Below, in pieces: positions 1 through 64,000 of a DNA stretch of 64,000 bases; within the stretch, counting starts at the first letter, position 1, and the number at the start of each line of letters is the position of its first letter. Source of the stretch: an uncultured Verrucomicrobia subdivision 3 bacterium (lineage in GTDB: Bacteria; Verrucomicrobiota; Verrucomicrobiia; Limisphaerales; UBA11358); NCBI GenBank assembly GCA_903827955.1, contig CAIKKJ010000054.1, positions 2,298 to 66,297 on the forward strand. The letters run 5' to 3'. The notes below the pieces were generated by a model. That model did no database searches and was not told the origin of the DNA. It was given only the letters and a program-made list of their open reading frames with translations. The translations under genes and the position numbers were made by a program.

Positions 1-467
1 ACCATTCTGTGAGGTTCAGACAGCTTGAGCAAAGCTTCGTTCAATTTTTTTTGCAGTTCAGACAGGGCCACATCTCGGGTGGGGGTCTTGTCGGAAATCA
101 ACGCCATCAAGTCCGGATCGTGCTCGGCATTGAAATCAATGTCATTCAGGCTCAAATGAAATTTATTCTTTCGCTGCTTGAGAAAATTAATGGTCTTGTT
201 GACGGCAATCCGGTAGAGCCAAGTGTAAAAAGTAGATCCGCCCTTGAATGATTTGAGGGCGGAATAGGCTTTGATGAACGCTTCCTGTGCAAGATCATTG
301 GCATCTTCGTGATTCGAAGTCATGTGATAAACGGTGGCGTAAATACGCTCCTGATAACGCTTCACCAGTTCGTCGTAGGCTTGCAAATCACCGCGCTGTG
401 CGCGTTTGACAAGGTCACCCTCCAGCATGCCGGCGGGTGTGTTCGGGTTGGCGGCGGGTTCGGACAT
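1..467 (-). CDS. ECF-type RNA polymerase sigma-70 factor (C-terminus cut by window edge)
   Basis: Minus-strand ATG at 467-465. Translation MSEPAANPNTPAGMLEGDLVKRAQRGDLQAYDELVKRYQERIYATVYHMTSNHEDANDLAQEAFIKAYSALKSF..FYTWLYRIAVNKTINFL matches the sigma-70 region 2 pattern. It starts 3 nt after the stop of the upstream gene. Not in the ORF track because it runs off the edge. Confidence 0.8.
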   Translation of the reverse strand, partial: MSEPAANPNTPAGMLEGDLVKRAQRGDLQAYDELVKRYQERIYATVYHMTSNHEDANDLAQEAFIKAYSALKSFKGGSTFYTWLYRIAVNKTINFLKQRKNKFHLSLNDIDFNAEHDPDLMALISDKTPTRDVALSELQKKLNEALLKLSEPHRM

Positions 468-469
468 AG

Positions 470-1603
470 TCATTGAACCGCCAAGGCCGCAGTTTGTTGC
501 GCAAGAAAATCGGTCAATTGCAATAGGCCGGTGCGACCGGCGGAAACCGGCAACCCGCACAATGCTGACCGCGCCTGTTCCAGAAACTTTTCAATCTCCT
601 GCACCGATGGTTCAAAGACTTCGTATTTCGCGAGCAAGGCGTTAACCAACGACAGATTTTCCGGCTGCCAATTTTTGATGGCGGACTCCAGACTGGTGCG
701 GTCGGCGGCGTTGGCGCGCTCCCAAGCCAGCAGCAACGGCCAGGTTAACTTGCCTTTCGCCAGATCCGTGCCAAGTGATTTGCCTGCCTCGGCCTCGGTG
801 CCGAATAAATCTACACAGTCGTCGTAAACCTGATACGCCGTGCCGAATGCCGTGCCAAATTCCTTCAATGCCGTGCGTTGCGCCTCTGTTGCGCTGCTCA
901 AAAATGCGGCGAGATCGCAGGCCAAAGTGAATAGTTCGCCAGTCTTCATCTCAATGACGCGAAAATAATCTCGACGGGAGGCGATGAAATTTCTCCGCTG
1001 CTGGGTCTGAATGATTTCGCCGGTGCAAACCGTGTTCGTCGCGGCAGAAACCGCCCGGCATACTTCAGTCGTGGGAAAACTTGCGGCCAGTTTCAACGCT
1101 TGCGCAAAAAGACAGTCGCCAAAAAGCACGGCAATTTCGTTTCCCCACTTCGCCGCCACGGTCGGGCTGCCACGGCGGATGTCCGCCTCATCCATCACGT
1201 CGTCATGAACCAGCGTGGCAAGATGAACCATCTCGATGATGACCGCTGCTTTGACATGCGCCTCGTTGGGTTTGCCGAAACAGGCGGCGGCAAGCGATAC
1301 CAGCGTTGGCCGCAGGTGCTTGCCGCTGTTGTTCAATGCATGTTCAGCATAAGACACCACTTGCGGGTCAAAGTCACGTGCCTGACGCACCAATTGTTGC
1401 GTCACGGCCTGCAAAAATGGCTCGACCGGTTCCACGATTTTTTTCCAGGAACAGGCCGGGACAGTTTCGGAGGCATGGCCGGATTTCGCATCCGACAATT
1501 TGGTTTCAGCAGCCAGCATTGGCGGCAGCTTAAATTCAGCCGCGCGGCGAGTCAAACCTGTTAATTGCCATGCCGGCGGTTTGGCTTGAATTTCGGCGCA
1601 CAA
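470..1603 (-). CDS. polyprenyl diphosphate synthase (IspB/octaprenyl-type)
   Basis: Two aspartate-rich motifs are present: LVHDDVMDEADIRRG and YQVYDDCVD. The true start may be the internal MLAAETK (about 1519). Confidence 0.85.
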   Translation of the reverse strand: MCAEIQAKPPAWQLTGLTRRAAEFKLPPMLAAETKLSDAKSGHASETVPACSWKKIVEPVEPFLQAVTQQLVRQARDFDPQVVSYAEHALNNSGKHLRPTLVSLAAACFGKPNEAHVKAAVIIEMVHLATLVHDDVMDEADIRRGSPTVAAKWGNEIAVLFGDCLFAQALKLAASFPTTEVCRAVSAATNTVCTGEIIQTQQRRNFIASRRDYFRVIEMKTGELFTLACDLAAFLSSATEAQRTALKEFGTAFGTAYQVYDDCVDLFGTEAEAGKSLGTDLAKGKLTWPLLLAWERANAADRTSLESAIKNWQPENLSLVNALLAKYEVFEPSVQEIEKFLEQARSALCGLPVSAGRTGLLQLTDFLAQQTAALAVQ

Positions 1604-1643
1604 ACGGCATCATGCGTGCATCGTTAAAAACCATCCGTCGCCG

Positions 1644-2732
1644 ATGAAAAATAAATCACTGACCGTGCCGCTGTTGATGACCGCCTCGCTGGCCTCCGTC
1701 GTCGCCCTAAACTTGGGTTGCGGCAAAAACACTTCCGCCCACCCAGAATCAGGAGCCACGCCGGAAGCCGGGGTCAACCCGGGTGGAACCATGACAAATG
1801 GCAACCGCACGACCAACGGGACGGTTGCTGCCGCAGTTGACGCAACCCAACCAGCAATAACCGCAACGGTTGCAGAAATCACCAACCCGCCCGCCGCCGT
1901 GACCACAACCCCGGTGACTGCACCAGCTACCCCAGAAATCGCACCGACCGCCCCTGCCATTAAATCGCAAACCAAAGTGGTTGAGATGCCCGCCACGATT
2001 CCGGTCGCGCCAAAAAGTTTTTACTCGCAAAATTTTGCCACCAACCGCTGCGACGCCTCCGCGCATGAAGATTATTTCTTCACCTTGCGCGCCGGTTACG
2101 AACATTCCGGCTACGGCGATAACAGCGATACCTGGTATGCCGGCATCAAATTTTATGCGCATCCCGAAAAACTCCGCGAGCGCGCCGGCAAAAATGCCTG
2201 GCTCGTGCCAGACGCCGATGCGGAAATATCCCACCATTTTTTAGCCAAGCCAAACGGCACGGCCAATCCCGGCACGGGCGAAGGCCTCCGGCTGCGCGCG
2301 GATTTTTACTGGTCATGGATCAACTGGAACACCTGCGTTCTTTCTCGGGAAAATTGTGCGTGCCCGTTTGCCCGGCCACTCAAGTTTTCGTTCGGCCCGG
2401 TGTTCAGCACCGGCTTTGACAAGACTTTTGACGACAGCGGATTTCGCTTTGCCCGTTACGGCGGCGCGCGGCTGTCGGTCAACCGCTACGCCTTCGTTCA
2501 ATACACCTTTGGCGAAACCGACGGACTCGGCCATCAGCATCAGGAACTTTCCGGCGAAATTCCGTTCTACATCAGCCACGACCAGCAGGTGCGTTACGTC
2601 ATCCGTGGCGAATGGAACCGTGCCAATCATGGCCTGCCAGACTACTACCAGATCGGTGCGTTCGCAGAAATGCCGCTATCGTTGCTGGCTCGCCCGCGCG
2701 AATGGCATGATTTGATTCCGTTCGCGGATTGA
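1644..2732 (+). CDS. hypothetical lipoprotein
   Basis: Signal peptide with lipobox (LNLGC), a Pro/Thr/Ala-rich linker, then an aromatic-rich C-terminal domain. An intrinsic terminator follows. Confidence 0.6.
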   Translation: MKNKSLTVPLLMTASLASVVALNLGCGKNTSAHPESGATPEAGVNPGGTMTNGNRTTNGTVAAAVDATQPAITATVAEITNPPAAVTTTPVTAPATPEIAPTAPAIKSQTKVVEMPATIPVAPKSFYSQNFATNRCDASAHEDYFFTLRAGYEHSGYGDNSDTWYAGIKFYAHPEKLRERAGKNAWLVPDADAEISHHFLAKPNGTANPGTGEGLRLRADFYWSWINWNTCVLSRENCACPFARPLKFSFGPVFSTGFDKTFDDSGFRFARYGGARLSVNRYAFVQYTFGETDGLGHQHQELSGEIPFYISHDQQVRYVIRGEWNRANHGLPDYYQIGAFAEMPLSLLARPREWHDLIPFAD

Positions 2733-2752
2733 TTCAAATTTGCGACCAGAAA

Positions 2753-2788
2753 CGCCGGGCAGGAAATTCCTGCCGGCGTTTTATTTTT
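2753..2788 (+). terminator. rho-independent terminator
   Basis: GC stem cgccgggcagg / cctgccggcg with loop aaatt, followed by ttttattttt. Confidence 0.75.
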
Positions 2789-2912
2789 CGGCAACGATGT
2801 GTCTTGTCGTGTCAAAAACACGAACACACGCGGGCAATAAATGTCCAGTTGGCGGATTTTTGAGGCAATAATTGCTGGAATTTCAAAGGTTTAAGAAAAT
2901 TTTGCCCGTGGC

Positions 2913-3299
2913 ATGGATGTTGCAAATGTTCGGCGCATGAGAAACAATTCTTTTGATCGCGCCATGAGCCAGATTGTTGCCCAGGCGGAAGCCGAGCGGG
3001 AACAGGAAGTCAAAGCCATCCGCCGCGCCGAACTTTTGGGCCGGGTGCGCAGCGTGTTTGTCTGGCTGTTCCTCGCAACCATCCTCATCTTCGCCTATAA
3101 CTTTCACGACAAGCTGACCGACGTGATGGATGTCGTGATGCCCGCCAAAAAATCGAACATTCTGGCAGCTTCAACCATGGGAGGTTCTGCGACTTCCAAG
3201 GAACCCACCGGCCAGGCGGCAGTCGCCTTGCGCGGCGCGGCGCAGAACGCTGCTGTGCGCGACAATTTGATTGAGGCACTCTCCTCCAACGGAAAATAA
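2913..3299 (+). CDS. hypothetical single-pass membrane protein
   Basis: 128-aa ORF with one hydrophobic helix (VFVWLFLATILIFAY). No recognisable family. Confidence 0.45.
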   Translation: MDVANVRRMRNNSFDRAMSQIVAQAEAEREQEVKAIRRAELLGRVRSVFVWLFLATILIFAYNFHDKLTDVMDVVMPAKKSNILAASTMGGSATSKEPTGQAAVALRGAAQNAAVRDNLIEALSSNGK

Positions 3300-3307
3300 T
3301 CTAGCCG

Positions 3308-3757
3308 CTAGCCGGCGATGCCTCCGGCGATATATTGTTCCAATTGCTCAATCGCCGCGTTCTGCGTGGAGATGATCCAGTTCACCAAATCGCCGATGGA
3401 AATAATCCCGGCGACCTTGCCTTCCTCGACGACTGGCAGGTGACGCACGCGATTTTCTGTCATCAACTTCATGCAGTGTTCCACCGAATCTGTCGGTGTC
3501 ACCGTGATGACTTCTTTCGGCATAATTTCCCACACCTGCGTTTGTTTGGAATTTTTACCATGCAGCGCAATTTTTCGCGTATAATCGCGCTCGGAAAAAA
3601 TCCCTGCCAGCTTCCCGCCAGACATGACCAGCAGCGCGCCAATGTTTTTTTCCGACATCAATTTGATGGCGTCGAAAACCGTTGCATCCGGGGCGATATT
3701 CCAGAGCGCAGAAGTTTTGTGGTGAAGCAATGAGCTGATCGGGTAGGTTGTCTTCAT
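3308..3757 (-). CDS. CBS domain pair protein
   Basis: Tandem CBS-like repeats (..GALLVMSGGKLAGIFSERD.., ..HLPVVEEGKVAGIISIGDL..). Confidence 0.8.
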   Translation of the reverse strand: MKTTYPISSLLHHKTSALWNIAPDATVFDAIKLMSEKNIGALLVMSGGKLAGIFSERDYTRKIALHGKNSKQTQVWEIMPKEVITVTPTDSVEHCMKLMTENRVRHLPVVEEGKVAGIISIGDLVNWIISTQNAAIEQLEQYIAGGIAG

Positions 3758-3865
3758 AGGCTTATAGCTGTTATCTGCCCGTTCCGTAGATTATTCAAGT
3801 AAAATTATTCCGGCGGGAAAATGAATAAGCTTTCCCGCCCTGCCCGCTCCTGCCAGACTGTATAT

Positions 3866-5080
3866 ATGTCTACAATCAACGATACACTGCCAACTGTCCT
3901 CCTCAAACCGGGTGAAGCCGACCGCATTGTTGCCGGCCATCCATGGGTATATCAGAACGAAATCCTCCGCCTCACCCAAGAAACCGCTGACGGAGATTTG
4001 GTTCAGGTCAAAGACCACCGCCAGCGACTGCTCGGGGTGGGCTACTACAACTCCAAATCTAAAATCGGGATCCGCCTGCTCGCGCCGGATCGTATCCGGC
4101 CCAATGAGGAGTTTTTCGAGGAACGCATCCGCGCCGCACTCGCCGTGCGGAAAAAATTTATGCCGGATGCCACCTCATTCCGCGTGGTCAACGCCGAAAG
4201 CGATTTTTTGAGCGGCCTTATTGTGGACAAATACGAGGACGTCCTCGTCGTGCAAATTTCCGCACTGGGCATGGATCGGCGAAAACAGCATATCGTGGCC
4301 GCGCTGGAAAAAATATTTTCTCCGCGCGCCATCATGGAACGCAGCGATGTCGCCGCGCGCAAGTTTGAAGGATTGGAACCTGCCAATGGCATTCTCTCTG
4401 GTGAATCTGATGGAAAAATTTCCGTTAACCTGAACGGCCTGAAATTTGAAACCGACCTCATTGCCGGCCACAAAACCGGAATGTATCTCGACCAGCAGGC
4501 GAACTACCAAGCTGTCTCCCAATTTGCCAAAGGCGGAAACGTCCTCGACTGCTTTAGTTTTCTTGGCGGGTTTGGCTTGCACGCCGCCCGCGCCGGCGCA
4601 GCACAAGTCCGATTGCTCGACCAGAGCGCGGACGCCATCGCCGCCTCCGAACGGAACGCCAAGACGAACGGCCTTGAAAAAAACTGCGCATTTGAGACGG
4701 TTAATGTTTTTGACTGGCTCAAGTTGAATACTGCCGTGAAGCCACACGAACGCGTCATTCCACGCTTTGATCTCATCATCCTCGACCCGCCGTCTTTCAC
4801 CCGCAACCGCGCTTCGGTGCCTGACGCGCTTCGCGGCTACAAGGAAATTCATCTACGTGCGCTTAAACTTTTGAAGCCCGGCGGCACGCTGGCAACCTTC
4901 TGCTGCTCGCACCACGTCAACACGGAATTATTTCAGGACTCACTGCTCTCGGCAGCATTCGATACGCGCCACGTATTGCGCCGCGTAGCAACTTACGCAC
5001 AAAGTCCTGACCATCCAATCATACCCATGATTCCCGAAACAGAATACCTGAAGGGCTTCGCCTTTGAAAAAGTCCGGTGA
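3866..5080 (+). CDS. rlmI: class I SAM-dependent rRNA (cytosine-C5) methyltransferase, RlmI-like
   Basis: PUA-like N-terminus LLKPGEADRIVAGHPWVYQNEI, SAM-binding core VLDCFSFLGGFG and IILDPPSF. The ORF opens at 3821, but the internal Met at 3866 fits the family N-terminus better. Confidence 0.8.
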   Translation: MSTINDTLPTVLLKPGEADRIVAGHPWVYQNEILRLTQETADGDLVQVKDHRQRLLGVGYYNSKSKIGIRLLAPDRIRPNEEFFEERIRAALAVRKKFMPDATSFRVVNAESDFLSGLIVDKYEDVLVVQISALGMDRRKQHIVAALEKIFSPRAIMERSDVAARKFEGLEPANGILSGESDGKISVNLNGLKFETDLIAGHKTGMYLDQQANYQAVSQFAKGGNVLDCFSFLGGFGLHAARAGAAQVRLLDQSADAIAASERNAKTNGLEKNCAFETVNVFDWLKLNTAVKPHERVIPRFDLIILDPPSFTRNRASVPDALRGYKEIHLRALKLLKPGGTLATFCCSHHVNTELFQDSLLSAAFDTRHVLRRVATYAQSPDHPIIPMIPETEYLKGFAFEKVR

Positions 5081-5162
5081 GTAACCTTGCCTAAACAATC
5101 CGAGAACAACTCTGATTATGATTTCGTGGCTGGGGGCATGTGGGTAATGTGCTAGGGAAAGC

Positions 5163-5440
5163 CCACATGAAAACAGATTAAACCTCACCAAACACAACGT
5201 TACGCAGCCTTTAAGCATTCAGCCGTGGAAGAAGGAATGCTCCGTCTGGAGTATTGCTGCGGAATCGAGCATCAATGAGCAAAGCCTGCATAAATGGAGA
5301 CAACAGTTCAAGGTGTCGCCGCCAGTCAACCGGGTTGCCGGGACGTTGGATCAACTCAAGCGGAGAGCTGCCGATTGCCGCACCGGATGATGCAGCTGCG
5401 GGACATTCTAAAAAAGGTGCAGGTTCAGAACATGGGTGAC
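5163..5440 (+). pseudogene. IS3-family OrfA (HTH) remnant, frameshifted
   Basis: One frame reads ..ECSVWSIAAESSINEQSLHKWRQQFK..LDQLKRRAADCRTG*. A second frame continues MMQLRDILKKV, the pattern of IS3 OrfA (HTH, leucine zipper, ERDILKKA). No OrfB follows. Confidence 0.55.
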
Positions 5441-5535
5441 GGGGATGGTTCAGGATACAAAACACTTAAAGAAGGTAATCCCGAGCGATAGGCTTCGGAA
5501 TGTCTTGGAAAACGAGTGAACCTAATTGAGTTGCA

Positions 5536-5782
5536 ATGAAAGCGCTGCGGACGGAGAGCTTCCGTGCGTTGTGTGCCGAATACGGGCTACAAGTGGCTGG
5601 ATCGGTTGCTGCGCTGGGGCGTGCAAGGTCTGGCGGAGCAATCACGCTGGCCCCACAACCTTCCAGAGCAATTGAACTCGGAGGTGGTCTGCAAGATGGT
5701 GCGGCCAAACAGCTTCACCCGCATTGAGGACCGCGCAAGATTCGGGCATTATATCAGCGTATCCACGGACAGGCTACCTCGG
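5536..5782 (+). pseudogene. IS481-like transposase N-terminal remnant (frameshifts plus TGA in place of Trp)
   Basis: Pieces lie in two frames: SFRALCAEYG / TGYKWLDRLLRWGVQGLAEQSRWPHNLPEQLNSEVVCKMV / KQLHPH*GPRKIRAL. The catalytic core is absent, and the fragment abuts the IS4 fragment. Confidence 0.55.
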
Positions 5783-6570
5783 TTAGCCGATGCGGCGCAT
5801 GAGGACGGGATAATCGTGCTGGGCCTTCAAGCCGGTCATCACGACGGTCTGGTCGAAACGCAATCCGGTGGTTTTGTCAACAGGCCGGGAGTAACGGCGG
5901 GCGCACCGGAAGTTTTGTTTGGCCCGGGTGACGAAGAACGCGCCGCATTGATGCAGCCGATGCCAGCGGGCAAGTCGAGATAGTCGCGGTCCATGATGTA
6001 AAACGAACCGGCTTCCCAGACCAGTTGGTCGAGGATGTTTACGTCATGCACACTGCCGGTGGAGACAATGATGACGGTGGGAAAGTTGCCCTGGAGGGTC
6101 AGCAGGGTGTGGAGTTTTATAGCGGCCTTGTGCCGACGGAAGTTGGCCCACGGAAAGAGCGAGAGGCAGAGGTCTATGGCGGTGGAGTCCAGCGCGTAAG
6201 CCGCCGCTTGGAGTTCAAAGTGAAAGGGTTCATCGGCGTAGAGCGCGGTGGCTTGCCGGATGAGGACGTGGGCGAAATCGGCAAAGATACGCCAGTCCCG
6301 CTTTTCATTGGCCACCGCCAACGTGTTGCGCGCGGTGGGTTGCCGGATGCCGGCGTGATAGAGCTTCGGGCCGAAGGCCGCCAGACAGGTTTCGATGTCG
6401 CGCAAACTTTCGCGCCACGTCAGTTGAGCAAACGCCAGCACGAGGAACTGTTCGTAGGTGGGCAGCTTGCGGACGCGGAAGTTGCCGTGGTAGCGGGCGA
6501 CACACTTGTCGAACTCGTATTTGGGCAGGAAGCTGAGGAGTTGGGCTAAGACGGTGCGACCTTCGTTCAT
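5783..6570 (-). pseudogene. IS4-family DDE transposase, frameshifted near 5975 and 3'-truncated
   Basis: N-terminus MNEGRTVLAQLLSFLPKYEFDKCVARYHGNFRVRKL... After FYIMDRDYLD the homologous reading continues in another frame (LARWHRLHQCGAFFVTRAKQNFRCARRYSRPVDKTTGLRFDQTVVMTGLKAQHDYPVLMRRIG*) and ends well before the expected C-terminal part of the DDE domain. Confidence 0.7.
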
Positions 6571-6889
6571 AAGGTGAAAAACTGCTGAAGTGCGGTGGAA
6601 CACCCTCGGAGAGGCGTCGCAGAGTTGAAATCAAAAAATGACCAGACAGCGGTTTTATCCAGATTTTACAATGGTAAAATCGCTGTCAGAAAAAACTAAA
6701 CGGACAGCATTGGTGTTACCTTTGTTCTGACTGCGCTAAAAACACTCATGCCTTCCACACTCACCTCCTGTCCACCAAATCAAGGCATAAGCATAATCCC
6801 AAAAACAGGCAAAAATAAGTTGTGCCATTTCGTTTTACTGTTATTTTTCCGGTGCTGTATTTTTTTTGTGGTAGTTTTTCATTATAAAT

Positions 6890-6967
6890 CGGGGCGTAGC
6901 GTAGTCTGGCTAGCGCGCTTGTTTCGGGTACAAGAGGTCGTGAGTTCGAATCTCACCGCCCCGACCA
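6890..6967 (+). tRNA. tRNA-Pro (anticodon CGG), CCA encoded
   Basis: Folded by hand. Acceptor CGGGGCG/CGCCCCG, anticodon stem CTTGT/ACAAG with loop TTCGGGT, T-arm GTGAG-TTCGAAT-CTCAC, discriminator A, CCA. Confidence 0.9.
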
Positions 6968-7076
6968 TTTTTAAAGGTTTTTTTGAAGGTTTGACACTTG
7001 AGCACACGGGAAGTCTTGAATAACGAGCCACTAAAGTTTGCGTTTTCGCCCGATGAGGCATTACAGAAATGTGCCT

Positions 7077-7215
7077 TCACCAAACTACCAATGAGCCGTA
7101 AGAAGTCAGTCAAAACCCGACTCAAGTCCCGTTAATCTTTTAGCCGATTCACCAAGCTGCCAACGAGCCGCAAGAAGTCGGTCAAAACTCGCCTAAAGTC
7201 CCGTTAATCTTCTAA
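7077..7215. repeat. tandem duplication, two units of about 71 bp (about 86% identical)
   Basis: Unit 1 is ttcaccaaactaccaatgagccgtaagaagtcagtcaaaacccgactcaagtcccgttaatctttt. Unit 2 is ttcaccaagctgccaacgagccgcaagaagtcggtcaaaactcgcctaaagtcccgttaatcttct. Confidence 0.85.
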
Positions 7216-7432
7216 GCAATTGCAATCAATGCCTTGCAACTATTCAAGTTTGATTTGTGCATAATCCGCAAATTAAGAGTTCACTTTTCCTTGACCGGTA
7301 GATGAAAAGATCTCATAGTCCTCGAATAACCACGAGGGATGACTATTGGTGTATTGTGATGGCTTGATGAACACGACTGAATCAGATGTGTTCATTTCAC
7401 TTTCTCCAACCTCGCAAATCAGGAGCTTAGCT

Positions 7433-7639
7433 ATGGCCAGCGGCAAAGTGAAATGGTTCGATAATAAAAAAGGGTTTGGCTTCATCGCCCAAGATTCCGG
7501 GCAGGACGTTTTTGTGCATCACACGTCCATTACCGGATTGGGCTTTAAGACACTGAATGAGGGCGATAGTGTAACATTCGACATCACGCCCAGTGATAAA
7601 GGCCTGAAGGCACAAAACGTCCAACGCTCCACTACCTGA
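7433..7639 (+). CDS. cspA: cold-shock protein (CspA family)
   Basis: MASGKVKWFDNKKGFGFIAQDSGQDVFVHHTSI carries the RNP-1/RNP-2 motifs. aggag lies upstream of the ATG, and the 5' leader is long. Confidence 0.92.
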   Translation: MASGKVKWFDNKKGFGFIAQDSGQDVFVHHTSITGLGFKTLNEGDSVTFDITPSDKGLKAQNVQRSTT

Positions 7640-7686
7640 AACAGAGAAACATTCCCAACGCCGCGCGGCTTTGCTAAGCTAAAGCC

Positions 7687-8877
7687 ATGGTGGAAAATCC
7701 GTCGGCTCCCAACCCCAGCAACGGCCGGATTACGAGCCTCTACATTCACGTCCCGTTTTGCGCGCACAAATGTGAATACTGTGCGTTCTACTCCGAGGCG
7801 AACTCCGGCGAACTCATCAACCGCTACGTCGGCGCACTCGTGAGCGAACTGGAAATCGTCGCGCACGATCTGAAACCCAAAACCATCTTCTTCGGCGGCG
7901 GCACGCCCTCACTGCTCAACCTGCGCCAGTGGGAAACCATTTTACGCGCGATGGAAAAACTCAACTTGCTCGGCGCGGAAGAATTCACCGTCGAAAGCAA
8001 TCCGGCGACCGTCTCCGCCGACAAATCCAAACTGCTCCGCGACTTCGGCGTAAATCGAATCTCGATGGGCGTGCAATCGCTGGATGAAAAACTGCTCGAC
8101 CGGCTCGGTCGGATTCATTCACGCGAACAGGTTTTCAAATCCTACGACACCCTGCGTTCGTCCGGCTTTGAAAATATCAATCTCGATTTGATGTTCGCCA
8201 TTCCCACGCAGACGCTGGATATCTGGCGCGCGACGCTCGACGAGATTTTTGCCATGCAGAGCGAGCATCTTTCCAGTTACGAGGTGATTTACGAAGACGA
8301 CACGCCGCTGTTTGAAAAGCTCAAGGCCGGTGAATTTTCCGTGGACGAGGAACTGGCCTACGATATGTATGAAGAATTGATTTCGCGCTCCGCCAACGCC
8401 GGTTTTCATCAGTATGAAATTGCAAATTTTGCAAAAACCAGCAACCAGCAACCAGCAACCAGCAACATCCCCAGCCGCGCCTGCCAGCACAATGTCAACT
8501 ACTGGCGCGGCGGCTCATATCACGGCCTCGGCCCCAGCGCGACGGGTTACGTTCGCGGCGTGCGCACAAAAAACTGGGCGAACACGCCGCTCTATTGCGA
8601 TCAATTGGAAAAAGGCAAACGCGCGATTGAATCCAGCGAGGAATTGCCGCCGCTGCGTCGCGCCGGGGAAATCGCCGCGTTCGGCTTGCGGATGAACGCC
8701 GGTTGGCCGTTTGCTGATTTCCAGCGCGCGACGAATTTTGATTTGCGAAACGAGTGGCCGTCCGAAATGAACCAGCTTGCCGAGCGTGGCTGGGCAAAAC
8801 GCGACGCGGAAAAATTTCAGCTCACCCACCAAGGATTGCGCTTTGCCGATGCGGCGGCGGAAATGTTTTTGCGCTAA
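7687..8877 (+). CDS. hemW: radical SAM heme chaperone HemW / HemN-like
   Basis: YIHVPFCAHKCEYCAFY (CxxxCxxC) with a HemN C-terminal-like domain. Confidence 0.85.
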   Translation: MVENPSAPNPSNGRITSLYIHVPFCAHKCEYCAFYSEANSGELINRYVGALVSELEIVAHDLKPKTIFFGGGTPSLLNLRQWETILRAMEKLNLLGAEEFTVESNPATVSADKSKLLRDFGVNRISMGVQSLDEKLLDRLGRIHSREQVFKSYDTLRSSGFENINLDLMFAIPTQTLDIWRATLDEIFAMQSEHLSSYEVIYEDDTPLFEKLKAGEFSVDEELAYDMYEELISRSANAGFHQYEIANFAKTSNQQPATSNIPSRACQHNVNYWRGGSYHGLGPSATGYVRGVRTKNWANTPLYCDQLEKGKRAIESSEELPPLRRAGEIAAFGLRMNAGWPFADFQRATNFDLRNEWPSEMNQLAERGWAKRDAEKFQLTHQGLRFADAAAEMFLR

Positions 8878-10376
8878 ACCGGCAGTCGCACGGTAAAAGT
8901 TGTCCCCGCATTTTCTTCACTCGCCACTTCAATCGTGCCGCCGTGCGCCTCGACGATGGCTTTGGTGATGGCGAGGCCGAGACCGGAATTGCCCGCACCG
9001 GTGCGCGATTGGTCGGCGCGAAAAAATCTTCCGAACACGCGCGGCAAATTTTCGGCGGCAATCCCCTGCCCTGTGTCCGCAATCGTCAGCACCGCCAGCC
9101 CGCCAACGGCTTCCAGTTTCACCCGCACTTCGCCTTCGGGTTTATTATATTGAATCGCGTTGGTCAGCAAATTCGTGACGACCTGCGCCAGCCGTTCGGA
9201 ATCGCCGGTGATTACCTGCGGCAGAATTTCGGAAATAATTTTCACGCCACGCTCCTCCGCCAGCGGTTGCACCAGCTCCGTGCAATCGGCAACCGTTTGG
9301 GAAAAATCAAACCGCAAGCGCTTCAAAACTTCCTGCCCGGCATCAAACCGCGCCAGCGCCAGCAGCGACTCGATCAATTTCCGCATCCGCTGCGCGGCGC
9401 GCTGGCAGGCCTCGACGGTCTGCTTGTAGCCCGCCGCATCGCGCTCGCGGCCCAGCGCCATTTGTGCCTGCGTGAGGATGACCGTGACGGGCGTGCGTAA
9501 TTCATGCGCCGCATCGGAGGCAAACTGCTTCTGCTGTGCGAACGCCGTTTCCAGACGCGCGAACGTGGAATTCAAAACCGCCGCGAGCTGGCCGAGTTCG
9601 CTTTCCGTTTCCGCCGAGTTGATGCGCTGCGACAAGTCGCCGGCAGAAATTTTTGCGGCCGTAGCGCTGATTTCGGAAATGGGTTTCAGCGAACGCCCGA
9701 CGAACCACCAACCACCAACGAAGCCGACAAATAAAATCAATCCGCCGACACCGGCAAGGTGCAAGGCGGTGTTGCGGAGTTCCGTGTGCAGCAGCTTGAG
9801 CGAGCAACCAACCTCGATGACTTCGCTTGACGGCAGAATTTCAACCACCATCTGAAGATCGCCGAACTGAATGGTTTTTTGCGGATTCGGTTTTTTGCGG
9901 GTCGGCAAATCATAATGGTTCAACTCGGTAAAATAATGGTCGTATTCCGGGCCAGCCGGCGCGGGCTGTGGAAAATTTTCAGACTGCGCAATGATGACGG
10001 TGTCATTTTCAATGGCGCGCCGGATTCGGAAAAAGAAACCGTTCACATCATTTGTGTCAAACAGATGGGCGTTCTCCGTCGCAAGATGAAATGCCGGCGG
10101 ACGCCTTTGAAATTGAGGCGGCCCATCATCGGGAAATTGGTCCTGCGGCGGTGGCCGGTTGCCAAATTGATCGCCGCCATTACCTTGTCGTGGCGGCGGA
10201 CGATGCAAATTATTCGCGAGAATTCCGATGCGCTGGTGCAACTCGTCGTCGAGATGGCGGAACTGCCGGCTGCGCTCCAGTTGATACGCCGTGCCGCCAA
10301 AGCCCGCCAGCACGACGACGAGAATCAGGCCATACCAAAGCTGCAACCGCCACTTGATGGATTTGAAAAGTTTCAT
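8874..10376 (-). CDS. two-component sensor histidine kinase (TM-HAMP-HisKA-HATPase)
   Basis: H-box SDAAHELRTPVTVI, N/G boxes (NLLTNAIQYN, DTGQGI, GLGLAI), two TM segments. There is a 4-bp overlap with the regulator gene. Confidence 0.88.
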   Translation of the reverse strand: MKLFKSIKWRLQLWYGLILVVVLAGFGGTAYQLERSRQFRHLDDELHQRIGILANNLHRPPPRQGNGGDQFGNRPPPQDQFPDDGPPQFQRRPPAFHLATENAHLFDTNDVNGFFFRIRRAIENDTVIIAQSENFPQPAPAGPEYDHYFTELNHYDLPTRKKPNPQKTIQFGDLQMVVEILPSSEVIEVGCSLKLLHTELRNTALHLAGVGGLILFVGFVGGWWFVGRSLKPISEISATAAKISAGDLSQRINSAETESELGQLAAVLNSTFARLETAFAQQKQFASDAAHELRTPVTVILTQAQMALGRERDAAGYKQTVEACQRAAQRMRKLIESLLALARFDAGQEVLKRLRFDFSQTVADCTELVQPLAEERGVKIISEILPQVITGDSERLAQVVTNLLTNAIQYNKPEGEVRVKLEAVGGLAVLTIADTGQGIAAENLPRVFGRFFRADQSRTGAGNSGLGLAITKAIVEAHGGTIEVASEENAGTTFTVRLPV

Positions 10377-11023
10377 TCAATGCAATAGCCGTGGCCGCGC
10401 CGCGTGGCGATAAACTCCGCGCCGAGTTTTTTTCGCACGTTTGAAACATGAACGTCCAGGAGATTGGAAAACGAATCTTCGTTCTCGTCGAACAGATGTT
10501 CGTAAAGTTGCGTGCGCGTCACGACTTCGCCGCGATGCAGCGCGAGAAATTCTACGAGCGAATATTCACGCGCGGTGAGCTCCACCGGTTTGTCGTGTTG
10601 CAGAACATGGCGCGCGGCGGTGTCAATTTTCACATCGCCGATGGCGATGACGTTGGTGGATTTATTTGCGCTACGGCGGATAATGGAACGCAGCCGCGCA
10701 AAAACTTCTTCGAGATCGAACGGCTTCACGACGTAATCGTCCGCGCCGGTATCGAGCCCCTTCACGCGGTCGCGCGTCTGGTCGCGCGCGGTGAGCATGA
10801 GCACGGGAGTCTTTTTGGTTTTGCGGAGCCGCTTCAAAACCTCCCAGCCGTCCAGGCCCGGCAACATCACATCCAACACGATGGCGTCGTAGTCCGTGCC
10901 TTCGGCGTTGAAGAGGCCGTCGTCACCGTTGTCGGCGGTGTCCACGGCGTAGCCTTCCTCGCGCAACGCCTGCGCGAGGCTCGCGAGCAAATCGGGTTCG
11001 TCTTCGACAATCAAGATTCTCAT
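10373..11023 (-). CDS. OmpR-family response regulator
   Basis: MRILIVEDEPD receiver with a winged-helix C-terminus (..RTQLYEHLFDEN..VHVSNVRKKLG). The ORF extends to 11050, but MRILIVEDE is the typical start. Confidence 0.88.
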   Translation of the reverse strand: MRILIVEDEPDLLASLAQALREEGYAVDTADNGDDGLFNAEGTDYDAIVLDVMLPGLDGWEVLKRLRKTKKTPVLMLTARDQTRDRVKGLDTGADDYVVKPFDLEEVFARLRSIIRRSANKSTNVIAIGDVKIDTAARHVLQHDKPVELTAREYSLVEFLALHRGEVVTRTQLYEHLFDENEDSFSNLLDVHVSNVRKKLGAEFIATRRGHGYCIE

Positions 11024-11197
11024 GTTCGTGGTGGCGGCCACATTTAACATAGCCGCATACTGGCGTCACGTTCGCAAAAGCAACCTTAAGGGCGGATGAA
11101 GAAAACCACCTGTCGTGGTCATGATTTTTTGCGCAACCCCGGGCAAAAAATACGCAGCTTCATCTTTGGTTAAGGTTGCATCCGCTAAAGTGGCGAC

Positions 11198-12991
11198 ATG
11201 AAAACTCAATCACACCAAACATTCAACCTGTCGCCACTCGCTTTTTTCTGTGCGGCGATTTTGCTCGTGCTCACCCTGACCGTTCGCGCGGATGATCCGC
11301 GCACGAACTCTTGGTTCACCACCTACGCCGGCAAATACGCGCGCGTCTATACCAATGCCGCATCCTTCACCGCAAACAACGCCGTTGCGACGTGGGGTAA
11401 CGGTTCGCAGACGCAATCGTCTCCGGCGTATTGTGGCGTGCAGGAAGTTTATTCCTCGAGCAACTGGGTTTATATCCGCACCACCGGGCTGGCCAGCCAC
11501 ACGATGGGCAATTGGTCGGCGGGTTTTCCCAATTTGCCGACGAACCAGAAAGTGCTCTACAAAATCCCGCGCACGAACAGTATCACCATTCCCACAACCA
11601 AAACGCAGACTGGTCTTGGCGCAATTGGCTACTTCGTGGACGGCGTGGCGATGTTTGATTCGCGCGATGGTTATGTCTGGACTGGTTCCGCCGAGAGCGG
11701 CAGCGGCACTGGCTATTGGAACCGCGACGCGTATGTTAACGAAGGCGCGACGTTTGACCCCGCTTATGCGCATCAGGAAAACACCGGCAATTACCATTAC
11801 CACGCCAACCCCATCGCGCTGCGTTACCTCATCGGCGACCACGTCAGTTACAATTCCACCGCGAAGACTTGGAGCGAAAGCACGAACGCCGTGACGAAAC
11901 ATTCGCCGCTGCTCGGCTGGGTGCGCGACGGCTATCCAATTTACGGACCCTATGGCTATGCCGTTTCCAACAACGCGGCCAGCGGTGTGCGTCGGATGAT
12001 TTCAGGTTTTGTTTTGCGCAACGGCCAGTTCGGCACGGATAATTTGACGAATACACTCCGCGCCAATCTCCCCGCGTGGGCGCAACGGCTCTATGGCCTG
12101 AATTCTGCCGGCCCGACGGACACCACCACTTATCCAATTGGCCGCTACATGGAAGACAAAGCTTTTCTCGGCGACCTAACGAACTCGGCCACGACGAACA
12201 AATACATCATGGGCACGGACTACGACCTCGACGAATACAATGGTCGCTGGTGCGTGACGCCGGAATTTCCCAACGGCACATACGCCTACTTCGTCAGTAT
12301 CGCCAACAACGGCACACCCGTTTTTCCCTACAACATTGGCCGCGCATTTTACGGCGGCGCGAACGGCACGTCCGTCACTTCGATCTCGGAAACGGTCGTC
12401 ACCAATTTCCTCGGCTACACCAATCTCACAACCACGCTAAATTCGCCCGTCGTTAAAAACGGCGCGGTTACCCTCTCGTGGAGTGCGCTCGAAGGCGGCA
12501 CTTACATGGTGCAGTCCACCACGAATTTTTCCGCGTGGACCACGAACTCTACCACGGTCGCCGCCGTGCAAAACGCCGCGAGCTACACAAACAATTCCCC
12601 AGACAGCTACCGCTTCTACCGCGTCGCCCGCACCGCGCTGGCCGCGTATGACGCCGCCGGTTCCACGACCACCAGCGGCGGCGGTGGCAATGGCATCGTG
12701 AGCGTCTCGCCGACTAGCGGCAATCGCGGCACAACTTTCACGCTGACGATCAATTTGGATTCCGCCGTGAATCCGCCGCCGCAAAACGCGCCCATCAACA
12801 GCGTCACCGTTGGCACCATTACCGGCACGGGAAACGTCCACGTCAGTCAGACGCAGTTGACCAGCAGCATCACGATTCCGGCGAACGCCACCACCGGCGC
12901 CCAAACTGTGACCGTCGTTTTCCCCGGCCCGCCCGGCAATCCCACCGCCACCGTGACCTACACGCTCACCGGCGGCTTCACCATCAACTGA
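11198..12991 (+). CDS. secreted YHYH-motif protein with C-terminal beta-rich domains
   Basis: Signal peptide, NTGNYHYHANP motif, and a Thr/Asn/Ser-rich C-terminal half. Confidence 0.65.
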   Translation: MKTQSHQTFNLSPLAFFCAAILLVLTLTVRADDPRTNSWFTTYAGKYARVYTNAASFTANNAVATWGNGSQTQSSPAYCGVQEVYSSSNWVYIRTTGLASHTMGNWSAGFPNLPTNQKVLYKIPRTNSITIPTTKTQTGLGAIGYFVDGVAMFDSRDGYVWTGSAESGSGTGYWNRDAYVNEGATFDPAYAHQENTGNYHYHANPIALRYLIGDHVSYNSTAKTWSESTNAVTKHSPLLGWVRDGYPIYGPYGYAVSNNAASGVRRMISGFVLRNGQFGTDNLTNTLRANLPAWAQRLYGLNSAGPTDTTTYPIGRYMEDKAFLGDLTNSATTNKYIMGTDYDLDEYNGRWCVTPEFPNGTYAYFVSIANNGTPVFPYNIGRAFYGGANGTSVTSISETVVTNFLGYTNLTTTLNSPVVKNGAVTLSWSALEGGTYMVQSTTNFSAWTTNSTTVAAVQNAASYTNNSPDSYRFYRVARTALAAYDAAGSTTTSGGGGNGIVSVSPTSGNRGTTFTLTINLDSAVNPPPQNAPINSVTVGTITGTGNVHVSQTQLTSSITIPANATTGAQTVTVVFPGPPGNPTATVTYTLTGGFTIN

Positions 12992-13026
12992 AATTCCGTC
13001 CGTGCGGACACTAAACCGGCCGGGGC

Positions 13027-13066
13027 GAAACGAGTGCCGCCCCGGCCGTAACTTTTCGTCACCCAC
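13027..13066 (+). terminator. rho-independent terminator
   Basis: 11-bp GC stem cggccggggcg / cgccccggccg followed by a T-rich tract. Confidence 0.6.
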
Positions 13067-13092
13067 CGTCCGGCGGCAACGTCTGTGCCAAG

Positions 13093-13914
13093 GTGAATTT
13101 CAAAAAACTTTTTTCCGCCCTGCTGCTCGCGGTCGCGGTCACTCCCCTCCCCGCCGCCGAAAACTGGCGGCTTGTCTGGGCCGATGAATTTAATACCAAT
13201 GGCACGCCCAATCCTACGAACTGGAATTACGAACGCGGCTTCGTTCGCAATCACGAACTCCAGTGGTATCAACCTGAAAATGCGTTCTGCACTAATGGCA
13301 TCCTCGTCATCGAAGCGCGACGCGAGACCCGGCCCAATCCTAATTTCAAAACGAAAAGCCCGGATTGGAAAACCGGCCGCCAGTGGATTGAATGCACCTC
13401 CGCCAGCCTCACCTCGCGGCGACTGCGCGAATTTACTTACGGAAAATTTGAACTGCGCGCCCGGATTGACCCGCGCGCCGGCAGTTGGCCCGCATTCTGG
13501 ACGCTTGGGGCCAAGCGCGGCCACCGCTGGCCGGCAGGCGGCGAAATTGACATCATGGAATTTTACAAAGACACGGTGCTCGCGAATATCGGCTGGCAAT
13601 TAGATGGAAAGATAAACTGGAACTCCGTCAAAAAATCGCTCGCAGATTTTGGCGGCACCGAGTGGGCGAAGGAATTTCACACCTGGACTATGGAGTGGGA
13701 CGAAAGCAAAATTGATCTCCAGCTCGACGGCCAGCTGATGAGTCATCTCGAACTTTCACAGGCCGACCACGCGGACGGCGGCAATCCCTTTCACCGCCCA
13801 GTATATTTTATCCTCAACCAAGCCATCGGCGGCGATTGCGGCGGCGACCCGACGGAAACCACCTTCCCCATCCGCTACGAAATTGACTGGGTGCGCGTCT
13901 ATCAGAAGAAATAG
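13093..13914 (+). CDS. glycoside hydrolase family 16 (beta-glucanase/laminarinase-like)
   Basis: Signal peptide and catalytic motif GGEIDIMEF (ExDxxE). Confidence 0.85.
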   Translation: MNFKKLFSALLLAVAVTPLPAAENWRLVWADEFNTNGTPNPTNWNYERGFVRNHELQWYQPENAFCTNGILVIEARRETRPNPNFKTKSPDWKTGRQWIECTSASLTSRRLREFTYGKFELRARIDPRAGSWPAFWTLGAKRGHRWPAGGEIDIMEFYKDTVLANIGWQLDGKINWNSVKKSLADFGGTEWAKEFHTWTMEWDESKIDLQLDGQLMSHLELSQADHADGGNPFHRPVYFILNQAIGGDCGGDPTETTFPIRYEIDWVRVYQKK

Positions 13915-13952
13915 CGCCTAGTCCTTTGTTTACGGGCCTTGACTGTGCGTCA

Positions 13953-15059
13953 TCAATGTAATCCCCGCCAGCCGTGCCAGGCCATGAAACCGGCCAGCAC
14001 CAGCAGCAGCACACAGGAAACGTAAGGCGCGCGGCGCATCAGCTCGCCAAAACCTTTGAACCGCTTCTCGGCATGACGCACGCTCCACGCAGCGAGCACG
14101 CCGGTCGTCACCATCGTCAGCGCCAGCCCAAAGCTAAACGCGCCAACCATCGCAAAACCAAGTGTGGTCTTTTTTAATTGCAGGCAGACGAGCAGCACGG
14201 TGAACGCCGCCGGACACGGCATTAATCCGCCGGTCACGCCGAACAATATGATTTGCGGCGTGGTGACGGCGCGTCCGGAAAATCGTTGCGCGATGTCCTG
14301 CGCGTGAGCGCGTTCGTGTGCATCTTGAAATTCCCCGTCCGCTTCATCGTGGTCGTGATGATGATGCTCGCCTTCGCGAAACTCGACTTTGCAAGTGTGA
14401 TGATGATGGCCGTGGCCGATGGTCACGGTGGCATCGAATTCATGCGGTTCAGGAATGTCTGCGGTGGATTCCAGAAAATCATTTTTGGCGGTGAATTGAA
14501 ACACCTGCCGCGCGCCGTCAGAGCGGACGGTTGTCAGTGTTACGTCTTTGGCCGCAGGCGGATGTTCGCCGACGGGCGCACGGAGTTGAAAGACCGGCGG
14601 CACGCCTTCTTCAAACACGCTCAACTCCAGTTTGCCATGCCCTATGTCGAGCAGGAATAATTCACTGTGCGCATGCCCGTGACTGTGGTCGTGATGATGG
14701 TGATGAGCTTCATGCAATTCGCGGCGCGTGCGGAAAAACATCCATATCGCCAGCGCCAGAATCATTACGGCGGAACCGAGTTGCAGATACGGCTCGACAG
14801 ATTCCGCATTAAACTGATTGCCAAAGTGCAGCGCGGCCGCGGCCAGCAACCAGATGATGAGCGAGTGTGAAATCGCGGCAGAAAGTCCCAGCAACACCGC
14901 CTGCCCGATCGTTCCACGAATGGCAACAATGAACGCGGCCATCATCGTCTTGGAATGTCCCGGCTCCAGTCCGTGCAATGCACCGAGCAAAATTGCGGCG
15001 GGAATGAACAGCCAGAGATTCGTGGAACCGTTCTGAACTGCGTGCAGGAAATCTTGCAT
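13953..15059 (-). CDS. NicO/RcnA-type nickel/cobalt efflux permease with large His-rich loop
   Basis: HGLEPGHSKT signature and His tracts (HHHHHDHSHGHAH, GHGHHHH, EHHHHDHDE). Confidence 0.75.
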   Translation of the reverse strand: MQDFLHAVQNGSTNLWLFIPAAILLGALHGLEPGHSKTMMAAFIVAIRGTIGQAVLLGLSAAISHSLIIWLLAAAALHFGNQFNAESVEPYLQLGSAVMILALAIWMFFRTRRELHEAHHHHHDHSHGHAHSELFLLDIGHGKLELSVFEEGVPPVFQLRAPVGEHPPAAKDVTLTTVRSDGARQVFQFTAKNDFLESTADIPEPHEFDATVTIGHGHHHHTCKVEFREGEHHHHDHDEADGEFQDAHERAHAQDIAQRFSGRAVTTPQIILFGVTGGLMPCPAAFTVLLVCLQLKKTTLGFAMVGAFSFGLALTMVTTGVLAAWSVRHAEKRFKGFGELMRRAPYVSCVLLLVLAGFMAWHGWRGLH

Positions 15060-15157
15060 GGCCAGATTGTAAGATTGAAACCCACCTTGTCAGCCCCAAT
15101 CGCACTACGCTGTAATCAACGCTTGAAAGTTGAAACCCGAAACTTGAAACTCCGCCG

Positions 15158-15958
15158 ATGCAGTTGCCCGCCGATTACCACATGCACACGCCGCTGTGCC
15201 GTCACGCCATTGGCGAACCGGTGGATTATGCGCGCTGCGCCGAGGCCGCCGGCCTCACGGAAATCGGCTTCTCCGACCACTCGCCGATGTTGCGCGATGA
15301 TTTTGACAACTGGCGGATGTTCGACCGGCAGCTCGATGAATACGTCGCCAAAGTTCAGCTCGCGCAGAAAAACTTTCCCCAGCTCACAATCCGTCTCGCC
15401 CTCGAAGTGGATTACCTGCCCGGCCAAGAGGAATGGATTCAAAAACTGGCGGCACGGCATCCGTGGGACTATTTCATCGGCAGCGTGCATTACGTATCCG
15501 AGTCGTGGGACATTGACAATCCGGCGAAACTTTCCGAATGGAAAAAGCGCGACGCTTTCGAGGTCTGGAAAATTTATTTTGAGCGGCTCGCCATGGCGGC
15601 AGAATCAAAACTCTTCGACATCATCGGCCACGCGGACTTGCCAAAAAAATTCGGCATCCGCCCCACGCAAGATTGCACGCCACTTTACGCACATTTTCTC
15701 GACGCGGTGGCAAAGTCGAATTGCGCGATCGAATTAAACACCGCCGGGCTGCGCAAGGACTGCAAAGAAATTTATCCCTGCCGCGAGCTGCTGCAGCTTG
15801 CCTTCGCCAAACATGTCCCCATCACGTTCGGCTCGGACGCCCACGTGCCGGAAGAAGTCGGGATGAATTTCATCGAGGCCATGGAACTTGCCCGCGCCAC
15901 CGGCTACTCGGAGACCTGCCGCTTCAAACAGCGCCAGCGCGAATCCGTCTGGCTGTGA
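15158..15958 (+). CDS. histidinol-phosphatase, HisJ/PHP family
   Basis: DYHMHTPLCRHA N-terminus, GSVHY, and FGSDAH near the C-terminus. Confidence 0.8.
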   Translation: MQLPADYHMHTPLCRHAIGEPVDYARCAEAAGLTEIGFSDHSPMLRDDFDNWRMFDRQLDEYVAKVQLAQKNFPQLTIRLALEVDYLPGQEEWIQKLAARHPWDYFIGSVHYVSESWDIDNPAKLSEWKKRDAFEVWKIYFERLAMAAESKLFDIIGHADLPKKFGIRPTQDCTPLYAHFLDAVAKSNCAIELNTAGLRKDCKEIYPCRELLQLAFAKHVPITFGSDAHVPEEVGMNFIEAMELARATGYSETCRFKQRQRESVWL

Positions 15959-16016
15959 ATCGCGCGGCGAAAAATTGCTTTGTCCCGCGCCGCACATTTT
16001 GAAAAACTTCGCGCCC

Positions 16017-16622
16017 ATGAAACAAGTCATCGTCACGTTGGATATGGAAGGCGTGCTCACGCCAGAAATCTGGATTGCTGTCGCCGAGAAAACTAAAATC
16101 ACCGAGCTCCGCCGCACCACGCGCGACGAGCCGGACTACGACAAGCTGATGAATTACCGCATCGGCATCCTCGACCAGCACGGCATCAAACTCTCGGACA
16201 TCCAGCAAGTCATCGGCACGCTGCCATTGCTCGACGGCGCGAAAAGTTTTCTCGATGAACTCCGCAGCCTCGCGCAAGTCGTGATTCTCTCCGATACCTT
16301 CGAGCAGTTCGCCCGCCCGCTCATCCAGCAGATGAACTGGCCTACCTTATTTTGCCACACGCTTGTCGTGGAAAACGACCGCATCACCGGCTACAAACTT
16401 CGCATCGCCGACCAGAAACGAAAAGCCGTCGCGGCGTTCAAGGCGTTGAATTACCACGTCATTTCCGCCGGCGATTCTTACAACGACACAGGGATGCTCG
16501 CCGAAGCGCATAATGGATTTCTCATCCACGCGCCGGAAAAAGTGAAGCTGGAATTCCCGCAGTTCAAAGCCGTCGAAAGCCACGCGGAACTGTTGAAGCT
16601 GATTAAAACAGCGATGAAATAA
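16017..16622 (+). CDS. thrH: HAD-family phosphoserine phosphatase / homoserine phosphotransferase (ThrH-like)
   Basis: MKQVIVTLDMEGVLTPEIW (DxE/DxD-type HAD motif I) and GDSYNDTGML motif. Length is about 201 aa from the internal Met. Confidence 0.7.
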   Translation: MKQVIVTLDMEGVLTPEIWIAVAEKTKITELRRTTRDEPDYDKLMNYRIGILDQHGIKLSDIQQVIGTLPLLDGAKSFLDELRSLAQVVILSDTFEQFARPLIQQMNWPTLFCHTLVVENDRITGYKLRIADQKRKAVAAFKALNYHVISAGDSYNDTGMLAEAHNGFLIHAPEKVKLEFPQFKAVESHAELLKLIKTAMK

Positions 16623-16628
16623 TCGTAG

Positions 16629-17606
16629 TCAATCCTCGGCCTTGAACGAGCGCGAAATCAGATCGCGCACGGCCTGCCGGGGATCTTTGTTTTCGTAGAG
16701 CATCGCGTTCACCTCGTCAATGATCGGCGTTGCAACTTTCTTTTTTTGCGCCAGCCGGTGCGCCGAGCGCGCGGTGGGATAACCTTCCGCCAGCTTCGGA
16801 TGCGAGGCGACAATCGCGGCAATCGTCTCGCCACGCCCCAGCCGTTCGCCCAAATCGCGGTTGCGGCTTTGCTTGGAAAAACAGGTGAGCATCAAATCGC
16901 CGAGGCCGCTCAAGCCGGAAAACGTTTCCGCCTGCGCGCCGCACGCGAGGCCAAGCCGCTTCAGTTCGGCCAGCGCACGCGAAACCAAACCGGCCTTCGT
17001 GTTGTCGCCGTAGCCCAAGCCGTCGCTCACACCGGCGGCGATGGCGATGACATTTTTCAAAGCGCCGCCGTATTCCACCCCCACGATATCCGTGCTGCGG
17101 TAAATCCGAAATTCCGGGCGGTGAAAAAGTCCCTGCACCGTGCGCGCCGTGCCATCGCTTTCGCTGGCGCACACGACCGTCGTGGGAATTCCCAGCGCAA
17201 CCTCGCGCGCGAAGCTCGGCCCGGACAGCGCGGCCACGCGATCCGCCGGTGCTTGCTCGCGCAAAATACGGCTCATGGTGATGCCAGTTTCAAACTCGAT
17301 GCCTTTGGTGACGCTGACAAAAATTCCCGGATGCCCTTTCAGCCGTGCGGTGATTTCGCGAAAGGCCACCGAGGGAACTGCTAGGAGCACGCATTCCGCA
17401 CCGCCAACGGCTTTTTTGAAATCGGCTTCGGTTTTCCAGTCGTCCGGCAGCTTCACGCCAGGCAGATATTTTTCATTCGCGCCGCGCTGAAGTTGCGCGA
17501 GCAATTCGGCATCGCGATCCCACAGCGTCACGGTGTTGCCATTCTCCTGCAAAATTTTGGCAAGCGCAGTTCCCCACGCGCCGGCACCGAGCAGCGTGAT
17601 TCTCAT
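16629..17606 (-). CDS. gpsA: NAD(P)H-dependent glycerol-3-phosphate dehydrogenase
   Basis: MRITLLGAGAWGTALA Rossmann N-terminus with a family-typical core. It overlaps plsY by 4 bp. Confidence 0.92.
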   Translation of the reverse strand: MRITLLGAGAWGTALAKILQENGNTVTLWDRDAELLAQLQRGANEKYLPGVKLPDDWKTEADFKKAVGGAECVLLAVPSVAFREITARLKGHPGIFVSVTKGIEFETGITMSRILREQAPADRVAALSGPSFAREVALGIPTTVVCASESDGTARTVQGLFHRPEFRIYRSTDIVGVEYGGALKNVIAIAAGVSDGLGYGDNTKAGLVSRALAELKRLGLACGAQAETFSGLSGLGDLMLTCFSKQSRNRDLGERLGRGETIAAIVASHPKLAEGYPTARSAHRLAQKKKVATPIIDEVNAMLYENKDPRQAVRDLISRSFKAED

Positions 17607-18277
17607 TTCGCGTCCTCCCGTTTTTTGCCGAGGCGGTTTTCCGTTCCCGCCAGCAGCCGCTGAATGTTCGACTTGTGTTTATACACCGCCAGCGCACCGA
17701 GCGCCGTCGTAACAATCCCCAGCAATAAATTGTGCGGCTGTAAAATCCAGACCGCCACCGGCAGCGCAATCGCCGCCGCGATGGAACCAACGGAAACATA
17801 TTTGGTCAGCACGACCGCGAGAATGAAAACGACCAGCGCGACCAAAACCGCCCACGGCGCGAGCGCAAGAAAAACTCCCGCCGTGGTGGCAATGCCTTTG
17901 CCGCCTTTAAATTTCAGCCAGCAGGTGTAGTTGTGGCCAAGCACGGCGCCGATGCCGCCGAGCAAAAAAAACTTTGCTTGCAGGTCTGCGGGTTCATGCT
18001 GAAACCAGATGAACAGCCCGGAATAATGCGGCGCGAGGGAATTGAAAATCAGCGACGGCAGCAGCGCGCAGGCGATGTAACCTTTTAACGCATCCATCAG
18101 CAGCACAAAAATTCCCGCCGGTTTGCCGAGCACGCGCATGGCGTTCGTCGCGCCGATGTTCCCGCTGCCCACGCTGCGGATGTCTATGCCCTTCGCCTTC
18201 GCGACGAGAAATCCGAACGGGACAGAGCCGAGTAGATACGCGCCCAAGGCGGTAAGAATGTAAGCGATGTCTGGCAC
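17603..18277 (-). CDS. plsY: glycerol-3-phosphate acyltransferase PlsY
   Basis: GSGNIGATNAMRVLG motif in a polytopic membrane protein. Confidence 0.92.
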   Translation of the reverse strand: MPDIAYILTALGAYLLGSVPFGFLVAKAKGIDIRSVGSGNIGATNAMRVLGKPAGIFVLLMDALKGYIACALLPSLIFNSLAPHYSGLFIWFQHEPADLQAKFFLLGGIGAVLGHNYTCWLKFKGGKGIATTAGVFLALAPWAVLVALVVFILAVVLTKYVSVGSIAAAIALPVAVWILQPHNLLLGIVTTALGALAVYKHKSNIQRLLAGTENRLGKKREDAK

Positions 18278-18343
18278 AGCAGAAGCTTATGAATCCTTTG
18301 CGAAAAGTTCAAACTTCATTCCGCAATTTACCAACTCCGTCGT

Positions 18344-19354
18344 TCAGCTTTTCGGCGCGGCGGTGCTTTGGCGTTCGATGATTTCGGCAGGCAGGCGCTT
18401 GGTCTGGACACTTTCGCCGTGAAGCAGCGACAGCATGCTTTCGATCGCGGCCAGACCAAGTCGCAGTTTCGGCTGACGCACGGTGGTCAGCGGCACGCGA
18501 AAATGTTGAGCCACCAAAATGTTTCCAAAACCGGCAATGGAGATGTCCTCGGGAATCTTCAAGCCCTGCTGCAACAAGGTTTCCGCCGCGCCGATGGCCA
18601 CCAGATCGCTCACCGCCTGCAACGCGGTCGGCTGGCAGTCTTCGTTCAGCATTTGCAACGCGGTGTTCACACCGTCCTCAATGGTGTTGCCGGAGGCGAA
18701 GACGAGGTTGTCATCCGGCTCGATGCCCGCCTCGCGCAAAGCGCGGCGATAGCCTTCAAAACGTTCGTGTGCCCAGGGTGCGGCGGGCGGCCCGGTGAAG
18801 TAGGCGATTTTTTTGTGGCCAAGACCGATGAGATGTTTGGTGACGTGATAGCTGGCGAGCCGTTCCTCGATTTCCACGCCGGGAAAATTTTTGCAGAACG
18901 GTGCGGGCGGGCCGAGCAGCACGGTGGGAATTTTCCGCGCGGCAATCTCCTGATAGACACGCGCCTCGGCCTCAAAACGATAAACCGGCGAGACGAACAA
19001 GCCATCCACGCGCCGCGAAATCATCCGGCGCAAAACCAAGTCTTCACGTTCCGGCTTGTTCAGCGTGTGGGCGAGGAGCAAATCGTAGCCGAGTTCAAAC
19101 GCCCGTTCCTCCATCGCATAAACCATGCGGGCATAAATCGGATTGGTGGTCGCGGGGATGACCAGGCCAAACAGCTTGGTCGTCCGCGAGCGCAGTCCTT
19201 GCGCGCTGGTGTCCGGGACGTAGCTCATCTGCGCGGCGAGCGCCTTGATTTTTTGCCGGGTCTCGGCGGAAACATCTTTTTGATCGCGCAACGCCTTCGA
19301 GACGGTCATCACGGAAACGTTGGCGAGAAGAGCAATGTCTTTGAGTCGAACCAT
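18344..19354 (-). CDS. LacI-family transcriptional regulator
   Basis: N-terminal HTH MVRLKDIALLANVSVMTVSKAL plus a periplasmic-binding-protein-like core. Confidence 0.88.
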   Translation of the reverse strand: MVRLKDIALLANVSVMTVSKALRDQKDVSAETRQKIKALAAQMSYVPDTSAQGLRSRTTKLFGLVIPATTNPIYARMVYAMEERAFELGYDLLLAHTLNKPEREDLVLRRMISRRVDGLFVSPVYRFEAEARVYQEIAARKIPTVLLGPPAPFCKNFPGVEIEERLASYHVTKHLIGLGHKKIAYFTGPPAAPWAHERFEGYRRALREAGIEPDDNLVFASGNTIEDGVNTALQMLNEDCQPTALQAVSDLVAIGAAETLLQQGLKIPEDISIAGFGNILVAQHFRVPLTTVRQPKLRLGLAAIESMLSLLHGESVQTKRLPAEIIERQSTAAPKS

Positions 19355-19446
19355 TTTTTTGAATTATGAAATTGGAAGCCTGAAACCAGAAATAAAATTT
19401 CGGCCGTCGCCAGGATTTTGGAATTTAGGTTTCAAATTTCTGGTTT

Positions 19447-20331
19447 CTAAAGATACGTCCCGCGCCAGTGCAGCTTGCGGCGCATGGCTTCGAGGAAGGA
19501 ACCATGTTCCAGCCGCATCAACCGCACCGCGCGCCGGCTGCGGCGGATGGTGATTTCATCGCCGGCATCCAGTTCGCCGACGATCTGGCCGTCGGCATTC
19601 AAAAATGCGGCAGGTGCGGCGTTGATGGCTTTCACGCGGATGGTTGCGGACAGCGGCAGGATAATGGAGCGATTCGAAAGCGCGTGCGGACAAATCGGCG
19701 TGAGCGCGAAGACTTCCGCCGTGGGCAGAACAATTGCGCCGCCGGCCGCGAGCGAATACGCCGTAGAGCCAGTCGGCGAACTGACAATCAGACCATCGCA
19801 ACGGTAGCGCGTGACAAGCTCGCCGTTCACGGAAACATCCAGCGCAATCAGCCGCGAAACCGCGCCGCGCGTCACCACGATGTCGTTCAGCGCCGAAGCT
19901 GTCAGTCGGCTGCCGTGGCAAATGCCGGTCGCCTCGATGAGCGCGCGGGATTCAAATTTAAATTTTCCCTCCCAGACAGATTTCAGCGCGCCAGCGATTT
20001 GATCGGACGGAACGGCGGTGAGAAAGCCGAGGCTGCCGATATTCACGCCCAGCATCGGCGTGCGCGACCCAGCAATCTGCCGCGCGGCGTGCAACATCGT
20101 GCCGTCGCCGCCAAAGACGAGAATAAGATCCACTTCCTTCGCGAGCGCGGCGGCATCGGGACGCACCTCGCATTTGAGCCGAGAAATTTTGGCCGTGGCC
20201 GCATCGCAGAAAATCTTCCGCCCGGCGCGCTGGATGAGCCGCGCGGCGGCACGGACGCTGGCGGCGCACGCGGGTTTGTCCACGTTGCCAACGAGGCCGA
20301 TGCGACGGAAATGGTCAGCGGTCTTTTTCAA
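19447..20331 (-). CDS. nadK: NAD kinase
   Basis: GGDGTML motif with family-typical length and C-terminus. Confidence 0.9.
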   Translation of the reverse strand: MKKTADHFRRIGLVGNVDKPACAASVRAAARLIQRAGRKIFCDAATAKISRLKCEVRPDAAALAKEVDLILVFGGDGTMLHAARQIAGSRTPMLGVNIGSLGFLTAVPSDQIAGALKSVWEGKFKFESRALIEATGICHGSRLTASALNDIVVTRGAVSRLIALDVSVNGELVTRYRCDGLIVSSPTGSTAYSLAAGGAIVLPTAEVFALTPICPHALSNRSIILPLSATIRVKAINAAPAAFLNADGQIVGELDAGDEITIRRSRRAVRLMRLEHGSFLEAMRRKLHWRGTYL

Positions 20332-21049
20332 TCAGCGCCAGGAATTCTTTGTTGCCGGCGGGGCCGAGCAGCGGTGATTCAACCACACCGCGCCAGCAAA
20401 CACCAGCCTGCGCCGCGACAAATTCTTGGAGCTCCCGCAACACGCGTTCATGCACGGCGATGTCCGTGATGACGCCCCGGCCTTTGTCCACCTCGGCCTT
20501 GCCCGCCTCGAACTGCGGCTTGATGAGCGCGACGATTTTGCCGCCGGCCTGCACGAGCGGAATCGCGGCAGGCAAAATCTTCTTCAGCGAGATAAACGAG
20601 CAGTCGGCAACGACGAGATCAAACGGCTGAGGAAAATTCTCCGGCTGGAGAAAACGCGCGTTCGTTTTCTCCATCACGACCACGCGCGGGTCTTGCCGGA
20701 GTTTCCATGCGAGCTGCCCCTGCCCCACATCCACGGCAAAAACTTTTTCCGCGCCGCGTTGCAACAAACAGTCGGTGAAACCGCCGGTGGAAGCCCCGAG
20801 GTCAATCGCGGTGAGTCCCTTCACATCAATTTGAAAATGCTCCAGCGCGTGTTCCAGCTTGTGTCCGCCGCGACTGACAAACTTGTCCGCCGCGTCCAAA
20901 ACGATTTCATCGGCAGGCTTGATGTTGTCGCTGGGTTTTTTGGCGGGATGGCCGTTGACGCGCACCTGCCCGGCAAGGATGAAGCGCTTGGCTTTTTCGC
21001 GGCTGTCGCAAAGGCCGCGTTCCACGAGGGCCTGATCGAGACGCGTCAC
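20315..21049 (-). CDS. tlyA: TlyA-family rRNA 2'-O-methyltransferase
   Basis: S4 domain N-terminus and FtsJ-like core (IDLGASTGGFTDCLL, AVDVGQGQL). Confidence 0.88.
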   Translation of the reverse strand: MTRLDQALVERGLCDSREKAKRFILAGQVRVNGHPAKKPSDNIKPADEIVLDAADKFVSRGGHKLEHALEHFQIDVKGLTAIDLGASTGGFTDCLLQRGAEKVFAVDVGQGQLAWKLRQDPRVVVMEKTNARFLQPENFPQPFDLVVADCSFISLKKILPAAIPLVQAGGKIVALIKPQFEAGKAEVDKGRGVITDIAVHERVLRELQEFVAAQAGVCWRGVVESPLLGPAGNKEFLALIEKDR

Positions 21050-21525
21050 GGACGTTCGCTTTTGCCGCCGGCGAGCAGCCGGTTTTGGATATCACGGTAG
21101 TTGTGGAGAAAAAGATCGTTTTCCGCGACGGCTTTCTCAACGAGCTGGTTGAGCAGGAAAAGTTCGGAGCTGTTGACAACGGCGTGAACACTGTGCTTGA
21201 ACGCCTCCATCGGCACAAAGGTTTGAAACGAATCGCCGACGAGCAGCACGGTGGTGTGCCGGCGCTGGCTGGTGGTCATGTTTTGCAGCGCCTTGAGCGC
21301 CAGATTTTCCTCGACGATATTCGCGCCGAACAATTCTTCCACCAACACGACCTGATAATGCGCCTGGCTGAAGCGCAGGAGAAAATCGCTGTGCGTGGCA
21401 GCGGTGTGCACCTTGTAGCCGAGCTGTTGCAATGCAGCCTTGGCGGATTCCAGCCACGCCGGCGTGGAAAACGCGATGAGCGCCGGCTTGTCCGTGGTGG
21501 TGACAAAATCGAAGGAACCGTTCAT
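21046..21525 (-). CDS. hypothetical protein, receiver-like fold lacking the phospho-acceptor residues
   Basis: 159-aa ORF translationally coupled (4-bp overlaps) between the pilT-like gene and tlyA. It shows an alternating beta/alpha pattern, but the acidic pocket positions read ST / E. Confidence 0.5.
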   Translation of the reverse strand: MNGSFDFVTTTDKPALIAFSTPAWLESAKAALQQLGYKVHTAATHSDFLLRFSQAHYQVVLVEELFGANIVEENLALKALQNMTTSQRRHTTVLLVGDSFQTFVPMEAFKHSVHAVVNSSELFLLNQLVEKAVAENDLFLHNYRDIQNRLLAGGKSERP

Positions 21526-22730
21526 TTGAGTTTTAGGATGGGCGGCGAGTTGGGCGATTCCGGGCTGGAGCCGGGCATCGCGCCGGGTTTCATGCGGAGC
21601 GAGCCGGCGGTGTTGCTCATCTCGCCGCGCGCTTTTTTGAAATTATCAATGCCGCGCGAGACGACACTGCGCTTCGTGCAGTAAAGCATCGCGGTGTCTT
21701 CGGAGATCATGCCCTGTTCATAGGCTTCCAAGCACGCTTGATCAAACGTGCGCCAGCCGAACGTGTAACTCGCCTCGATGATTTCATAAAACGTTTTCCC
21801 CTCGCTCTCGCCGAGCCGGATAGCTTCCTGAATACGCAGATTGGAACCCATGATTTCAAACAACGCGTGCCGCGCACCGCCGACCTTGGGCGCGAGCCGC
21901 TGGCTGACAACCCAGCGCAGGGAATCGGAAAGCCGGATGCGCACCTGTTCCTGTTCCTCCGGCTCGAACATGCCGAGGATGCGGTTAATGGTTTCACCAG
22001 CGTTGATGGTGTGGAGCGTGCTCAGGACAAGGTGGCCGGTCTCCGCCGCGCTCAAGGCGATTTTCACCGTGTCGCGGTCGCGCATTTCGCCCACGAGAAT
22101 GACTTTGGGCGCCTGACGCAGCGCGGCGCGCAGGCCATTGGCATAGGAATCAAAGTCCACGCCGAGTTCGCGCTGGTTAAAGGTAGCGCGGTTGTGGCTG
22201 TGCAAATATTCCACCGGGTCTTCGAGCGTGACGATGTGGACGGGCTTCTCGCGGTTGATCTCGTTGAGGACGGCGGCGAGCGTGGTGGTCTTGCCGGAGC
22301 CGGTCGCACCGGTGACGAGCACGAGGCCGGTCTTTTCGGCGGGCAGCAGTTTGAGAACTTCCGGCAGCTTTAATTGTTCGAGTGTCGGGATGCTGGAGTT
22401 CAACTGGCGCATCACGATGGAATAATTTCCGCGCTGGGAAAAAACATTTACACGAAACCGGGCCGTTTCGCCAAGCGCGTAGGACGCATCGCACGAGCCG
22501 TGCCGCAGCAAATCTTCCAACTGCCACGCATTGTCGCCGACGATGTTCATGGCGATTGCCTCGACCTGATACGGCGTGAGCCGGGCGATGGGCGGGTCGA
22601 GGGTGACGGGCTTAAGTTCGCCGTAGGCCTCAACCTGCGGCGGGCGGCCGACGGTAAAATTCAGGTCGGAAACCTCCGGCTGCGACGCCAGCATCGTCAT
22701 TAAAATCTGGTCAAGCTCAGGGCGGCGCAT
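21522..22730 (-). CDS. PilT/PilU-family type IV pilus retraction ATPase
   Basis: Walker A GATGSGKTTTLAA, Asp/His boxes, and an extended Ser/Pro-rich C-terminus. Confidence 0.85.
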   Translation of the reverse strand: MRRPELDQILMTMLASQPEVSDLNFTVGRPPQVEAYGELKPVTLDPPIARLTPYQVEAIAMNIVGDNAWQLEDLLRHGSCDASYALGETARFRVNVFSQRGNYSIVMRQLNSSIPTLEQLKLPEVLKLLPAEKTGLVLVTGATGSGKTTTLAAVLNEINREKPVHIVTLEDPVEYLHSHNRATFNQRELGVDFDSYANGLRAALRQAPKVILVGEMRDRDTVKIALSAAETGHLVLSTLHTINAGETINRILGMFEPEEQEQVRIRLSDSLRWVVSQRLAPKVGGARHALFEIMGSNLRIQEAIRLGESEGKTFYEIIEASYTFGWRTFDQACLEAYEQGMISEDTAMLYCTKRSVVSRGIDNFKKARGEMSNTAGSLRMKPGAMPGSSPESPNSPPILKLK

Positions 22731-22733
22731 AAA

Positions 22734-23855
22734 TCACATGGCTTCGTCATCGTCCGGCGGATGCGCGAGGAGCGTGCGGAATTTTTTCTTGTCGAGCGAT
22801 TTGTCATAGGCGTCCTCCGGCGTGATCCGTTTCATGCGGACGTGTTCCATAATGTGATCGTCGAGCTGCTGGTTGCCGAATTTTTTTCCGACCTGGATCA
22901 TACCTTGAATCTGGTGTGTCTTGCCCTCGCGAACGAGGTTGGCCACGGCGGTGTTGAACACCAATATTTCAAACGCCGCCAAGCGGCCTTTTTTATCGCA
23001 GCGCTTGAAGAGCGTCTGCGCCACCACGCCTTTCAACGCCTCGGACAACGTCTGGCGAACCTTGTTCTGCTGGTCGGCGGGAAAAACGTCAATGATACGA
23101 TCCACCGTCTTCGCCGCGCTCTGCGTGTGCAGCGTGCCGAAAACTAAATGGCCGGTCGCGGCGGCGGTGATGGCAAGTTCGATGGTCTCCAGATCGCGCA
23201 TTTCACCGACCATGATGATGTCCGGGTCTTCGCGCAACGAGCCGCGCAAGGCAGCGGCGAAGGATTTGGTATGCACGCCAACTTCGCGATGGTTCACGAG
23301 GCAGCTTTTGCTTTCGTGGACGAACTCAATCGGGTCTTCAATCGTGATAATGTGGTCTTTGCGGTTGCGGTTTGCGTAATCTACGATGGCCGCGAGCGTG
23401 GTAGATTTGCCGGAGCCGGTCGGACCGGTCACCACGACGAGGCCGCGATGGAGCATCGCAAATTTTTTGAACACCGGCGGCAGCGGCGCTTCCAGCTTGT
23501 CAAAGTCCTCGAACGACAGCACGCGGCTGGGAATCTGGCGGAACACCGCACTGACGCCGTTTTTCTGGTTGAAGAAATTCACGCGGAAGCGCGAGATGTT
23601 CGGTATTTCGTAACCGAAGTCCACGTCGCCAGTTTCTTCGAACTGTTTAATTTTGTAATCGGGGGCGATTTCGTAGAGCATCGCCTTGAGATTGTCGCTT
23701 TCGAGCGGCGGAAAATCCACGCGCTGGAGATCGCCGTTGATGCGCATCATGGGCGGGTTGCCGGCAGCCATGTGCAAATCGGAAGCCCGCTGCTCAAACA
23801 TCAGGTTGAAAAATGCGTCAATTTTCGCCATAAGTCCTCTCGGTTGCCGCGACAC
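22734..23855 (-). CDS. pilT: type IV pilus twitching motility ATPase PilT
   Basis: Walker A GPTGSGKSTTLAA, GEMRD, and TGHLVFGTLHT. Confidence 0.9.
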   Translation of the reverse strand: MSRQPRGLMAKIDAFFNLMFEQRASDLHMAAGNPPMMRINGDLQRVDFPPLESDNLKAMLYEIAPDYKIKQFEETGDVDFGYEIPNISRFRVNFFNQKNGVSAVFRQIPSRVLSFEDFDKLEAPLPPVFKKFAMLHRGLVVVTGPTGSGKSTTLAAIVDYANRNRKDHIITIEDPIEFVHESKSCLVNHREVGVHTKSFAAALRGSLREDPDIIMVGEMRDLETIELAITAAATGHLVFGTLHTQSAAKTVDRIIDVFPADQQNKVRQTLSEALKGVVAQTLFKRCDKKGRLAAFEILVFNTAVANLVREGKTHQIQGMIQVGKKFGNQQLDDHIMEHVRMKRITPEDAYDKSLDKKKFRTLLAHPPDDDEAM

Positions 23856-23883
23856 TAATCAAAGCCATGCCACCCTGCAAGCA

Positions 23884-24975
23884 ATGAAAATGCCCACCGA
23901 ATATATCTGCGAAGAAATCCGCCAAAGCGGCGCAATTTCCTTCGCACGCTTCATGGAACTTGCGCTGTATTGTCCTGAAACTGGTTATTACGAACGGAAT
24001 CAGGACAACGTCGGGCGCACCGGCGACTTCATCACCAGCGTCAGCACGGGCGAACTTTTCGGGCAACTGCTCGCCTACCAGTTCGGCGGGTGGCTGGAAA
24101 ACTTGAAGCAATTCAAAATCCAAACCGAAAAATTGAAAATCGTCGAAGCCGGCGCGCACGATGGCAAACTCGCCGCCGACGTTTTGCTCTGGCTGAACGA
24201 AAACCGCCCGGAACTTTTTTCGGAAATCGAATACGTCATCCTCGAACCTTCCGCTAAGCGTCAGCAATGGCAGCAGGAAAAATTAAAAGCATTCACCAAC
24301 ATCCGCTGGGTTGGTCAGCCATCAGCGATCAGCAATCAGCCACTCGTTGGCATCATTTTTAGCAACGAATTGCTCGATGCCTTTTCCGTCTACCGCTTCG
24401 GCTGGAACGCGAAAGAAAAAAAATGGTTCGAGCACGGCGTCACCTTGGATGGTGAAAAATTTATTTGGACGCGACTACCGCCCCCGACGCTGCCATCCTC
24501 CATCCTCAATCTTCCATCCTCGCTGCTGGAAGTTTTGCCCGACGGCTACGCCATCGAATCTTCGCCCGCTGCCGAAAGTTGGTGGCGCGACGCCGCAAAA
24601 AATTTATCGCACGGCAAACTGCTGGCGATTGACTACGGGTTCACGGCGGAAGAACAATTTTCCCCGGCACGCGTGAACGGCACGCTGCGCGCCTATCACC
24701 GCCATCGCGTCACGGACGATTTGCTGGCGCATCCCGGCGACCATGACTTGACCGCGCACGTTAATTTTTCCGCGATCCAAAACTGCGGCGAGGCGGCTGG
24801 ATTAAAAACCGAAACCTATGCCACGCAGCCGCAATTTCTCACGCGCATCCTCGGCGCGGCCGTGAAACAAAAATATTTTACACCGCTGACGCCGAAACAA
24901 ATCCGCCAGTTTCAAACGCTCACGCACCCCGACCACCTCGGCCGCGCGTTCAAAGTGCTGGTGCAGTCGCGGTAA
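23884..24975 (+). CDS. SAM-dependent methyltransferase, MidA/NDUFAF7 (DUF185) family
   Basis: ISFARFMELALYCPETGYYE, GDFITS, EAGAHDG, NELLDAFSV. The start was chosen at the internal MKMPTEY. Confidence 0.8.
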   Translation: MKMPTEYICEEIRQSGAISFARFMELALYCPETGYYERNQDNVGRTGDFITSVSTGELFGQLLAYQFGGWLENLKQFKIQTEKLKIVEAGAHDGKLAADVLLWLNENRPELFSEIEYVILEPSAKRQQWQQEKLKAFTNIRWVGQPSAISNQPLVGIIFSNELLDAFSVYRFGWNAKEKKWFEHGVTLDGEKFIWTRLPPPTLPSSILNLPSSLLEVLPDGYAIESSPAAESWWRDAAKNLSHGKLLAIDYGFTAEEQFSPARVNGTLRAYHRHRVTDDLLAHPGDHDLTAHVNFSAIQNCGEAAGLKTETYATQPQFLTRILGAAVKQKYFTPLTPKQIRQFQTLTHPDHLGRAFKVLVQSR

Positions 24976-25015
24976 GCTTTTCCGACTGGCAGAAGCCGCA
25001 AGCGATAATTCTCCT

Positions 25016-25231
25016 GTGGTCTGGACAACGGACTGCCTGTCCATTTTGCTGGCGGCAATTACTGGAGCGACCTTCATGCCCATCAATTTTTTAGGCCGGA
25101 AACTTTTCCCGCGCCTGCAGCCGTGGCTGCAGCGACGGCGTATCCTCACCATCCTCGTCACCCTGCTCGTGGCCGTATTGTTTGCAATTATTGTTGGCGC
25201 GCTCATGTTTTTGGGCAATTCCCGCCACTAG
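25016..25231 (+). CDS. possible small two-TM membrane protein
   Basis: 71-aa ORF with two hydrophobic helices. No family recognised. Confidence 0.3.
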   Translation: MVWTTDCLSILLAAITGATFMPINFLGRKLFPRLQPWLQRRRILTILVTLLVAVLFAIIVGALMFLGNSRH

Positions 25232-25325
25232 TCCGGCTTCAGCCGAGTTTCGCGCCCGCCCTTGGTTTTCAGCCGCGAAATTTTTTATACAAATTCGGCG
25301 GCGGCGGTGTCTATGGATTGAAAAC

Positions 25326-25865
25326 GTGAACAGCGAACAACATTGGTGCGAGCAGATCTACGACGCAAAAGCGGCGGAAATGATCCTGTATGGCCGCGCG
25401 CTCGGCCTCGGCCACGGCGAGGCAGAAGACGTGTTGCAGGAGACATTTCTCGCGCTCCTGCCGATGGATTTCCCGCCGGCCAAACCGGAAAATTACATCG
25501 TGCGAAGCTTCCGAAATCGCGCGTTGAACTATCGCCGCACCCTCTGGCGGCGGCTGACGCGGGAATGGGAGTCGTTGCGCTGGTTCGAAAAATCGCCCGA
25601 TGAAACCCCGACGGAACGCGCGGCGATGCGTTCGCTGTCCGAATTGCCGGTAGCTCAACGCGAAGTCATCGTGCTGAAAGTCTGGCACGGCTGCACGTTC
25701 GAGGAAATCGGCGGCCTGCTGGACATCTCGCCAAACACGGCGGCGGGACGCTACCGCTACGGTTTGCAGAAAATGAAATCAAAACTGGAAGGAGTCGCTT
25801 ATGAAAGAGATGGACGAGAATCAATTGCGTGGCTGGCGGCCACGCCGGCCGGCAACGAAGCTTAA
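25326..25865 (+). CDS. ECF sigma-70 factor
   Basis: Region 2 (EDVLQETFLAL..YIVRSFRNRALNY) and region 4 (LPVAQREVIVLKVWHGCTFEEIGGLLDISPNTAAGRYRYGLQKMK). A GTG start at 25326 is assumed. Confidence 0.75.
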   Translation: MNSEQHWCEQIYDAKAAEMILYGRALGLGHGEAEDVLQETFLALLPMDFPPAKPENYIVRSFRNRALNYRRTLWRRLTREWESLRWFEKSPDETPTERAAMRSLSELPVAQREVIVLKVWHGCTFEEIGGLLDISPNTAAGRYRYGLQKMKSKLEGVAYERDGRESIAWLAATPAGNEA

Positions 25866-26178
25866 GCGGAACATTTTCCGCGCGGCAGATGCGACGATGG
25901 TGGCCTGGGATTTTTCCAAGCTCGCCCCGGCGACGGCCTGCCTGCTGTTCGCGCTGATGACGCTGCACTTCAATGGCCCCGCCGCCTGGCGCGGAGCCGG
26001 TGCGGTGGCGTATGCCAATTTCGCCGCCAACAGCAACGCGGCAGCGTTCAGCGACCATGCGCAGGAACCGGAGAACCACCTCGCCAGCGTCACTTTTGAT
26101 TGGACAAACCATAGTGTTTTCAAGTCTAGTATGCGTTCGCTATCCGGCCAAACGCCGGCAACCAATTTGAGCAACTGA
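25801..26178 (+). CDS. putative membrane-anchored anti-sigma factor
   Basis: Overlaps the 3' end of the sigma gene. It has a short cytoplasmic N-terminus, one TM helix (ATACLLFALMTL) and a small C-terminal domain. Confidence 0.5.
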   Translation: MKEMDENQLRGWRPRRPATKLKRNIFRAADATMVAWDFSKLAPATACLLFALMTLHFNGPAAWRGAGAVAYANFAANSNAAAFSDHAQEPENHLASVTFDWTNHSVFKSSMRSLSGQTPATNLSN

Positions 26179-26189
26179 ATTATTTTTAC

Positions 26190-29100
26190 ATGGAAACCCC
26201 GAAGAAGTCCCCCGCCAAACCTGAAGCTCCCAAAGCCCCTGCCGAATCCGCCAAGCCGGAGAAAGTTCCGCCGATGTTCCGCCCGATTGACTGGCTCTCG
26301 CTGCTCATCGCTTTCGGCGCAGTCTGGGCGGTTTATCTCTGGACGCTCGCGCCGGAATTGACGCTGGAAGATTCCGGCGAACTTTGCACCGGCTCGTATT
26401 ATGCCGGCATTCCGCATCCGCCGGGCTATCCGTTCTGGGCAATCTACAGCTGGCTGTGGACGGTCATCGTGCCGTTCGGCAACGTGGCTTGGCGCGTGGA
26501 AGTCGGGCAATCGTTCGCCTCCGCAATGGGCTGCGGCCTGCTGGCATTGATAGTTTCACGCGGCGGCAGCATGTTGATTGACGGCATCGAGGATTTGAAA
26601 GAAGTGAACCGCCGCTGGGAAAACGCCATCTGCATCGTCTCCGGCGTGGTGGCGGGCATGTTGCTCGGCTTCGGTGGTTTCATGTGGAAAGAATCGGTGG
26701 TCATCAACCGCATCTCGATTTTCGGCGTGCCGTGGCTGCTGGCGATGATTGCGCTGATGATGCGCTGGATGCATGCACCGCACCAACGCTGGTATCTGTA
26801 TTTTGCGATGCTGATTTTCGGCTGGATTGCAACGATCCACCAGAGCTTGATCCTGTGCGCCGTGGGCGTGGAAGTGCTGGTCGCAATGGTGCTGCCGCGT
26901 TTGGGCCGCGATTTGTTTGCGGTGAACAGTTTGATTTACCTTGTCATTCTTTATTACAAAGGCAAAGGCACGGTTCCGGCGTTGAACGCGATGACGTTCA
27001 CCGAACAGACCATCTTCAATACCGTCGGCTTGTTTTCAATTTCCTGTGTCGTCTGGCTGTTCATGAAAACGAACAAGCTGTTCTCGGAATGGAAATCCAT
27101 CCTCATCATGGGTGTGATGTGGGGGATGGGCGTGGCGGTCTATCTCTACGAGCCGATCTCCTGCATGACCTGCCCGCCGATGCAATGGGGTTACCCGCGC
27201 ACGGTTGAAGGATTCTTCCACGCACTGAGCCGCGGCCAATATGGCACGGGTGAAGGCACAAACGTGCTGCAAGATCCGTCACGTTTCCTGTTTCAACTAT
27301 GGTATCTCGCCGAGGGACTTTCCGAATCTTTCAGCTGGGTTTATATGTTCATCGGCCTGCTGCCATTCCTCTTCCTGAAAAAAATGCAGGCGCGCGAACG
27401 CGGCTGGATTATCGGCCTGACTACGATCTACCTGCTGCTCTCCGTGCAGCTTGTCATCGTGCTCAACGTCTCCGCTGATCGTTCCACGACGGAATTGAAC
27501 AAGGTTTTCTTCACCGCCTCCCACGGCGTGTTTGCCATCATGATCGGTTACGGTTTGGCCATCCTCGCCGCCTACATTTCGACGCACTATGAAAAATTCC
27601 GCCGGGTTGGCCTCATCGGCGGTGGCGTGGCGTTGGTGCTGGCGGTCTACTGCCTCATTGAGGCCATCGGCAAACTTTATTTCGGCAAGGCGGGTCAGTT
27701 GCAGATTTCCTGGCTGCCATTCTCCAAATGGGGCGGCTGGGATTATCTCGCGTTCGGGCCTTCCGGCCAATTTAGCTTGGGCGAAACCCCGCGCTGGATT
27801 TTTCAGGCGTTCACCAAAGATCAATACGGCCTGCCGGTCTTCGCCAACTTGATTCTCGTGGCCATGCCCATCGTGTTCATCGCCGCGCTACTGTTTTACC
27901 GCAAGCGCGGCCCCGTATTGATTTTGCTCTGCCTGTTCTGCCTCGCACCAGTTTGGTCCGGCATGTCGCACTGGTATAAGAGCGAGCAACGCAACCACTG
28001 GTTTGGCTACTGGTTCGGTCACGACATGTTCAATCCGCCGTTTGCTGATGCGACCGGCAAATTGAGCTACGACAGCGCCAAGCGCGCGGAGGTCATAAAG
28101 AATCCGGCGCAAGCAAAACTCACCTACCCCGAAATGACGCGCGATGCGATTCTTTACGGCGGCACGGATCCCGGACGTTTCTGCCCGACCTACATTATTT
28201 TCTGCGAAAGTTTCATTCCGCACCGCTGCCAACCGGAGCAGGATCAGAAATTTGACCGCCGCGATGTTTATATCATCACGCAAAACGCCCTCGCGGACGG
28301 GACGTATCTGGATTACCTGCGCTCACAATACAACCGTTCCAAACAGATTGACCCGCCGTTCTTCAGCCGGCTGTTCAAATACGTCTGCGCCGTCGGCGGC
28401 CTCGTCACACCCGGCAGCATCGTGACTGAAGGCATCGAGGCCGGCAACGGCGACTCCGGCAATTCACTTGTCGAAGGCGTCGCAAAAATTTTGGACGGCA
28501 CGCTGGATTCATTTTTCCTGGCCAACGGCAAACGCATTGAAAACCGCCGCCGCACCGAAGGCGTTTATCCGCCAAACGAAATCTACATCCCTACGCCCGA
28601 AGATTCGCAGGCGTGCTTCTCCGAATACGCCCGGCAGAAACAGCTCAACAGCACCGATGGTCGCATCCAAATTTCCGGCCAAGTGGATGTGATGAACATC
28701 AACGGACTGCTGTGCAAGGTGATTTTTGACAACTGCCCGACCAATGAATTTTTCATTGAGGAAAGTTTCCCGCTCGACTGGATGTATCCCTATGAAACTC
28801 CGTTCGGCGTCATCATGAAAATCAACCGGAACCCGCTGCCGGAATTGTCACAGGAAGCCATGGACTTGGACCACAAGTTCTGGATGGACTATTCGGCGCG
28901 CCTGTGCGGCAACTGGATTAATTACGATACCTCGGTGGAACAGATCGCGAAATTTGTTGACCAGACCTACATCCAAAACAATTACAAAGGCTTCACCGGC
29001 AGCCGCGCCTTCGTCCGCGATGACGACGCGCAAAAAGCTTTCTCCAAACTTCGCAGTTCGCAGGCCGGCATGTATGCCTGGCGCGCCGACCCGCGCACTT

Positions 29101-29840
29101 GCCCGCCGGAGTTCCGACAGAAAACTGCCGCGTCGCAGGCCGCGCTCATCCGCGAAACTGATTTCGCGTTCAAACAGGCGTTCGCGTTCTGCCCTTACAG
29201 CCCGGAAGCCGTTTTCCGCTACATCAACTTCCTGTTGACGCAGGGACGATTTGAAGACGCCGTGATTGTCTGCGAAACGTGCCGCAAGCTGGATCCGTTC
29301 AACACCCAGGTCGCCAGCACTGTTGACCAGCTCAAACAATTCCGCAACCAAAACACCCAACGTGCACAAGCCGTCGGTCAGATTGACCAGATGGAAAATC
29401 TCGCGCGCACCAATCCTGGCAACATCACCAACTTGATCTATCTCGGCGGCACCCTGCTCCAGTTGCAACAGACCAACCGCGCCATCGAGCTGTTCAATCA
29501 GGCCATTGACAATCCAGCTATCAAATATCCCGACGCGGCGGCGGTCGCGCAATCTTTCGGGCAGCTTGGCTATATTTCCGGATTTGAAAAGGCCTTGAAA
29601 AAAATTGTCGTGCTCGCCCCGGATGCGCCGGAACATCGTTACAACCTCGCCGCCGTCGAAGCCGTCACCGGCCGCCCCACCGAAGCGATGGCTGACCTGA
29701 AACTCGCGCTCGACTTGAACGCCAAGCGACTCGCCGCGAATCCCACGGCGAATAATATTTTAAACGTTGTCCGCAACGATCCAAATATTAACAGCCTGCG
29801 CACGCAGCCCGAGTTTCAGAAGCTCGTCCCGGCACAGTGA
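26190..29840 (+). CDS. DUF2723-type polytopic membrane protein (glycosyltransferase-like) with C-terminal TPR repeats
   Basis: 1216 aa. N-terminal HPPGYPFW motif, many TM helices, TPR-like repeats in the last roughly 250 aa. Confidence 0.8.
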   Translation: METPKKSPAKPEAPKAPAESAKPEKVPPMFRPIDWLSLLIAFGAVWAVYLWTLAPELTLEDSGELCTGSYYAGIPHPPGYPFWAIYSWLWTVIVPFGNVAWRVEVGQSFASAMGCGLLALIVSRGGSMLIDGIEDLKEVNRRWENAICIVSGVVAGMLLGFGGFMWKESVVINRISIFGVPWLLAMIALMMRWMHAPHQRWYLYFAMLIFGWIATIHQSLILCAVGVEVLVAMVLPRLGRDLFAVNSLIYLVILYYKGKGTVPALNAMTFTEQTIFNTVGLFSISCVVWLFMKTNKLFSEWKSILIMGVMWGMGVAVYLYEPISCMTCPPMQWGYPRTVEGFFHALSRGQYGTGEGTNVLQDPSRFLFQLWYLAEGLSESFSWVYMFIGLLPFLFLKKMQARERGWIIGLTTIYLLLSVQLVIVLNVSADRSTTELNKVFFTASHGVFAIMIGYGLAILAAYISTHYEKFRRVGLIGGGVALVLAVYCLIEAIGKLYFGKAGQLQISWLPFSKWGGWDYLAFGPSGQFSLGETPRWIFQAFTKDQYGLPVFANLILVAMPIVFIAALLFYRKRGPVLILLCLFCLAPVWSGMSHWYKSEQRNHWFGYWFGHDMFNPPFADATGKLSYDSAKRAEVIKNPAQAKLTYPEMTRDAILYGGTDPGRFCPTYIIFCESFIPHRCQPEQDQKFDRRDVYIITQNALADGTYLDYLRSQYNRSKQIDPPFFSRLFKYVCAVGGLVTPGSIVTEGIEAGNGDSGNSLVEGVAKILDGTLDSFFLANGKRIENRRRTEGVYPPNEIYIPTPEDSQACFSEYARQKQLNSTDGRIQISGQVDVMNINGLLCKVIFDNCPTNEFFIEESFPLDWMYPYETPFGVIMKINRNPLPELSQEAMDLDHKFWMDYSARLCGNWINYDTSVEQIAKFVDQTYIQNNYKGFTGSRAFVRDDDAQKAFSKLRSSQAGMYAWRADPRTCPPEFRQKTAASQAALIRETDFAFKQAFAFCPYSPEAVFRYINFLLTQGRFEDAVIVCETCRKLDPFNTQVASTVDQLKQFRNQNTQRAQAVGQIDQMENLARTNPGNITNLIYLGGTLLQLQQTNRAIELFNQAIDNPAIKYPDAAAVAQSFGQLGYISGFEKALKKIVVLAPDAPEHRYNLAAVEAVTGRPTEAMADLKLALDLNAKRLAANPTANNILNVVRNDPNINSLRTQPEFQKLVPAQ

Positions 29841-29843
29841 GCC

Positions 29844-30893
29844 TCACGCGTTCGTGCTCAGCTTGAAGGCCAGACCCGCCGCGGCTGCGAGCGAAAACAG
29901 ATTTGCCTTGCTCAACAGCAACAGCAGGAAAATTCCCTTGAACGTGTTCTCCTCGGACTGCTGCTCGTCCTTGGTCAGCGACGTTTTCAAATCGTGCTGT
30001 TGCTCGTAGTCCGTCTTGGAAATCTGGCCGCTCGCAAGCTTCTGATATTCCGGCAGCAATGTGTCATGAAATTCCTTCACATCATCAGCGGCAAAATCGG
30101 CGGGCGGCAGCTTCAGGCCGGAATCGGCGGCCTTTTTTGAAAGAAAGCCGCGGATCTCAATTTCCGACCCCGTCGGCACTAGCGCCACCACGCCTTTAGC
30201 TTCGATGACGGCATTGGCATAAGCCGCCTGATCGCTTTGCATCCGTTCCGCCGTGCCTTCATGCCACCAGCCAAGCGCCACAAAATATTGCGCGCCGACG
30301 ATTCCCGCCAAAACCAAGACGGCCGTGATACCGCCCAGTTCCTTGCTGCCCTCGCCTTTGCCGAGAAAATCCGCAAACCAGCCCGCCAGCGCGCCAACGC
30401 CGATGGCTAGCAGCTTGATGCGATAGCCGGTGTATTTAAAAATTAAAAAATATATCAGCACGCCCACAAACATGCCGATGACCCCGCCAAGCAAACCCTT
30501 GCTGAAGCTGGCCTCCTTTTGACGCGCCGCCAAGGCCGCCACCTGCGCTTCAAACGGCCGCGCCACGCCGATGGCAGGCGCGGAATTTTCGCCACCTTTC
30601 ACTGCAGACGGCGGCGCAGATGGCGCAGGGGCGGCGTGTTCACGGTTGATGCGCAATCCGCCCATCGGCGCAATCGGGGGTGGCGCGGAAAGATCAGGCG
30701 TGACCGCCGGCGGCGGTGCAGTCACGGGCGCGGCCGGCACGAACATGAATTTTTCCGCCAGCAGCGCGTTCGCCGCCGCCGTGCCATCGGCATTGCACAC
30801 CGGGCAGTTCACGGTGAACGGCATCCGGCCGCCGACCGGCTCCACGTCGAACTTGAATTTTTGGCCGCACTGACAGACGACTTTGAGTTCCAT
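29844..30893 (-). CDS. hypothetical membrane protein with N-terminal zinc-ribbon
   Basis: CQCG...CPVC zinc ribbon, Pro/Ala-rich linker, several TM helices, and a charged C-terminal domain. Confidence 0.6.
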   Translation of the reverse strand: MELKVVCQCGQKFKFDVEPVGGRMPFTVNCPVCNADGTAAANALLAEKFMFVPAAPVTAPPPAVTPDLSAPPPIAPMGGLRINREHAAPAPSAPPSAVKGGENSAPAIGVARPFEAQVAALAARQKEASFSKGLLGGVIGMFVGVLIYFLIFKYTGYRIKLLAIGVGALAGWFADFLGKGEGSKELGGITAVLVLAGIVGAQYFVALGWWHEGTAERMQSDQAAYANAVIEAKGVVALVPTGSEIEIRGFLSKKAADSGLKLPPADFAADDVKEFHDTLLPEYQKLASGQISKTDYEQQHDLKTSLTKDEQQSEENTFKGIFLLLLLSKANLFSLAAAAGLAFKLSTNA

Positions 30894-31029
30894 AGGTTTT
30901 AGGTTGCCCGCGAACGGCCAAGCGATGAGGTTGCGCGACTTTAATTTCCATGCGAACCATTGTCGAATGTTTTTGCAGCGATGAATTCACTTTTCTTTCG
31001 CGCGGCGCAGTTTAATTTGCGCGCAGCAA

Positions 31030-32466
31030 ATGGCCCTGAAACTGTTCAACACCCTGACCCGCTCCGCGCAGGAGTTCACCCCGCTCCACGGAAAAAAAGT
31101 CGGCATGTATTGCTGCGGGCCGACGGTCTATGACTTCGCGCACATCGGCAACTGGCGCACGTTCGTCTTCGCCGACCTCGTCCGTCGCACGCTGGAATTT
31201 TCCGGCTATGACGTGACGCACGTCATGAACATCACCGACGTGGAAGACAAAATCATCAAGCGCGTCCGCGAACAAAAAACCACGCTGCGCGAATTCACCG
31301 GCAAATTTGAAACCGCGTTCCTCGACGACTTGAAAGCCCTCGGCTGCCGCCAGCCGCACCAGACGCCGCGCGCCACGGAACACATTCCCGAAATCATCGC
31401 GCTCATTGAAAAGCTCGTCGCGCGCGGCGTGGCGTATCAGGCGGCGGACGGCTCGGTATATTTTTCCATCGAGAAATATCGCGGCTGCGGCTGCCACTAC
31501 GGCCAGTTGCTGAAATTAAATTTGGACGAGATGCGCGCCGGTGAACGCGTCGCGTCGGACGAATACGAAAAAGAATCCATCGCGGACTTCGCGTTGTGGA
31601 AGGCGTTTGTGCCAGAGGACGGCGACGTAACTTGGGATAGCCCGTGGGGCAAAGGCCGTCCCGGCTGGCATATCGAGTGCAGCGCCATGAGCATCAAGGC
31701 GCTCGGCGAGACGTTCGACTTACATCTCGGCGGCGAGGATTTGAAATTTCCGCATCACGAAGACGAAATCGCCCAGAGCGAAGGCGCGACTGGAAAACCG
31801 TTCGTGAAATTCTGGCTGCACGGCGCGCATCTGCTCGTCGAGGGCAAAAAGATGAGCAAGTCGCTGGGAAATTATTTCACATTGCGTGATCTGGTGGCAA
31901 AAGGTTTCACCGCGCGCGAAGTGCGTTACCTGCTGCTCTCCGCGCACTACCGCGAAACGTTTAACTTCACGCTCGACGGTTTGACTGGCGCGAAGTCGGC
32001 GTTGGCGCGCATTGATGAGTGCGTCAGCAAACTGCGTCAGAGCGCCAACATTGTTGGCATCGTGCAACCAGACCAAATCAAACTACAGGAGCAACAAAAC
32101 GCCTGCAGCAACATGTTGCATGATTTTACTGATGCGATCACTAATGATTTGAACATCTCTGCTGCGTGGGCCGTTGTCTTTGAATGGGTGCGCGAAACGA
32201 ATAAGCGGTTTAAAAAAAACAATCACATGGCCAATGATGCTGCATCCGTATCATTGTCCGCATGGGAAAAAGTTGATTCTGTTCTTGGCGTTGGCAAACA
32301 AGCGGACATTGAAATCCCCGAAGAAATTTTATCACTTGCCAAAACTCGTTTGGAAGCAAAAGGCAATCGTGATTTTAAAAAAGCCGACGCCATCCGCGAC
32401 GAGTTGAAAGCGAAAGGCTGGTTGGTCGAAGACATGCCATTAGGATTCAAATTTAAAAAATTGTGA
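31030..32466 (+). CDS. cysS: cysteine--tRNA ligase
   Basis: CGPTVYDFAHIGN (HIGH-type) and KMSKSLGN motifs. Confidence 0.95.
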   Translation: MALKLFNTLTRSAQEFTPLHGKKVGMYCCGPTVYDFAHIGNWRTFVFADLVRRTLEFSGYDVTHVMNITDVEDKIIKRVREQKTTLREFTGKFETAFLDDLKALGCRQPHQTPRATEHIPEIIALIEKLVARGVAYQAADGSVYFSIEKYRGCGCHYGQLLKLNLDEMRAGERVASDEYEKESIADFALWKAFVPEDGDVTWDSPWGKGRPGWHIECSAMSIKALGETFDLHLGGEDLKFPHHEDEIAQSEGATGKPFVKFWLHGAHLLVEGKKMSKSLGNYFTLRDLVAKGFTAREVRYLLLSAHYRETFNFTLDGLTGAKSALARIDECVSKLRQSANIVGIVQPDQIKLQEQQNACSNMLHDFTDAITNDLNISAAWAVVFEWVRETNKRFKKNNHMANDAASVSLSAWEKVDSVLGVGKQADIEIPEEILSLAKTRLEAKGNRDFKKADAIRDELKAKGWLVEDMPLGFKFKKL

Positions 32467-33119
32467 GCAAAGGTCTTTTCATCTCCTTCGAAGGCACCGA
32501 AGGCTGCGGCAAATCCACGCAGGTTAAACTGCTCGCCGACCGGCTACAATCGCTCGGCCATCGCGTGCGCACGTTGCGCGAACCGGGCGGCACGCCCATC
32601 GGCGAGGAAGTCCGCCACACGCTCAAGCACAGTAAAAACAACGCGGCGATGACTGCCGAGGCCGAACTGCTGTTGATGAACGCCAGCCGCGCGCAACTTG
32701 TCCGCGAAATCATCCGCCCTGCCCTCGCCAATAATGAGATCATCATCTGCGACCGGTTTTATGATTCTACCACGGCGTATCAAGGCCATGGCCGCGAACT
32801 GGATCTGGAAAAGGTGAAGGCCGTCATTGATTTCGCCGTTGGCGATACGCGGCCTCAAGTCACGCTGTTCCTCCACGTCCCCGCCGACATCAGCGCGGAG
32901 CGGCTGCGCTCGCGCCAGGAAAATCTGCCCTTCGTCCGCGACCGCATCGAAGAAGCAGATCAGAAATTTTTTGAGCGCGTCGCGCACGGCTTTGGCGTCA
33001 TCGCCGCCAGCGAACCGCACCGCGTGAAATTCATCAATGGCATGCAGTCCGTCGAGGCCGTCTGCGCAAAAATCTGGGATACCATCCAGCCCGTGTTGCC
33101 ACGCATCGGCCGCTGGTAA
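32463..33119 (+). CDS. tmk: thymidylate kinase
   Basis: FISFEGTEGCGKSTQ P-loop and DRFYDSTTAYQG. It overlaps cysS by 4 bp. Confidence 0.93.
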   Translation: MSKGLFISFEGTEGCGKSTQVKLLADRLQSLGHRVRTLREPGGTPIGEEVRHTLKHSKNNAAMTAEAELLLMNASRAQLVREIIRPALANNEIIICDRFYDSTTAYQGHGRELDLEKVKAVIDFAVGDTRPQVTLFLHVPADISAERLRSRQENLPFVRDRIEEADQKFFERVAHGFGVIAASEPHRVKFINGMQSVEAVCAKIWDTIQPVLPRIGRW

Positions 33120-33158
33120 AAACATTTGCCCGCAGCCGGCGACGGGTTAAGTTATAGC

Positions 33159-33419
33159 ATGATTGAAAACACCATCAGCGAGATTGAATCCAAAATCCGC
33201 GCGGCAGAAATGCTCGGGGCGGAACGTCAACACGAATTGTTGGAACTGCTGGCGCGTTTGAAGGCCGAAGTCTGCGAGCGCGACGTTCAAAGCCTGCAGC
33301 CGCTAAAACTTTCCGTGGAAGAATTGCGCACCTCGGTGGAAGGCTTCGAGCAGTCGCATCCGAAACTGGTGCAGGCGGTCAACGGCATCAGCAGCACGCT
33401 GGCGAATCTGGGGATTTAA
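33159..33419 (+). CDS. small coiled-coil protein (DUF4404-like)
   Basis: 86 aa from the internal Met, ending ..HPKLVQAVNGISSTLANLGI. Confidence 0.5.
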   Translation: MIENTISEIESKIRAAEMLGAERQHELLELLARLKAEVCERDVQSLQPLKLSVEELRTSVEGFEQSHPKLVQAVNGISSTLANLGI

Positions 33420-33425
33420 TTCAGG

Positions 33426-33449
33426 AAGGGACGGCGTGCCGCCGTCCTT
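33426..33449 (+). terminator. GC hairpin downstream of the small ORF (weak U-tract)
   Basis: aagggacggcg tgc cgccgtcctt, lying between convergent genes. Confidence 0.4.
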
Positions 33450-33495
33450 AACTTTCGGAAAAACCGGGACGCCGAACCGGCGTTCCTCCAAAAAA

Positions 33496-34134
33496 TTAGT
33501 CCAATTTCCGCTCCAGCTTGGCAATCTCCACCATGATTTCGTCGGCAACTTCCTGGTAAATCACCTTCAGCCGCTGCTTGTCACACGTCTTCGCCTCGGC
33601 GCGAAGTTTCTCAAACATCATCGGTCTGCCGTATTTCACCGCGAGGCGAATGGGCTTGTGAAACTTCCATATCCGGCTGTAACACTCAAACGTGCCGAAC
33701 GTCCGCACCGGCACGACTGGTGCCGCCGACTTGATGACCGTCAGCCCGATGCCTGAACGCGCCGGTTGCAACTTGCCGTCCTTGGTCCGCGTGCCTTCGG
33801 GAAATAAAATAATCGCGCCGCCCGCGAGCAGGCGGTCAAGAATGGCCTTGAGTCCGCGCGCACCGCCGCCATCACGATCCACTGGCACGGCCTGCCAATT
33901 CCGCAGAATCCAGCCGGCAATGGGATTGTGAAACAAACTTTCCCGTGCGAGATAATTAATCGGCCGTTTCAGCCCGGAACCGACAATCGGCGGATCAAGA
34001 AAGCTCGCGTGGTTCGACGCGATGATGACACCGCCCTTCAGCGGCACGCGTTCAGGATTAAACACCTGCCAGCGAAAATACACCGCATACATAAGGCGAA
34101 ACAGCGCCCAGCCAATGAAATAAACCGGGTTCAT
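33496..34134 (-). CDS. plsC: 1-acyl-sn-glycerol-3-phosphate acyltransferase
   Basis: NHASFLDP and FPEGTRT motifs. Confidence 0.9.
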   Translation of the reverse strand: MNPVYFIGWALFRLMYAVYFRWQVFNPERVPLKGGVIIASNHASFLDPPIVGSGLKRPINYLARESLFHNPIAGWILRNWQAVPVDRDGGGARGLKAILDRLLAGGAIILFPEGTRTKDGKLQPARSGIGLTVIKSAAPVVPVRTFGTFECYSRIWKFHKPIRLAVKYGRPMMFEKLRAEAKTCDKQRLKVIYQEVADEIMVEIAKLERKLD

Positions 34135-34805
34135 TTTTCCAACGCCATTATCTTGCGGATTTCCGCCAGCAACCAGCCGCTTGTCTCGGCGGAAGTCAGC
34201 TTCGAGTTGTCCAGCACCTTGGCTCCGAGCGCGATCATCAGCGGCGCAGCGGCGCGCTGGCTGTCGCGCTGGTCGCGCGCGGCAAGATTTTCGTGCACGC
34301 CATCGGCGGCGCGACGCGCGGAACGCTCTTCCAGTTTCGCGTCGAGGTAAAATTTGAAATCCGTTTCGGGAAAAACATTTGTGCCGATGTCACGGCCTTC
34401 CATGACAAGATTGCCGAACTGAATACAATCGCGCTGCGTTTTTTTCATCCAATCGCGCACCTTCGGCACAGCGGCGACGTGCGACACAGCAGCGGCAGTT
34501 TCTTTTAAGCGGATTTCCTTTTCCGGATAAAAGCCATCCACCAGCAAATGCACTTGGCGCAAACCATCGCGCTCCACGCATTCGAACGACGTCTTCCAGC
34601 GGCGGCACGCGTTGGCCACGGCCTTCGCGTCGTTCACGTCCACATGCTTGAGCAGGCAATGCCACGCTAGCGTGCGATACATCGCGCCGGTGTCCACATA
34701 AACGTAACCGAGTGCCTTCGCCACGAGCTTGGCGTTGGTGCTTTTGCCGCTGGCGCTCGTGCCGTCAATCGCGATGACAATGGGATGCTTCGTTTTCAAA
34801 TTCAA
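34131..34805 (-). CDS. cmk: cytidylate kinase
   Basis: IAIDGTSASGKST P-loop with family-typical length. Confidence 0.9.
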   Translation of the reverse strand: MNLKTKHPIVIAIDGTSASGKSTNAKLVAKALGYVYVDTGAMYRTLAWHCLLKHVDVNDAKAVANACRRWKTSFECVERDGLRQVHLLVDGFYPEKEIRLKETAAAVSHVAAVPKVRDWMKKTQRDCIQFGNLVMEGRDIGTNVFPETDFKFYLDAKLEERSARRAADGVHENLAARDQRDSQRAAAPLMIALGAKVLDNSKLTSAETSGWLLAEIRKIMALEK

Positions 34806-34813
34806 AAAAAGTT

Positions 34814-34876
34814 TTTAGACAGAATTAACAAAATTTTCAGAATTCAATTTTTTAAATTCTGTTAATTCTGTCTAAA
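34814..34876. repeat. AT-rich inverted repeat (17-bp arms tttagacagaattaaca / tgttaattctgtctaaa)
   Basis: Perfect arms lie in the aroA-cmk spacer. The arm motif tagacagaattaac recurs at 50093-50106. Confidence 0.85.
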
Positions 34877-36373
34877 TCAATCCGCGAACAACTCTTCGCG
34901 CGTCAATTTTCTGCCGGATTTCGCGTCCAAAATAGTCGCACCCAAACCGTGCGGTGGCGGGGCGGCTAGTTTCTGGAAAAAATTCGGGAACGTCTTTTTC
35001 ACGCAGGCCGGATTTTTAATTTTTATGCCGGGAACTTTCAATCCCAAAACTGCAAAACACATCGCCATGCGATGGTCGTTGTAGGTTTCAATCTCCGCGC
35101 CGTGCAGTTTGGCCTGAAAAGTGGTCAACGTTTCACCTTCCTCGACAACCTTCGCGCCACACTTGGTCAACTCCGTCCGCAACGCAACGACGCGCTCACA
35201 TTCCTGCACGCGCAGGCGGCCGAGGTCGGTGAAAACATTTTCTGTGAACGATAATGATGCCAGAGTAATGGCTGTCATAATACTGTCGCCGAGGTTTGTT
35301 TGCCTTGAGATGGCGGATTGTGGCACCAAACTTTCTTTCAAAGCGGCCATGACATCTGATCTTTCCATCCAATTAGAACCAAACTTTTCAGGCAGACCTT
35401 CAAACAAAATTCCTCCAAATTGGGGGATGGTCAAAGCCAACGAATACATTTTGGATGGAAAACCTTGATCAAATTGCCAGCCAGAGTCTGGCCAGTTTGA
35501 AACTCTGACATTCAAATGCCAATAGGTTTCTCCAGATTGATAATTGTCAGGCAAAACTGCCAACTGCACGTTTTCTATAACGCCAGCGCCCCAAAAATAA
35601 CTCCCGCTGCTCGCGTCCGGTTCGATTTGAAACGTGCCGCCGTTTTTCGGAAACACTTCCATCAATTTGGAAGTCATGGCTACATACGGCGATTCATCCG
35701 CGTTCTCGCCAACGATTTCAATTTCCCATCCGCCGTGTTTGGCCGCGAGCAGCAGCGCTGACGCAAACTGCGAGCTTTCCTCAATACTTACTCGACATTT
35801 TTTCTTTTGCCACAGAGGCACAGAGGACACAGAGCCGGATGCTTCTTTCTCCGTGCGCTCTGTGTCTCTGTGGCTAATTCTAACGGGCAACTTGTCATTG
35901 CCCTGCTCGGATTCCACGCGGTAGCCGAGTTCGCGCAATGACGAAAACAGCGCCGCCTGCGGACGTTCGTGCATCCGCTTCACGCCGTGCAACCGATACA
36001 CGCCGCTGCCGAGACAGAGAAACGGCGCCAGAAAACGCGCCGCCGTGCCCGCATTGCCCACGAACAAATCCAGCGGCTCCGCCTCCGTGCCACCAGGCGG
36101 AACCACCCCGCCCTGCCCCTTCACCGTGATGGTGCGGTTACAAAGTTCATCCGGGTCTGGCACCACGTTCACCGCAAAGCCAAGTTCCTTGAGACACTCG
36201 ACCATGATCTGTGTGTCCTCACTCCACAGCGCGCCTTTAAGCGTCACCTCGCCCTCCGCGAGCGCGGCCAGAATCAGCGCACGATTCGTGATGCTCTTGG
36301 AACCGGGCACGGTAATTTCCGCGCGCACGGGCTTGTCGAGCGGGACAATTTCGATTAAATCAGGAAGCGCCAT
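34877..36373 (-). CDS. aroA: 3-phosphoshikimate 1-carboxyvinyltransferase (EPSP synthase), unusually long
   Basis: PGSKSITNRALILAAL, LFVGNAGTAARFL, EPDASSGSYF, LRVQECERV. At 498 aa it is longer than the usual roughly 430-450 aa. Confidence 0.9.
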   Translation of the reverse strand: MALPDLIEIVPLDKPVRAEITVPGSKSITNRALILAALAEGEVTLKGALWSEDTQIMVECLKELGFAVNVVPDPDELCNRTITVKGQGGVVPPGGTEAEPLDLFVGNAGTAARFLAPFLCLGSGVYRLHGVKRMHERPQAALFSSLRELGYRVESEQGNDKLPVRISHRDTERTEKEASGSVSSVPLWQKKKCRVSIEESSQFASALLLAAKHGGWEIEIVGENADESPYVAMTSKLMEVFPKNGGTFQIEPDASSGSYFWGAGVIENVQLAVLPDNYQSGETYWHLNVRVSNWPDSGWQFDQGFPSKMYSLALTIPQFGGILFEGLPEKFGSNWMERSDVMAALKESLVPQSAISRQTNLGDSIMTAITLASLSFTENVFTDLGRLRVQECERVVALRTELTKCGAKVVEEGETLTTFQAKLHGAEIETYNDHRMAMCFAVLGLKVPGIKIKNPACVKKTFPNFFQKLAAPPPHGLGATILDAKSGRKLTREELFAD

Positions 36374-36379
36374 CGCGAA

Positions 36380-37321
36380 TTATTCAGAAGAAATGGAGAT
36401 TGGTTTGGAACACCATTTATCGCGACGGGATTTAGCCGAAGCGAAAAAGTTTTCGACTGCGTCCGCACCTCCCGATTTCAAAGCCGACTGGAATTTTTTT
36501 AGCTCGGTGATGAATGCGTCCACAGACTGCGAGATGTTTTTCCGGTTCGCCAGTGTGATGTCGCGCCACATCTCCGGCGAGCCGGAGGCGATGCGCGTGG
36601 TGTCGCGAAATCCCGTGGCGCAAAGCCCTGCCTGCGTTTTGACGGCGGCAGGATTCAAAACCAAACCCGCCAACGTCGCCGCGACGACGTGCGGCAAATG
36701 GCTGGAACGGCTCACCAGCAAATCGTGCTGCGCCGCGTCCAGCCGCAGCGTGCGTGCGCCGAGCGATTTCCAAAATAAATCCAGTTTGCGAACGGCGGCG
36801 GCGTTAGATTTTTTGGTGGGCGTCAAAACACAGACGGCGTTTTCAAAAAGATTTTCCCGCGCCGCCAGCACGCCGGTTTTTTCCGCGCCGGCCATCGGAT
36901 GACTGCCGACGAAATGCGCGCCGTTTTTTTTCAGGAGCGAATCCAGTTCGCGCACAACCTCCGCCTTCACGCTGCCAACGTCGGTGACAATCGCGCCGCG
37001 TTTGAGCGCGGGAAGAAATTGTTGCGCGAGTGAACGCATCTGCGCGAGCGGCGTGCAAAGAATTACCAAGTCGGAATTTGAAACCGCCGCGAGCAAATCG
37101 GTCGTGGCGTAGTCCACGGCGGCGGCGCGCTCGCAATCCTTCAAACTGGACGCGCGGCGGACGTAGCCCGCGACTTCACGCGCGAGCCGATGGCGTTTGA
37201 CGGCCAGCCCGATGGAGCCGCCGAGCAGACCGACGCCGATGATGGAAATTTTCTGAAACTGCACCGGCGCAGGATAGCGAAATCCCAGATTTGATAAACC
37301 ATGAAATACGCGAAGCTGCAA
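36380..37321 (-). CDS. tyrA: prephenate dehydrogenase
   Basis: IIGVGLLGGSIGLA Rossmann motif, GSHPMAG, and aroA context. Confidence 0.85.
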   Translation of the reverse strand: MQLRVFHGLSNLGFRYPAPVQFQKISIIGVGLLGGSIGLAVKRHRLAREVAGYVRRASSLKDCERAAAVDYATTDLLAAVSNSDLVILCTPLAQMRSLAQQFLPALKRGAIVTDVGSVKAEVVRELDSLLKKNGAHFVGSHPMAGAEKTGVLAARENLFENAVCVLTPTKKSNAAAVRKLDLFWKSLGARTLRLDAAQHDLLVSRSSHLPHVVAATLAGLVLNPAAVKTQAGLCATGFRDTTRIASGSPEMWRDITLANRKNISQSVDAFITELKKFQSALKSGGADAVENFFASAKSRRDKWCSKPISISSE

Positions 37322-37335
37322 AAAATTTAAGGCAC

Positions 37336-38094
37336 CTACTTCAGCCAGTTGTCATAAATCATCTTGAGCGTGATGAGCGTTACCATTGCAAGAAAAACCG
37401 GGCGGATAAATTTTGTGCCACGCGTAATGACCATGCGGCTGCCGAGCCGCGCACCGATCATCTGTCCGGCGCCCATGACAAGACCAGCCGCGAGCCAGAT
37501 TTTTTGCGCGAGCGCAAAGACGACGAGCGACGCGACATTGCTCGCCCAGTTGAGCGCCTTGGTGTTGGCGGTGGCTTTGGTGAGGTTCAAGCCGAGGCCG
37601 AGCATGAAGGCCAGCGCCAGAAAAGTTCCCGTGCCGGGGCCGAGAATGCCGTCGTAAAAGCCGATGCCGAATGCGAAGATGAAATCAAACTTCACGCGCG
37701 AAAGCCGCGGATGAATGTCTTTTTCACCCAGCTGCGGACGGAGCCACACGAAAACCGCCACGGCAAACAGTAGCAGCGGCAGAAATTGTTTTAGCCGGCG
37801 CGGATCCACCTGCGCCACCAGCAACGTGCCGATGAGCGAGCCGAGAAATGCCAGCAGACAGGCGCGGCGAACTTCGCGCAAATTCAAAGCGCCAGCACGG
37901 GCAAAATGAAATGTCGCGCTGGTCGAGCCGAACGTGGCCTGGAGCTTATTGGTGCCGAGGGCAATTTTCGGGTCAGGACAAATGTTCAGCAAAATCGGCA
38001 GCGTCAGCAGCCCGCCGCCACCCGCAATGGTATCCACAAAACCAGCCACAAGGCCGGTGGCGAACAACAGCGCGATTTGCCACCACTCGATCAT
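37336..38094 (-). CDS. TauE/SafE-family anion exporter
   Basis: Polytopic protein of about 250 aa with GGGGLLTLPIL and a duplicated 4-TM architecture. Confidence 0.8.
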   Translation of the reverse strand: MIEWWQIALLFATGLVAGFVDTIAGGGGLLTLPILLNICPDPKIALGTNKLQATFGSTSATFHFARAGALNLREVRRACLLAFLGSLIGTLLVAQVDPRRLKQFLPLLLFAVAVFVWLRPQLGEKDIHPRLSRVKFDFIFAFGIGFYDGILGPGTGTFLALAFMLGLGLNLTKATANTKALNWASNVASLVVFALAQKIWLAAGLVMGAGQMIGARLGSRMVITRGTKFIRPVFLAMVTLITLKMIYDNWLK

Positions 38095-39173
38095 ACAGAA
38101 ATTTTGACCGGCGCATTTCGTTTTGCGGATTCATGGCACGCATCTAAAACTTTTTGTGTCTTCAGCGCCCACATCGGCCAGTCGTCGTTCAATTTGCCGG
38201 AAAAAATCTGGGTCGCAAAATTACGCCACATCCGCGTGTCCTGCGCGGTGGGATGACCGAACGCCAGTGGATCGGCGGCAGGCGGGCATTTCACCCCACC
38301 CGAAACGACAATGGATTTTTCATTCACCTCGAATGTCGGTTCGTAGCCGTTAAACGGATGCACAAAATCCGGCAGGCGCAGCCAGCCTTTTTGGCCGCTG
38401 ACAAAAAACCACTGCTGTTTGGCAGCGAGAAATGAGGAATAGAATTCCGCCGTCACGCCACCCGGATAATTCAGCGTGGCGGAAAATTCCGTCGGCGATG
38501 ACGGCCGGCCCGCCAAGTTTTCCGACTGCGAAAGAATTTTGCCGGTGACGCTTTCTGGCAACTGCCAGTTTTGCACCCACAACGAAAAACGAATGGAATA
38601 CCAACCCAAATCGCCAAGGCAGCCAGTCGGTTCCAGATCGCCGTTCGCACGGATGTTCGTGCCAAAAAATTCCTCGCCGGGATAAAAACTGAACGCCGAG
38701 GCAAGGCGGCGGATCTGGCCGACACTCTGACCGTCATCGAGCACCGCGCGAATTTTTGGCAGGCGGATGTTGTGCATGAACATCACGCCGTCGAGAAATT
38801 GCACGGAGTTATTTTTACAGGCCGCGAGCATTGCTTCCAGTTCAGCGAGGTTCACAGCACACGGTTTTTCGCAGAGGACATGCTTTCCGTGCTGCGCGGC
38901 GCGGATGACAAAATCTTTTCGCAGTCCGGTTGGAACCGGCAGATAAATCGCATCAACGTTTTTCGCCACGAGCAATTCCTCGTAGCTGCCGAGCGCGTCG
39001 GGGATGAAGTCAAAGGCGTTTTCATCCTGACATTCGCGAATGAAGGCGCGGCTTTTCTGCACATCGCGGCTGGCGACGGCGGCGACGACGCAGTTTCCAG
39101 AATTCAAGATGGCCTTCCAGTTTTTCCGACCAATGCCGGCGGTGCTCAGGAAACCGATGCGGAGCTTTTTCAT
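38091..39173 (-). CDS. Gfo/Idh/MocA-family oxidoreductase
   Basis: N-terminal Rossmann LRIGFLSTAGIGRKN and the EKP motif (LCEKPCA). Confidence 0.85.
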   Translation of the reverse strand: MKKLRIGFLSTAGIGRKNWKAILNSGNCVVAAVASRDVQKSRAFIRECQDENAFDFIPDALGSYEELLVAKNVDAIYLPVPTGLRKDFVIRAAQHGKHVLCEKPCAVNLAELEAMLAACKNNSVQFLDGVMFMHNIRLPKIRAVLDDGQSVGQIRRLASAFSFYPGEEFFGTNIRANGDLEPTGCLGDLGWYSIRFSLWVQNWQLPESVTGKILSQSENLAGRPSSPTEFSATLNYPGGVTAEFYSSFLAAKQQWFFVSGQKGWLRLPDFVHPFNGYEPTFEVNEKSIVVSGGVKCPPAADPLAFGHPTAQDTRMWRNFATQIFSGKLNDDWPMWALKTQKVLDACHESAKRNAPVKISV

Positions 39174-39205
39174 AATTTGATTGGAGGTGGCGACGCGCGT
39201 GGTCT

Positions 39206-40111
39206 CTAATAAAAAGTAGTTTGCGTCTCGTCACCTCGACTCCCACAAGCCTCGCGGACGCGCTGCAAAATCACCTCCGCCAGCAGCGGTTCGGTGCCGA
39301 CGGATGGTGCATACCAAATTAATTTCCCGCCGCGTTCGGTGGGATTGCGCCACGTCGGCTGGCCCGCGGCAAGGCGTTCTTTCACGATCCGTTCCGGCTC
39401 GCCGAGCAGCACGGGAATGTCCTCGACCGCATGCAGCCCATCGCTGATAAAAAATGGCACGACCACAATATTTTTCGTTTTCACCGTCTCGTGACAGCCT
39501 TTGATAAAGGGCGCTTCTTCCATGAATACCGCGCCCACCTCGGCGAAAATTTTCAACGCGCGAATGAAGTCCGCCTGCCGCTCGACGGCTTTGCGCGAAT
39601 TGGCGTTGCGCCCCGTGCCATGCCCGGCGATGAGCAGCGTGGTGTCGGAAATTTTTGGCGGGCGCGGGAACGGAAATTTTTCCAGAACCTCCTTGGCGCG
39701 GGCGAGAATCACCGTGGTCATTAAGTTATGCGAGCCCACGGGCAGGCAGTAATGCCAGGAGGATGGAGGATGGAGGATGAAAGATGGAACAGTGGGAAAG
39801 CCAAGTTCCTTCGGGATCACTTCCGTGCTGAAATAGCCTTCGCTGATAAAAAACGGGACGATGAAAATTCTTGGCGCGGTGAGTTCGGCCAAAACTTTTT
39901 TGACCTGCGGCTCCTGTTTCCAAAACGCGGCGCGGACCTCGCGGAAAATGTTCCGGCGTCGCAACTCCGCGACGTGCTGGAGCACGGGCGCAGCGGACTG
40001 GTCGTTCAAGGACGTTCCGTGCCCGAGCAAAACCAGCGCGGCAGCGGAAAAATCTTCATTATTCACGCGCCCAAGTTGGCGGAGTTGCCAGAGGACTGCA
40101 AGCCGCGTCAA
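39206..40111 (-). CDS. CbiX/SirB-type chelatase (two CbiX domains)
   Basis: Duplicated LLGHGTS / IAGHGTG motifs with downstream FFISxG motifs. Confidence 0.7.
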   Translation of the reverse strand: MTRLAVLWQLRQLGRVNNEDFSAAALVLLGHGTSLNDQSAAPVLQHVAELRRRNIFREVRAAFWKQEPQVKKVLAELTAPRIFIVPFFISEGYFSTEVIPKELGFPTVPSFILHPPSSWHYCLPVGSHNLMTTVILARAKEVLEKFPFPRPPKISDTTLLIAGHGTGRNANSRKAVERQADFIRALKIFAEVGAVFMEEAPFIKGCHETVKTKNIVVVPFFISDGLHAVEDIPVLLGEPERIVKERLAAGQPTWRNPTERGGKLIWYAPSVGTEPLLAEVILQRVREACGSRGDETQTTFY

Positions 40112-40193
40112 TTGACGAAGAATTTTGTTGAACCTTTTACTCGGTTGTGGCGTCTTAATTGCCGACCGTCATCAAACCAAACCAAAAACATCA

Positions 40194-40604
40194 ATGAACC
40201 TGACCAAATTCACGCTCGCAGCCATGGCTGCGGCTTTCACTGTCACGCTGGCCGCCAGTGGTGCCGATACCAAGCTGCCGCCGGCGTCCGACAAGAAGGA
40301 CGTGACCTATGCCACCGACATCAAGCCCATTTTCGACGCCAACTGTGTGAAATGTCATAGCGGCGACCGCGCGAAAGCCCGGCTGCACATGGACACGCTC
40401 GAAGGCGCGCTCAAGGGAACCAAAGCTGGAAAAATCGTCACCGTCGGAGACAGCGCGAAGAGCTTCATTGTGAAGAGTATCTCCCACGCGACCGGTGAAC
40501 GCGATGAATGGATGCCGCCCACGCCCAACAAAGCCGGAGCCAAGACGCTCACGCCCCAAGAAATCGGCCTCGTTCGCGCATGGATTGATCAGGGCGCGAA
40601 ATAA
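40194..40604 (+). CDS. secreted c-type cytochrome domain protein (PSCyt1-like)
   Basis: Signal peptide, IKPIFDANCVKCHSG (CXXCH), and WMPP motif. Confidence 0.75.
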   Translation: MNLTKFTLAAMAAAFTVTLAASGADTKLPPASDKKDVTYATDIKPIFDANCVKCHSGDRAKARLHMDTLEGALKGTKAGKIVTVGDSAKSFIVKSISHATGERDEWMPPTPNKAGAKTLTPQEIGLVRAWIDQGAK

Positions 40605-40620
40605 TTTTCCGCAAAAACAA

Positions 40621-40655
40621 ACGGCGCCGTCCAAAAATGGATGGCGCCGTTTTTA
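40621..40655. terminator. bidirectional intrinsic terminator between convergent genes
   Basis: acggcgccgtcc aaaaat ggatggcgccgt is flanked by an A-run and a T-run. Confidence 0.7.
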
Positions 40656-42476
40656 CTTTTCCAGTGGCGACAGCGGCAAACGCTTCTGTTGCTTCACCCG
40701 TTGCAACTCATGGAGACATTCCATGCGCGCCTCGTCATTCATTTCCGGTGTGCCAGCCTTGTGAGTCAGAGCGGCAATCTGCTGGTCAAAAAACTGGTTG
40801 CGCAACTTCAGCGTCACGTCAGCGAGTTGCCGGTCAGCGTTCGACAACGGACGACCGTCGGCCACAGCCTCGGTAACCAGGCTGCGGAGCATGGGTGGTT
40901 CCAGCCCGTCTAAAAATTCCGCCAGCGTGCGCCAAAGCTCGTGTTCACACGCAGTCAGACGCGCCGCCACGATCTGCCGCACGAACGGATGTGCGAGCCA
41001 GTTCACGTCCAGATGCGCGGCAAGCCACGGCGCAAGGTCTTCGTGAAGAAATAAAATTTTCAACAGATGGAGTTCGTTATTCGCGGGACGGCCGAGGGTT
41101 TCAGCCTCAACTTCACCAGCGAGAACAGAATCGTCCGGGCCATTGTCCTCCGTGCGAACATAAGCCGGTGCGGCCTTGACCTTGGAAAATTCCTTGCGCA
41201 CCGCATCCACGGCCACGCCGAGACGTAGCGCGGTTTTTTGCGCGTGGGTGTCGAGCAAAACGGAATTATTTGTTTTGTGCAAAGCCTCAGCCATGCCGCG
41301 CAGTATAGCGAGCTGCCCCTTGTCCGTTGCCGCGTCGTTCGTGGCGCAAAGGCGCTTTAGCAGGTAATCAAAAAAACCTTCCGCATTCTCGACAAGCTGG
41401 CGATATGCCTCGCCGCCAAAATTTTTGATGAAGCTGTCCGGGTCGTGCGGCGCAGGCACGACAGCCACACGCACGGCGAGTTCCGCCGCGAGCAGATGGT
41501 CGAGTGAACGCACAATCGCATTTTGCCCGGCGTTGTCGGAATCGAAACACAGCACAACCTCGTTGGCGTAGCGTTTGATGATCCGAGCGTGCTGGTCGGT
41601 GAACGCCGTGCCTTGCGGGGCAACGATGTTCTGCACACCAGCCATGAAGCAGGCGATCAAATCCAACTGGCCTTCACAAATAATCGCGTAACCGGCATCG
41701 AGAATCGCGCGTTTGGATTTGTCGAGACCGAAGAAGATTTTGCTCTTGGTGAAAATCGGCGTCTCCGGTGAGTTGACATACTTCGCCGTTTTTTCGTCCC
41801 CGCTCAAAACCCGTCCGCTGAACGCAACCACCCGGCCCTGCTCGTCGCAAATTGGAAACATTAACCGACCACGAAAACGGTCGTAGTGGCGACCAGCTTC
41901 CTCTTTTTTGATGATGAGTCCGGCTTGCTCGACGATTTCAATCGGAAAATTTTTACTCTTCGCCCAGTTCACCGTGTCATCCCAAAGTTCCGGCGCGGCA
42001 CCGATGCGAAAAAGTTTTATCGCATCCGCCGAGACGCCGCGCTTGGCGAGATAATCACGCGCTACTTGCCCGGCGGCTTCATTGGCGAGACAGTTTTGCC
42101 AGCGCGTCGCGAGCTGGTCGTGGATTTCCAACAACTGGTCTTTGAGATGCCGCGATTCCTGCGCGCCGGGCGTGTTCTCAAATTCGAGAGGAATTTTCGC
42201 GCGCTCTGCGAGCCGCCGCACGGCGTCCATGAAACCGATGTTCTCGTAATCTTTGACGAAGGTGAAAACATCGCCGCCCTTGTGGCAGCCGAAGCAGTGA
42301 AAAATTTGCTTGTGCGGATTGACGTTGAAGCTCGGAGATTTTTCCTTGTGAAACGGGCAGAGCGCGGTGAAGTTTGCGCCGTTCTTTTTCAGCGGCAGGT
42401 AGGAGCCGATGACGTCCACGATGTCGCTGGCGGCGCGGATTTGTTCGCGCGTGGCGGGAGAGAGGAAGCCGGCCAT
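40653..42476 (-). CDS. dnaG: DNA primase
   Basis: Zinc finger CPFHKEKSPSFNVNPHKQIFHCFGCHKGGD and a TOPRIM core (EGQLDLI, DSDNAG). Confidence 0.95.
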   Translation of the reverse strand: MAGFLSPATREQIRAASDIVDVIGSYLPLKKNGANFTALCPFHKEKSPSFNVNPHKQIFHCFGCHKGGDVFTFVKDYENIGFMDAVRRLAERAKIPLEFENTPGAQESRHLKDQLLEIHDQLATRWQNCLANEAAGQVARDYLAKRGVSADAIKLFRIGAAPELWDDTVNWAKSKNFPIEIVEQAGLIIKKEEAGRHYDRFRGRLMFPICDEQGRVVAFSGRVLSGDEKTAKYVNSPETPIFTKSKIFFGLDKSKRAILDAGYAIICEGQLDLIACFMAGVQNIVAPQGTAFTDQHARIIKRYANEVVLCFDSDNAGQNAIVRSLDHLLAAELAVRVAVVPAPHDPDSFIKNFGGEAYRQLVENAEGFFDYLLKRLCATNDAATDKGQLAILRGMAEALHKTNNSVLLDTHAQKTALRLGVAVDAVRKEFSKVKAAPAYVRTEDNGPDDSVLAGEVEAETLGRPANNELHLLKILFLHEDLAPWLAAHLDVNWLAHPFVRQIVAARLTACEHELWRTLAEFLDGLEPPMLRSLVTEAVADGRPLSNADRQLADVTLKLRNQFFDQQIAALTHKAGTPEMNDEARMECLHELQRVKQQKRLPLSPLEK

Positions 42477-42485
42477 GTGCTGCGA

Positions 42486-43166
42486 TCAACGATGCACGCC
42501 GTCGGAGGCTTTTTTGACCTGCACCGTGCCGTTGATGAGCAGCATGCCCAGGTTGTCCTTGACGAACGGCCCCATCAGCGACTTTTTAAAGACGCCCGTC
42601 TGGATTTCGGCCATGCTCGGAATGAAATCGCCGCTGTAATCTTTCATACCACCGCCATACCAGCGATTCTTGTAAGCCTTGTCAGCAGCGATTTCAGCCG
42701 CCGAATAGAACGGCGCATTCAACAACGCCAAAAAAAACAGGGTGATACAAGCATACCGAATAATCCCCGAAATGATTCCCAGATAATATTCGCCGCCGCC
42801 AAAAGCATTGCTGCCGGAAACTTTTTCCCGAAAAATTTTTGCCAGAAACGAATAGACAATCATCACCCCCATGCAGATGGCGAGATAACTGACCATAAAC
42901 GACACTGTGCGGTCATTGAATGATTTGCCGACGATTTGTTTTACGTAGCCCGTTTTTTGGACAATTTCGCCGAGCGCCTCGCACCCCAGACCCGCGCCAA
43001 TGACGGCCGCCAGCCACATCAAAGTCGGCAGCGCCTCGCGGCTCATGCCCCGCTTGCGACCGCGCCAGAAGCCAAACGCCAGCACTGCCACCAGCACCAC
43101 GTCAAACCAATTGAATGACAGGTTCTGCCACCATGGCGTCGTTTTCTGGACGGTTGCAGCAATCAT
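42486..43166 (-). CDS. CvpA-family membrane protein
   Basis: N-terminal FNWFDVVLVAVLAFGFWRGRKRG and four TM helices. Confidence 0.65.
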   Translation of the reverse strand: MIAATVQKTTPWWQNLSFNWFDVVLVAVLAFGFWRGRKRGMSREALPTLMWLAAVIGAGLGCEALGEIVQKTGYVKQIVGKSFNDRTVSFMVSYLAICMGVMIVYSFLAKIFREKVSGSNAFGGGEYYLGIISGIIRYACITLFFLALLNAPFYSAAEIAADKAYKNRWYGGGMKDYSGDFIPSMAEIQTGVFKKSLMGPFVKDNLGMLLINGTVQVKKASDGVHR

Positions 43167-43343
43167 AGTTAAAAAATAAATCGTTGGCGGGTGATTACCA
43201 GCGAAATCCGCGCCAACCAGCCCGCTAAATCTAAATTATGGGATTATGCCGATTACGGAAGTGAGTGAAGGGACAGCCAAAAACCCAATCTCGACCAATT
43301 TGAGCGGACTTGTCATTTCGCTTTGGCGGCTTAAACTTGCAGG

Positions 43344-43802
43344 GTGAAAACCGAAGTCGTGCCCGTTCAAATCCGCGGAATCCTGCCGGCCAACAACAGT
43401 TGTGCGCTGTTTGTGGGCAATGACCAGAAGGTTTTTGTCATCCAGGTCGAGCCCCAGATGGGCGCGGTCATCGGGATGTTTCTGCGTGACACACCGAAGG
43501 AACGTCCGCTCACACACGACCTTATCAACCGAGTCTTTCAAGGTTTCGGCATCAACGTCGAGCGCGTCATCATCACCGACCTGAAAAATTCCACCTACTT
43601 CGCGCGGCTGATTTTACAGCAGCAAAACGAGCTGCACACCGAACGGAAAATCGTGGAGCTGGATGCGCGCCCCAGCGATTGCCTTGCGCTGGCCGCGGCG
43701 CAGAAAAAACCGGTGTTTGTTTCCGCCAAACTTTTTGAGTCGGTCGAAGACATGAGTTCCGTGCTGGAAAAAATGAATGAGTCCGGCGAAGAGTCAGATT
43801 GA
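43344..43802 (+). CDS. bifunctional nuclease (BFN/DUF151) family protein
   Basis: PLTHDLI and DARPSDCLALA motifs. GTG start. Confidence 0.75.
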   Translation: MKTEVVPVQIRGILPANNSCALFVGNDQKVFVIQVEPQMGAVIGMFLRDTPKERPLTHDLINRVFQGFGINVERVIITDLKNSTYFARLILQQQNELHTERKIVELDARPSDCLALAAAQKKPVFVSAKLFESVEDMSSVLEKMNESGEESD

Positions 43803-43803
43803 A

Positions 43804-44940
43804 ATGCCCGCCGCAACTCCCAACCCGCTCGCGCTGGTCTTTGGCGATGACGATCTGGCCGTCAAGCTGCGCGCAAAACAAATTTTCACCGAATGGTCGG
43901 TGGAACTCGGCGGCATGGATCACGAAATCATCGAGGCCACCGCCAGCAATAGCGGCGATGCGCTGACCGTGCTCGGCAAACTCCGCGAGGCATTAAACAC
44001 CCTGCCCTTCTTCGGCGGCGGTAAAGTCGTCTGGCTGCGCGACTGTAATTTTCTCGGCGAGGACCGCACAGCTTCGGCGGCAGCGGTGACGGAAACCTTG
44101 GCGGAAGTTTCCGAGGAGTTGAAAAATTTTCAATGGCAGAACGTCCGCCTGCTGATAAGCGCCGGCAAAGTGGACAAGCGGAAAACATTTTTCAAGACGC
44201 TGGATAAAATCGGCACGGTGGAATTGTTTGCCGCTTGGTCGCTGGACGACAAGGACTGGGCGGACCGCGCGCAAATCGCCGCGCGCAACGCGCTCAAAGT
44301 TCGGCAGAAGGATATTTCGCGCGAAGCGCTCATGGAATTGATGCAGCGCGCCGGCAGCAGCGCCCGCCAGTTGGAAAATGAAGTGGAGAAACTTTGCGTA
44401 TCAATCGGCGGCCGAAACAAAATTGAATTGGCGGATGTAACGCAGATTTGCCCGCTCAATAAGTCAGCGCGAGCGTTTGCGCTGGGCGACGCGCTGGGCG
44501 ACCGCAACCTGCCCGCGCTGTTAAAATGCCTGGATGAAGAACTTTGGGAAATCCGCGCAAAGATCAACAAGGATAAGTCAGAAATCGGCCTGCTCTACGG
44601 GCTGACCACCAAGGTGCGCGCACTGCTGTTTCTGAAGGAGATGATGCGCGAAGGCTGGATCAAGGAACCGCGCGATTACAATTCCTTCAAGGCGCAACTG
44701 GAACGCGTTCCCGCCGACAAAATGCCGGCGGAAAAGAAATTTAATCCGCTCGCCACCAATCCGTATGTGCTTTACAAAGCGCTGCCGCAGGTCAGAAAAT
44801 ACACCTCGTCTGAACTGGTGAACGCGCTGGAAGTTTTGCTGCGCTGCAACCAGCGACTGGTGAGCAGCGGGCTGGACGAGGCGCTCGTGCTCCAGCAGGC
44901 GCTCGTGCAAATTGTAACGCCATCACCGGTCGCGGCTTAA
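43804..44940 (+). CDS. holA: DNA polymerase III subunit delta
   Basis: Length and pattern (LALVFGDDD.., ..QLENEVEKL..) are HolA-like. The ATG lies 1 nt after the upstream stop, and the ORF opens at 43777. Confidence 0.6.
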   Translation: MPAATPNPLALVFGDDDLAVKLRAKQIFTEWSVELGGMDHEIIEATASNSGDALTVLGKLREALNTLPFFGGGKVVWLRDCNFLGEDRTASAAAVTETLAEVSEELKNFQWQNVRLLISAGKVDKRKTFFKTLDKIGTVELFAAWSLDDKDWADRAQIAARNALKVRQKDISREALMELMQRAGSSARQLENEVEKLCVSIGGRNKIELADVTQICPLNKSARAFALGDALGDRNLPALLKCLDEELWEIRAKINKDKSEIGLLYGLTTKVRALLFLKEMMREGWIKEPRDYNSFKAQLERVPADKMPAEKKFNPLATNPYVLYKALPQVRKYTSSELVNALEVLLRCNQRLVSSGLDEALVLQQALVQIVTPSPVAA

Positions 44941-44958
44941 ATATTTAACAGAACCAAA

Positions 44959-45480
44959 ATGTCATCAGCCAATCTGTCAGTGCTGGTCGGGAAAAAAACC
45001 GCGTGCCTCCGCATCGCCGGGCGGGCGAACTTTGCGAGCAGCCCGGATTTTAGGGCGGTCTTGAGCGGGCTTTCAGAAAAAGGCTACAAGCACTTCGTCA
45101 TTGATCTCACGGATTGCGTGCTGATGGACAGCACGTTTCTTGGTGTGCTCGCCGGCTTCGGCATGAAACTCAACCCCAAGGGCGCCCCGGCTGAACTTGG
45201 CATCGAACTGCTCAACGCCACGACGCGGGTGAGCGAACTGCTGGAAAATCTCGGCGCGGTGCATTTGTTCCGGCTGAAAAACGGCGCGGTGGAAATGCCG
45301 GATGATGCGAAGATCTGCGAGCCGGCATCCATCAACCCCACGCATGAACAAATCACCCGGACTAGCCTTGAAGCCCATCAGACGCTGATGGCGATGAATC
45401 CGGACAACGTCGCACGATTCAAGGATGTGGCGCAGTTTCTCTCGGAAGATTTGAAGTCGCTGGAAAAATCTGCGGAATAA
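44959..45480 (+). CDS. STAS-domain protein (anti-sigma-factor antagonist-like)
   Basis: Pattern CLRIAGRANF..DLTDCVLMDSTFLGVLAG. Confidence 0.6.
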   Translation: MSSANLSVLVGKKTACLRIAGRANFASSPDFRAVLSGLSEKGYKHFVIDLTDCVLMDSTFLGVLAGFGMKLNPKGAPAELGIELLNATTRVSELLENLGAVHLFRLKNGAVEMPDDAKICEPASINPTHEQITRTSLEAHQTLMAMNPDNVARFKDVAQFLSEDLKSLEKSAE

Positions 45481-45502
45481 ATTTCTGCTGCAAAGTTGCG
45501 CG

Positions 45503-45535
45503 AAAAAGGACAGGCAAACGCCTGTCCTTTTTTTG
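45503..45535. terminator. bidirectional intrinsic terminator
   Basis: aaaaa-ggacaggc-aaac-gcctgtcc-ttttttt, lying between the convergent STAS gene and ftsH. Confidence 0.8.
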
Positions 45536-45578
45536 TTTTTAATTTTGTGAGTTTTTGCGCCTTTTTGCGGCTGAAAAA

Positions 45579-47630
45579 TCAGCCGGCAGGCGCCGGTGCC
45601 GGTGTGCCGAGGCCACCGGGCAATTTCGGCGGTGCGGGCTTGGGCGGTGTTTCCGGCAACGGCGTGCCGGCGGGCGCGCCCATCATCGGCTTGAGATCCA
45701 CCGGCGGCTTGGGCGGCGGCGTAAATGTTCCGGTGCGCACGATGTCCGCCACCTGCGCGCCGTCGAGGGTTTCGTATTCCAGCAAACTATTGGCGATGAT
45801 TTCCAGCTTGTCGCGGTTCTCATCAATCAATTTTTTGGCGGTGTTGTAACCGTCGTCCACCAAGCGTTTCACTTCGGCGTCAATGGCCTTGGCGGTTTCT
45901 TCGCTGTATTCCTTGGAACGCTTCATGTCGCGTCCGAGAAAAACATATTCCTCGCTGTCGCCATAAAGCACGTTGCCCAATTTGTCGCTCATGCCCCAGT
46001 GCATGATCATGGCCTTGGCCATTTGCGTGGCCATCTGGATATCGCCAGACGCGCCGGAGGAGATGTCATCAGTGATGATCTCTTCGGCGATACGTCCGCC
46101 CATCGCCACCGCAAGATCATCCACCAACTGTTTCTTGCGCTGGCTCAAGATATCCTGCTTCGGCAGCATCATCGTCACACCCAGCGCGCGGCCGCGGGGA
46201 ATAATCGTGACCTTGTGCAGCGGATGCGTGTGCTTGAGCAGCACGTTGACGAGCGCGTGGCCGGCTTCGTGCCAGGCCGTGCCGCGTTTTTCCTCGTCGG
46301 ACATTGCCATACTGCGACGTTCGCGGCCCCAGCGGACTTTATCGCGCGCTTCTTCCAATTCCAATTGATCCACGGATTTCTTGTTCGTGCGCGCGGCGAG
46401 CAACGCAGCTTCGTTCAACAAATTGGCCAGCTCCGCGCCGGAGTAGCCGGGCGTGCCGCGCGCGATGATGGACAAATCCACATTCGGCGCGAGCTTCACA
46501 TTCTTGGCGTGAACCTTCAAAATCGCTTCGCGTCCGCGCACATCGGGCAGGTTCACCGTGACTTGACGGTCAAAGCGTCCGGGACGCAACAGCGCGGGAT
46601 CGAGCACATCGGGACGATTCGTTGCGGCGATGATGATGATGCCTTCCTGCGTGTCAAAGCCGTCCATCTCCACGAGCAACGCATTCAACGTCTGTTCGCG
46701 TTCGTCGTTGCCGCCGCCGAGGCCGTGGCCGCGGGAACGACCGACGGCGTCAATTTCATCAATGAAAATCAAGCACGGTGTGCTCTTGCGCGCCTGTTCA
46801 AACATGTCGCGCACGCGGCTGGCGCCCACGCCGACGAACATTTCCACAAAGTCCGAACCGCTGATGCTGAAGAACGCCGCGTCCGCCTCGCCCGCGATGG
46901 CTTTGGCCAAAAGCGTTTTGCCGGTTCCCGGCGGTCCGATCATCAAGACGCCTTTCGGAATGCGGCCACCGAGGCGCTGAAATTTTTTCGGATCTTTCAA
47001 GAAGTCCACGAGCTCGGAAACTTCCTCCATCGCTTCTTCCACGCCGGCGACGTCTTTGAACGTCGTCTTGTTGCGTTCCTTGGCGAGCATCTTCGCCTTG
47101 CTCTTGCCGAAGCTCAACGCGCCTTTGCCCGCCGCTTTGATCTGGCGGATGAAGAAAAACCAGAACAACACGCCGAGAATCAAAAATGGCGCGATACCCC
47201 AGATGACATTTTGCACCATGACGTTCGGCGACGTCGCTTCAATCCGGTCGGAAACGAGCAACTGATCGAGCATTTTTTGGGTGAGCAAAACATTCGGCGC
47301 GGAAAACCGAGTTTCTTCCTTGGTCGGCTTGCCGTCCTTGTCCGCCTTGAATAGCGTGCCGGTGATGGGCGTCAGTTGCGACGTCTGGTTGCCCAGATTA
47401 ATCTTGGCATGGGCGACGAAGTTCGACTGAAACAGCGCCAGAAATTCCGATTGCTGGATTTCTTTAGCCTCCGAAGTGGGCATCCGCCCCCGCATGGCCA
47501 CCAGCGCGACTGTGGCCGCGATGATGCCCGCCCACGCCAGCAGCGTGAACGTGGGAATTTTGAAACCACCGCCGTCGCCAGCCGATTTTTTATCAGCGGG
47601 CTTTTTGTTGGAAGAATCGTCGTCGAACAT
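45579..47630 (-). CDS. ftsH: ATP-dependent zinc metalloprotease FtsH
   Basis: [13 protein letters not shown], the SRH region, and HEAGHAL. Confidence 0.97.
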
Positions 47631-47690
47631 TTTGCCGCCAAAATATCACGCCATTCCCGCTTCTGCAATGCGTGAATTCAGCCGGTCATT

Positions 47691-47738
47691 TCCTAATCTT
47701 AAGCCGGCTCCTCCTCATCCTCGCCTAAGATTAGGCCT
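47691..47738. repeat. degenerate palindrome cctaatctta / taagattagg with internal GCCTAAGATTAGGC
   Basis: 10-bp arms with a 25-nt loop, resembling decayed core/inverse-core motifs. Confidence 0.6.
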
Positions 47739-47818
47739 CAAGACCCCCAACGAAGTCTACTACGAACAACCACCCTTTTGTCGCACTACAAATGTGAAAC
47801 TAAACGGCGTAAATAATC

Positions 47819-48001
47819 TCATGGCCTTTTTTCTAACTGCTCGATGCGACTTTCCAGGGAAGCAACTTTTGCTTCCAACTCTTTCTTGGAGTATTTGCTG
47901 CCGAATAGCTTGGCAATCCAATCCTGAATCCCCGTGATGCTGAGAATAATAAGGCAGATGGTAATCGAAATAGCCCAATCAACAAGTCTGTCTGGTGTCA
48001 T
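47819..48001 (-). CDS. cassette ORF: small single-TM protein with C-terminal coiled coil
   Basis: MTPDRLVDWAISITICLIILSITGIQDWIAKLFGSKYSKKELEAKVASLESRIEQLEKRP. An alternative GTG start lies at 48031. AT-rich codon usage. Confidence 0.5.
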   Translation of the reverse strand: MTPDRLVDWAISITICLIILSITGIQDWIAKLFGSKYSKKELEAKVASLESRIEQLEKRP

Positions 48002-48038
48002 AATGTTTGTGTGTTTTGTTTTTGTTGTCACGCGAGCC

Positions 48039-48182
48039 GCCTAACATCCAAACCTGAGCCACCGCCGAGTCTTAGCAGACTGCCACCCAGCGTGAACCGC
48101 GACAGCGGAACCCGTAGCACGGTGGCAGCCAGCGCCATCGGCTAGGTGGCCGTCCGCAAGGACCTCCAGCGAGTGGTTAGGC
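48039..48182 (-). repeat. attC-like structured repeat, copy A (144 bp)
   Basis: On the minus strand it reads GCCTAAC ... GTTAGGC. It shares a 90-bp core (1 mismatch) with copy B, and the TAA stop of the upstream ORF lies inside GCCTAAC. Confidence 0.55.
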
Positions 48183-48584
48183 CTCTTCGTCTGGGGGAGT
48201 CTTCTTGTTGAGTCGCCGCACTTTGGCGATGCCTTGAATGGCCATCCAGATGCCAATTATACCAACGATTTCTGGAATCGCCAAATAGCTGCCCCCCGCA
48301 CGGGTATAAAACCGAACTGCCCAACCGACAAGGAACAGACCGAGCAAGGCCACTGCAATCCAGGCAATTAACATGCCTCGCTTTATAGAGTCCGGGCGCA
48401 TTTTCGATAGAAAGTGCCAGGGCTGCTTTCGGGTCACATAAACACCTGCCATAACTGAAACTCCAACTACCAAGATCCACCAAGTTTCAAGGACCAATCC
48501 GAAAAAGCACCCAACGACGGCGACAGCAACTACGAACATCCCGTCGAGCGTCATCTTTTTCTCCGGCTGTTTGTTGCCGCGCAT
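48177..48584 (-). CDS. cassette ORF: four-TM membrane protein
   Basis: MRGNKQPEKKMTLDGMFVVAVAVVGCFFGLVLETWWILVVGVSVMAGVYV... The longer track ORF (to 48704) would read through the repeat and was rejected. Confidence 0.6.
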   Translation of the reverse strand: MRGNKQPEKKMTLDGMFVVAVAVVGCFFGLVLETWWILVVGVSVMAGVYVTRKQPWHFLSKMRPDSIKRGMLIAWIAVALLGLFLVGWAVRFYTRAGGSYLAIPEIVGIIGIWMAIQGIAKVRRLNKKTPPDEEA

Positions 48585-48604
48585 TTGGTTTGGTGTGCGA
48601 TGAA

Positions 48605-48733
48605 GCCTAACGACCAAACCTGAGCCACCGCCGAGTCTTAGCAGACTGCCACCCGGCGTGAACCGCGACAGCGGAACCCGTAGCACGGTGGCAGCCAGCG
48701 CCAACGGCGGTTGGCTCCGGCGAATGGTTAGGT
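48605..48733 (-). repeat. attC-like structured repeat, copy B (129 bp)
   Basis: On the minus strand it reads ACCTAAC ... GTTAGGC and starts 4 nt after the stop of the S26-like ORF. Confidence 0.55.
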
Positions 48734-48737
48734 GGCG

Positions 48738-49238
48738 TCATTTGTCTCTCACTCTACCTAAAATGCTCTGCTTCGGCAACGCACCCCAAAAGCGGCTGTC
48801 GAATGAATTCGTGGTATTGTCACCGACTAGGAAATACGTGTCGGCTGCAATTTTATATGGATAAGAAACAACTGGGAAGGGTGAGTGGGGAATACTAGCA
48901 TCGTAGTGAATACCTGCCAACCTGTCGGGCTGTGCTTCGCGTTTTCCATCAATGTAAATACCATCGGCTCGAATCTCCAAACTCTCTCCTGGAAGGCCGA
49001 TAACTCGCATGACCCAAATCTCCTGCGGCTGCGTCAATGTCTCTTTCGGTGGAGGGTGGAACACGACAACATCCCATCGCTGCGGCTCACTCTTACGAAA
49101 CGCAGACATATCGGCGACGACGCTCTCATTCGGCTGGATGGTCGGTGACATGGCTGACGACCCGCTTTGGCGGAAACATCGCTCGGAACATCCGCTGATT
49201 AAAACCAGAAGCGTGAGAATGATGATGGATGTGCGCAT
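48738..49238 (-). CDS. cassette ORF: S26 signal-peptidase-I-like lipoprotein
   Basis: Lipobox LISGC, Ser box GSSAMSPTI, VMRVIGLPGE, and GDNTTNSFDSRFWG. Confidence 0.7.
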   Translation of the reverse strand: MRTSIIILTLLVLISGCSERCFRQSGSSAMSPTIQPNESVVADMSAFRKSEPQRWDVVVFHPPPKETLTQPQEIWVMRVIGLPGESLEIRADGIYIDGKREAQPDRLAGIHYDASIPHSPFPVVSYPYKIAADTYFLVGDNTTNSFDSRFWGALPKQSILGRVRDK

Positions 49239-49242
49239 AGCC

Positions 49243-49357
49243 GCCTAACAGTAATATTAACCCTTAAAAGTGTGGTTTATCACTTTCATTGATTTTGACC
49301 TTAGTTGAGGGTTTTTTCCCTGTCAAGCAAGGGGGTTTGGAAAATCTTCGGGGTGAA
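49243..49357 (-). other. possible attI-like junction (GTTAGGC core 4 nt upstream of the first cassette ATG, plus AT-rich spacer)
   Basis: On the minus strand ...ttaatattactGTTAGGCggctATG. It lacks the 90-bp attC-like core found at the other two junctions. Confidence 0.3.
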
Positions 49358-49514
49358 ATGTCACTGCAGAAAACCGCAGTTGAGGGCTTGGTGCCCAATC
49401 CCAAGTTGCGCTTGCGGGAGCAGGTCAGGAGGTGCGGCGCCGCCGGTTCTTGGGGGCGTGGGCGAACCACCGCCAGCGTGTATCCGTCACGACCAGCGGG
49501 CAGTCATTTAACCC

Positions 49515-49750
49515 TCCCAACCGGCCAAAACAGTCACCGGTAGGGACGCTGCGCGGCGGCGTCCTTCCGCTGGCGCTTCCCTGTTTTAAGCCAGCGGAAT
49601 CCCAAAAACCGCCCGCCAAGAAAAGGAAAGCGCGGGCGGGGACGGCCCAGCGGTCCGTCCCTACCTGCGGCAGGGCGTAAGGTGGATTGGGGCAAACACC
49701 GCAGGTCATTGCCAGCGGGTGGCCTTTTCGCCTTCCCAACCGGCCAAAAC
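49515..49750. repeat. multi-hairpin GC-rich element flanked by 17-bp perfect direct repeats (tcccaaccggccaaaac)
   Basis: The direct repeats lie at 49515-49531 and 49734-49750. The interior holds at least five stems of 6-9 bp, including gtagggacg/cgtccctac. Confidence 0.8.
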
Positions 49751-49766
49751 GGTCAAAACGGGGTTT

Positions 49767-50081
49767 TTTAATCAAAATCGCCGGTTTTAGACTTAAAATC
49801 GTCAAAACATAGTCATGATTGATTAAAACATAGTTATGTTTCGCGGATTTATAGTCTGGAATCGGCGGGGAATAGTCATGTTTTGAGCAAACATAGTGAT
49901 GTTTCGGCCAGCCATAATCATGTTTTGCCGGAACATAATCTGGAATCGGCAAATCCAAGTCATGGATCGGCCGGGGATGACTTGGAATCGTGGCGGGATG
50001 ATTTGGTTTTGGTGAATCATAATCTGGATTTATCGCGGAATAATCTGGTTTGGGAAAAAGAAGATTTTCCGACGACGGGGA
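49767..50081. repeat. degenerate tandem array with strict 21-bp period (12 clear units at 49809-50060, weaker units on both sides)
   Basis: Units start atagtcatg / atagtctggaatcggc / ataatcatgttttgccgg, and so on. The consensus is roughly ATARTCWKGDWTYGGC plus 5 nt. Confidence 0.85.
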
Positions 50082-50237
50082 GGGAAATCTTTTAGACAGA
50101 ATTAACCGGATTCACAGAATTTTAAGGCAGAAAGGCCGGCAGCTTTGGCTGACTACAAGTTATTTTGGGAATGCTTAGCGTGCCGTCACAAGGTTGCGCG
50201 CTTTTATTTTTTTCACGTTTGTTTATCATCCGCGCCG

Positions 50238-51458
50238 ATGTTGGGAACGCTGCGCAAAGCCGAATACGCCGAGCTGATGATTTTATTTTTCATCCAGGCG
50301 GCCGGCATGGCCATCTGGTTCGTGCCGCTCGGCCCGATTCTGGACGCGCACGGGCTGCATGAGATCAAGCCCTACGCCTTTGCCTCGCTGGCGGTGGCGG
50401 CGTTCATTTCCCCGTTGATTTTTGGCGCGATGGCCGACCGGCATGTGCCGCCGGCCAAAGTCTTGCGCTGGCTGGCCGTCGCCTCGGCGGTGCTGATGGC
50501 GGGCATCAGCACGGCGCTGAAATTTGAATTGAACCGCTGGCTGGTGCTAGGCCTCATCCAAATTTTTTATCTCTTTTACTCGCCGATGTTCAGCATCTCC
50601 ACGGCCATCGTGCTGGCGCGGCTGGCGGATGCCAAAAAAGAATACGGCCCCATCCGGTCGCTGGCGACGTTCGGCTGGATGGGCGGCGCGCTGCTGGTCA
50701 GCGCGCTGGCGCTGGATCATTCGGCCTATGCCGGATACCTCGGCGCTGTAGTCTGGCTGTTGGTGGCGGCGTTTACTTATTTTCTGCCCACGCTGGAAAT
50801 GCCGGCGGCGGCGGAAAATCTTTCGTGGCGCGAACGGCTGGGCCTCGATGCGCTCACGCTGTTGAAGAACCGCGAGACGCGCGTGGTGTTTCTGATGACC
50901 ACGCTGTTCAACATCCCGCTCTGCGCCTTTTATCCCTACGCGCCGACGCAGTTGCATGAACTCGGTTACGAGCGCACGAGCGCGTGGATGAGTTTGGCGC
51001 AGACGACGGAGATCATTGCGATGTTCAGCCTGGCGTGGATGCTGCATCACTGGCGATTGAAATGGGTCTTCGCCTGCGGCCTGGGCATCGGCGTGGCGCG
51101 GTTCGCTTTAAGCGCGATGAATGATGAAAGATTTCTGCTGCTGGGCATCGCGCTGCACGGCGCGTCGTTCGTGCTGGTGTTCATCACGGCGCAGATTTAC
51201 CTCGACCAGCAGATTGACCCGGCGTGGCGGGCGCGGGCGCAGGCGCTGCTGACGCTGATGAACGGCGGCTTCGGCAACCTCATCGGCTATCTCGGCACGG
51301 GCTGGTGGTTCGCGGCCTGCACTAAAAGCACCGGCACGCATTGGCCGTGGTTCTGGGGCAGGTTGACGCTGGTGATCATCGGCGTGCTGTTTTATTTTCT
51401 CGCAACGTTCCGCGACCAGAAAATCCAGATGAACAGAAATGGAGTTGCCACCAAATGA
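50238..51458 (+). CDS. MFS transporter (12 TM)
   Basis: Polytopic protein of 406 aa from the internal Met, with an MFS-like duplicated 6-TM organisation. Substrate unknown. Confidence 0.75.
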   Translation: MLGTLRKAEYAELMILFFIQAAGMAIWFVPLGPILDAHGLHEIKPYAFASLAVAAFISPLIFGAMADRHVPPAKVLRWLAVASAVLMAGISTALKFELNRWLVLGLIQIFYLFYSPMFSISTAIVLARLADAKKEYGPIRSLATFGWMGGALLVSALALDHSAYAGYLGAVVWLLVAAFTYFLPTLEMPAAAENLSWRERLGLDALTLLKNRETRVVFLMTTLFNIPLCAFYPYAPTQLHELGYERTSAWMSLAQTTEIIAMFSLAWMLHHWRLKWVFACGLGIGVARFALSAMNDERFLLLGIALHGASFVLVFITAQIYLDQQIDPAWRARAQALLTLMNGGFGNLIGYLGTGWWFAACTKSTGTHWPWFWGRLTLVIIGVLFYFLATFRDQKIQMNRNGVATK

Positions 51459-52324
51459 AAATCATCCCGGCCATGCTTGTGTTTTTTTTACTGCTCGGAG
51501 TAAAAGCGATTTCCGCCGCCGAAGTTTTTTCCGGGACGCTCGCGGAACATCTCGCCACGAACGCCGCCGCGCGCGTCACCATTCCGCCCGACCTGCAGCC
51601 GTTCCGCGCACCGAATTCGCTGGGGCTCGACCGCATCACCGGCGCGGCGTGGTCGCGCACCTGCTGGCTGCACGATGTGCAAGGACTGCCCGCCACGCCC
51701 ATCGGTTTTACGAATTATCCCGGCGGCCAGGGATTGATGACGATGGTTTCGCCCCGCCATTTTCTCTGCGCCACGCACATGCACCCGGAGGCGTTTCTCG
51801 CGGCGTTTCTGGACACGAACAATGTCGTGCACTACCGCCACGGCGTGCAACGGTTGGACGTGGGCAGCGACACGTCCGTGGGGATTTTGGATGAAGACCT
51901 GCCGGCGTCCGTTGGATTTCTGCCGGTGCTGCCGGCGAATTTCACAAACTATCTTTCCGCCACGAGCACAAATTTTTTTCAGGGCATCGGCATGAACCAG
52001 GAATTTTATCTGTTCGGCCAGTCATTGAATTTTGGTTCGCCCGGACTGGCGTGCTGGAGCCCGGAAAAAAACATCGCCGGCGGGCTGGCAAAAGAATGGA
52101 ACCTCGTCGTGCGCGGCGGTGATTCCTCAAACCCGGTCCTGCTCCTCATCAGCAACCGGCTGGTGCTCGTCTCGCATAACTGGACCGCGCGCAGCGGCCC
52201 GAATTACGCGTATCAAATCGCCGACATCAATGCCAAGATGCACCTGCTCTCGATAAACAACCATCTCGCCAGCGATTATCAACTGACGGAATTTTCGCTG
52301 ACGAATTGGCCGGCGATCCGGTGA
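51455..52324 (+). CDS. secreted hypothetical protein, possible PA-clan (trypsin-like) serine peptidase
   Basis: ATGA overlap with the MFS stop and a signal peptide. Candidate triad contexts are LCATHMH, SDTSVGILD and GGDSSNPVLL. Confidence 0.5.
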   Translation: MKIIPAMLVFFLLLGVKAISAAEVFSGTLAEHLATNAAARVTIPPDLQPFRAPNSLGLDRITGAAWSRTCWLHDVQGLPATPIGFTNYPGGQGLMTMVSPRHFLCATHMHPEAFLAAFLDTNNVVHYRHGVQRLDVGSDTSVGILDEDLPASVGFLPVLPANFTNYLSATSTNFFQGIGMNQEFYLFGQSLNFGSPGLACWSPEKNIAGGLAKEWNLVVRGGDSSNPVLLLISNRLVLVSHNWTARSGPNYAYQIADINAKMHLLSINNHLASDYQLTEFSLTNWPAIR

Positions 52325-52329
52325 CCGAA

Positions 52330-53340
52330 TCAGTCTTCGGTTTCGGCCGTGCCGTGGAATTTTTCCGACATCAATTTGACCGTGAATCCCCCGATCGTTT
52401 CCTCCCCGCGCTGACAAAGCCAGTCGTTGATATCGGCAAGCTGCGCGTTCACCTCGTCGCCGAGCTTCACATTGGTCAGCGCCGCCGGTGAATTTTCCAG
52501 TTTGCCCGTGATGGTTTCGCCCGCGATGCCCGTCACGGAAACCCACATGAACTCCTCGTTCTCGCCGTCGCTGAAACGCGCTTTGACGATGAAGGGTGCC
52601 TCCGGGCTGGCCACGCCTGCCTGGAACGCGGCCACAAATTCCGGCCAGCGGCTGCGGGCTTCGGCCACGGCGGCGACCATGCGCGGATCATCGGCGGAGA
52701 TGTTCACGACGGGCGCATTCGTGGGCGCGTCAAAAATTTCCAGCGGCTGACCGGACTTGAGTTGCTCCACGACCGCCGGCGCGTATTCATTGCAGCGCTC
52801 CAACTCTGGGCAATACAGCGCCAGACAATCCTCATCTGCAAAAGGTGCGAGCAACCGGCCCAAATCCGCGTAAATTTCCTCGCGCTCCGATTTTGAGCCC
52901 GGCTCGCCGAACAGGTCGGCAGAAATCCATGCCTGGTGTCCAGCCACTGCCCGCTGCAGGCGCAGGTCGGAAATGCTTTCAGAATATTTCTCCGGGTCAT
53001 CCATGTAAGGCCGCGTGAACGAATTGATGAGCAAAATATTTTTGCCCGTGTTGATGAGATAACTCATGCCCGCCCCCGGCGTCAATGACGGCTGAATTTT
53101 TTCGGCGGCCACCGCCATGATGGTGTTGGGCTCGGGTGTCTCACCCATCTTGAACTCCATACCCAACACCTGTGCCGCAATTTGCCGCACCTGCCAGTCG
53201 GCCAGCTTGCGCGGTTCTTTCAGCAAAAAAACCAGCGCGGTAATCGGCCGTTCACCTCCCCCGCCCGCCCGCCGACGCAGAATCCTCACCACAAAACCAA
53301 CGGCCACCACGACCATTACCACTATGATAAACGTTTTCAC
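52330..53340 (-). CDS. membrane-anchored protein with C-terminal DUF2314-like domain
   Basis: N-terminal TM helix. The C-terminus reads ..EFMWVSVTGIAGETITGKLENSPA... Confidence 0.55.
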   Translation of the reverse strand: MKTFIIVVMVVVAVGFVVRILRRRAGGGGERPITALVFLLKEPRKLADWQVRQIAAQVLGMEFKMGETPEPNTIMAVAAEKIQPSLTPGAGMSYLINTGKNILLINSFTRPYMDDPEKYSESISDLRLQRAVAGHQAWISADLFGEPGSKSEREEIYADLGRLLAPFADEDCLALYCPELERCNEYAPAVVEQLKSGQPLEIFDAPTNAPVVNISADDPRMVAAVAEARSRWPEFVAAFQAGVASPEAPFIVKARFSDGENEEFMWVSVTGIAGETITGKLENSPAALTNVKLGDEVNAQLADINDWLCQRGEETIGGFTVKLMSEKFHGTAETED

Positions 53341-53369
53341 GGAGGATCAACTTACATCGCGGCAGTTTT

Positions 53370-54362
53370 TTATTTCGCCAGAATTGTCTCAATCAGTGCC
53401 AGCTCTTCCGCGCTGAAATTCAGGTTTTTGACCGCCCCTACACAATCATCCACCTGCTGCACCTTGCTCGCACCGATGAGCGCGCTGGTCACCACCTTGT
53501 GCCGCAGCACCCACGCCAGCGCCATCTGCGCGAGCGTCTGACCGCGCGAATGTGCGAGGTCGTTCAGCTTTTTTGTTTTGGCGATAACTTCATCCGTGAC
53601 GTGTTCCGGGCGGAGAAACCGCTGGTCTTTCGCAATGCGTGAATCGGACGGGATGCCCTTGAAGTAACGGTCAGTCAACAAACCTTTTGCCAGTGGCGAG
53701 AACACCGTCGCACCGATGCCTTCCGCTTCCAGCGTGGCAAGCAACTGCGGCTCCACCCAGCGATCGAGCATGGAATAACGCGGCTGATGAATGAGGCAGG
53801 GCGTGCCGAGGTCGCGCAAAATTTTCGCCGCGCGCGCCGTTTCGGCCGGCGGATAATTGGAAAGCCCGGCATACAACGCTTTGCCGCTGCGGACGGCGGA
53901 ATCGAGCGCGCCCATCGTTTCTTCCAGCGGCGTGTCGGGGTCGGGGCGATGCGAATAAAAAATGTCCACATACGGCAGCCCCATCCGCTTGAGCGATTGG
54001 TCGAGTGAAGACAACAGATATTTCCGCGAACCCCATTCGCCATACGGCCCCGGCCACATGTAGTAACCGGCTTTCGTCGTGATGATCAGCTCATCGCGCC
54101 ACTGGCCGAGGTCGTCGCGTAAAATTTTCCCGAGCGTCTCCTCCGCTGAACCGTCCGGCGGGCCGTAATTGTTCGCGAGATCGAAGCAGGTGATGCCGAG
54201 GTCAAACGCGCGGCGGGCGATGGCGCGGGCGTTTTCGTAAGAATCCACCGCGCCGAAGTTGTGCCAAAGGCCGAGCGAGATCAGCGGCAGCCGGACGCCG
54301 GAGCGTCCGCAGCGGCGGTAAAAAGCGGGCGAGTCGTAACGGTTTGGATTGGGGGTGTGCAT
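53370..54362 (-). CDS. aldo/keto reductase (YghZ/Tas-like)
   Basis: GLWHNFG, FDLANNYG and IGASKVQQ patterns. Confidence 0.88.
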   Translation of the reverse strand: MHTPNPNRYDSPAFYRRCGRSGVRLPLISLGLWHNFGAVDSYENARAIARRAFDLGITCFDLANNYGPPDGSAEETLGKILRDDLGQWRDELIITTKAGYYMWPGPYGEWGSRKYLLSSLDQSLKRMGLPYVDIFYSHRPDPDTPLEETMGALDSAVRSGKALYAGLSNYPPAETARAAKILRDLGTPCLIHQPRYSMLDRWVEPQLLATLEAEGIGATVFSPLAKGLLTDRYFKGIPSDSRIAKDQRFLRPEHVTDEVIAKTKKLNDLAHSRGQTLAQMALAWVLRHKVVTSALIGASKVQQVDDCVGAVKNLNFSAEELALIETILAK

Positions 54363-54486
54363 GATTTTGAAATAATTTTTACTTTCTGCACCCGAAAGTC
54401 GAGCGAACAGAATTCATTTTTGACAGGAAGCGCTTGCCTCATCACCGCGCAACGGGCTTAATTCTGCGAATCCCAATCCACTCGCC

Positions 54487-55473
54487 ATGAGCCATAAATT
54501 TATCCGCACTTACGCCGCACTGGGCCTCACTCTGTTCGCACTCAAAACCTTTTCCGCGCCGACGGACGACGTTTATCTGCTCGGCCCCGACTCGCAAGCG
54601 CACACCAACGTGCCGCACGGAAAAATCATCGGCCCGCTCACGCTCGCCAGCGAGGTGTTCACCAACACCACGCGGCACTATTGGATTTACGTTCCCGCGC
54701 AATACCAGCCTACCAACGCCGCCTGCCTCATGATTTTTCAGGATGGCCACGCGTTCCTGAATTCGAACGGCGATTATCGCGTGCCGAATGTTTTCGACAA
54801 TCTCATCTACCGTCGCGAAATGCCCGTGACCATAGCCGTGTTCATCAACCCCGGCCACACCCCTGCGCAACCGGAAGCCACCGACGCGGTTTGGGGCGAT
54901 GGCGTCAACGGTCGCGCGACGGAATACAATGAACTGAACGCCGATTACTCCAAGCTCATCGTCAACGAACTCCTGCCTGCACTGGAAAAAGATTTTAACC
55001 TTTCCAAAAATCCCGACGACCGCGCCATCGCCGGCGCCAGCAGCGGCGCGATTTGCGCGTTCACCGTCGCGTGGCAGCGGCCGGATCAATTCCACAAAGT
55101 CATCAGCACCATCGGCAGTTTCACGAACATTCGCGGCGGACACGTTTATCCCGACCTCATCCGCGCCGCCGACCACAAGCCGCTCCGCATCTTTTTGCAA
55201 GACGGCCTGAACGACCTGCGCGGCACCCGGCGCGGAACGACGGCCTACGATCCTAAATGGGATTGGCACGCGCAGAACATCAAGATGGCCGCCGCGCTGA
55301 CCGAGAAGGGTTACGATTTGAATTACTGCTGGGGCATCGGCACGCACTCGAACAAGCAAGGCGGCGCGATGCTCCCCGAAATGCTCCGCTGGCTCTGGCG
55401 GGATTATCCCCGCACCGACGACCCGCAGGATGACCGCAACCGGAAACTTTTTGCACCGGGCATAGGCAACTGA
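54487..55473 (+). CDS. secreted esterase (enterochelin-esterase-like alpha/beta hydrolase)
   Basis: Signal peptide, GxSxG (AGASSGAI), and a WDWH motif. Confidence 0.75.
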   Translation: MSHKFIRTYAALGLTLFALKTFSAPTDDVYLLGPDSQAHTNVPHGKIIGPLTLASEVFTNTTRHYWIYVPAQYQPTNAACLMIFQDGHAFLNSNGDYRVPNVFDNLIYRREMPVTIAVFINPGHTPAQPEATDAVWGDGVNGRATEYNELNADYSKLIVNELLPALEKDFNLSKNPDDRAIAGASSGAICAFTVAWQRPDQFHKVISTIGSFTNIRGGHVYPDLIRAADHKPLRIFLQDGLNDLRGTRRGTTAYDPKWDWHAQNIKMAAALTEKGYDLNYCWGIGTHSNKQGGAMLPEMLRWLWRDYPRTDDPQDDRNRKLFAPGIGN

Positions 55474-55510
55474 AGTGTTTAACGGCGCGCTTGTCCCCCG
55501 CGCAAGATTT

Positions 55511-56836
55511 TCACGCCAGCTTCCACGGCGCGCGGTATTCGCGCGTGAGCCAATTCGCTTCCCCCGTGCCGTCCGTAAAATTTTCTTTTTCCGGACTCCA
55601 CTTCAAGCCCTTGCCGCTGAAATAAACCATGTTTGCCAGATTGCAAACGGTGGCGGAGCGCTGGCCGGTTTCCACATCGCAGCACGGCATGGTGCGGGCG
55701 CGCATGCTCTTCACCCAGTCGGTAATGTGATTAGTGCTGCGGTAAAGCCGCACGGCATCCTTGGGCAACAGTTCCTTGAGTAGTGGTAAATAATCGTCCA
55801 TCGCGTCGGATTTTTTCTGGCCGCCCAGCCACAGCTCGAACTTGCCGCGATTGACGTAAAGTTTTCCCTTGTCGCCGTAGAAGGTGATGCCGTTGCCGGG
55901 TTGATGCGTGACTTCCGTGCCGTTGGGATAACGCCAGCGCACGCCGGATTGCGCCTGCGGATCGGCGACGGGAAAAAATTCCACGGGGCCACTGGTGTCA
56001 TAGCCGAACGCCCATTGCACGATGTCAAAATGGTGCGCACCCCAGTCGCAGACTTTGCCGCCGCCGTATTCGCGATAATGCCGCCATTGCGGATAATCTT
56101 TGGGCATTCCGCGCGGGCTCAAGATGGAGTTGTAAGGCCGCAGCGGCGCAGGCCCGAGCCACATATTCCAATCGAGTCCGGGCTCCAGCGGTTCCTCCGG
56201 CAAATCGCAAAACACCGGCGGCCCGGCGACGGCCGCATCCACTTTCGCCACCGTGCCGATGATACCGTTGCGGACCAGTTCGCACGCGGCGCGAAATTCA
56301 CCCATCGAACGCTGCATGGAGCCGACTTGAAAAATACGTTTGTTCGCCCGTGTCGCCTTCACCATCGCGCGGCCTTCAAGCACCGTGTGCGCCATGGGTT
56401 TCTCGCAATAAACATCCTTGCCTGCGTTCAGCGCCGCGATGGCTACCAGCGCGTGCCAGTGATCCGGCGTGGCGATGACAACTGCATCAATGTCCTTGCG
56501 CGCGAGCAGTTCGCGGAAGTCGCTGTAATCGTCGCAAACAACCTTCGCGCTTCCCGCCTCGTTCTTGGCGTAGCTGTTCAAAACCTTCTCCTTCGCAAGA
56601 TTCCGGCGCGTGGTGTCCACATCGCTCACCGCCACGACGTGCATGTCATTGCGCGGCAGACACGCGCCAAGCAGACCATTGCCCTGCTTGCCAATGCCAA
56701 TGAAACCGACGTTCAGCCGGCTATTCGGCGCCGTATCTGCCGCCCAAACGGAACCCGGCAAAATGAACGGAGCCGCGCCCGCGATAGCGGCGGTCTTTAT
56801 AAACTGGCGCCGGTTAAAAATGCGATTTTTTTTCAT
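55511..56836 (-). CDS. Tat-exported Gfo/Idh/MocA-family oxidoreductase
   Basis: Twin-arginine signal NRRQFIKTAAIAGAA, a Rossmann domain, and EKP (YCEKPMA). Confidence 0.85.
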   Translation of the reverse strand: MKKNRIFNRRQFIKTAAIAGAAPFILPGSVWAADTAPNSRLNVGFIGIGKQGNGLLGACLPRNDMHVVAVSDVDTTRRNLAKEKVLNSYAKNEAGSAKVVCDDYSDFRELLARKDIDAVVIATPDHWHALVAIAALNAGKDVYCEKPMAHTVLEGRAMVKATRANKRIFQVGSMQRSMGEFRAACELVRNGIIGTVAKVDAAVAGPPVFCDLPEEPLEPGLDWNMWLGPAPLRPYNSILSPRGMPKDYPQWRHYREYGGGKVCDWGAHHFDIVQWAFGYDTSGPVEFFPVADPQAQSGVRWRYPNGTEVTHQPGNGITFYGDKGKLYVNRGKFELWLGGQKKSDAMDDYLPLLKELLPKDAVRLYRSTNHITDWVKSMRARTMPCCDVETGQRSATVCNLANMVYFSGKGLKWSPEKENFTDGTGEANWLTREYRAPWKLA

Positions 56837-56900
56837 GGAAATCAGTTACCGCAAACAGACGCCAAAACAAACGGAGCCGTTACGAATTTCCGATATCAAA

Positions 56901-58235
56901 TCATAATCCAATTTTTTTGAACCGGTTGTTCACTTCCTTGAAATGAAAATCCAGCGAACAGAGTTTTTCGAGTTCGCCCGCTTTGAACAGTTTCGCCACG
57001 GTGGAATCCAGTTTCAGTTGCTCGACAAAATCCGCGTCATCGCGGCCGGCATGCTTCACTTCCCATGTCTTCATCGCGGCGTCCTGGCAAATCTTGTAGG
57101 CAGCTTCGCGCGTCAGACCTTTTTTGATGAGCGCGAGCAGAATGGTTTGGCTGTTCCACATGCCCAGACTCAAACCGAGATTTTTTTTCATGTTCGCGGG
57201 ATAGACGACGATGCCGTCCATCAAACGCGTCAGCAGGCCGAACATGTAATCCAGCAGCGTGCAGGAATCGGGGAAAATAATCCGTTCGACACTCGAATGA
57301 GAAATATCTCGTTCGTGCCAGAGCGCGACGTTTTCCAGCGACGCCATCGCGTTGCCGCGCAGCACACGCGCGAGGCCGGTGAGGCGTTCCCACGTGATCG
57401 GGTTGCGTTTGTGCGGCATGGCGCTCGAACCTTTTTGTCCTTTGGTGAACGGCTCTTCCGCTTCCAAAACTTCCGTGCGCTGCAAATGCCGGAACTCCAC
57501 CGCCCAGCGTTCGATACTCGCGCCGACCAGCGCCATCGTGAGTTGAAATTCCGCATGGATGTCGCGCTGCACGACTTGCGTGGCGATGGGCGCAGGCGCG
57601 ATGCCAAGTTTTTTGCAGACGAACGCCTCCACGCGCGGCGAGAGATGTGCGCTCGTGCCGACCGCGCCGGAAATTTTCCCGACGGCAACCACATCGCGCA
57701 CCGCGATCAACCGGCGCAAGGCACGCGAAAATTCATCGTGCATCAGCGCCATCTTCAGACCGAACGTCGTCGGTTCGCCATGAATGCCGTGACTGCGGCC
57801 CATGCACGGCGTGAATTTGTGTTCTTTTGCGCGGCGGGCAATGACCGGCAAAAGTTTTTCCACATCAGCAATCAAAATGTCCGCCGACTGCATCATCTGC
57901 ACGGCGTAGCATGTGTCACCCACATCGCTGCTCGTCAGACCAAAATGAAACCAGCGGCTCGCGTTGTCATTGATGACCTCGGCGACGGCGGTGGTGAAGC
58001 CAATGACATCGTGGTTCAAAACTTTCTCCAGCTCACGTTGCCGCGCAACGAGGCCGGGCAAATCGGCGAACCACTTGTCGCAACCGGCTTTGATTTTCGC
58101 GAAATCCTTCGCGGGAACAATTTTGTCCTTCACCAAGGCTTCGCTGGCGAGCAGTTCAATTTGCAGCCAGATTTTGAGTTTATTTTCGTCGGTCCAAATC
58201 GCCCGCATTTCGGGGCGGGAATAGCGCGTAATCAT
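56901..58235 (-). CDS. purB: adenylosuccinate lyase
   Basis: Fumarate-lyase signature GSSAMPHKRNP and a family-typical N-terminus MITRYSRPEM. Confidence 0.95.
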   Translation of the reverse strand: MITRYSRPEMRAIWTDENKLKIWLQIELLASEALVKDKIVPAKDFAKIKAGCDKWFADLPGLVARQRELEKVLNHDVIGFTTAVAEVINDNASRWFHFGLTSSDVGDTCYAVQMMQSADILIADVEKLLPVIARRAKEHKFTPCMGRSHGIHGEPTTFGLKMALMHDEFSRALRRLIAVRDVVAVGKISGAVGTSAHLSPRVEAFVCKKLGIAPAPIATQVVQRDIHAEFQLTMALVGASIERWAVEFRHLQRTEVLEAEEPFTKGQKGSSAMPHKRNPITWERLTGLARVLRGNAMASLENVALWHERDISHSSVERIIFPDSCTLLDYMFGLLTRLMDGIVVYPANMKKNLGLSLGMWNSQTILLALIKKGLTREAAYKICQDAAMKTWEVKHAGRDDADFVEQLKLDSTVAKLFKAGELEKLCSLDFHFKEVNNRFKKIGL

Positions 58236-58322
58236 TTGGTAATTAAAAATGAAAAATGGAAAATTAAAAAGGCGGAAGTGAAGCGCAATTACCGGTGGCG
58301 ATACGGCACGACTGCGTGCGGT

Positions 58323-59306
58323 TCACGCCCGGTTTTCCAACCACCGCGATTGCAGCAACACATTTGCCGCCGTGATAAGTCCGCCGCCGAGCACCAGCCG
58401 CAGGGTGAATTGTTCGTTCGGATAACTGATCCCGGCCCACGCGGAAAAAATCGCCGGCAGAAACAACGCCATCAGGCTCGCACACACCGGCTCGATGCAA
58501 TAAATCAAACCCGCTTCGGTGGCGGCGACATACTTTTGCCAACAGTTCATCAGCAGGTAAGCCATCAACGTGCAGGGCACAATCAGCAGCGCCAGAAATC
58601 CGCACGTCGGCAGCGTGGCATACGCTTGCAAGCAAGCCGAAGCCGTTGGCGCGGTCGCCCACACCAGCGGCACGCAAAGCAGCGTCATGCCGGCAAACAT
58701 CACAGTCGAAAAACTGGACGGACGATTCGCCGCGTAGCGCGAATGTTCGAGGCACAAAATTTGGCCGGTGAACATAAATGAAGCCGCAAGTGTTTCAAGT
58801 TCGCCGCGGCCGAGCTTGAACGAATGAAAATTTATTTTTGCCAGCACCGCCACGCCGGCGATGACAAGGGCGATACACCAAAAAGCTTTTTTCGTCGGCA
58901 GCCGGCGGTTGACCAGCGCCACCCAGAGCGGAATAAAAACGCAATAGCCTTGCGTCAGAAACGCCGAGATGGACGCGTCGGTGTAGGCCAGTCCGTCCAT
59001 TTGAAATAAAATTCCGCCGACACCAAACGTCGAGATGACCATCCCCTGCTCCACTTCGCGGCGTGTGATGGTGCGCAGCTCGCGCCAGGAAACCGCCGCC
59101 AGCAGCAGCGCGGCAAAACCGAACCGATACATCACGCCAAGCGACGTGAAAAACCAGCTGCCCGTGCCCGGCAGCAGATTTTGCTGCGCTAGCATCAGCG
59201 ATTTCATCACGGGAAAACTCAAGCCCCACAACATCGTGCAGGCGATGAGACGGCGGACGGCGCGGGTGCGAAGTTCACCAGCGGCAGCTGAAATCGCGAC
59301 GCTCAC
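58323..59306 (-). CDS. DMT-superfamily (EamA-like) transporter
   Basis: Ten-TM protein with duplicated EamA-like halves. Confidence 0.75.
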   Translation of the reverse strand: MSVAISAAAGELRTRAVRRLIACTMLWGLSFPVMKSLMLAQQNLLPGTGSWFFTSLGVMYRFGFAALLLAAVSWRELRTITRREVEQGMVISTFGVGGILFQMDGLAYTDASISAFLTQGYCVFIPLWVALVNRRLPTKKAFWCIALVIAGVAVLAKINFHSFKLGRGELETLAASFMFTGQILCLEHSRYAANRPSSFSTVMFAGMTLLCVPLVWATAPTASACLQAYATLPTCGFLALLIVPCTLMAYLLMNCWQKYVAATEAGLIYCIEPVCASLMALFLPAIFSAWAGISYPNEQFTLRLVLGGGLITAANVLLQSRWLENRA

Positions 59307-60160
59307 AGTTTTTTGCGCGCAGCCTCCAAAATTTCACGTTCGCGTTTGGTCAGGCTTTTGATGCCGTGGGCGGAAATTTTGTCGAGAATTGCGTCCACCT
59401 CGCCTTCGAGCGACTGGCGCGCCGGTTCCTCCGCTACTTCCAATTTTGGACGCCGCGGGCGCGGATTAAACTCCTCATTTTTCTGCGGGAAGAATCGTGC
59501 CCAATTCGCACGAATAAAAAACCAGCCCATCGCCATGCCGCCGAGATGCGCGGCGTGGGCCACGTTGTCGAGGCGCAGGCTGAAACCAATCAGCGCAATC
59601 GCGACGGAAACCAGCAGCAGCGTCCGCGCCGTGACGGTCACGGGAATAATGTAGAACACCAGCATCTGCAATTCACGCGTCGGATACAGCGCGGCAAACG
59701 CGGCCACCAGACCGAACGCGCACGCCGACGCGCCGACCACGCCGGCGGCAAAATAATGCGGCCACAGAAACGCCACCGCCGATTGCACCACGCCGCCGAT
59801 GATGCCGCTGGTGAGCATGAGCGCGCAGAAACGTTTTTTGCCGAGGTCAAATTCCAGCACGAGGCCGAACGCATAAATCGCCCAACCGTTGAAGAGCAGA
59901 TGCAGAAAGCCAGCGTGCATGAACTGATACGTCACCAACTGCCAGACCCAGCCGTGCGCCAGACCTTGATTGCTCAAGGCGAAGTGTTCAAAAAACCAGC
60001 GGGCGTTTTGCGGCGAGGTTTTTTCCAGAATGGATTGTGTGAAGAAAACCGCCGCATACACACAAAGGAAACCAACTGTCAGCGACCAGCGCACGCCAAA
60101 GCGCAGCGGCCAGCGGGATTCGTATTCCGGCTGCCTCATGTAGTCGCGATCTTCAAGCAT
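59303..60160 (-). CDS. rhomboid-family intramembrane serine protease
   Basis: GASACAFG (GxSxxxxG) and HLGGM His motif. It overlaps the downstream gene by 4 bp. Confidence 0.85.
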   Translation of the reverse strand: MLEDRDYMRQPEYESRWPLRFGVRWSLTVGFLCVYAAVFFTQSILEKTSPQNARWFFEHFALSNQGLAHGWVWQLVTYQFMHAGFLHLLFNGWAIYAFGLVLEFDLGKKRFCALMLTSGIIGGVVQSAVAFLWPHYFAAGVVGASACAFGLVAAFAALYPTRELQMLVFYIIPVTVTARTLLLVSVAIALIGFSLRLDNVAHAAHLGGMAMGWFFIRANWARFFPQKNEEFNPRPRRPKLEVAEEPARQSLEGEVDAILDKISAHGIKSLTKREREILEAARKKL

Positions 60161-60186
60161 GGCGAAATAATAGCCTGATAAACCAG

Positions 60187-60786
60187 TTAATCAATGGTCG
60201 CCGTCCGCAAGGACCGACGCCAGTGAAACATCCGTTCAAGGTTCGTGCGGTTGGGATATGAGCGCGGCGTCCATTCGGCGAGCAATTCAAAGTGCGGCGA
60301 GAAACGCTCCCAAATCTCCTCACGCTCGACGCCGAACGGCGGGCCGTCCTTGTCCGGAATAAAATAATTCACCGCCAGATAATCGCCGCCGGGCTTCAAC
60401 CAGCGCAGCGTGGCGCGGACATATTCATCACGCTCGGCAGGCTGGATGGCACAGAACAGCGTGTGTTCAAACAGCCAGTCGAATTTTTGCGGCGGCGTGT
60501 CTTTCAAAAAATCGCCAAGCATGAATTTTGCCGTGAGTCCGGCGGCGGAAGTTCTTTCCGTGGCGAGTTGAATCGCGCTTGGCGCGAGGTCATAGCCGTA
60601 AGTCTCAAATCCGGCTCTGGCAAATTCCCGCGCGTCGTGGCCGGTGCCGCAGCCGGGCACGCAGACCGTGCCGCGTTTCAACTTCGGGTTCGCCGCGAGA
60701 AAATCCACGAGGCCGGGCACGGGCTCGCCTTTTTCCCATGGCATATCTTTCGTTTGATAGCGCTGTTCCCAATAGTCTTGGCTCAT
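60187..60786 (-). CDS. SAM-dependent methyltransferase (thiopurine S-methyltransferase-like)
   Basis: WEQRYQTKDMPWE.. and VPGCGTGHDA motif I. Confidence 0.7.
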   Translation of the reverse strand: MSQDYWEQRYQTKDMPWEKGEPVPGLVDFLAANPKLKRGTVCVPGCGTGHDAREFARAGFETYGYDLAPSAIQLATERTSAAGLTAKFMLGDFLKDTPPQKFDWLFEHTLFCAIQPAERDEYVRATLRWLKPGGDYLAVNYFIPDKDGPPFGVEREEIWERFSPHFELLAEWTPRSYPNRTNLERMFHWRRSLRTATID

Positions 60787-61457
60787 GCGATGCGTCCGTC
60801 CTCAAGTTGAATGACGCGCTCGGCATGCGCCGCGACCTTCTCGTCGTGCGTGGCGATGACGAGCGTCATGTTTTTTTCCGCGCGGATGGATTTTAACAAT
60901 TCGATGATTTCAATTCCCGTTTTGGAATCCAAATTTCCCGTCGGCTCGTCGGCCAAAAGTAATTCTGGTTCGTTGATGAGGGCACGGGCGATGGCCACGC
61001 GCTGCTGCTCGCCGCCGGAAAGTTCGGACGGCTTGTGGTCGGTGCGCCCGGCGAGGCCGACACGACCAAGCAATTCACGCGCACGTTTTTCGGCGGCGCC
61101 GGCAGGAATCCGGGCGATGCGCGCGGTGAGGCAGACGTTTTCCAGCGCAGTCAATTCCGGGAGCAGATGATACGCTTGAAACACAAAACCCACGCTGCGA
61201 TTGCGGAATTCCGTCAGCTTGCCTTCGGAAAACCCGGAAAGTTTTTGCCCGCGAAAAATAATTTCACCCGCGTTCGGCGTGTCGAGGCCGCCGATGAGAT
61301 GGAGCAACGTGCTTTTGCCCGTGCCGGACGCGCCGCGCAACGCCACAAAGTCGCCGCGCGCAATTTCCACGTCCACGCCGCGCAGCACTTCGAGCGTGCG
61401 GCTGCCCATGACGTAAGTTTTGGTCAGGCCGTGGGCGGACAAAAGATTTTCATTCAT
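60783..61457 (-). CDS. lolD: ABC transporter ATP-binding protein, LolD-like
   Basis: Walker [10 protein letters not shown], signature [14 protein letters not shown], and Walker [13 protein letters not shown]. Confidence 0.88.
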
Positions 61458-62742
61458 GGCGCAACGCCTCCACGGGTTTCAATTTACCGGCGCGCATCGC
61501 CGGCAGCAGGCCGCCAAAAATGCAGATGATGAACGAGCTGACGCAGATGACCGCCACGTCGCGCGGCATGATGACGGCAGGCAACTCACCGAAGCCGTAG
61601 ATGGACGCCGGGAAAATTTGCAGCCCGGTTGTGTGCCGCAGAAAATGCAGAAAGCCGTTCCGATACACGACCGCCAAAATTCCAAGCCCGAAGCCTGCAC
61701 TCACGCCGATGACGCCGATGATGGCGCTTTGAAACAGAAAAATGCCGGAGATTTGCAGCCGCGTGGCACCAAGGGCTTTCAACATCCCGATCTCGCGCGT
61801 CTTTTGGATGACAAAGGTGATTTGCGCGCTCAAGATGCACAGCGCCGCGACGAGCACGATGAAAAACAGCAGGTAAAACATCACGTTTTTTTCCACTTCA
61901 ATCGCGCCGAGAAAATCAGAATTTTGTTCCATCCACGTCTGCACATAAAATTTATCGCCAAGCGCGATGGCCAATTCATCCTTCACTTGCGCGGCGGCAT
62001 ACGGGTCGTTGAGCATCACGAGCAGGCCGTGAACGTCTTCATCGAGGTCATACATTTGCTGCGCCTGGTCGAGCGAGGTGATGACGACGTGCGCATCGAA
62101 ATCGTAATAGCCCATGCTGAAAATTCCGCGCACCTCGAAGTCCGACGGCGGAATGGCCTCGTGCTCGTTGCGGTCGTAGGCGGCTTTCATGCGCTTGATT
62201 TCGCGGGCGGAATAAACCGACACATGATCGCCCAAACGCAAATTCATGTTCCGCGCAAAATCCGCGCCGACGACCATACCGTGACCGCTCAAATCAAAAT
62301 CGCCGAACACCACCTTGCGCGGCAGCTCGCTCACTTTGCCTTCGTTCTGCGGATCCACGCCGCGTAAGACGGGCGTGTCCTGTTGTGCGGGACGGTTCGT
62401 GTCGCCGGAACTTTCCACGAGCACCGGTCCCATGACGAACGGCGCGATGCCCCGGACATTTTTATTTTTTCTGACCGCAGCGGCTACGACGGAATAATTT
62501 TTCAGCGGCAGGCTAGTTTGGTTGAGCGGATCCCATTGCGTGATGGTGAGGTGCGATTTGTAGCCGAGAATTTTCCCGCGCAAATCCTGGTCAAACCCAC
62601 TCATCACGCTGATGACGATGATGAGCACCGCCACGCCGAGCGCCACGCCGACGATGGAAATGAGGGTGATGATGGAAACAAACGTCCGTTTGGGCCGCAA
62701 ATAACGCAGCGCGAGCAGAAGTTCAAACGGCAGTTTCGACAT
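61450..62742 (-). CDS. lipoprotein-releasing system permease, LolC/E (FtsX-like) family
   Basis: N-terminus FELLLALRYLRPKR, a large periplasmic loop, and the C-terminal FtsX 3-TM bundle. Confidence 0.85.
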   Translation of the reverse strand: MSKLPFELLLALRYLRPKRTFVSIITLISIVGVALGVAVLIIVISVMSGFDQDLRGKILGYKSHLTITQWDPLNQTSLPLKNYSVVAAAVRKNKNVRGIAPFVMGPVLVESSGDTNRPAQQDTPVLRGVDPQNEGKVSELPRKVVFGDFDLSGHGMVVGADFARNMNLRLGDHVSVYSAREIKRMKAAYDRNEHEAIPPSDFEVRGIFSMGYYDFDAHVVITSLDQAQQMYDLDEDVHGLLVMLNDPYAAAQVKDELAIALGDKFYVQTWMEQNSDFLGAIEVEKNVMFYLLFFIVLVAALCILSAQITFVIQKTREIGMLKALGATRLQISGIFLFQSAIIGVIGVSAGFGLGILAVVYRNGFLHFLRHTTGLQIFPASIYGFGELPAVIMPRDVAVICVSSFIICIFGGLLPAMRAGKLKPVEALRHE

Positions 62743-62824
62743 CGCTCAAGGCTAGGGACGCGCAGGCGCGGTGTCAATTTTTGGCAAGCAATAAACCCAC
62801 TTCATTTCACGGGTAAAAAATCTG

Positions 62825-63170
62825 GCCGCGAAAAAGCGCAGAAGGCGCAAAATAAATTCTCGACGTTTGTTCTCATAGAATATGAGATCGCACAACTGAT
62901 GCGGGCTGAAAGCCCGATGCATGACAGCCCAGGGCAACGCCCTGGGTGAGGCAATCCAATGTCTTGCACCCTGAAAGGGTGCGACAAGAACTGCAGCCAT
63001 CTTTTGTTTTGCCCCTTCAGGGCAATTCCGTTTGCGGTTTGTTATCCCAGGGCGTTGCCCTGGGCTGTCATGTGTTTGCGCTTACAGCGCGCCACTACGA
63101 TTTCTATCTGCCTACGACAAAAATTCAGAAACGAAGTTATATTTTTGTGCCTTCTGCGCCTTTTTGCGGC
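62825..63170. repeat. 346-bp nested palindromic element
   Basis: Perfect 27-bp inner inverted repeat (62920-62946 / 63046-63072). Imperfect outer inverted repeat of about 31 bp (62825-62856 / 63138-63170). Confidence 0.85.
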
Positions 63171-63191
63171 AGAAAATTTTGGGTGAAAAAT

Positions 63192-63998
63192 TTATTTCTT
63201 CCCGCCGAACGGATTTTTCCCTTCCGCCGGAATGACGCGGTTCAAAAACATCGGGCTGACGAGCAGGTAAATCCAGCCGATGATGAGGTGCATGGTGAAG
63301 GTGAAGGCGAGTTGCACGAGGTCGAACACGCCAAACCCGTAAAGCGCCAACCCGAGCGACATGATCAGCGCGCCGGGCAGCAACGCCGCGCCGGCGAGCT
63401 TCCACGCGGCACGGAAATTCAGGTTGCGGTCGGAGAAAAACCCGATGAGCCACACGGGCAGAAAATAAAGTGTCGCCAGCAGCCACCACGCGAGCAGCAG
63501 CCCAAAAAACGTGCCGATGGCCGCGAGGCCGAGGATGTCCGGTGCCCACGCGCCCCACGCCGGCCGCAGGTCAGTGCGGTTGAAATAAAACGACTGGCCG
63601 GGCGGATATGGGATTTCCGTTTCGCCGAGCAGCGAGATGATGACAAGCGAATCTTCGCCGAACTCGATTTGAAATTGCGCGGGCAGACGCAGTTGCGAGT
63701 CGTGCTTTGGGTCAATGTCGAACGCTAGGAAATGTCCCTCGGCCAGAATCTTCGGCACGTCGCCGGCCCAGTTTAATTTGCCCCGGATGAGATTGCCTTT
63801 GTCCGGTAGATTGCCGATGGCGGTGTCCACGGCCGGAAAAAATCCGCCGGACAACAGCCATACGACGACGAACACCGCGATGAGCGCGAAGATGGATTGC
63901 ACCACGAGGAGCCGTTCCAGCGAGGCGCGCGCGAACGCAGCCACGCCACGCGGCGTGGCGGGTTCCCAGGCAAAATTTGATTCAGCGATGGCGCGCAC
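63192..63998 (-). CDS. hypothetical polytopic membrane protein (N-terminus may lie beyond the window)
   Basis: 268-aa ORF opening with GTG 2 nt from the window edge. It has several TM helices and no recognised family. Confidence 0.55.
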   Translation of the reverse strand: MRAIAESNFAWEPATPRGVAAFARASLERLLVVQSIFALIAVFVVVWLLSGGFFPAVDTAIGNLPDKGNLIRGKLNWAGDVPKILAEGHFLAFDIDPKHDSQLRLPAQFQIEFGEDSLVIISLLGETEIPYPPGQSFYFNRTDLRPAWGAWAPDILGLAAIGTFFGLLLAWWLLATLYFLPVWLIGFFSDRNLNFRAAWKLAGAALLPGALIMSLGLALYGFGVFDLVQLAFTFTMHLIIGWIYLLVSPMFLNRVIPAEGKNPFGGKK

Positions 63999-64000
63999 CA

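Follow-up and report, generated by a model that had tools for sequence, protein, structure and literature searches.

Upstream of ftsH, a 64,000-nt stretch of the chromosome of an uncultured Verrucomicrobiota bacterium (hereafter the window) carries three short co-oriented ORFs in series, two of which are followed by long and nearly identical repeats (Table 1). The question raised by this locus is whether the repeats are integron recombination sites (attC) and, if so, what kind of element they form. The sequence-only reading had proposed a cassette array between ftsH and an MFS gene, and all ORFs, heptamers, repeats and stop codons lie, to the base, where it had placed them. As judged from their sequence, the repeats upstream of ftsH appear to be genuine attC sites, and the island (~47806-49344, minus strand) is very probably an integrase-less cassette array, or CALIN.

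Table 1. Features of the island upstream of ftsH, in window positions
Feature	Position	Strand	Description
Conserved array leader	49250-49344	minus	Candidate Pc promoter and attI
First GTTAGGC	49243-49249	minus	Array start; presumed attI crossover, between G and TT
GTTAGGC sites	49243-49249, 48605-48611, 48039-48045	minus	One before each ORF
S26-like ORF (cassette 1)	48738-49238	minus	166-aa S26 signal-peptidase-like lipoprotein
attC1	48605-48733	minus	129 nt, ACCTAAC...GTTAGGC
4-TM ORF (cassette 2)	48177-48584	minus	135 aa, predicted 4-TM, near-orphan
attC2	48039-48182	minus	144 nt, GCCTAAC...GTTAGGC
Terminal ORF	47819-48001	minus	60 aa, one TM helix and coiled coil (predicted)
Distal island boundary	47780-47805	minus	GTTTAGTTTCACATTTGTAGTGCGAC, opening with core-like GTTTAGT

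The distances from GTTAGGC to the ATG are 4, 20 and 37 nt for the S26-like, 4-TM and 60-aa ORFs, respectively, the last being counted from the end of attC2, and the 64-kb window, both strands counted, has the heptamer only four times, each time at one of these cassette boundaries. The stop codon of the S26-like ORF lies 4 nt ahead of ACCTAAC, and the TAA of the 4-TM ORF falls within GCCTAAC. Both repeats open with a 5′ RYYYAAC and close with a 3′ GTTRRRY, and each marks the 3′ end of a short ORF on the same strand, one after the other; a search with the covariance model of the repeat family found no attC after the terminal ORF. The two sites, 566 bp apart, are 96% identical across 104 nt, and a 47-nt core of the repeat matches twice in the window against 0 expected from 100 shuffles. 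Folding of both repeats as ssDNA, which had been suggested as a check, gave structures more stable than those of shuffled sequences (z from -2.2 to -3.2). An Rfam scan of positions 47000-50500 with E up to 10 returned noise only and yielded no attC family, which is weak evidence for any other kind of repeat, attC sites being DNA recombination sites.

The protein of cassette 1 matches Pfam PF10502 (3.6e-31) and NCBIfam TIGR02227 (92 bits). Its gene is seen in several unrelated contexts, among them locus L142, where a homologue with 81% identity opens a 7-attC array as its first cassette. A separate search of 130 other arrays of the repeat family gave no homologues of the three cassette proteins. 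The 4-TM protein belongs to no Pfam or NCBIfam family above threshold and has 10 relatives in all among 1.84 billion representative proteins. The island had been described as clearly AT-richer than its flanks. Its GC content is indeed lower, clearly so at third codon positions (GC3 of 0.51-0.59 in the cassette ORFs vs 0.70-0.81 in ftsH, the MFS gene and holA), where the cassette ORFs are foreign-looking, but overall the difference is only modest (0.52 in the island vs 0.56 in the window).

The repeats are members of a large family found in metagenomes of peat, soil and fresh water. An exact 20-mer of the repeat matched at least 120 JGI contigs, and a profile search retrieved at least 448 family copies in 132 metagenomic contigs, all on one strand within each of the 132 loci and at a median distance of 373 bp. 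In 269 of the 292 inter-repeat intervals (92%), the longest ORF runs in the direction of the repeats, with a median length of 117 aa, a start codon 14 nt past one attC and a stop 7 nt ahead of the next (medians). Among 240 extracted copies, 209 end in GTTAGGC and 204 begin with GCCTAAC. Family attC lengths range from 90 to 162 nt, the arms being conserved and the differences in length coming from the variable center only. A scan of genome contigs with the window-specific 3′ end GGCTCAGGTTTGGNNGTTAGG gave three isolated matches without repeat structure, probably due to chance; this pattern is too specific because most family members have GGCTCAGCTTTTTTCGTTAGG.

In the consensus fold of the family (RNAalifold), a 5/7-nt spacer separates an R box of 5-7 bp from an L box whose 5′ arm carries two asymmetric bulges, and the variable center comes next; this is the layout of an attC site. 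Compensatory changes were found in 0 of the 18 pairs of the fold, and covariation is uninformative here because the paired arms are nearly invariant. A caveat attached to the earlier identification, namely an unpaired spacer of about 10 nt, falls away once two further base pairs lengthen the L box and leave a 5-nt/7-nt spacer, matching both the family consensus and the aadA1 attC discussed below. A covariance model of the family (R1) aligns to attC1 from end to end with 87.9 bits (E 1e-21), as against 14 bits for the opposite strand, and attC1 is also 92% identical to one attC of the L016 array. For attC2, the score is 47.9 bits (E 1e-10), and the alignment marks L-box pairs as non-standard; the 5′ arm of this site contains ~17 inserted nt and is substituted in the L″ region, and its 5′ spacer is atypically long.

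The R1 model, trained solely on the repeat family of the window, was also run on a 5-kb class 1 integron locus of plasmid R100. It gave one significant site, which is exactly the validated aadA1 attC (2501-2560) on the correct strand, aligned over model positions 1-99 with 30.8 bits (E 4e-7) and with 18 of 18 pairs standard; the next-best match in the locus has an E-value of 0.37. This 59-base element of class 1 integron In2 shares with the window sites the RYYYAAC and GTTRRRY ends, the 5-nt 5′ spacer and the L-box positions of the two asymmetric bulges. It is only 60 nt long and almost lacks a center, whereas the window sites have 129 and 144 nt with long variable centers, and sequence identity between them is confined to the boxes.

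Searching the 64-kb window by tblastn with four recombinase queries (IntI1 of R100, the IntI of locus L149, an IS91-linked recombinase of L089 and a phage integrase) gave no credible match to a tyrosine recombinase, in line with what the sequence-only reading had claimed. In the 950-bp spacer at 49250-50200, no tblastn score for an intI remnant rose above noise. Within the window, intI and its remnants are absent for 15 kb on one side of the array and 48 kb on the other, and the adjacent intI of a complete integron is missing. Elsewhere, the attC family appears to be tied to an integron integrase by association only. In L149, a divergent 325-aa protein is encoded one cassette away from a family attC; the protein is 38% identical to IntI1, carries the IntI-specific KYPxA...WxFLFP segment and has TIGR02249 as its best family (263.8 bits, 1.2 bits under the curated cut-off); by these features, it is taken to be a genuine integron integrase. 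An IntI fragment is also found in L147. The recombinase beside the first attC of L089 was rejected as intI: it scores 138 bits against TIGR02249 (cut-off 265), is without the IntI-specific segment and adjoins an IS91 transposase. The ORFs at the intI position in four further loci (L070, L069, L111, and L019) are IS110-family transposases instead. The ends, the box layout, the arrangement in arrays and the integrase link agree with the earlier interpretation of the 129- and 144-bp repeats after the first two ORFs, bounded by GTTAGGC and RCCTAAC, as attC sites.

[quoted passage not shown] 2016, PMC4889954; IntegronFinder 2.0, PMC9024848), with at least two attC within 4 kb and without a nearby intI (PMC4889954). 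The window contains two attC sites at the short distance given above and neither an integrase nor a remnant of one, and the array is therefore a two-attC CALIN, which is the commonest CALIN size class (10.1101/2022.09.11.507474). The original description, an attC cluster without integrase or a decayed integron, fits what Cury et al. 2016 (PMC4889954) define as a CALIN. In common with CALINs, the window array has clustered attC sites (here two), short co-oriented ORFs mostly of unknown function, and no intI or pseudogene within 10 kb. It differs by a retained leader, which combines a candidate promoter with an attI-like end and recurs before other integrase-less arrays. To our knowledge, the attI of a CALIN is seldom known and does not enter its assessment.

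This leader has a -35 TTGACA (49321-49326), a 17-nt spacer and a -10-like TAAGGT (49298-49303), followed by the motif AGTGATAAACCACA at 49271-49284 and by ttaatattact, which abuts the first GTTAGGC. The -10 agrees with the consensus at 3 of 6 positions, and a strict promoter scan omits the leader. A matching layout precedes the first cassette in L021, L025, L093, L098, and L121 (nhmmer E-values of 1e-14 to 1e-22), while L062, L052, and L091 match less well; GTTAGGC stands directly behind the leader in every leader-bearing locus and also at the corresponding place in L149. The attI end of L149, AGCGATAT...ctatattttactGTTAGGC, resembles the AGTGATAA...ttaatattactGTTAGGC of the window leader. This similarity covers the attI end including the GATA motif, and the promoter part is not common to L149. 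The leader is a candidate for a sigma-70-like promoter joined to an attI-like end.

From established integron biology, we infer the insertion order, the use of the leader promoter and an integrase that was either active in trans or lost. An integron integrase would have inserted circular cassettes, each an ORF with its attC, successively between the G and TT of the leader GTTAGGC, with the folded bottom strand of attC as its substrate, and successive insertions would have left a GTTAGGC ahead of each ORF. The order produced would be leader, GTTAGGC, S26-like cassette with attC1, 4-TM cassette with attC2, attC-less 60-aa ORF and native ftsH upstream DNA, the 60-aa ORF presumably being DNA that originally lay downstream of the site and was displaced to the far end. 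The leader promoter would drive the tightly packed, co-oriented ORFs. The integrase may be encoded elsewhere in the genome and act in trans, or it may have been lost, in which case the array would be frozen; a frozen array would fit the complete within-species invariance and the altered 5′ arm of attC2.

A comparison with related contigs bears on these points. All contigs sampled from the same species carry the island with 100% identity; an apparent 12-bp polymorphism in one of them (L004) is a scaffold run of N. The island is missing upstream of ftsH in relatives with FtsH identities of 83-87%, and in the closest relative (L157, FtsH 89%), a different ORF is found at the same distal junction and the 60-aa ORF is absent. 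With the island absent or the junction ORF different in the relatives compared, the three ORFs do not show the conserved synteny that would have counted against a cassette array. From the distal boundary to ftsH, the sequence is common to the window and L157, and the same 26-29-mer also lies behind the final ORF, which has no attC, of an unrelated array (L066). The start of the array had been set at 47691 and has to be moved, since the palindrome at 47692-47735 is native ftsH upstream DNA and the island ends at ~47806. This palindrome was also considered as a decayed third attC; it has no match to the family model and is part of the ftsH upstream DNA common to the closest relative.

The recurrence of the leader allows a further possibility, somewhat unlikely in our judgment, that the site never had an adjacent integrase and is a satellite platform, that is, a promoter-bearing attI-like leader placed at unrelated sites and loaded and shuffled in trans by an integrase encoded elsewhere. 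At least 6-9 independent contigs have the leader (-35/-10, GATA motif, ~22 nt, GTTAGGC) in front of their first cassette. Wherever the DNA upstream of the leader is visible, no intI is present and the neighbors are not the same: an MFS gene in the window, a tRNA in L025, a TPR gene ending ~50 bp ahead of the -35 in L098, and MacB/ABC transporter genes in L052. Independent losses of an integrase are not expected to put the same promoter where intI was, and the different ORF of L157 at the distal junction suggests turnover of the locus. However, enough flanking DNA is available at only a handful of leaders, the identity of the island in same-species contigs gives no sign of visible activity, and the sole integrase-linked case, L149, has the attI end and not the promoter part. 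In its broader form, in which the leader marks a family of integrase-less satellite platforms with their own promoter and attI-like site at several unrelated chromosomal loci of Verrucomicrobiota-like genomes, loaded and shuffled in trans, the proposal is rather doubtful. As an account of the present locus, a satellite platform would add detail to the CALIN reading without displacing it.

We consider it improbable that there was never any platform and that a trans-acting integrase put the cassettes into a secondary genomic site upstream of ftsH (attC x attG). Most CALINs are without nearby intI pseudogenes, nearly half of them have two attC only, and insertion of cassettes at genomic sites has been shown experimentally (all from 10.1101/2022.09.11.507474); at the present locus, the 950-bp spacer without a trace of intI and the core-like GTTTAGT that opens the distal boundary point the same way. 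Against this, the DNA before the first GTTAGGC is the conserved leader of other arrays and akin to a real attI, and the last ORF is without the attC that such an insertion would be expected to leave at the right-hand junction. The SALIN/attG route (10.1101/2022.09.11.507474) likewise places cassettes in the chromosome away from any integrase, and the window array differs from it by more than one attC and by the conserved attI-like leader as its upstream junction.

That the repeats are generic intergenic palindromes (REP/BIME or MITE-like) or duplicated terminators with coincidentally core-like ends is very unlikely and largely refuted: like REP/BIME palindromes they are GC-rich, imperfect, intergenic and placed after ORFs, the window has no integrase and Rfam no match (weak evidence), but only two copies occur in 64 kb, both within the island, which is not the pattern of a dispersed REP, and elsewhere the at least 448 copies all lie in same-strand arrays of single orientation with cassette-sized spacing, tight ORF packing and core sites at both ends, the two strands score far apart, the family model retrieves the aadA1 attC exactly, and one member lies near an integron integrase.

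Returning to the CALIN reading, the array may also be set beside sedentary chromosomal integrons, which bear an integrase and either occur in all genomes of a species or have more than 19 attC. The Vibrio cholerae superintegron with its VCR likewise has homogeneous attC sites with conserved arms and a variable center, long arrays are found in the present family as well (at least 20 attC within 9.3 kb in L108), the cassettes are short and for the most part have no known function, and the window array is fixed in the species. The window array differs by having two attC only and no integrase adjacent to it or anywhere in the window, and its host belongs to the Verrucomicrobiota, while that of the superintegron is a gammaproteobacterium. 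The window array is an ordinary example of a well-described element, newly placed in an uncultured Verrucomicrobiota genome.

The attC family itself is very abundant and homogeneous, which makes it usable for the recovery of cassettes, and it accounts for assembly breaks. The S26 peptidase homologue, which has Ala29 and Met77 and is probably catalytically dead, recurs as a promoter-proximal cassette, which hints at a selected function. The leader is a candidate attI/Pc for a non-proteobacterial integron lineage, recurring without an integrase at unrelated loci, and it makes it a testable matter for this lineage whether CALINs are active in trans or dead relics. If the satellite platforms are real, the different ORF of L157 at the ftsH junction would be a trace of turnover, and such CALINs would function as components of a distributed integron system, not debris.

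The minus strand of 47200-49800 was read with an ORF list and a repeat finder as cross-check, and all ORF, repeat, stop and GTTAGGC positions of the sequence-only reading matched. GTTAGGC precedes the ATG of the S26-like, 4-TM and 60-aa ORFs by 4, 20 and 37 nt, respectively, ACCTAAC begins 4 nt past the peptidase stop, and GCCTAAC contains the TAA stop of the 4-TM ORF. The repeat finder aligned the two repeats at 96% identity across 104 nt. This arrangement goes beyond chance, since GTTAGGC occurs four times in the 64-kb window, counting both strands, and always within the island, the 47-nt repeat core occurs twice in the window against zero expected, and both repeats, when folded as ssDNA as had been proposed, are more stable than shuffled sequences. 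Composition points the same way and bears out the impression of an AT-richer island, with a GC of 0.52 versus 0.56 for the window and a GC3 of 0.51-0.59 in the three island ORFs versus 0.70-0.81 for ftsH, the MFS gene and holA.

Features of the cassette island in the window
Feature	Coordinates	Strand	Source and position
S26-like ORF	48738-49238	-	minus-strand reading and ORF list
4-TM ORF	48177-48584	-	minus-strand reading and ORF list
60-aa ORF	47819-48001	-	minus-strand reading and ORF list
129-nt repeat (attC1), ACCTAAC...GTTAGGC	48605-48733	-	3′ of S26-like ORF; repeat finder
144-nt repeat (attC2), GCCTAAC...GTTAGGC	48039-48182	-	3′ of 4-TM ORF; repeat finder

The repeats are members of a wider family and not a local duplication. 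Rfam gave no match for them, and scanning genomes with the repeat's 3′ end as it reads in the window yielded three chance-like matches only. The repeat was then translated in the frames open across it, and the joined open stretches, used as a protein query, retrieved spurious ORFs reading through related repeats in other contigs, in which serial repeats are separated by short ORFs. A 20-nt pattern common to attC1 and these repeats matched at least 120 JGI metagenome contigs, with as many as 11 exact matches in one contig and a single strand throughout among the matches listed. A profile from 45 diverse aligned copies found 448 copies in 132 loci, spaced by a median of 373 bp (5-95% range 194-822 bp). 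The longest ORF is co-oriented in 269 of 292 inter-repeat intervals; these ORFs have a median length of 117 aa, starting a median of 14 nt past one repeat and stopping a median of 7 nt before the next. The copies are in same-strand series, with both strands represented in none of the 132 loci, and not scattered as in the generic repeat family that would have refuted the sequence-only reading. The dominant form is 99 nt long, GCCTAAC AAGTC GCCGGAGCCAACCGCCG ... CGGCGGTGGCTCAGC TTTTTTC GTTAGGC, and the variation in length (90-162 nt) is confined to the centre.

In the consensus fold the R box is followed by a 5/7-nt spacer and by an L box whose 5′ arm has two asymmetric bulges. No covariation is seen in it because the arms hardly vary, so that the fold is given by sequence complementarity alone. 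In a reverse test, the 5-kb class 1 integron locus of R100, where the 60-nt aadA1 attC sits directly 3′ of aadA1, was searched with R1, a covariance model built from the metagenomic repeat family only. The aadA1 attC was the sole significant match, placed to the base (2501-2560) and on the correct strand, spanning model positions 1-99 with 30.8 bits (E 4e-7; reverse strand 7.6 bits), with 18 of 18 pairs standard and bulge positions equal to those of the family. This recovery, together with a family attC beside an integrase elsewhere (L149, below), upholds the identification of the repeats as attC sites. Searched with R1, the window yields attC1 (87.9 bits; 14 bits on the opposite strand) and attC2 (47.9 bits) as its only sites, with no attC 3′ of the third, 60-aa ORF. 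The spacer of about 10 nt previously noted as a caveat is not a real departure, since two added pairs lengthen the L box and leave the normal 5/7-nt spacer. The 5′ arm of attC2 carries an insertion of ~17 nt and substitutions, so judging from its sequence this site may be a poorer recombination substrate.

No intI was found in the first 139 loci of the family. The only tyrosine recombinase adjoining an array among them (L089) was rejected as intI, being IS91-associated, far below the integron-integrase cut-off and without the IntI-specific segment. Applied to IMG/VR, the 20-nt pattern found another 13 stretches. In L149, a 325-aa ORF that adjoins a family attC in divergent orientation is 38% identical to IntI1, has TIGR02249 as best family (263.8 bits vs a cut-off of 265) and contains the IntI-specific ...LPGQLAKKYPNAKRELRWQFLFP... 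segment. The sequence AGCGATATGCG...ctatattttactGTTAGGC lies 22 nt from the integrase ATG, and ctatattttactGTTAGGC is followed by a 274-bp cassette and a canonical 99-nt family attC. This linkage, with a related IntI fragment in L147, identifies the repeats by association as an integron attC family. L149 4606-5983 (IMGVR_UViG_3300025162_000136) is an integron complete with intI, attI, a single cassette and a family attC, on a 30.7-kb contig classed as viral by IMG/VR, and family attC sites are also present in twelve other viral-collection stretches. The window contains no intI, in line with the sequence-only reading, and no intI remnant.

Upstream of the first GTTAGGC in the window lie TTGACA, 17 nt, TAAGGT, AGTGATAAACCACA, ~21 nt and ttaatattactGTTAGGC, a leader layout also found in front of the first cassette of L021, L025, L093, L098 and L121, with weaker matches in L062, L052 and L091. 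Its 3′ part is similar to the attI end of L149; its -10 hexamer is weak and absent from the strict promoter scan output. Wherever upstream DNA is visible no integrase precedes the leader, the neighbours being the MFS gene (window), a tRNA (L025), a TPR gene (L098) and MacB/ABC transporter genes (L052). The recurring leader may mark integrase-less platforms served in trans by an integrase elsewhere.

The S26-like protein is above Pfam and NCBIfam thresholds and has a lipoprotein-type signal (LISGC). Alignment to solved signal peptidases places Ala29 at the catalytic serine (SSAMSPT vs SMxPT) and Met77 at the catalytic lysine (VMRVIGLPGE vs KRxIGxPGD), and by these motifs it is probably an inactive pseudo-peptidase. 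Both substitutions recur in an 87% identical homologue in L141, which sits behind a leader variant and before collapsed attC-like palindromes; the L142 homologue (81% identical) occupies the first cassette of an array whose seven attC sites belong to a diverged subfamily. An S26 homologue is the first gene past the leader in three different arrays (window, L141 and L142). Verrucomicrobiota commonly carry homologues at 60-87% identity, and these are found in unrelated contexts. The 4-TM protein is nearly an orphan, with only 10 relatives in a set of 1.84 billion representative proteins. L141 7800-9150 consists of tandem leader-plus-ORF modules (S26 homologue, then a 117-aa ORF), each behind the same ~100-nt upstream block and each ending in a collapsed palindrome (TGAACGTTCA; GCCTAACAAAGCATTGTTAGAGCC) rather than a full attC; the palindromes may be attC sites with a deleted interior. 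The subfamily of L142 has GGCGAAC/GTTCGGC cores, and the different leader of this array (7900-8000) carries two direct repeats (AGGAATTCTTTCC) before GTTCGGC, a layout like that of attI sites, in which such repeats bind the integrase.

Look-ups of exact protein matches found contigs of the same uncultured organism in several ENA metagenomes. Gene order is identical across all of them, and three (L001-L003) carry the 1539-bp island at 100% identity; in L004, what looks like an indel is a gap in the scaffold. Those FtsH and S26 homologues that have source names point to Verrucomicrobiota/Limisphaerales. In the proposed comparison of the ftsH upstream region, relatives of 83-87% FtsH identity keep the order ftsH-STAS-holA-BFN; their DNA upstream of ftsH contains other genes and lacks family attC sites. 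The closest relative, L157 (FtsH 89% identical), has the ftsH upstream region in common with the window as far as GTTTAGTTTCACATTTGTAGTGCGAC (window 47780-47805); past it lies an ORF different from that of the window. The locus therefore appears variable between close relatives, and the shared DNA places the island end ~10 nt past the 60-aa ORF's stop codon. Inside the shared region, and hence native DNA, is the palindrome at 47692-47735 that had first been counted with the array. Two independent assemblies of the closest relative, L157 (1-234) and another contig with the same protein, stop at one and the same point, 234 bp upstream of ftsH and just past the common stretch, as would be expected if the locus there too contained a cassette array that is variable or rich in repeats.

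A 26-29-nt sequence, GTTTAGTTTCA(C/T)ATTTGTAGTGCGACAA, lies directly 3′ of the last, attC-less ORF in the window (47780-47805, minus strand) and in the unrelated array of L066 (177-202). It marks the distal end of the island, opens with a core-like GTTTAGT and, from these two contexts, may represent what was originally the right half of the insertion site. Other arrays (L016 2584-2650, L051, L106, L059, L065) end in a truncated attC, that is, an inverse core with conserved non-attC sequence, GCCTAAC(A/C)AGATTAGATGAGAAGG..., followed by a hairpin, which suggests a common distal terminus of another set of arrays.

IS110-family transposase genes occur at or within the arrays of L019, L069, L070, L074 and L111, and IS91 (L089) and DDE-type (L015) elements adjoin others. 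This placement resembles that of IS1111-type elements, which target attC sites. Imperfect tandem repeats with a period of 21/42 bp (49851-50006, plus strand; units such as ATAGTCATGTTTTGACCAAAC) lie in the spacer that separates the MFS nucleoside-symporter gene from the array leader; they may serve that gene as operator or iteron-like sites and, on the minus strand, give a spurious 7-aa-periodic ORF (49425-49958). Two 51-nt direct repeats, 78% identical (49486-49536 and 49705-49755), enclose a 26-nt inverted repeat pair (49539-49564 and 49640-49665); the whole has no other occurrence in the window and looks like a small structured element or duplicated regulatory module.

The reading of the island as a cassette array lacking an integrase is supported, and by the definition of Cury et al. 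(PMC4889954) it is a CALIN. Thousands of CALINs are found in RefSeq, nearly half of them with exactly two attC sites (10.1101/2022.09.11.507474), and the island thus belongs to an already described type of element.

Follow-up and report, generated by a model that had tools for sequence, protein, structure and literature searches.

Upstream of ftsH, the 64,000-nucleotide stretch of DNA analysed here (the window) carries two long imperfect palindromes that are nearly identical over most of their length. A first-pass annotation had compared these repeats to attC sites, the folded single-strand substrates of integron recombination. The question raised by the locus is whether they belong to that class, or whether the same fold serves a functional RNA, a phage attachment site or a palindromic repeat of some other kind. 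The analysis leads to a reading that we consider very probable: the repeats are the attC sites of two cassettes in a three-gene, integrase-less chromosomal array (CALIN) upstream of ftsH.

The repeat pair and its fold

The ungapped repeat is 104 nt long, 48039-48142 against 48605-48708, with 100 of 104 positions identical and four mismatches. The 64-kb window holds only these two copies (n=2), and a core 21-mer taken from them occurs twice, against an expectation of 0 from shuffles. The copy nearer ftsH is called A and the other B. Most of what the first-pass annotation described is found in place. The segments 48048-48137 and 48614-48703 show a single difference, A at 48089 and G at 48655. 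The hairpin AGTCT-TAGC-AGACT occurs at 48068-48081 and 48634-48647, and the 8-bp stem CTGCCACC / GGTGGCAG is present in both copies, with GGTGGCAG at 48121-48128 and 48687-48694. The left segment GAGCCACCGCCG lies at 48056-48067 in A and 48622-48633 in B, and the right-arm segments said to pair with it are CGGCGGTTGGCTC at 48705-48717 (B) and TCGGCTAGGTGGC at 48138-48150 (A). Copy A has the additional mini-hairpin GTCC-GCAA-GGAC at 48152-48163, and the copies close with a terminal 7-bp helix, GCCTAAC...GTTAGGC in A and GCCTAAC...GTTAGGT in B. DNA folds of the + strand give the helices as described, with both right arms paired to the left segment; the terminal 7-bp helix, the GAGCCACCGCCG stem and the inner 8-bp stem all appear, with z-scores of -2.7 and -3.3 against shuffles. 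Minimum free energy does not favour the + strand, at -32.3 vs -34.7 kcal/mol for B and -30.4 vs -34.6 kcal/mol for A.

Two parts of the earlier description have to be revised. The copies had been said to diverge completely beyond the core, but a gapped alignment puts the right arm of A onto the right arm of B, with three indels and a few substitutions between them. The A arm reads CGGC[+TA]GGT[-T]GGC relative to B, followed by a 13-nt insertion and then CTCCAGCGAGTG-GTTAGGC, where B has TCCGGCGAATG-GTTAGGT. The comparison of A with B had also been offered as a case of pairing conserved under changed sequence. That argument fails, because the right arms are homologous and the left arms identical, which leaves zero two-sided (compensatory) changes between the copies.

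A family of related sites

A search with FtsH recovered 80 related ftsH loci (~1.3 Mb; best match 79% identity) and places the host among uncultured subdivision-3 Verrucomicrobia. Two of these loci, L012 and L021, contain shorter copies of the repeat (90-99 nt) with near-identical arms. A 26-mer invariant in the L012 and L021 copies led to 12 loci on IMG/VR contigs, many of which have several co-oriented copies, 300-700 nt apart. The unit common to the family, read on the window + strand, is GCCTAAC-GAAAAAA-GCT-GAGCCA-CCGCCG-[variable]-CGGCGG-T-TGGCTC-C-GGC-GACTT-GTTAGGC. The pattern GCCTAACNNCCAAACCTGAGCC gave one chance match in JGI metagenomes, between hpf and mgtE; its spacer later proved variable.

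A covariance model, R1, was constructed from 20 family copies with the window copies left out. Run against the 64-kb window, it returned exactly 48605-48733 and 48039-48182, both full length and both on the + strand, with no third match at E <= 10. Copy B scored 74.3 bits (E 2.5e-20, full length, + strand only). Copy A scored 26.3 bits (E 1.6e-5) and is among the lowest-scoring full-length matches. The corresponding scores from model R2 are 80.5 and 45.7 bits. Over 1.49 Mb of loci, R1 identified 51 sites in 16 sources, made up of Verrucomicrobial MAGs and phage-like contigs; wherever a source has multiple sites, all lie on one strand, at spacings typical of cassettes. Among the 80 related ftsH loci, family sites occur in only three, where they are clustered and co-oriented. 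Lengths range from 89 to 144 nt, with a loop region of 32 to 83 nt between conserved ends. IS66 fragments are present in some of the arrays.

The first-pass annotation had proposed covariation as a check on its helices, and on the ~50 family copies the outcome is strongly positive. All 12 of the 12 pairs of the L stem show two-sided changes (87 cells; shuffles give 19.5 ± 3.6 and slid-partner controls no more than 18), and 17 of 22 pairs covary when the 3-bp proximal stem is included (117 cells vs 26.9 shuffled), these counts being taken from model-fitted alignments and biased to that extent towards the model structure. RNAalifold, with no structure supplied, predicts the same L stem. The inner stem CCGCCG/CGGCGG changes to CGGGCG/CGCCCG, CCCGCG/CGCGGG and CGCCGA/TCGGCG, and the 6-bp stem GAGCCA/TGGCTC changes to CAGGCA/TGCCTG and GACCTA/TAGGTC.

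Bulged bases place the fold among attC sites more specifically. In a published attC bottom strand, R' contains RYYYAAC, and the arm facing AAC bears the extrahelical bases, close to L'' (Nivina et al. 2016, PMC5027507). Position 16 is usually G and position 23/24 is T, a 6-bp stem between them is required, and the site includes a 5-6-nt unpaired spacer and a variable terminal structure within a total length of 57-141 bp (PMC5027507). Counted from the 3' end, the family copies have an unpaired T at position 23 (46 of 50) and an unpaired C at position 16 (46 of 50), both on the 3' arm. These two bases are separated by a 6-bp stem and lie on the arm opposite the AAC triplet, the same positions and spacing as in the published bottom strands (PMC5027507). 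The spacers measure 7 nt on the R' side and 5 nt on the other, the L stem has 3 + 6 + 6 bp, and the AAC/GTT pairs of the R box are conserved in 45-48 of ~49 copies. The family departs from published attC sites in having C rather than G at position 16, and in its R'-side spacer of 7 nt vs the usual 5-6. Both window copies have the inverted core sites RYYYAAC / GTTRRRY, and both form an imperfect hairpin with L box, unpaired spacer and variable terminal structure. Copy B, at 129 nt, falls inside the published length range; copy A, at 144 nt, is just above it.

Because the extrahelical geometry matches the published bottom strand, the window + strand is taken as the bottom strand and the gene-carrying - strand as the top strand. 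Strand assignment from R-box variability was dropped, since both ends vary in diverged copies. The genes of the array are all on the - strand, which corresponds to the normal cassette orientation, with genes on the top strand. Several of the phage-like arrays have genes on the opposite strand relative to attC, so the family has no fixed gene orientation.

Copy B (48605..48733, 129 nt; top strand -, recombinogenic bottom strand +) keeps the full canonical attC geometry. Along the + strand, R' GCCTAAC (48605-48611, predicted cut between 48610 and 48611) is followed by an unpaired spacer (48612-48618), the 3-nt L-proximal stem (48619-48621), the 6-bp stem GAGCCA (48622-48627), the inner stem CCGCCG (48628-48633) and the variable terminal structure (48634-48704). 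The returning arm consists of CGGCGG (48705-48710), the extrahelical T of position 23 (48711), TGGCTC (48712-48717), the extrahelical C of position 16 (48718), GGC (48719-48721), the spacer GAATG (48722-48726) and R'' GTTAGGT (48727-48733). Both extrahelical bases were assigned from family model columns.

Copy A (48039..48182, 144 nt, on the - strand, with its layout read on the +) is a deviant member of the family. It begins with R' GCCTAAC (48039-48045) and has the left arm GAGCCACCGCCG (48056-48067), then an extended variable terminal structure as in B. The right arm continues with TCGGC-TA-GGTGGC (48138-48150), a 13-nt insertion that holds the hairpin GTCC-GCAA-GGAC (hairpin 48152-48163), CTC (48164-48166), an extrahelical C (48167), AGC (48168-48170), the spacer GAGTG (48171-48175) and R'' GTTAGGC (48176-48182). 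Relative to the family, C16 is kept, T23 is lost, a TA bulge is gained, and the 6-bp spacer stem is split by the 13-nt hairpin. An alternative pairing, GCCACC/GGTGGC, the TA bulge, and GCCGA/TCGGC, also yields two unpaired features with a 6-bp stem between them, although the register is shifted by 2 nt. The 16/23 arrangement with its 6-bp stem thus occurs in copy A only in this shifted register; in the canonical register the 6-bp rule is broken. In structure, copy A appears to deviate from the family pattern and not to offer another design of equal quality; it may be impaired, and is probably a less effective recombination substrate.

The variable terminal structure has a window-specific extension on the + strand, 48068..48128 in A and 48634-48694 in B, made up of the AGTCT-TAGC-AGACT hairpin and the 8-bp CTGCCACC/GGTGGCAG stem, which enclose the family's common core CGGCGTGAACCGCGACAGCGGAAC. 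The extension amounts to two blocks of ~15 nt each, present in A and B and missing from every other aligned family copy. A 21-mer of the loop has 0 exact matches in genome contigs, and a loop 20-mer has no match in viral contigs. Because these loop insertions are common to A and B alone in the family, the two are each other's closest relatives, and the same left arm together with the lineage-specific extension points to local duplication or homogenisation. The notion that copy A is a chimera, a cassette-specific arm joined to a B-like remainder, finds no support; the likeness of its arm to that in L100/L101 is a general family resemblance.

Covariation by itself would also be expected of an RNA. 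Under that explanation the main role of the hairpins lies in the transcript, where they would end or process the message between the small genes or stabilise the mRNA, and their likeness to attC is incidental. Each element does come directly after an ORF, the stems covary as RNA structure would, and attC sites have been proposed as weak terminators, as a passage of PMC9892861 cites. Neither element, however, has a terminator-like site (stem plus T-run) on the coding strand, and no Rfam family matches them even at E <= 1, in a collection that has no attC entry. The strand with the extrahelical T and C, and with the excess of wobble across the family (49 G.T vs 20 A.C pairs), is the + strand, the non-coding strand here. 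Where genes occupy the other strand, as in phage-like arrays, the orientation of the elements with respect to intI is unchanged. The AAC/GTT core, the association with integrases and the homology breaks that fall exactly at G|TT (both described below) are left unexplained. We judge it very improbable that RNA function is the main role of these hairpins; the elements may have an additional effect at that level, such as weak termination.

Integrases, cassettes and the array upstream of ftsH

Integron integrases flank family arrays in three related loci. The clearest is encoded at 5006-5983 of L093, with a score of 263.8 bits on TIGR02249, the integron integrase model (cut-off 265), against 125.7 for the best Xer model (XerC). 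L091 and L012 have partial IntI genes for which TIGR02249 is the best NCBIfam match. These three loci were matched by tblastn with an IntI1 query used only as a lead; the NCBIfam models then confirmed them. In L093 the integrase gene is part of a block of phage-like genes that all run in one direction. The classical divergent layout is seen in L012, a chromosomal MAG contig, with intI on one strand, cassettes with family attC sites on the other, and GTTAGGC 270 nt upstream of the intI start codon. Its integron is ~9.5 kb upstream of ftsH and has the same reading direction as ftsH, as does the array in the window. The attC-like, folded single-strand reading of the first-pass annotation is accordingly borne out by a family that occurs next to integrases, by detection with an independent model, by covariation and by bulge geometry.

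In the window itself, tblastn with three IntI queries found no intI gene or remnant across the 64 kb, and at 49200-50200 it returned only noise even at E 100. There is no integrase within 48 kb on one side of the array or 15 kb on the other, and no recombinase gene lies near it. The window does not contain a complete integron, with intI and attI next to the array. A CALIN is defined as a cluster of attC sites lacking an integron integrase, with at least two attC within 4 kb (Cury et al. 2016, PMC4889954). The window array is classed as a CALIN because its two attC sites are 566 bp apart and no integrase accompanies them (PMC4889954).

Four genes of the locus follow one another on the - strand. 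The S26 signal-peptidase-like ORF (49238->48738; Pfam Peptidase_S26, E 3.6e-31) ends 4 nt from R'' of attC B. The ORF for a 135-aa membrane protein (48584->48177) has its TAA stop within R'' of attC A (GCC-TAA-C). An attC site typically stands at the 3' end of one ORF, usually without a promoter of its own, in co-oriented arrays whose cassettes are bounded at G|TT; here each of these two ORFs is directly followed by one element. A small ORF of 60-70 aa (47819..48031), seen in the ORF list and in external gene calls, lies downstream of attC A and upstream of ftsH (47630->45579). GC content falls from ~0.58 to 0.43-0.55 across 47600-50150.

The canonical cut position (PMC5027507) would delimit two cassettes on the - strand. 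Cassette 1 (48611..49249) would consist of the S26-like ORF followed by attC B. Cassette 2 (48045..48610) would consist of the 135-aa ORF followed by attC A, and its 566 bp equal the repeat spacing. The 5' boundary of cassette 1 would lie at a lone half-site, GCCTAAC at 49244..49250 (- strand; GTTAGGC on the top strand), which stands 5 nt upstream of the S26 start codon and has no attC body. To judge from its sequence, this half-site is probably where the array has its 5' junction, and it could be an attI/cassette junction. On the top strand it is followed by the 10 nt TTAGGCGGCT, which recur at the start of the segment after attC A (48035-48044). The likeness of the half-site to the intI-side junction of L093, TTACTG|TTAGGC, is short and not significant in shuffles, and no significant attI homology links the window junction to L093 or L012. 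At the other end of the array, the ORF at 47819..48031 is either a last cassette that has lost its attC or a resident gene upstream of ftsH. No recognisable attC follows it, and it has no homologue in the 80 related ftsH loci. A hairpin at 47695-47745, CCTAATCTTA...TAAGATTAGG, was considered as a third attC and rejected; it folds, but without AAC/GTT, spacer or bulges.

Homologues of the 135-aa protein show how its cassette is bounded. They have 65-87% identity and are found on short contigs, in other arrays. In L102 and L103 the homologous gene is preceded by different genes, one for a DUF4304 protein and the other an unrelated ORF, and L100/L101 represent yet another array. The family attC sites of these arrays have the same top-strand orientation, and in two contexts they come after the gene, as strong or weak matches. 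A conserved 5' leader precedes the start codon, G|TTAGGC-TTCATCGCACACCAAACCAA-ATG in the window, G|TTAGGC-CACATCGAGCACCAAGCCAG-ATG in L103 and G|TTAGAC-CGCTTTGCACACCCAACCAA-ATG in L102. In all three, leader homology begins exactly at G|TTAGRC, and unrelated attC sites lie upstream. A homology break at G|TT is what cassette movement by integrase-mediated recombination predicts. Neither cassette protein has a match in viral contigs. At least 14 metagenomic contigs contain the locus of the window; they are identical apart from scaffold Ns and 1-2 SNPs, with no excision or rearrangement variant among them.

By analogy with characterised integrons, the + strand of the window, when single-stranded, would fold into a hairpin composed of the 7-bp R box GCCTAAC/GTTAGGY, an unpaired central spacer, the L stem and a long variable terminal structure. 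The L stem would present its extrahelical C (position 16) and T (position 23) on either side of the 6-bp stem. Binding of the R and L boxes by an integron integrase acting in trans would be followed by cleavage at GCCTAA|C, between the A and the C, and cassette 2 (48045-48610) or cassette 1 could then be excised as a circle, or exchanged with other arrays. We infer that the array may still recombine at the present day, and that the integrase would then have its source elsewhere.

Integrases also figure in a different explanation, in which a phage lysogeny integrase uses the elements for attachment or recombination and a past prophage integration left the window array as its scar. The family is frequent on phage-like IMG/VR contigs, which carry genes for RecT, PAPS reductase and methyltransferase, and the co-directional phage-like block around the L093 integrase would fit as well. 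Lysogeny, however, needs one attP per phage, whereas these loci have 3-7 sites each, every one bounding a single small gene. The integrase is a much closer match to the integron subfamily than to Xer or phage types, the chromosomal MAG contig L012 shows the classical divergent arrangement of intI and cassettes, and the flanks of the window contain no phage genes. Integrons and CALINs on phages have, moreover, already been documented (PMC9892861). The chance that the sites serve lysogeny is slighter still than that of a mainly RNA-level role. Least probable of all, and barely credible, is a non-integron palindromic repeat of REP, BIME or MITE type, whose spread depends on a transposase or a REP-associated enzyme: the elements are imperfectly palindromic, end in inverted termini and recur between genes, and IS66 fragments lie in some arrays, all of which would suit it, but the copies are clustered and co-oriented in 3 of 80 ftsH loci (~1.3 Mb) rather than dispersed, their ends are conserved and their middles highly variable (89 to 144 nt), the reverse of the MITE pattern, target-site duplications were not seen, any enzyme encoded next to the copies is a tyrosine recombinase of integron type, and the integrase link and the G|TT homology breaks stay unexplained, as they do under the lysogeny account.

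Wider meaning and comparison with known systems

The attC site and the CALIN are well-known kinds of element, represented here in a little-studied lineage, and the window alone is an ordinary CALIN. Integrons in Verrucomicrobia have been noted already (PMC4889954). The published taxon-specific attC models cover 11 taxa and include no Verrucomicrobia model (PMC8352920); the present family adds a Verrucomicrobial attC family supported by covariation from a phylum absent from that set. The canonical 16/23 extrahelical geometry with its 6-bp stem holds far outside Proteobacteria, here with C in place of G at position 16. Copy A is a natural variant with a hairpin inserted in its 6-bp spacer stem. 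Searches of soil and freshwater metagenomes for cassettes could make use of the family model.

The occurrence of one attC family on chromosomes and on phage-like contigs hints at a route of cassette exchange between phage and host. A broader hypothesis can be built on this, tentative and in our estimation rather unlikely as a whole: subdivision-3 Verrucomicrobia and their phages would use one attC family and one integrase type, cassettes would move between phage genomes and chromosomal arrays, and integrase-less arrays would be serviced in trans by phage integrases. Phage cassettes would have their genes on the bottom-strand side, read by phage transcription heading towards intI, and copy A would be a natural variant that reveals how much change in extrahelical geometry the integrase tolerates.

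Among described systems, the CALINs of Cury et al. (PMC4889954) are matched in several respects. In the window, a small gene precedes each of the two attC sites, which are co-oriented and 566 bp from one another; no intI gene or pseudogene is nearby, and the cassettes contain no resistance genes. It differs in its host, an uncultured subdivision-3 Verrucomicrobium, in an array that opens with a lone R-box half-site, in a last gene without an attC, and in the structural deviance of one of its two sites.

Compared with the phage integrons and CALINs of Qi et al. (2023, PMC9892861), the phage-like contigs L088-L099 likewise contain attC arrays, some of whose cassettes encode methyltransferases, and an integron-type integrase occurs on one of these contigs. 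In contrast, the window contains no phage genes, and several arrays of the L088-L099 type have their genes on the bottom-strand side of attC.

The attC families of sedentary chromosomal integrons, such as the Vibrio cholerae repeats (VCR), and the taxon-specific attC types (Ghaly et al. 2021, PMC8352920) resemble the present family in their high attC identity within a lineage and in their long, branched, variable terminal structures. They also resemble it in that attC sites are more alike within arrays than between arrays, as was observed previously (PMC4889954). The family described here differs from these types in its extrahelical position 16, which is C and not G, in its 7-nt R'-side spacer, and in being common to chromosomal arrays and phage-like contigs.

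A further structural comparison is with attCaadA7, attCoxa2 and VCR2 (PMC5027507). These sites and the present family have in common the RYYYAAC/GTTRRRY boxes, extrahelical bases 16 and 23 opposite AAC with a 6-bp stem separating them, a central spacer that stays unpaired, and a variable terminal structure. Unlike the three characterised sites, copy A has a 13-nt hairpin in the 6-bp stem and a TA bulge in place of T23.

An integron upstream of ftsH

A complete chromosomal integron occupies positions 1-7231 of the MAG contig CAVXRE010000017.1 (locus L012), about 9.5 kb upstream of ftsH. Besides intI, it has a junction reading GTTAGGC and six or more attC sites of the family to which the two window sites belong. 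The integron is not continuous: an IS66 transposase and a sigma-70 gene interrupt it. Sites of the same family also occur upstream of ftsH in two other related loci, L014 (492-617) and L021 (4291-6342). The shared placement of this integron and these attC sites upstream of ftsH suggests that the location is an old, sedentary one in the clade, of which an integrase-less remnant was left in the window genome.

Sequences flanking the attC sites of the window

Immediately past the crossover point, the same 10 nt (TTAGGCGGCT on the top strand) occur at 48035-48044 and 49240-49249, where they open the segment after attC A and cassette 1, respectively. Beyond these 10 nt, the bodies of the cassette 1 gene and the gene after attC A are unrelated. 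The stretch that separates the last small ORF from the ftsH upstream region contains a 10-bp hairpin, CCTAATCTTA...TAAGATTAGG (47695-47745), whose ends resemble R boxes but with AAT/ATT in place of AAC/GTT; it has no attC body and no match to the family model.

A 900-nt non-coding stretch upstream of the gene for the nucleoside:H+ symporter (50145-51458) contains a run of periodic repeats of 21 nt and 42 nt (49851-50006; unit types ATAGTCATGTTTTGACCAAAC and ATAATCTGGAATCGGC), possibly a group of protein-binding sites. A GC-rich composite at 49486-49755, for which Rfam returned no match, consists of two 51-nt direct repeats, 78% identical, around a 26-nt inverted repeat (arms 49539-49564 and 49640-49665). 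This composite is rearranged or duplicated in one metagenomic contig (L003).

Family attC sites on phage-like contigs

One family attC on a phage-like IMG/VR contig (L096, 4856-4954) has a perfect body, but TTACGGAC rather than GTTAGGC as R'' and GCGGAAC as R'. Such a site may lie at the edge of an array, or may have recombined with a sequence that is not an attC.

In four other such contigs (L088, L090, L092 and L093), phage-type genes are separated by family attC sites. PHROG matches among the genes of these arrays include RecT-like (3e-65), PAPS reductase (8e-30), DNA methyltransferase (5e-27) and phrog_3193 (5e-43). At L093 3249-5983, for example, phage-type genes and an integron-type integrase form a single co-directional block. 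Genes in these four contigs lie on the attC bottom-strand side, whereas those of the window, L012 and L021 lie on the opposite side.

What the first reader, a model, noticed from the sequence alone, without database searches (positions are those of the whole stretch)
49767..50081. Tandem array with a strict 21-bp period (at least 12 units) in a 0.9-kb non-coding gap
Seen:
- From 49809 to 50060 every 21st base restarts a unit: atagtcatgattgattaaaac, atagttatgtttcgcggattt, atagtctggaatcggcgggga, atagtcatgttttgagcaaac, atagtgatgtttcggccagcc, ataatcatgttttgccggaac, ataatctggaatcggcaaatc, caagtcatggatcggccgggg, atgacttggaatcgtggcggg, atgatttggttttggtgaatc, ataatctggatttatcgcgga, ataatctggtttgggaaaaag.
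- Weaker units extend the array on both sides.
- Two sub-types (..tcatgtttt.. and ..tctggaatcggc..) are interspersed.
- Several frames on both strands stay open, but none spans the array, so a heptad-repeat protein is unlikely.

Inference: 21 bp is two helical turns, so all units face the same side of the helix. That arrangement occurs in iteron or centromere-like (ParR/ParB-type) or cooperative regulator binding arrays. The array lies between the cassette island and the MFS gene.
Basis: partly seen in the sequence, partly recalled or inferred. Interest (0 to 1): 0.7.

Follow-up and report, generated by a model that had tools for sequence, protein, structure and literature searches.

The report
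Phase-locked 21-bp DNA site array
A real, non-coding array of 12-14 units spaced exactly two DNA turns apart lies upstream of a transporter gene in a freshwater Verrucomicrobium, and it is one example of a recurring, undescribed 21-bp array architecture in this lineage that most likely serves as a docking track for a DNA-binding protein.

Summary
Window 49809-50060 holds 12 units in strict 21-bp register, with weaker units at 49767-49808 and 50061-50081. A 14-bp core (ATARTCWKGWWTYG) is conserved, the 7-bp spacer is randomised, and there are no indels.

One detail is wrong: a minus-strand frame is open across the whole array. It has no start codon for 51 codons, no coding signature and no real homologue, so it is not a gene.

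The organism is a Limisphaerales bacterium (Verrucomicrobia subdivision 3). The array is 100% identical in five independent assemblies. It is absent upstream of about 40 orthologous MFS genes.

In about 630 kb of related genomes, 21 bp (or 42) is almost the only recurrent tandem period. The arrays have unrelated cores and lie in long intergenic regions. Upstream of one conserved FN3 gene in at least 8 loci, two palindromic operators sit exactly 210 or 231 bp apart (230 in one), with phased degenerate half-sites between them. The window array and a variant-strain array show the same pattern of strong dyads at one end decaying to half-sites.

Best reading (about 0.45): a dimeric DNA-binding protein nucleates at a dyad and spreads cooperatively on one helix face. 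It is iteron- or centromere-like in architecture, but no rep or par genes and no cognate protein were found.

The parts
49809..50060 (+). Core array: 12 units of exactly 21 bp. Core is ATARTCWKGWWTYG (unit positions 1-14), followed by a 7-bp randomised spacer. Units 1-6 are mostly the dyad-symmetric form AAACAT-N4-ATGTTT. Units 7-12 are mostly the asymmetric form ATAATCTGGAAT.
49746..49808 (+). Junction 'J': about three weaker 21-bp units with A/T-tracts phased about every 10 bp (AAAACGGGGTTTTTTAATCAAAATCGCCGGTTTTAGACTTAAAATCG). It is the most strongly curved DNA predicted in the whole window. It is partly an inverted copy of array units (42-nt inverted repeat 49779-49820 / 49826-49867, centre 49823). 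The motif AAAAACCCYGTTTTKGAC is shared with L003 and L033.
50061..50091 (.). Terminal dyad AAGATTTTCC-N11-GGGAAATCTT at the MFS-proximal end of the array. Its centre (50076) is 253 bp, about 12 units, from the left palindrome centre (49823).
49486..49755 (.). 219-bp repeat, 1.2 copies here and 2.2 copies in variant contig L003. It contains a REP-like GTAG hairpin (GGTAGGGACG...CGTCCCTACC, arms 49539-49564 / 49640-49665). Spurious ORFs across similar tandem elements exist in other genomes.
50195..50237 (+). Promoter-like block conserved among MFS orthologues (GCGCGCTTTTATTTTT...TATCAT), ending 8 nt before the ATG. This places the array at about -140 to -470 from the MFS start.
50238..51458 (+). 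MFS nucleoside:H+ symporter-family gene (406 aa).
48738..49238 (-). S26 signal-peptidase-family gene (166 aa). It is preceded by a GTTAGGC core site (49243-49249) and a weak attC-like hairpin (49243-49326), so it is apparently the first of three integron-type cassettes.
48039..48738 (-). Two attC-type sites (48605-48738 and 48039-48182; 104 nt of them are 96% identical) flanking a 135-aa membrane-protein cassette. A 60-aa cassette follows at 47819-48001. No integrase gene is present.

Best explanation
The array is a double-stranded-DNA docking track. A dimeric sequence-specific DNA-binding protein nucleates on the dyad-symmetric units at the junction-proximal (left) end. It then extends cooperatively along same-orientation half-site-like units spaced exactly two helical turns apart, so that all protomers sit on one face of the helix. 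This would build an extended nucleoprotein filament or wrapped complex of about 250-300 bp in the divergent region between the cassette-borne peptidase gene and the MFS gene. Its likely effect is to modulate or insulate the flanking promoters.

Shown: the anatomy (strict phase, conserved core, random spacer, dyad-to-half-site gradient). Also shown: the same architecture recurs in the lineage, and in the best-resolved family it runs between two conserved palindromic operators.

Inferred: that a protein binds, that binding is cooperative, and the regulatory consequence. The protein is unidentified.
For: 1. Core identity is 64% against 31% in the spacer (random 28%), with zero indels over 12-14 units. 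Sequence and phase are therefore retained while the spacers have randomised.

2. Period 21 or 42 accounts for essentially all strong tandem periodicity in about 630 kb of Limisphaerales DNA. The arrays have unrelated cores: window, L003, L008, L014, L029 (two arrays), L033 (two arrays), L055 and L056. The only other periods found were a 33-bp coding repeat and one 7-bp repeat.

3. The homologous arrays of L029 and L056 are 67% identical. They differ by exactly one 21-bp unit and have no out-of-phase indel, while the flanking spacer DNA has 11- and 50-nt gaps.

4. Upstream of a conserved 207-aa FN3 gene in 8 loci, two palindromes ATGGCAATAA-N5-9-TTATTGCCAT lie 231, 210, 231, 231, 230, 231, 210 and 210 bp apart. 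The units between them match the operator half-site in one phase only: 4.05 of 10 matches against a background of 2.45 +/- 1.37, n of about 77.

5. The same anchor-then-half-sites layout occurs elsewhere. L003 starts with a perfect 23-bp palindrome, and dyad pairs then fall 11, 7, 4, 3, 3. In the window array the dyad score falls along the array (Spearman rho -0.71, p 0.009).

6. Consensus units of 5 of 9 arrays are significantly dyad-symmetric.

7. Coding and RNA readings fail.
Against: No candidate binding protein is encoded next to any array. The DNA-binding genes found in the window are an OmpR-type regulator, a LacI-family regulator and an ECF sigma factor, all more than 24 kb away.

The window consensus unit is not itself significantly dyad-symmetric (p 0.13). 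No conserved bracketing operator of the ATGGCAATAA type is present near the array.

The array is absent upstream of about 40 orthologous MFS genes, so it is dispensable for that gene. Unrelated cores in different arrays would require many different binding specificities.

Between L029 and L056, core positions are no better conserved than spacer positions (67% each). Selection per site is therefore weak at best. There are no expression or binding data.
Confidence: 0.45

Rival explanations
1. Selfish or near-neutral minisatellite, possibly carried on a MITE-like or cassette-borne element, comparable to the 'BrickBuilt' MITE of Porphyromonas gingivalis with its 23-nt internal repeats. In this reading it accumulates in permissive intergenic DNA together with REP-like and attC repeats and has no function of its own.
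For: Distribution is sporadic: the array is absent from about 40 orthologous MFS loci. It sits among other repeats, namely a 219-bp REP-like unit with copy-number variation and attC cassettes. There are traces of 42/84-bp higher-order structure. A variant contig carries a different array at the same junction. An 11-nt perfect inverted repeat (GGAAAATCTTC at 49339-49349, GAAGATTTTCC at 50060-50070; read) and a 21-nt 76% inverted repeat flank the block. The BrickBuilt precedent is PMC4596501.
Against: Spacers are randomised while the core and phase are kept, which is not the pattern of a young or neutral satellite. There is no copy-number variation in five independent assemblies. No second copy of the core occurs in 64 kb of this genome or in the fetched relatives. 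There is no target-site duplication, and the inverted repeats are within chance expectation. FN3-linked arrays are positionally conserved across at least 8 loci with exact operator spacing.
Confidence: 0.15
2. Sequence-independent structural DNA. Any unit repeated every 21 bp adds its small bend in phase, giving curved or anisotropically flexible DNA. Such DNA would favour looping, wrapping of RNA polymerase or a topoisomerase, or act as a supercoiling barrier between divergent promoters, with no dedicated binding protein.
For: The period is conserved and the sequence is not. In a wedge-model calculation, the most curved 105-bp stretch of the whole 64-kb window starts at 49778: 153 degrees against a background of 32 +/- 18. 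Six of 9 arrays are above background (parameters were recalled from memory). The arrays lie in promoter-containing intergenic regions.
Against: Three of 9 arrays are not predicted to be curved, and the right two-thirds of the window array is only mildly curved. Curvature alone does not explain a conserved 14-bp core or the similarity of FN3-array units to operator half-sites.
Confidence: 0.12
3. A non-coding RNA with repeated modules, for example a sponge for an RNA-binding protein or a small RNA, transcribed across the array.
For: Both strands fold better than shuffles (z -4.9 and -4.5). The + strand is C-poor (GC skew +0.32). Half of the units carry GGA in the + strand.
Against: There is no Rfam match even at E<=5. 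The unit hairpin has no covariation support: 60.2% of cells paired against 58.5% in shuffles. No promoter-like site leads into the array and no terminator-like site lies within it or at its ends; the four terminator-like hits in 48600-50500 (3.0 expected) are at 49558-49577, 49633-49649 and about 50385-50402, outside the array. No strand skew is shared among arrays.
Confidence: 0.1
4. A decayed or unconventional heptad-repeat protein-coding sequence on the minus strand, with repeats of the form xx[PAS][KI][PH]DY.
For: 21 bp equals 7 codons. One minus frame is open for 228 codons across the array, junction and REP element. The array L033A shows third-position-like variation (xxGTIVF; synonymous fraction 0.55). 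Real proteins with DY heptads exist (P0003, P0004).
Against: There is no ATG, GTG or TTG in the first 51 codons. The synonymous fraction of 0.28 is no higher than in the other frames. Gene callers left the gap empty in every assembly. There is no hit among 5.8 billion proteins. Against 1.84 billion representatives the only hits are REP-derived spurious ORFs and low-complexity matches, and there is no Pfam hit. Arrays L014 and L029b have stops in all six frames.
Confidence: 0.05

Closest known systems
Plasmid iterons (P1 incC/incA, F, R6K, RK2 origins). Comparison from my own knowledge.
   Same: Tandem direct repeats with a conserved core of about 17-19 bp and short variable spacers, at a period of 21-22 bp so that bound proteins lie on one helix face. 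They are often next to intrinsically curved A/T-tract DNA.
   Different: No Rep initiator gene, no DnaA box, no replicon context and no skew switch. There are 12-14 units, against the usual 3-9. Related arrays in the lineage have unrelated cores.
Partition centromeres made of phased repeats (F sopC 12 x 43 bp; pSK41 parC 20-bp repeats; R1 parC). Comparison from my own knowledge.
   Same: Many tandem units, each holding a (semi-)palindromic site. They are coated cooperatively by a dimeric adaptor into an extended, often superhelical, nucleoprotein complex.
   Different: No parA, parM or tubZ gene and no adaptor gene nearby. The context is chromosomal and intergenic. The array is dispensable across orthologous loci.
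Low-affinity DnaA site arrays of E. coli oriC, anchored by high-affinity boxes. Comparison from my own knowledge.
   Same: Strong anchor sites bracket arrays of weak, same-orientation, strictly spaced sites that are filled cooperatively from the anchors. The logic matches the FN3-gene arrays, and less clearly the window array.
   Different: Different spacing (about 11 bp against 21 bp), a different protein and a different function. This site is not an origin.
AraC/XylS-type direct-repeat operators (araI1-I2: 17 + 4 bp; XylS at Pm: 15 + 6 bp). Comparison from my own knowledge.
   Same: Asymmetric cores of about 15 bp repeated head-to-tail at a 21-bp period upstream of a promoter.
   Different: Those have two repeats that overlap the -35 element. 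Here there are 12-14 repeats ending about 135 bp upstream of the conserved MFS promoter block, and no AraC-family gene was found among the window genes scanned.
BrickBuilt MITE of Porphyromonas gingivalis (PMC4596501)
   Same: An intergenic element made of a leader, a tandem array of about 23-nt units and a tail, close to promoters.
   Different: BrickBuilt units are near-identical and have no spacers, and there are 19 dispersed copies per genome with inverted-repeat ends. Here the units are degenerate with a core/spacer structure, there is a single copy in the sequence available, and there are no convincing ends.
REP/BIME clusters of enterobacteria. Comparison from my own knowledge.
   Same: Extragenic tandem arrays of palindromic units. 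The array lies next to a REP-like GTAG hairpin.
   Different: BIME units are 35-40 bp, alternate in orientation and belong to one dispersed family. Here the units are 21 bp, in direct orientation, and each array has a private core.

Membership tests
Plasmid-type iterons | Tandem direct repeats of about 17-22 bp at a spacing of about two helical turns, with a conserved core and variable spacer | tested here: met
   12-14 units at exactly 21 bp. Core identity 64% against spacer 31%.
Plasmid-type iterons | Adjacent gene for a Rep initiator that binds the repeats | tested here: not met
   The neighbours are an S26 peptidase, small membrane proteins, FtsH, an MFS transporter, DUF2314 and an aldo-keto reductase. 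None of the window genes scanned against Pfam has a Rep family hit.
Plasmid-type iterons | DnaA box or AT-rich unwinding element nearby, within a replicon context | tested here: not met
   No TTATCCACA (<=1 mismatch) in 49239-50237. No GC-skew switch. The window carries chromosomal housekeeping genes. Only phased A-tracts are present in J.
Partition centromere (parC / sopC / parS arrays) | Phased tandem repeats carrying a binding site | tested here: met
Partition centromere (parC / sopC / parS arrays) | Adjacent NTPase (ParA/ParM/TubZ) and centromere-binding adaptor genes | tested here: not met
   None within +/-10 kb.
Heptad-repeat protein gene | An ORF with a start codon that spans the repeats | tested here: not met
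   The frame is open from 50111 to 49425, but the first ATG/GTG/TTG is at codon 51 (49958). No gene was called here in any assembly.
Heptad-repeat protein gene | Coding signature (excess synonymous change) and homologous proteins | tested here: not met
   Synonymous fraction 0.28, the same as non-coding frames. No hit. Only REP-derived or low-complexity hits. No Pfam hit.
Structured ncRNA / protein-sponge RNA (CsrB-like) | Conserved hairpins supported by covariation, its own promoter and terminator, and a family match | tested here: not met
   No Rfam match. No covariation. No promoter-like site leads into the array and none of the four terminator-like hits lies within or at the ends of it.
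REP/BIME | The unit is an imperfect palindrome | tested here: inconclusive
   Consensus dyad score p = 0.13. Units 1-6 are dyad-symmetric and units 7-12 are not.
REP/BIME or MITE (BrickBuilt-like) | Many dispersed copies of the same unit in one genome | tested here: inconclusive
   No other copy in the 64-kb window or in the fetched relatives. The whole genome was not available. Metagenome and viral pattern scans returned only unrelated AT-rich repeats.
MITE (BrickBuilt-like) | Terminal inverted repeats and a target-site duplication | tested here: inconclusive
   An 11-nt perfect inverted repeat (49339 / 50060, read) and a 21-nt 76% inverted repeat, both within chance expectation. No duplication at their outer edges.
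CRISPR array | Repeats of at least about 23 nt separated by unique spacers of at least about 25 nt, usually with cas genes | tested here: not met
   14-bp core and 7-bp spacer. No Cas family among the window genes scanned against Pfam.
Integron cassette array (context, not the 21-bp array itself) | attC sites with RYYYAAC...GTTRRRY cores that fold as imperfect hairpins, each following an ORF | tested here: met
   48605-48738 and 48039-48182 fold at -36.7 and -34.9 kcal/mol as ssDNA. All GTTAGGC sites of the window lie at 48039-49249.
Integron cassette array (context, not the 21-bp array itself) | An intI integrase gene next to the array | tested here: not met
   None of the window genes scanned against Pfam has an integrase family hit.

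The most novel reading that the evidence does not exclude
Limisphaerales (Verrucomicrobia subdivision 3) use a lineage-wide and so far undescribed regulatory architecture. Dimeric regulators nucleate at dyad operators and polymerise over 8-21 half-sites locked to a two-turn (21-bp) register. Operator pairs are held at exact multiples of 21 bp. Each array has its own rapidly evolving specificity. The window array would be one such filament track, insulating or silencing the divergent cassette and MFS promoters.
Probability: 0.25. Interest if true: 0.75.

Novelty: new variant of a known kind. Interest (0 to 1): 0.55.

Why it matters
Long, phase-locked arrays of binding sites are known mainly from plasmid origins and centromeres. 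This work points to a chromosomal, promoter-associated version that recurs across an uncultured-dominated freshwater and soil lineage. It keeps an exact 21-bp register while the sequence turns over.

If a protein does coat these arrays, they would be a compact natural system for studying nucleation-and-spread DNA binding, helical-phase constraints and the co-evolution of regulator and site. They would also be a handle on gene regulation in Verrucomicrobia, which is almost unexplored. If they are only tolerated satellites, the strict retention of phase over saturating sequence divergence still needs an explanation.

Tried and rejected
1. Coding repeat. An open minus frame was found. It was rejected on the missing start codon, the synonymous/non-synonymous test, the absence of homologues and the absence of Pfam hits.

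2. Unit hairpins in RNA or ssDNA. These looked plausible by eye and by single-unit folds, but the covariation test was null.

3. Known RNA families. None at the gathering threshold or at E<=5.

4. Replication origin. No DnaA box in the gap and no skew switch.

5. Conserved MFS regulator site. Rejected, because only the window and L033 among about 42 orthologous loci have an array. The conserved MFS promoter block lies 135 bp downstream of the array.

6. Search for strain variants and dispersed copies in metagenomes. The junction pattern gave 0 hits. A degenerate 3-unit pattern and viral scans gave only unrelated AT-rich or coding repeats.

7. Finding the L003 haplotype through its called ORF. 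No hit.

8. A simple attC-finder script found nothing at its threshold. The attC sites were then shown by core-site clustering and folding.

9. Curvature as the sole explanation. It is supported only for the left part of the window array and for 6 of 9 arrays.

10. FN3-type ATGGCAATAA operators near the window array. None.

11. Literature searches for 21-bp arrays in Verrucomicrobia or bacteria. Nothing specific was found.

Full report
**1. Observation**

In-phase but weaker units lie at 49767, 49788 and 50061.

The lag-21, lag-42 and lag-63 autocorrelations of 49767-50081 are 0.49, 0.49 and 0.50, while every other lag is at most 0.33. Over the whole 64-kb window the best-lag value of 315-bp windows is 0.331 +/- 0.018, with a maximum of 0.40 outside this locus. 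ATARTCWKG occurs 7 times in the array and once elsewhere, against 0.93 expected. Searches with the two full cores find nothing beyond chance outside the array.

Positions 1-14 are conserved (consensus ATARTCWKGWWTYG) and positions 15-21 carry almost no information. Mean pairwise identity is 64% in the core and 31% in the spacer, where random expectation is 28%. No indel exists in 12-14 units.

The gap is 999 bp. It runs between the start of an S26 signal-peptidase-family gene (48738-49238, minus strand) and the ATG of an MFS nucleoside:H+ symporter-family gene (50238-51458, plus strand).

**2. Not a gene, not a known RNA**

The open frame reads as heptads xx[PAS][KI][PH]DY. Several lines of evidence argue against a gene:
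- Its first ATG, GTG or TTG is at codon 51.
- Its fraction of synonymous single-base differences among units (0.28) is no higher than in the other frames.
- Gene callers left the gap empty in every public assembly.
- It has no Pfam match and no hit among 5.8 billion proteins.
- A full phmmer scan of 1.84 billion representatives returned only two spurious ORFs over REP-like DNA and two low-complexity DY-heptad proteins.

Rfam gives nothing, even at E<=5. Unit hairpins looked plausible, but 60.2% of cells pair against 58.5% in column-preserving shuffles. No promoter-like site leads into the array, and none of the four terminator-like hits in 48600-50500 lies within it or at its ends.

**3. Organism, strain variation and context**

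MFS orthologues place the window in Limisphaerales (Verrucomicrobia subdivision 3), known from freshwater and soil MAGs.

The array with its flanks (541 bp) is 100% identical in five independent assemblies (L001, L002/L059, L005, L060, L061). There is therefore no copy-number variation.

One variant contig (L003) is 99.6% identical next to the peptidase gene. It then carries an extra copy of a 219-bp REP-like repeat and a 93%-identical junction. After that comes a completely different 21-bp array (unit ..GCTTTGGGAGTT.., at least 9 units to the contig end). A contig from the same sample (L060) has the window-type array next to the MFS gene. The two arrays are therefore either alleles in co-existing strains or neighbours in one genome. 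This could not be resolved.

To the left of the gap, the peptidase gene and two small membrane-protein genes are integron-type cassettes. All four GTTAGGC sites of the window lie at 48039-49249. Two sites of about 130-145 nt fold as attC-like hairpins (-36.7 and -34.9 kcal/mol as ssDNA). No integrase is present among the window genes scanned.

A promoter-like block conserved among MFS orthologues (GCGCGCTTTTATTTTT...TATCAT, ending 8 nt before the ATG) lies at 50195-50237. This puts the array at about -140 to -470. Only the window and L033, out of about 42 orthologous loci, have an array upstream of the MFS gene.

**4. A class of 21-bp arrays**

I scanned about 630 kb of Limisphaerales DNA for any period from 6 to 45 bp. 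Strong arrays were found almost only at 21 or 42 bp:
- the window
- L003
- L008 (core TTCAAAGG)
- L014 (at least 21 units over 441 bp, without a phase slip)
- L029 (two arrays)
- L033 (two arrays)
- L055 (core AGAATCGCGATTCT)
- L056

The exceptions were a 33-bp repeat inside a gene and one 7-bp repeat. The cores are unrelated. Five of nine consensus units are significantly dyad-symmetric (p 0.0005-0.02); the window's is not (p 0.13).

L029 and L056 (neighbouring gene 82% identical) carry homologous arrays that are 67% identical. These differ by exactly one 21-bp unit and have no other indel, whereas the adjacent spacer DNA has 11- and 50-nt gaps. In that pair the core positions are no better conserved than the spacers. 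Per-site selection is therefore weak, and the phase is the best-kept feature.

**5. The best-resolved family**

Three arrays (L014, L029, L056) precede orthologues of a 207-aa protein with an FN3 domain. I fetched more homologues. Lag 21 or 42 is again the strongest periodicity of the locus in most of them, and it lies in the 470-940-bp gap upstream of this gene.

In register, the gap shows two palindromes, ATGGCAATAA-N5-9-TTATTGCCAT. Their spacing in eight loci is 231, 210, 231, 231, 230, 231, 210 and 210 bp, which is 10 or 11 units. The second palindrome overlaps a TTGAYT -35-like hexamer.

The units between the palindromes resemble the operator half-site in one phase only: 4.05 of 10 matches against 2.45 +/- 1.37 in other phases. 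This is an anchor-plus-phased-weak-sites layout.

**6. The same layout in L003 and in the window**

L003's array starts at the junction with a perfect 23-bp palindrome (ACTCCCAAAGC-G-GCTTTGGGAGT). The number of dyad pairs then falls 11, 7, 4, 3, 3, while the right half-site persists.

In the window, units 1-6 are largely the dyad AAACAT-N4-ATGTTT (5, 6, 4, 2, 6 and 4 of 7 Watson-Crick pairs). Units 7-12 are asymmetric (2, 2, 0, 0, 4, 0). The trend gives Spearman rho -0.71 with p 0.009, and Mann-Whitney p 0.009.

The junction units are partly inverted copies of array units (42-nt inverted repeat centred at 49823). A second dyad (AAGATTTTCC-N11-GGGAAATCTT, centre 50076) closes the array about 12 units away.

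The junction (49746-49808) has A/T-tracts phased about every 10 bp. In a wedge-model calculation (parameters recalled from memory) it is the most curved DNA in the window: 153 degrees per 105 bp against 32 +/- 18. Six of nine arrays exceed their locus background and three do not.

**7. Interpretation**

The most economical reading is a dsDNA docking track. A dimeric protein nucleates on the dyad units and extends cooperatively along half-site-like units two turns apart on one helix face. Phased curvature may help this.

The logic resembles iterons, partition centromeres, the anchored low-affinity DnaA arrays of oriC, and AraC/XylS direct repeats. These comparisons rest on my own knowledge.

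Membership in the iteron or centromere families fails, because the defining partner genes and replicon context are absent.

The main weaknesses are these:
- No binding protein has been identified.
- The array is dispensable across orthologous loci.
- Every array has a private core.
- There are no expression or binding data.

The rivals are a tolerated minisatellite or MITE (the precedent is BrickBuilt, PMC4596501), purely structural DNA, a modular ncRNA, and a decayed heptad gene. Each is scored in the rivals section.

**8. Verdict**

This is a real, statistically strong, non-coding array whose phase is under constraint.

As a single locus it is moderately interesting. The recurring 21-bp architecture in Limisphaerales, with operator pairs at exact multiples of 21 bp, appears to be undescribed: literature searches found nothing. 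That recurrence is what gives the finding its value.

Noticed in passing
window 47819-49330: Integron-type cassette array without an integrase. GTTAGGC core sites precede the S26 peptidase gene, a 135-aa membrane-protein gene and a 60-aa membrane-protein gene. Two attC-like hairpins (48605-48738 and 48039-48182) share 104 nt at 96% identity. A short palindrome, GCCTAATCTTAGGC, lies at about 47725-47750.
   Followed up: partly
window 49486-49755; L003 196-720: A 219-bp repeat containing a REP-like GTAG hairpin (GGTAGGGACG...CGTCCCTACC). There are 1.2 copies in the window and 2.2 in the variant contig L003. Spurious ORFs over similar tandem elements (P0001 with 4 copies, P0002) exist in other genomes, so this is a dispersed repeat family.
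   Followed up: partly
L003 1-195 (reverse strand): A different 21-bp array (core TTTGGGAGTT, at least 9 units, starting with a perfect 23-bp palindrome) follows the same junction sequence in a variant contig of the same species. It could not be resolved whether it replaces the window array or lies beside it.
   Followed up: partly
L029 9448-9706, L056 8427-8664, L272 2174-2432, L273 2211-2470, L274 2091-2350, L278 2068-2330, L280 2215-2455, L281 2089-2330: Upstream of a conserved 207-aa FN3-domain gene, two ATGGCAATAA...TTATTGCCAT palindromes lie exactly 210 or 231 bp apart (230 in L274), with phased degenerate half-sites between them. The genes downstream of the FN3 gene are highly variable defence or mobile genes (methyltransferases, HerA-like ATPase, XRE regulators, SNF2 helicase, DDE transposase).
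   Followed up: partly
L033 5178-5690: Two adjacent 21-bp arrays with different cores (GGAACnnTnGTGTTY x10, and GAAGTCATTTG alternating with GAAAGTATTTG x9). They are separated by a palindrome (AAACTTCTTTT-CA-AAAAGAAGTT) and followed by the same AAAAAACCCTGTTTTTGAC junction motif and a GTAG hairpin. All of this lies upstream of the MFS orthologue, but in the opposite orientation to the window.
   Followed up: partly
window 50195-50237 and orthologous loci: The MFS gene has a conserved promoter-like block whose -10-like hexamer (TATCAT / TATCCT) ends only 8 nt before the start codon. This suggests a leaderless or near-leaderless mRNA.
   Followed up: no
window 5839-7264: A DDE transposase fragment (5839-6603), tRNA-Pro (6890-6967) and a 72-bp tandem repeat (7076-7211, 1.9 copies) lie together. 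This may be the edge of an integration site.
   Followed up: no
whole window: DnaA-box-like 9-mers (TTATCCACA, <=1 mismatch) occur 13 times against 6.1 +/- 2.4 expected (0 of 100 shuffles reach 13). Four of them lie in 4222-7264. None is in the array gap.
   Followed up: no
window 48271-48286 vs 49939-49954: A 16-nt stretch of array unit 7 (TCTGGAATCGGCAAAT) matches 15 of 16 bases inside the 135-aa cassette gene. This is probably chance (expectation of about 0.05 by my own rough estimate).
   Followed up: no
L026 12138-12333: The only strong period that is not 7, 21 or 42 bp in the relatives is a 33-bp repeat. It lies inside an open reading frame, in a Ser/Gly/Ala-rich linker, and is a coding repeat.
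   Followed up: partly
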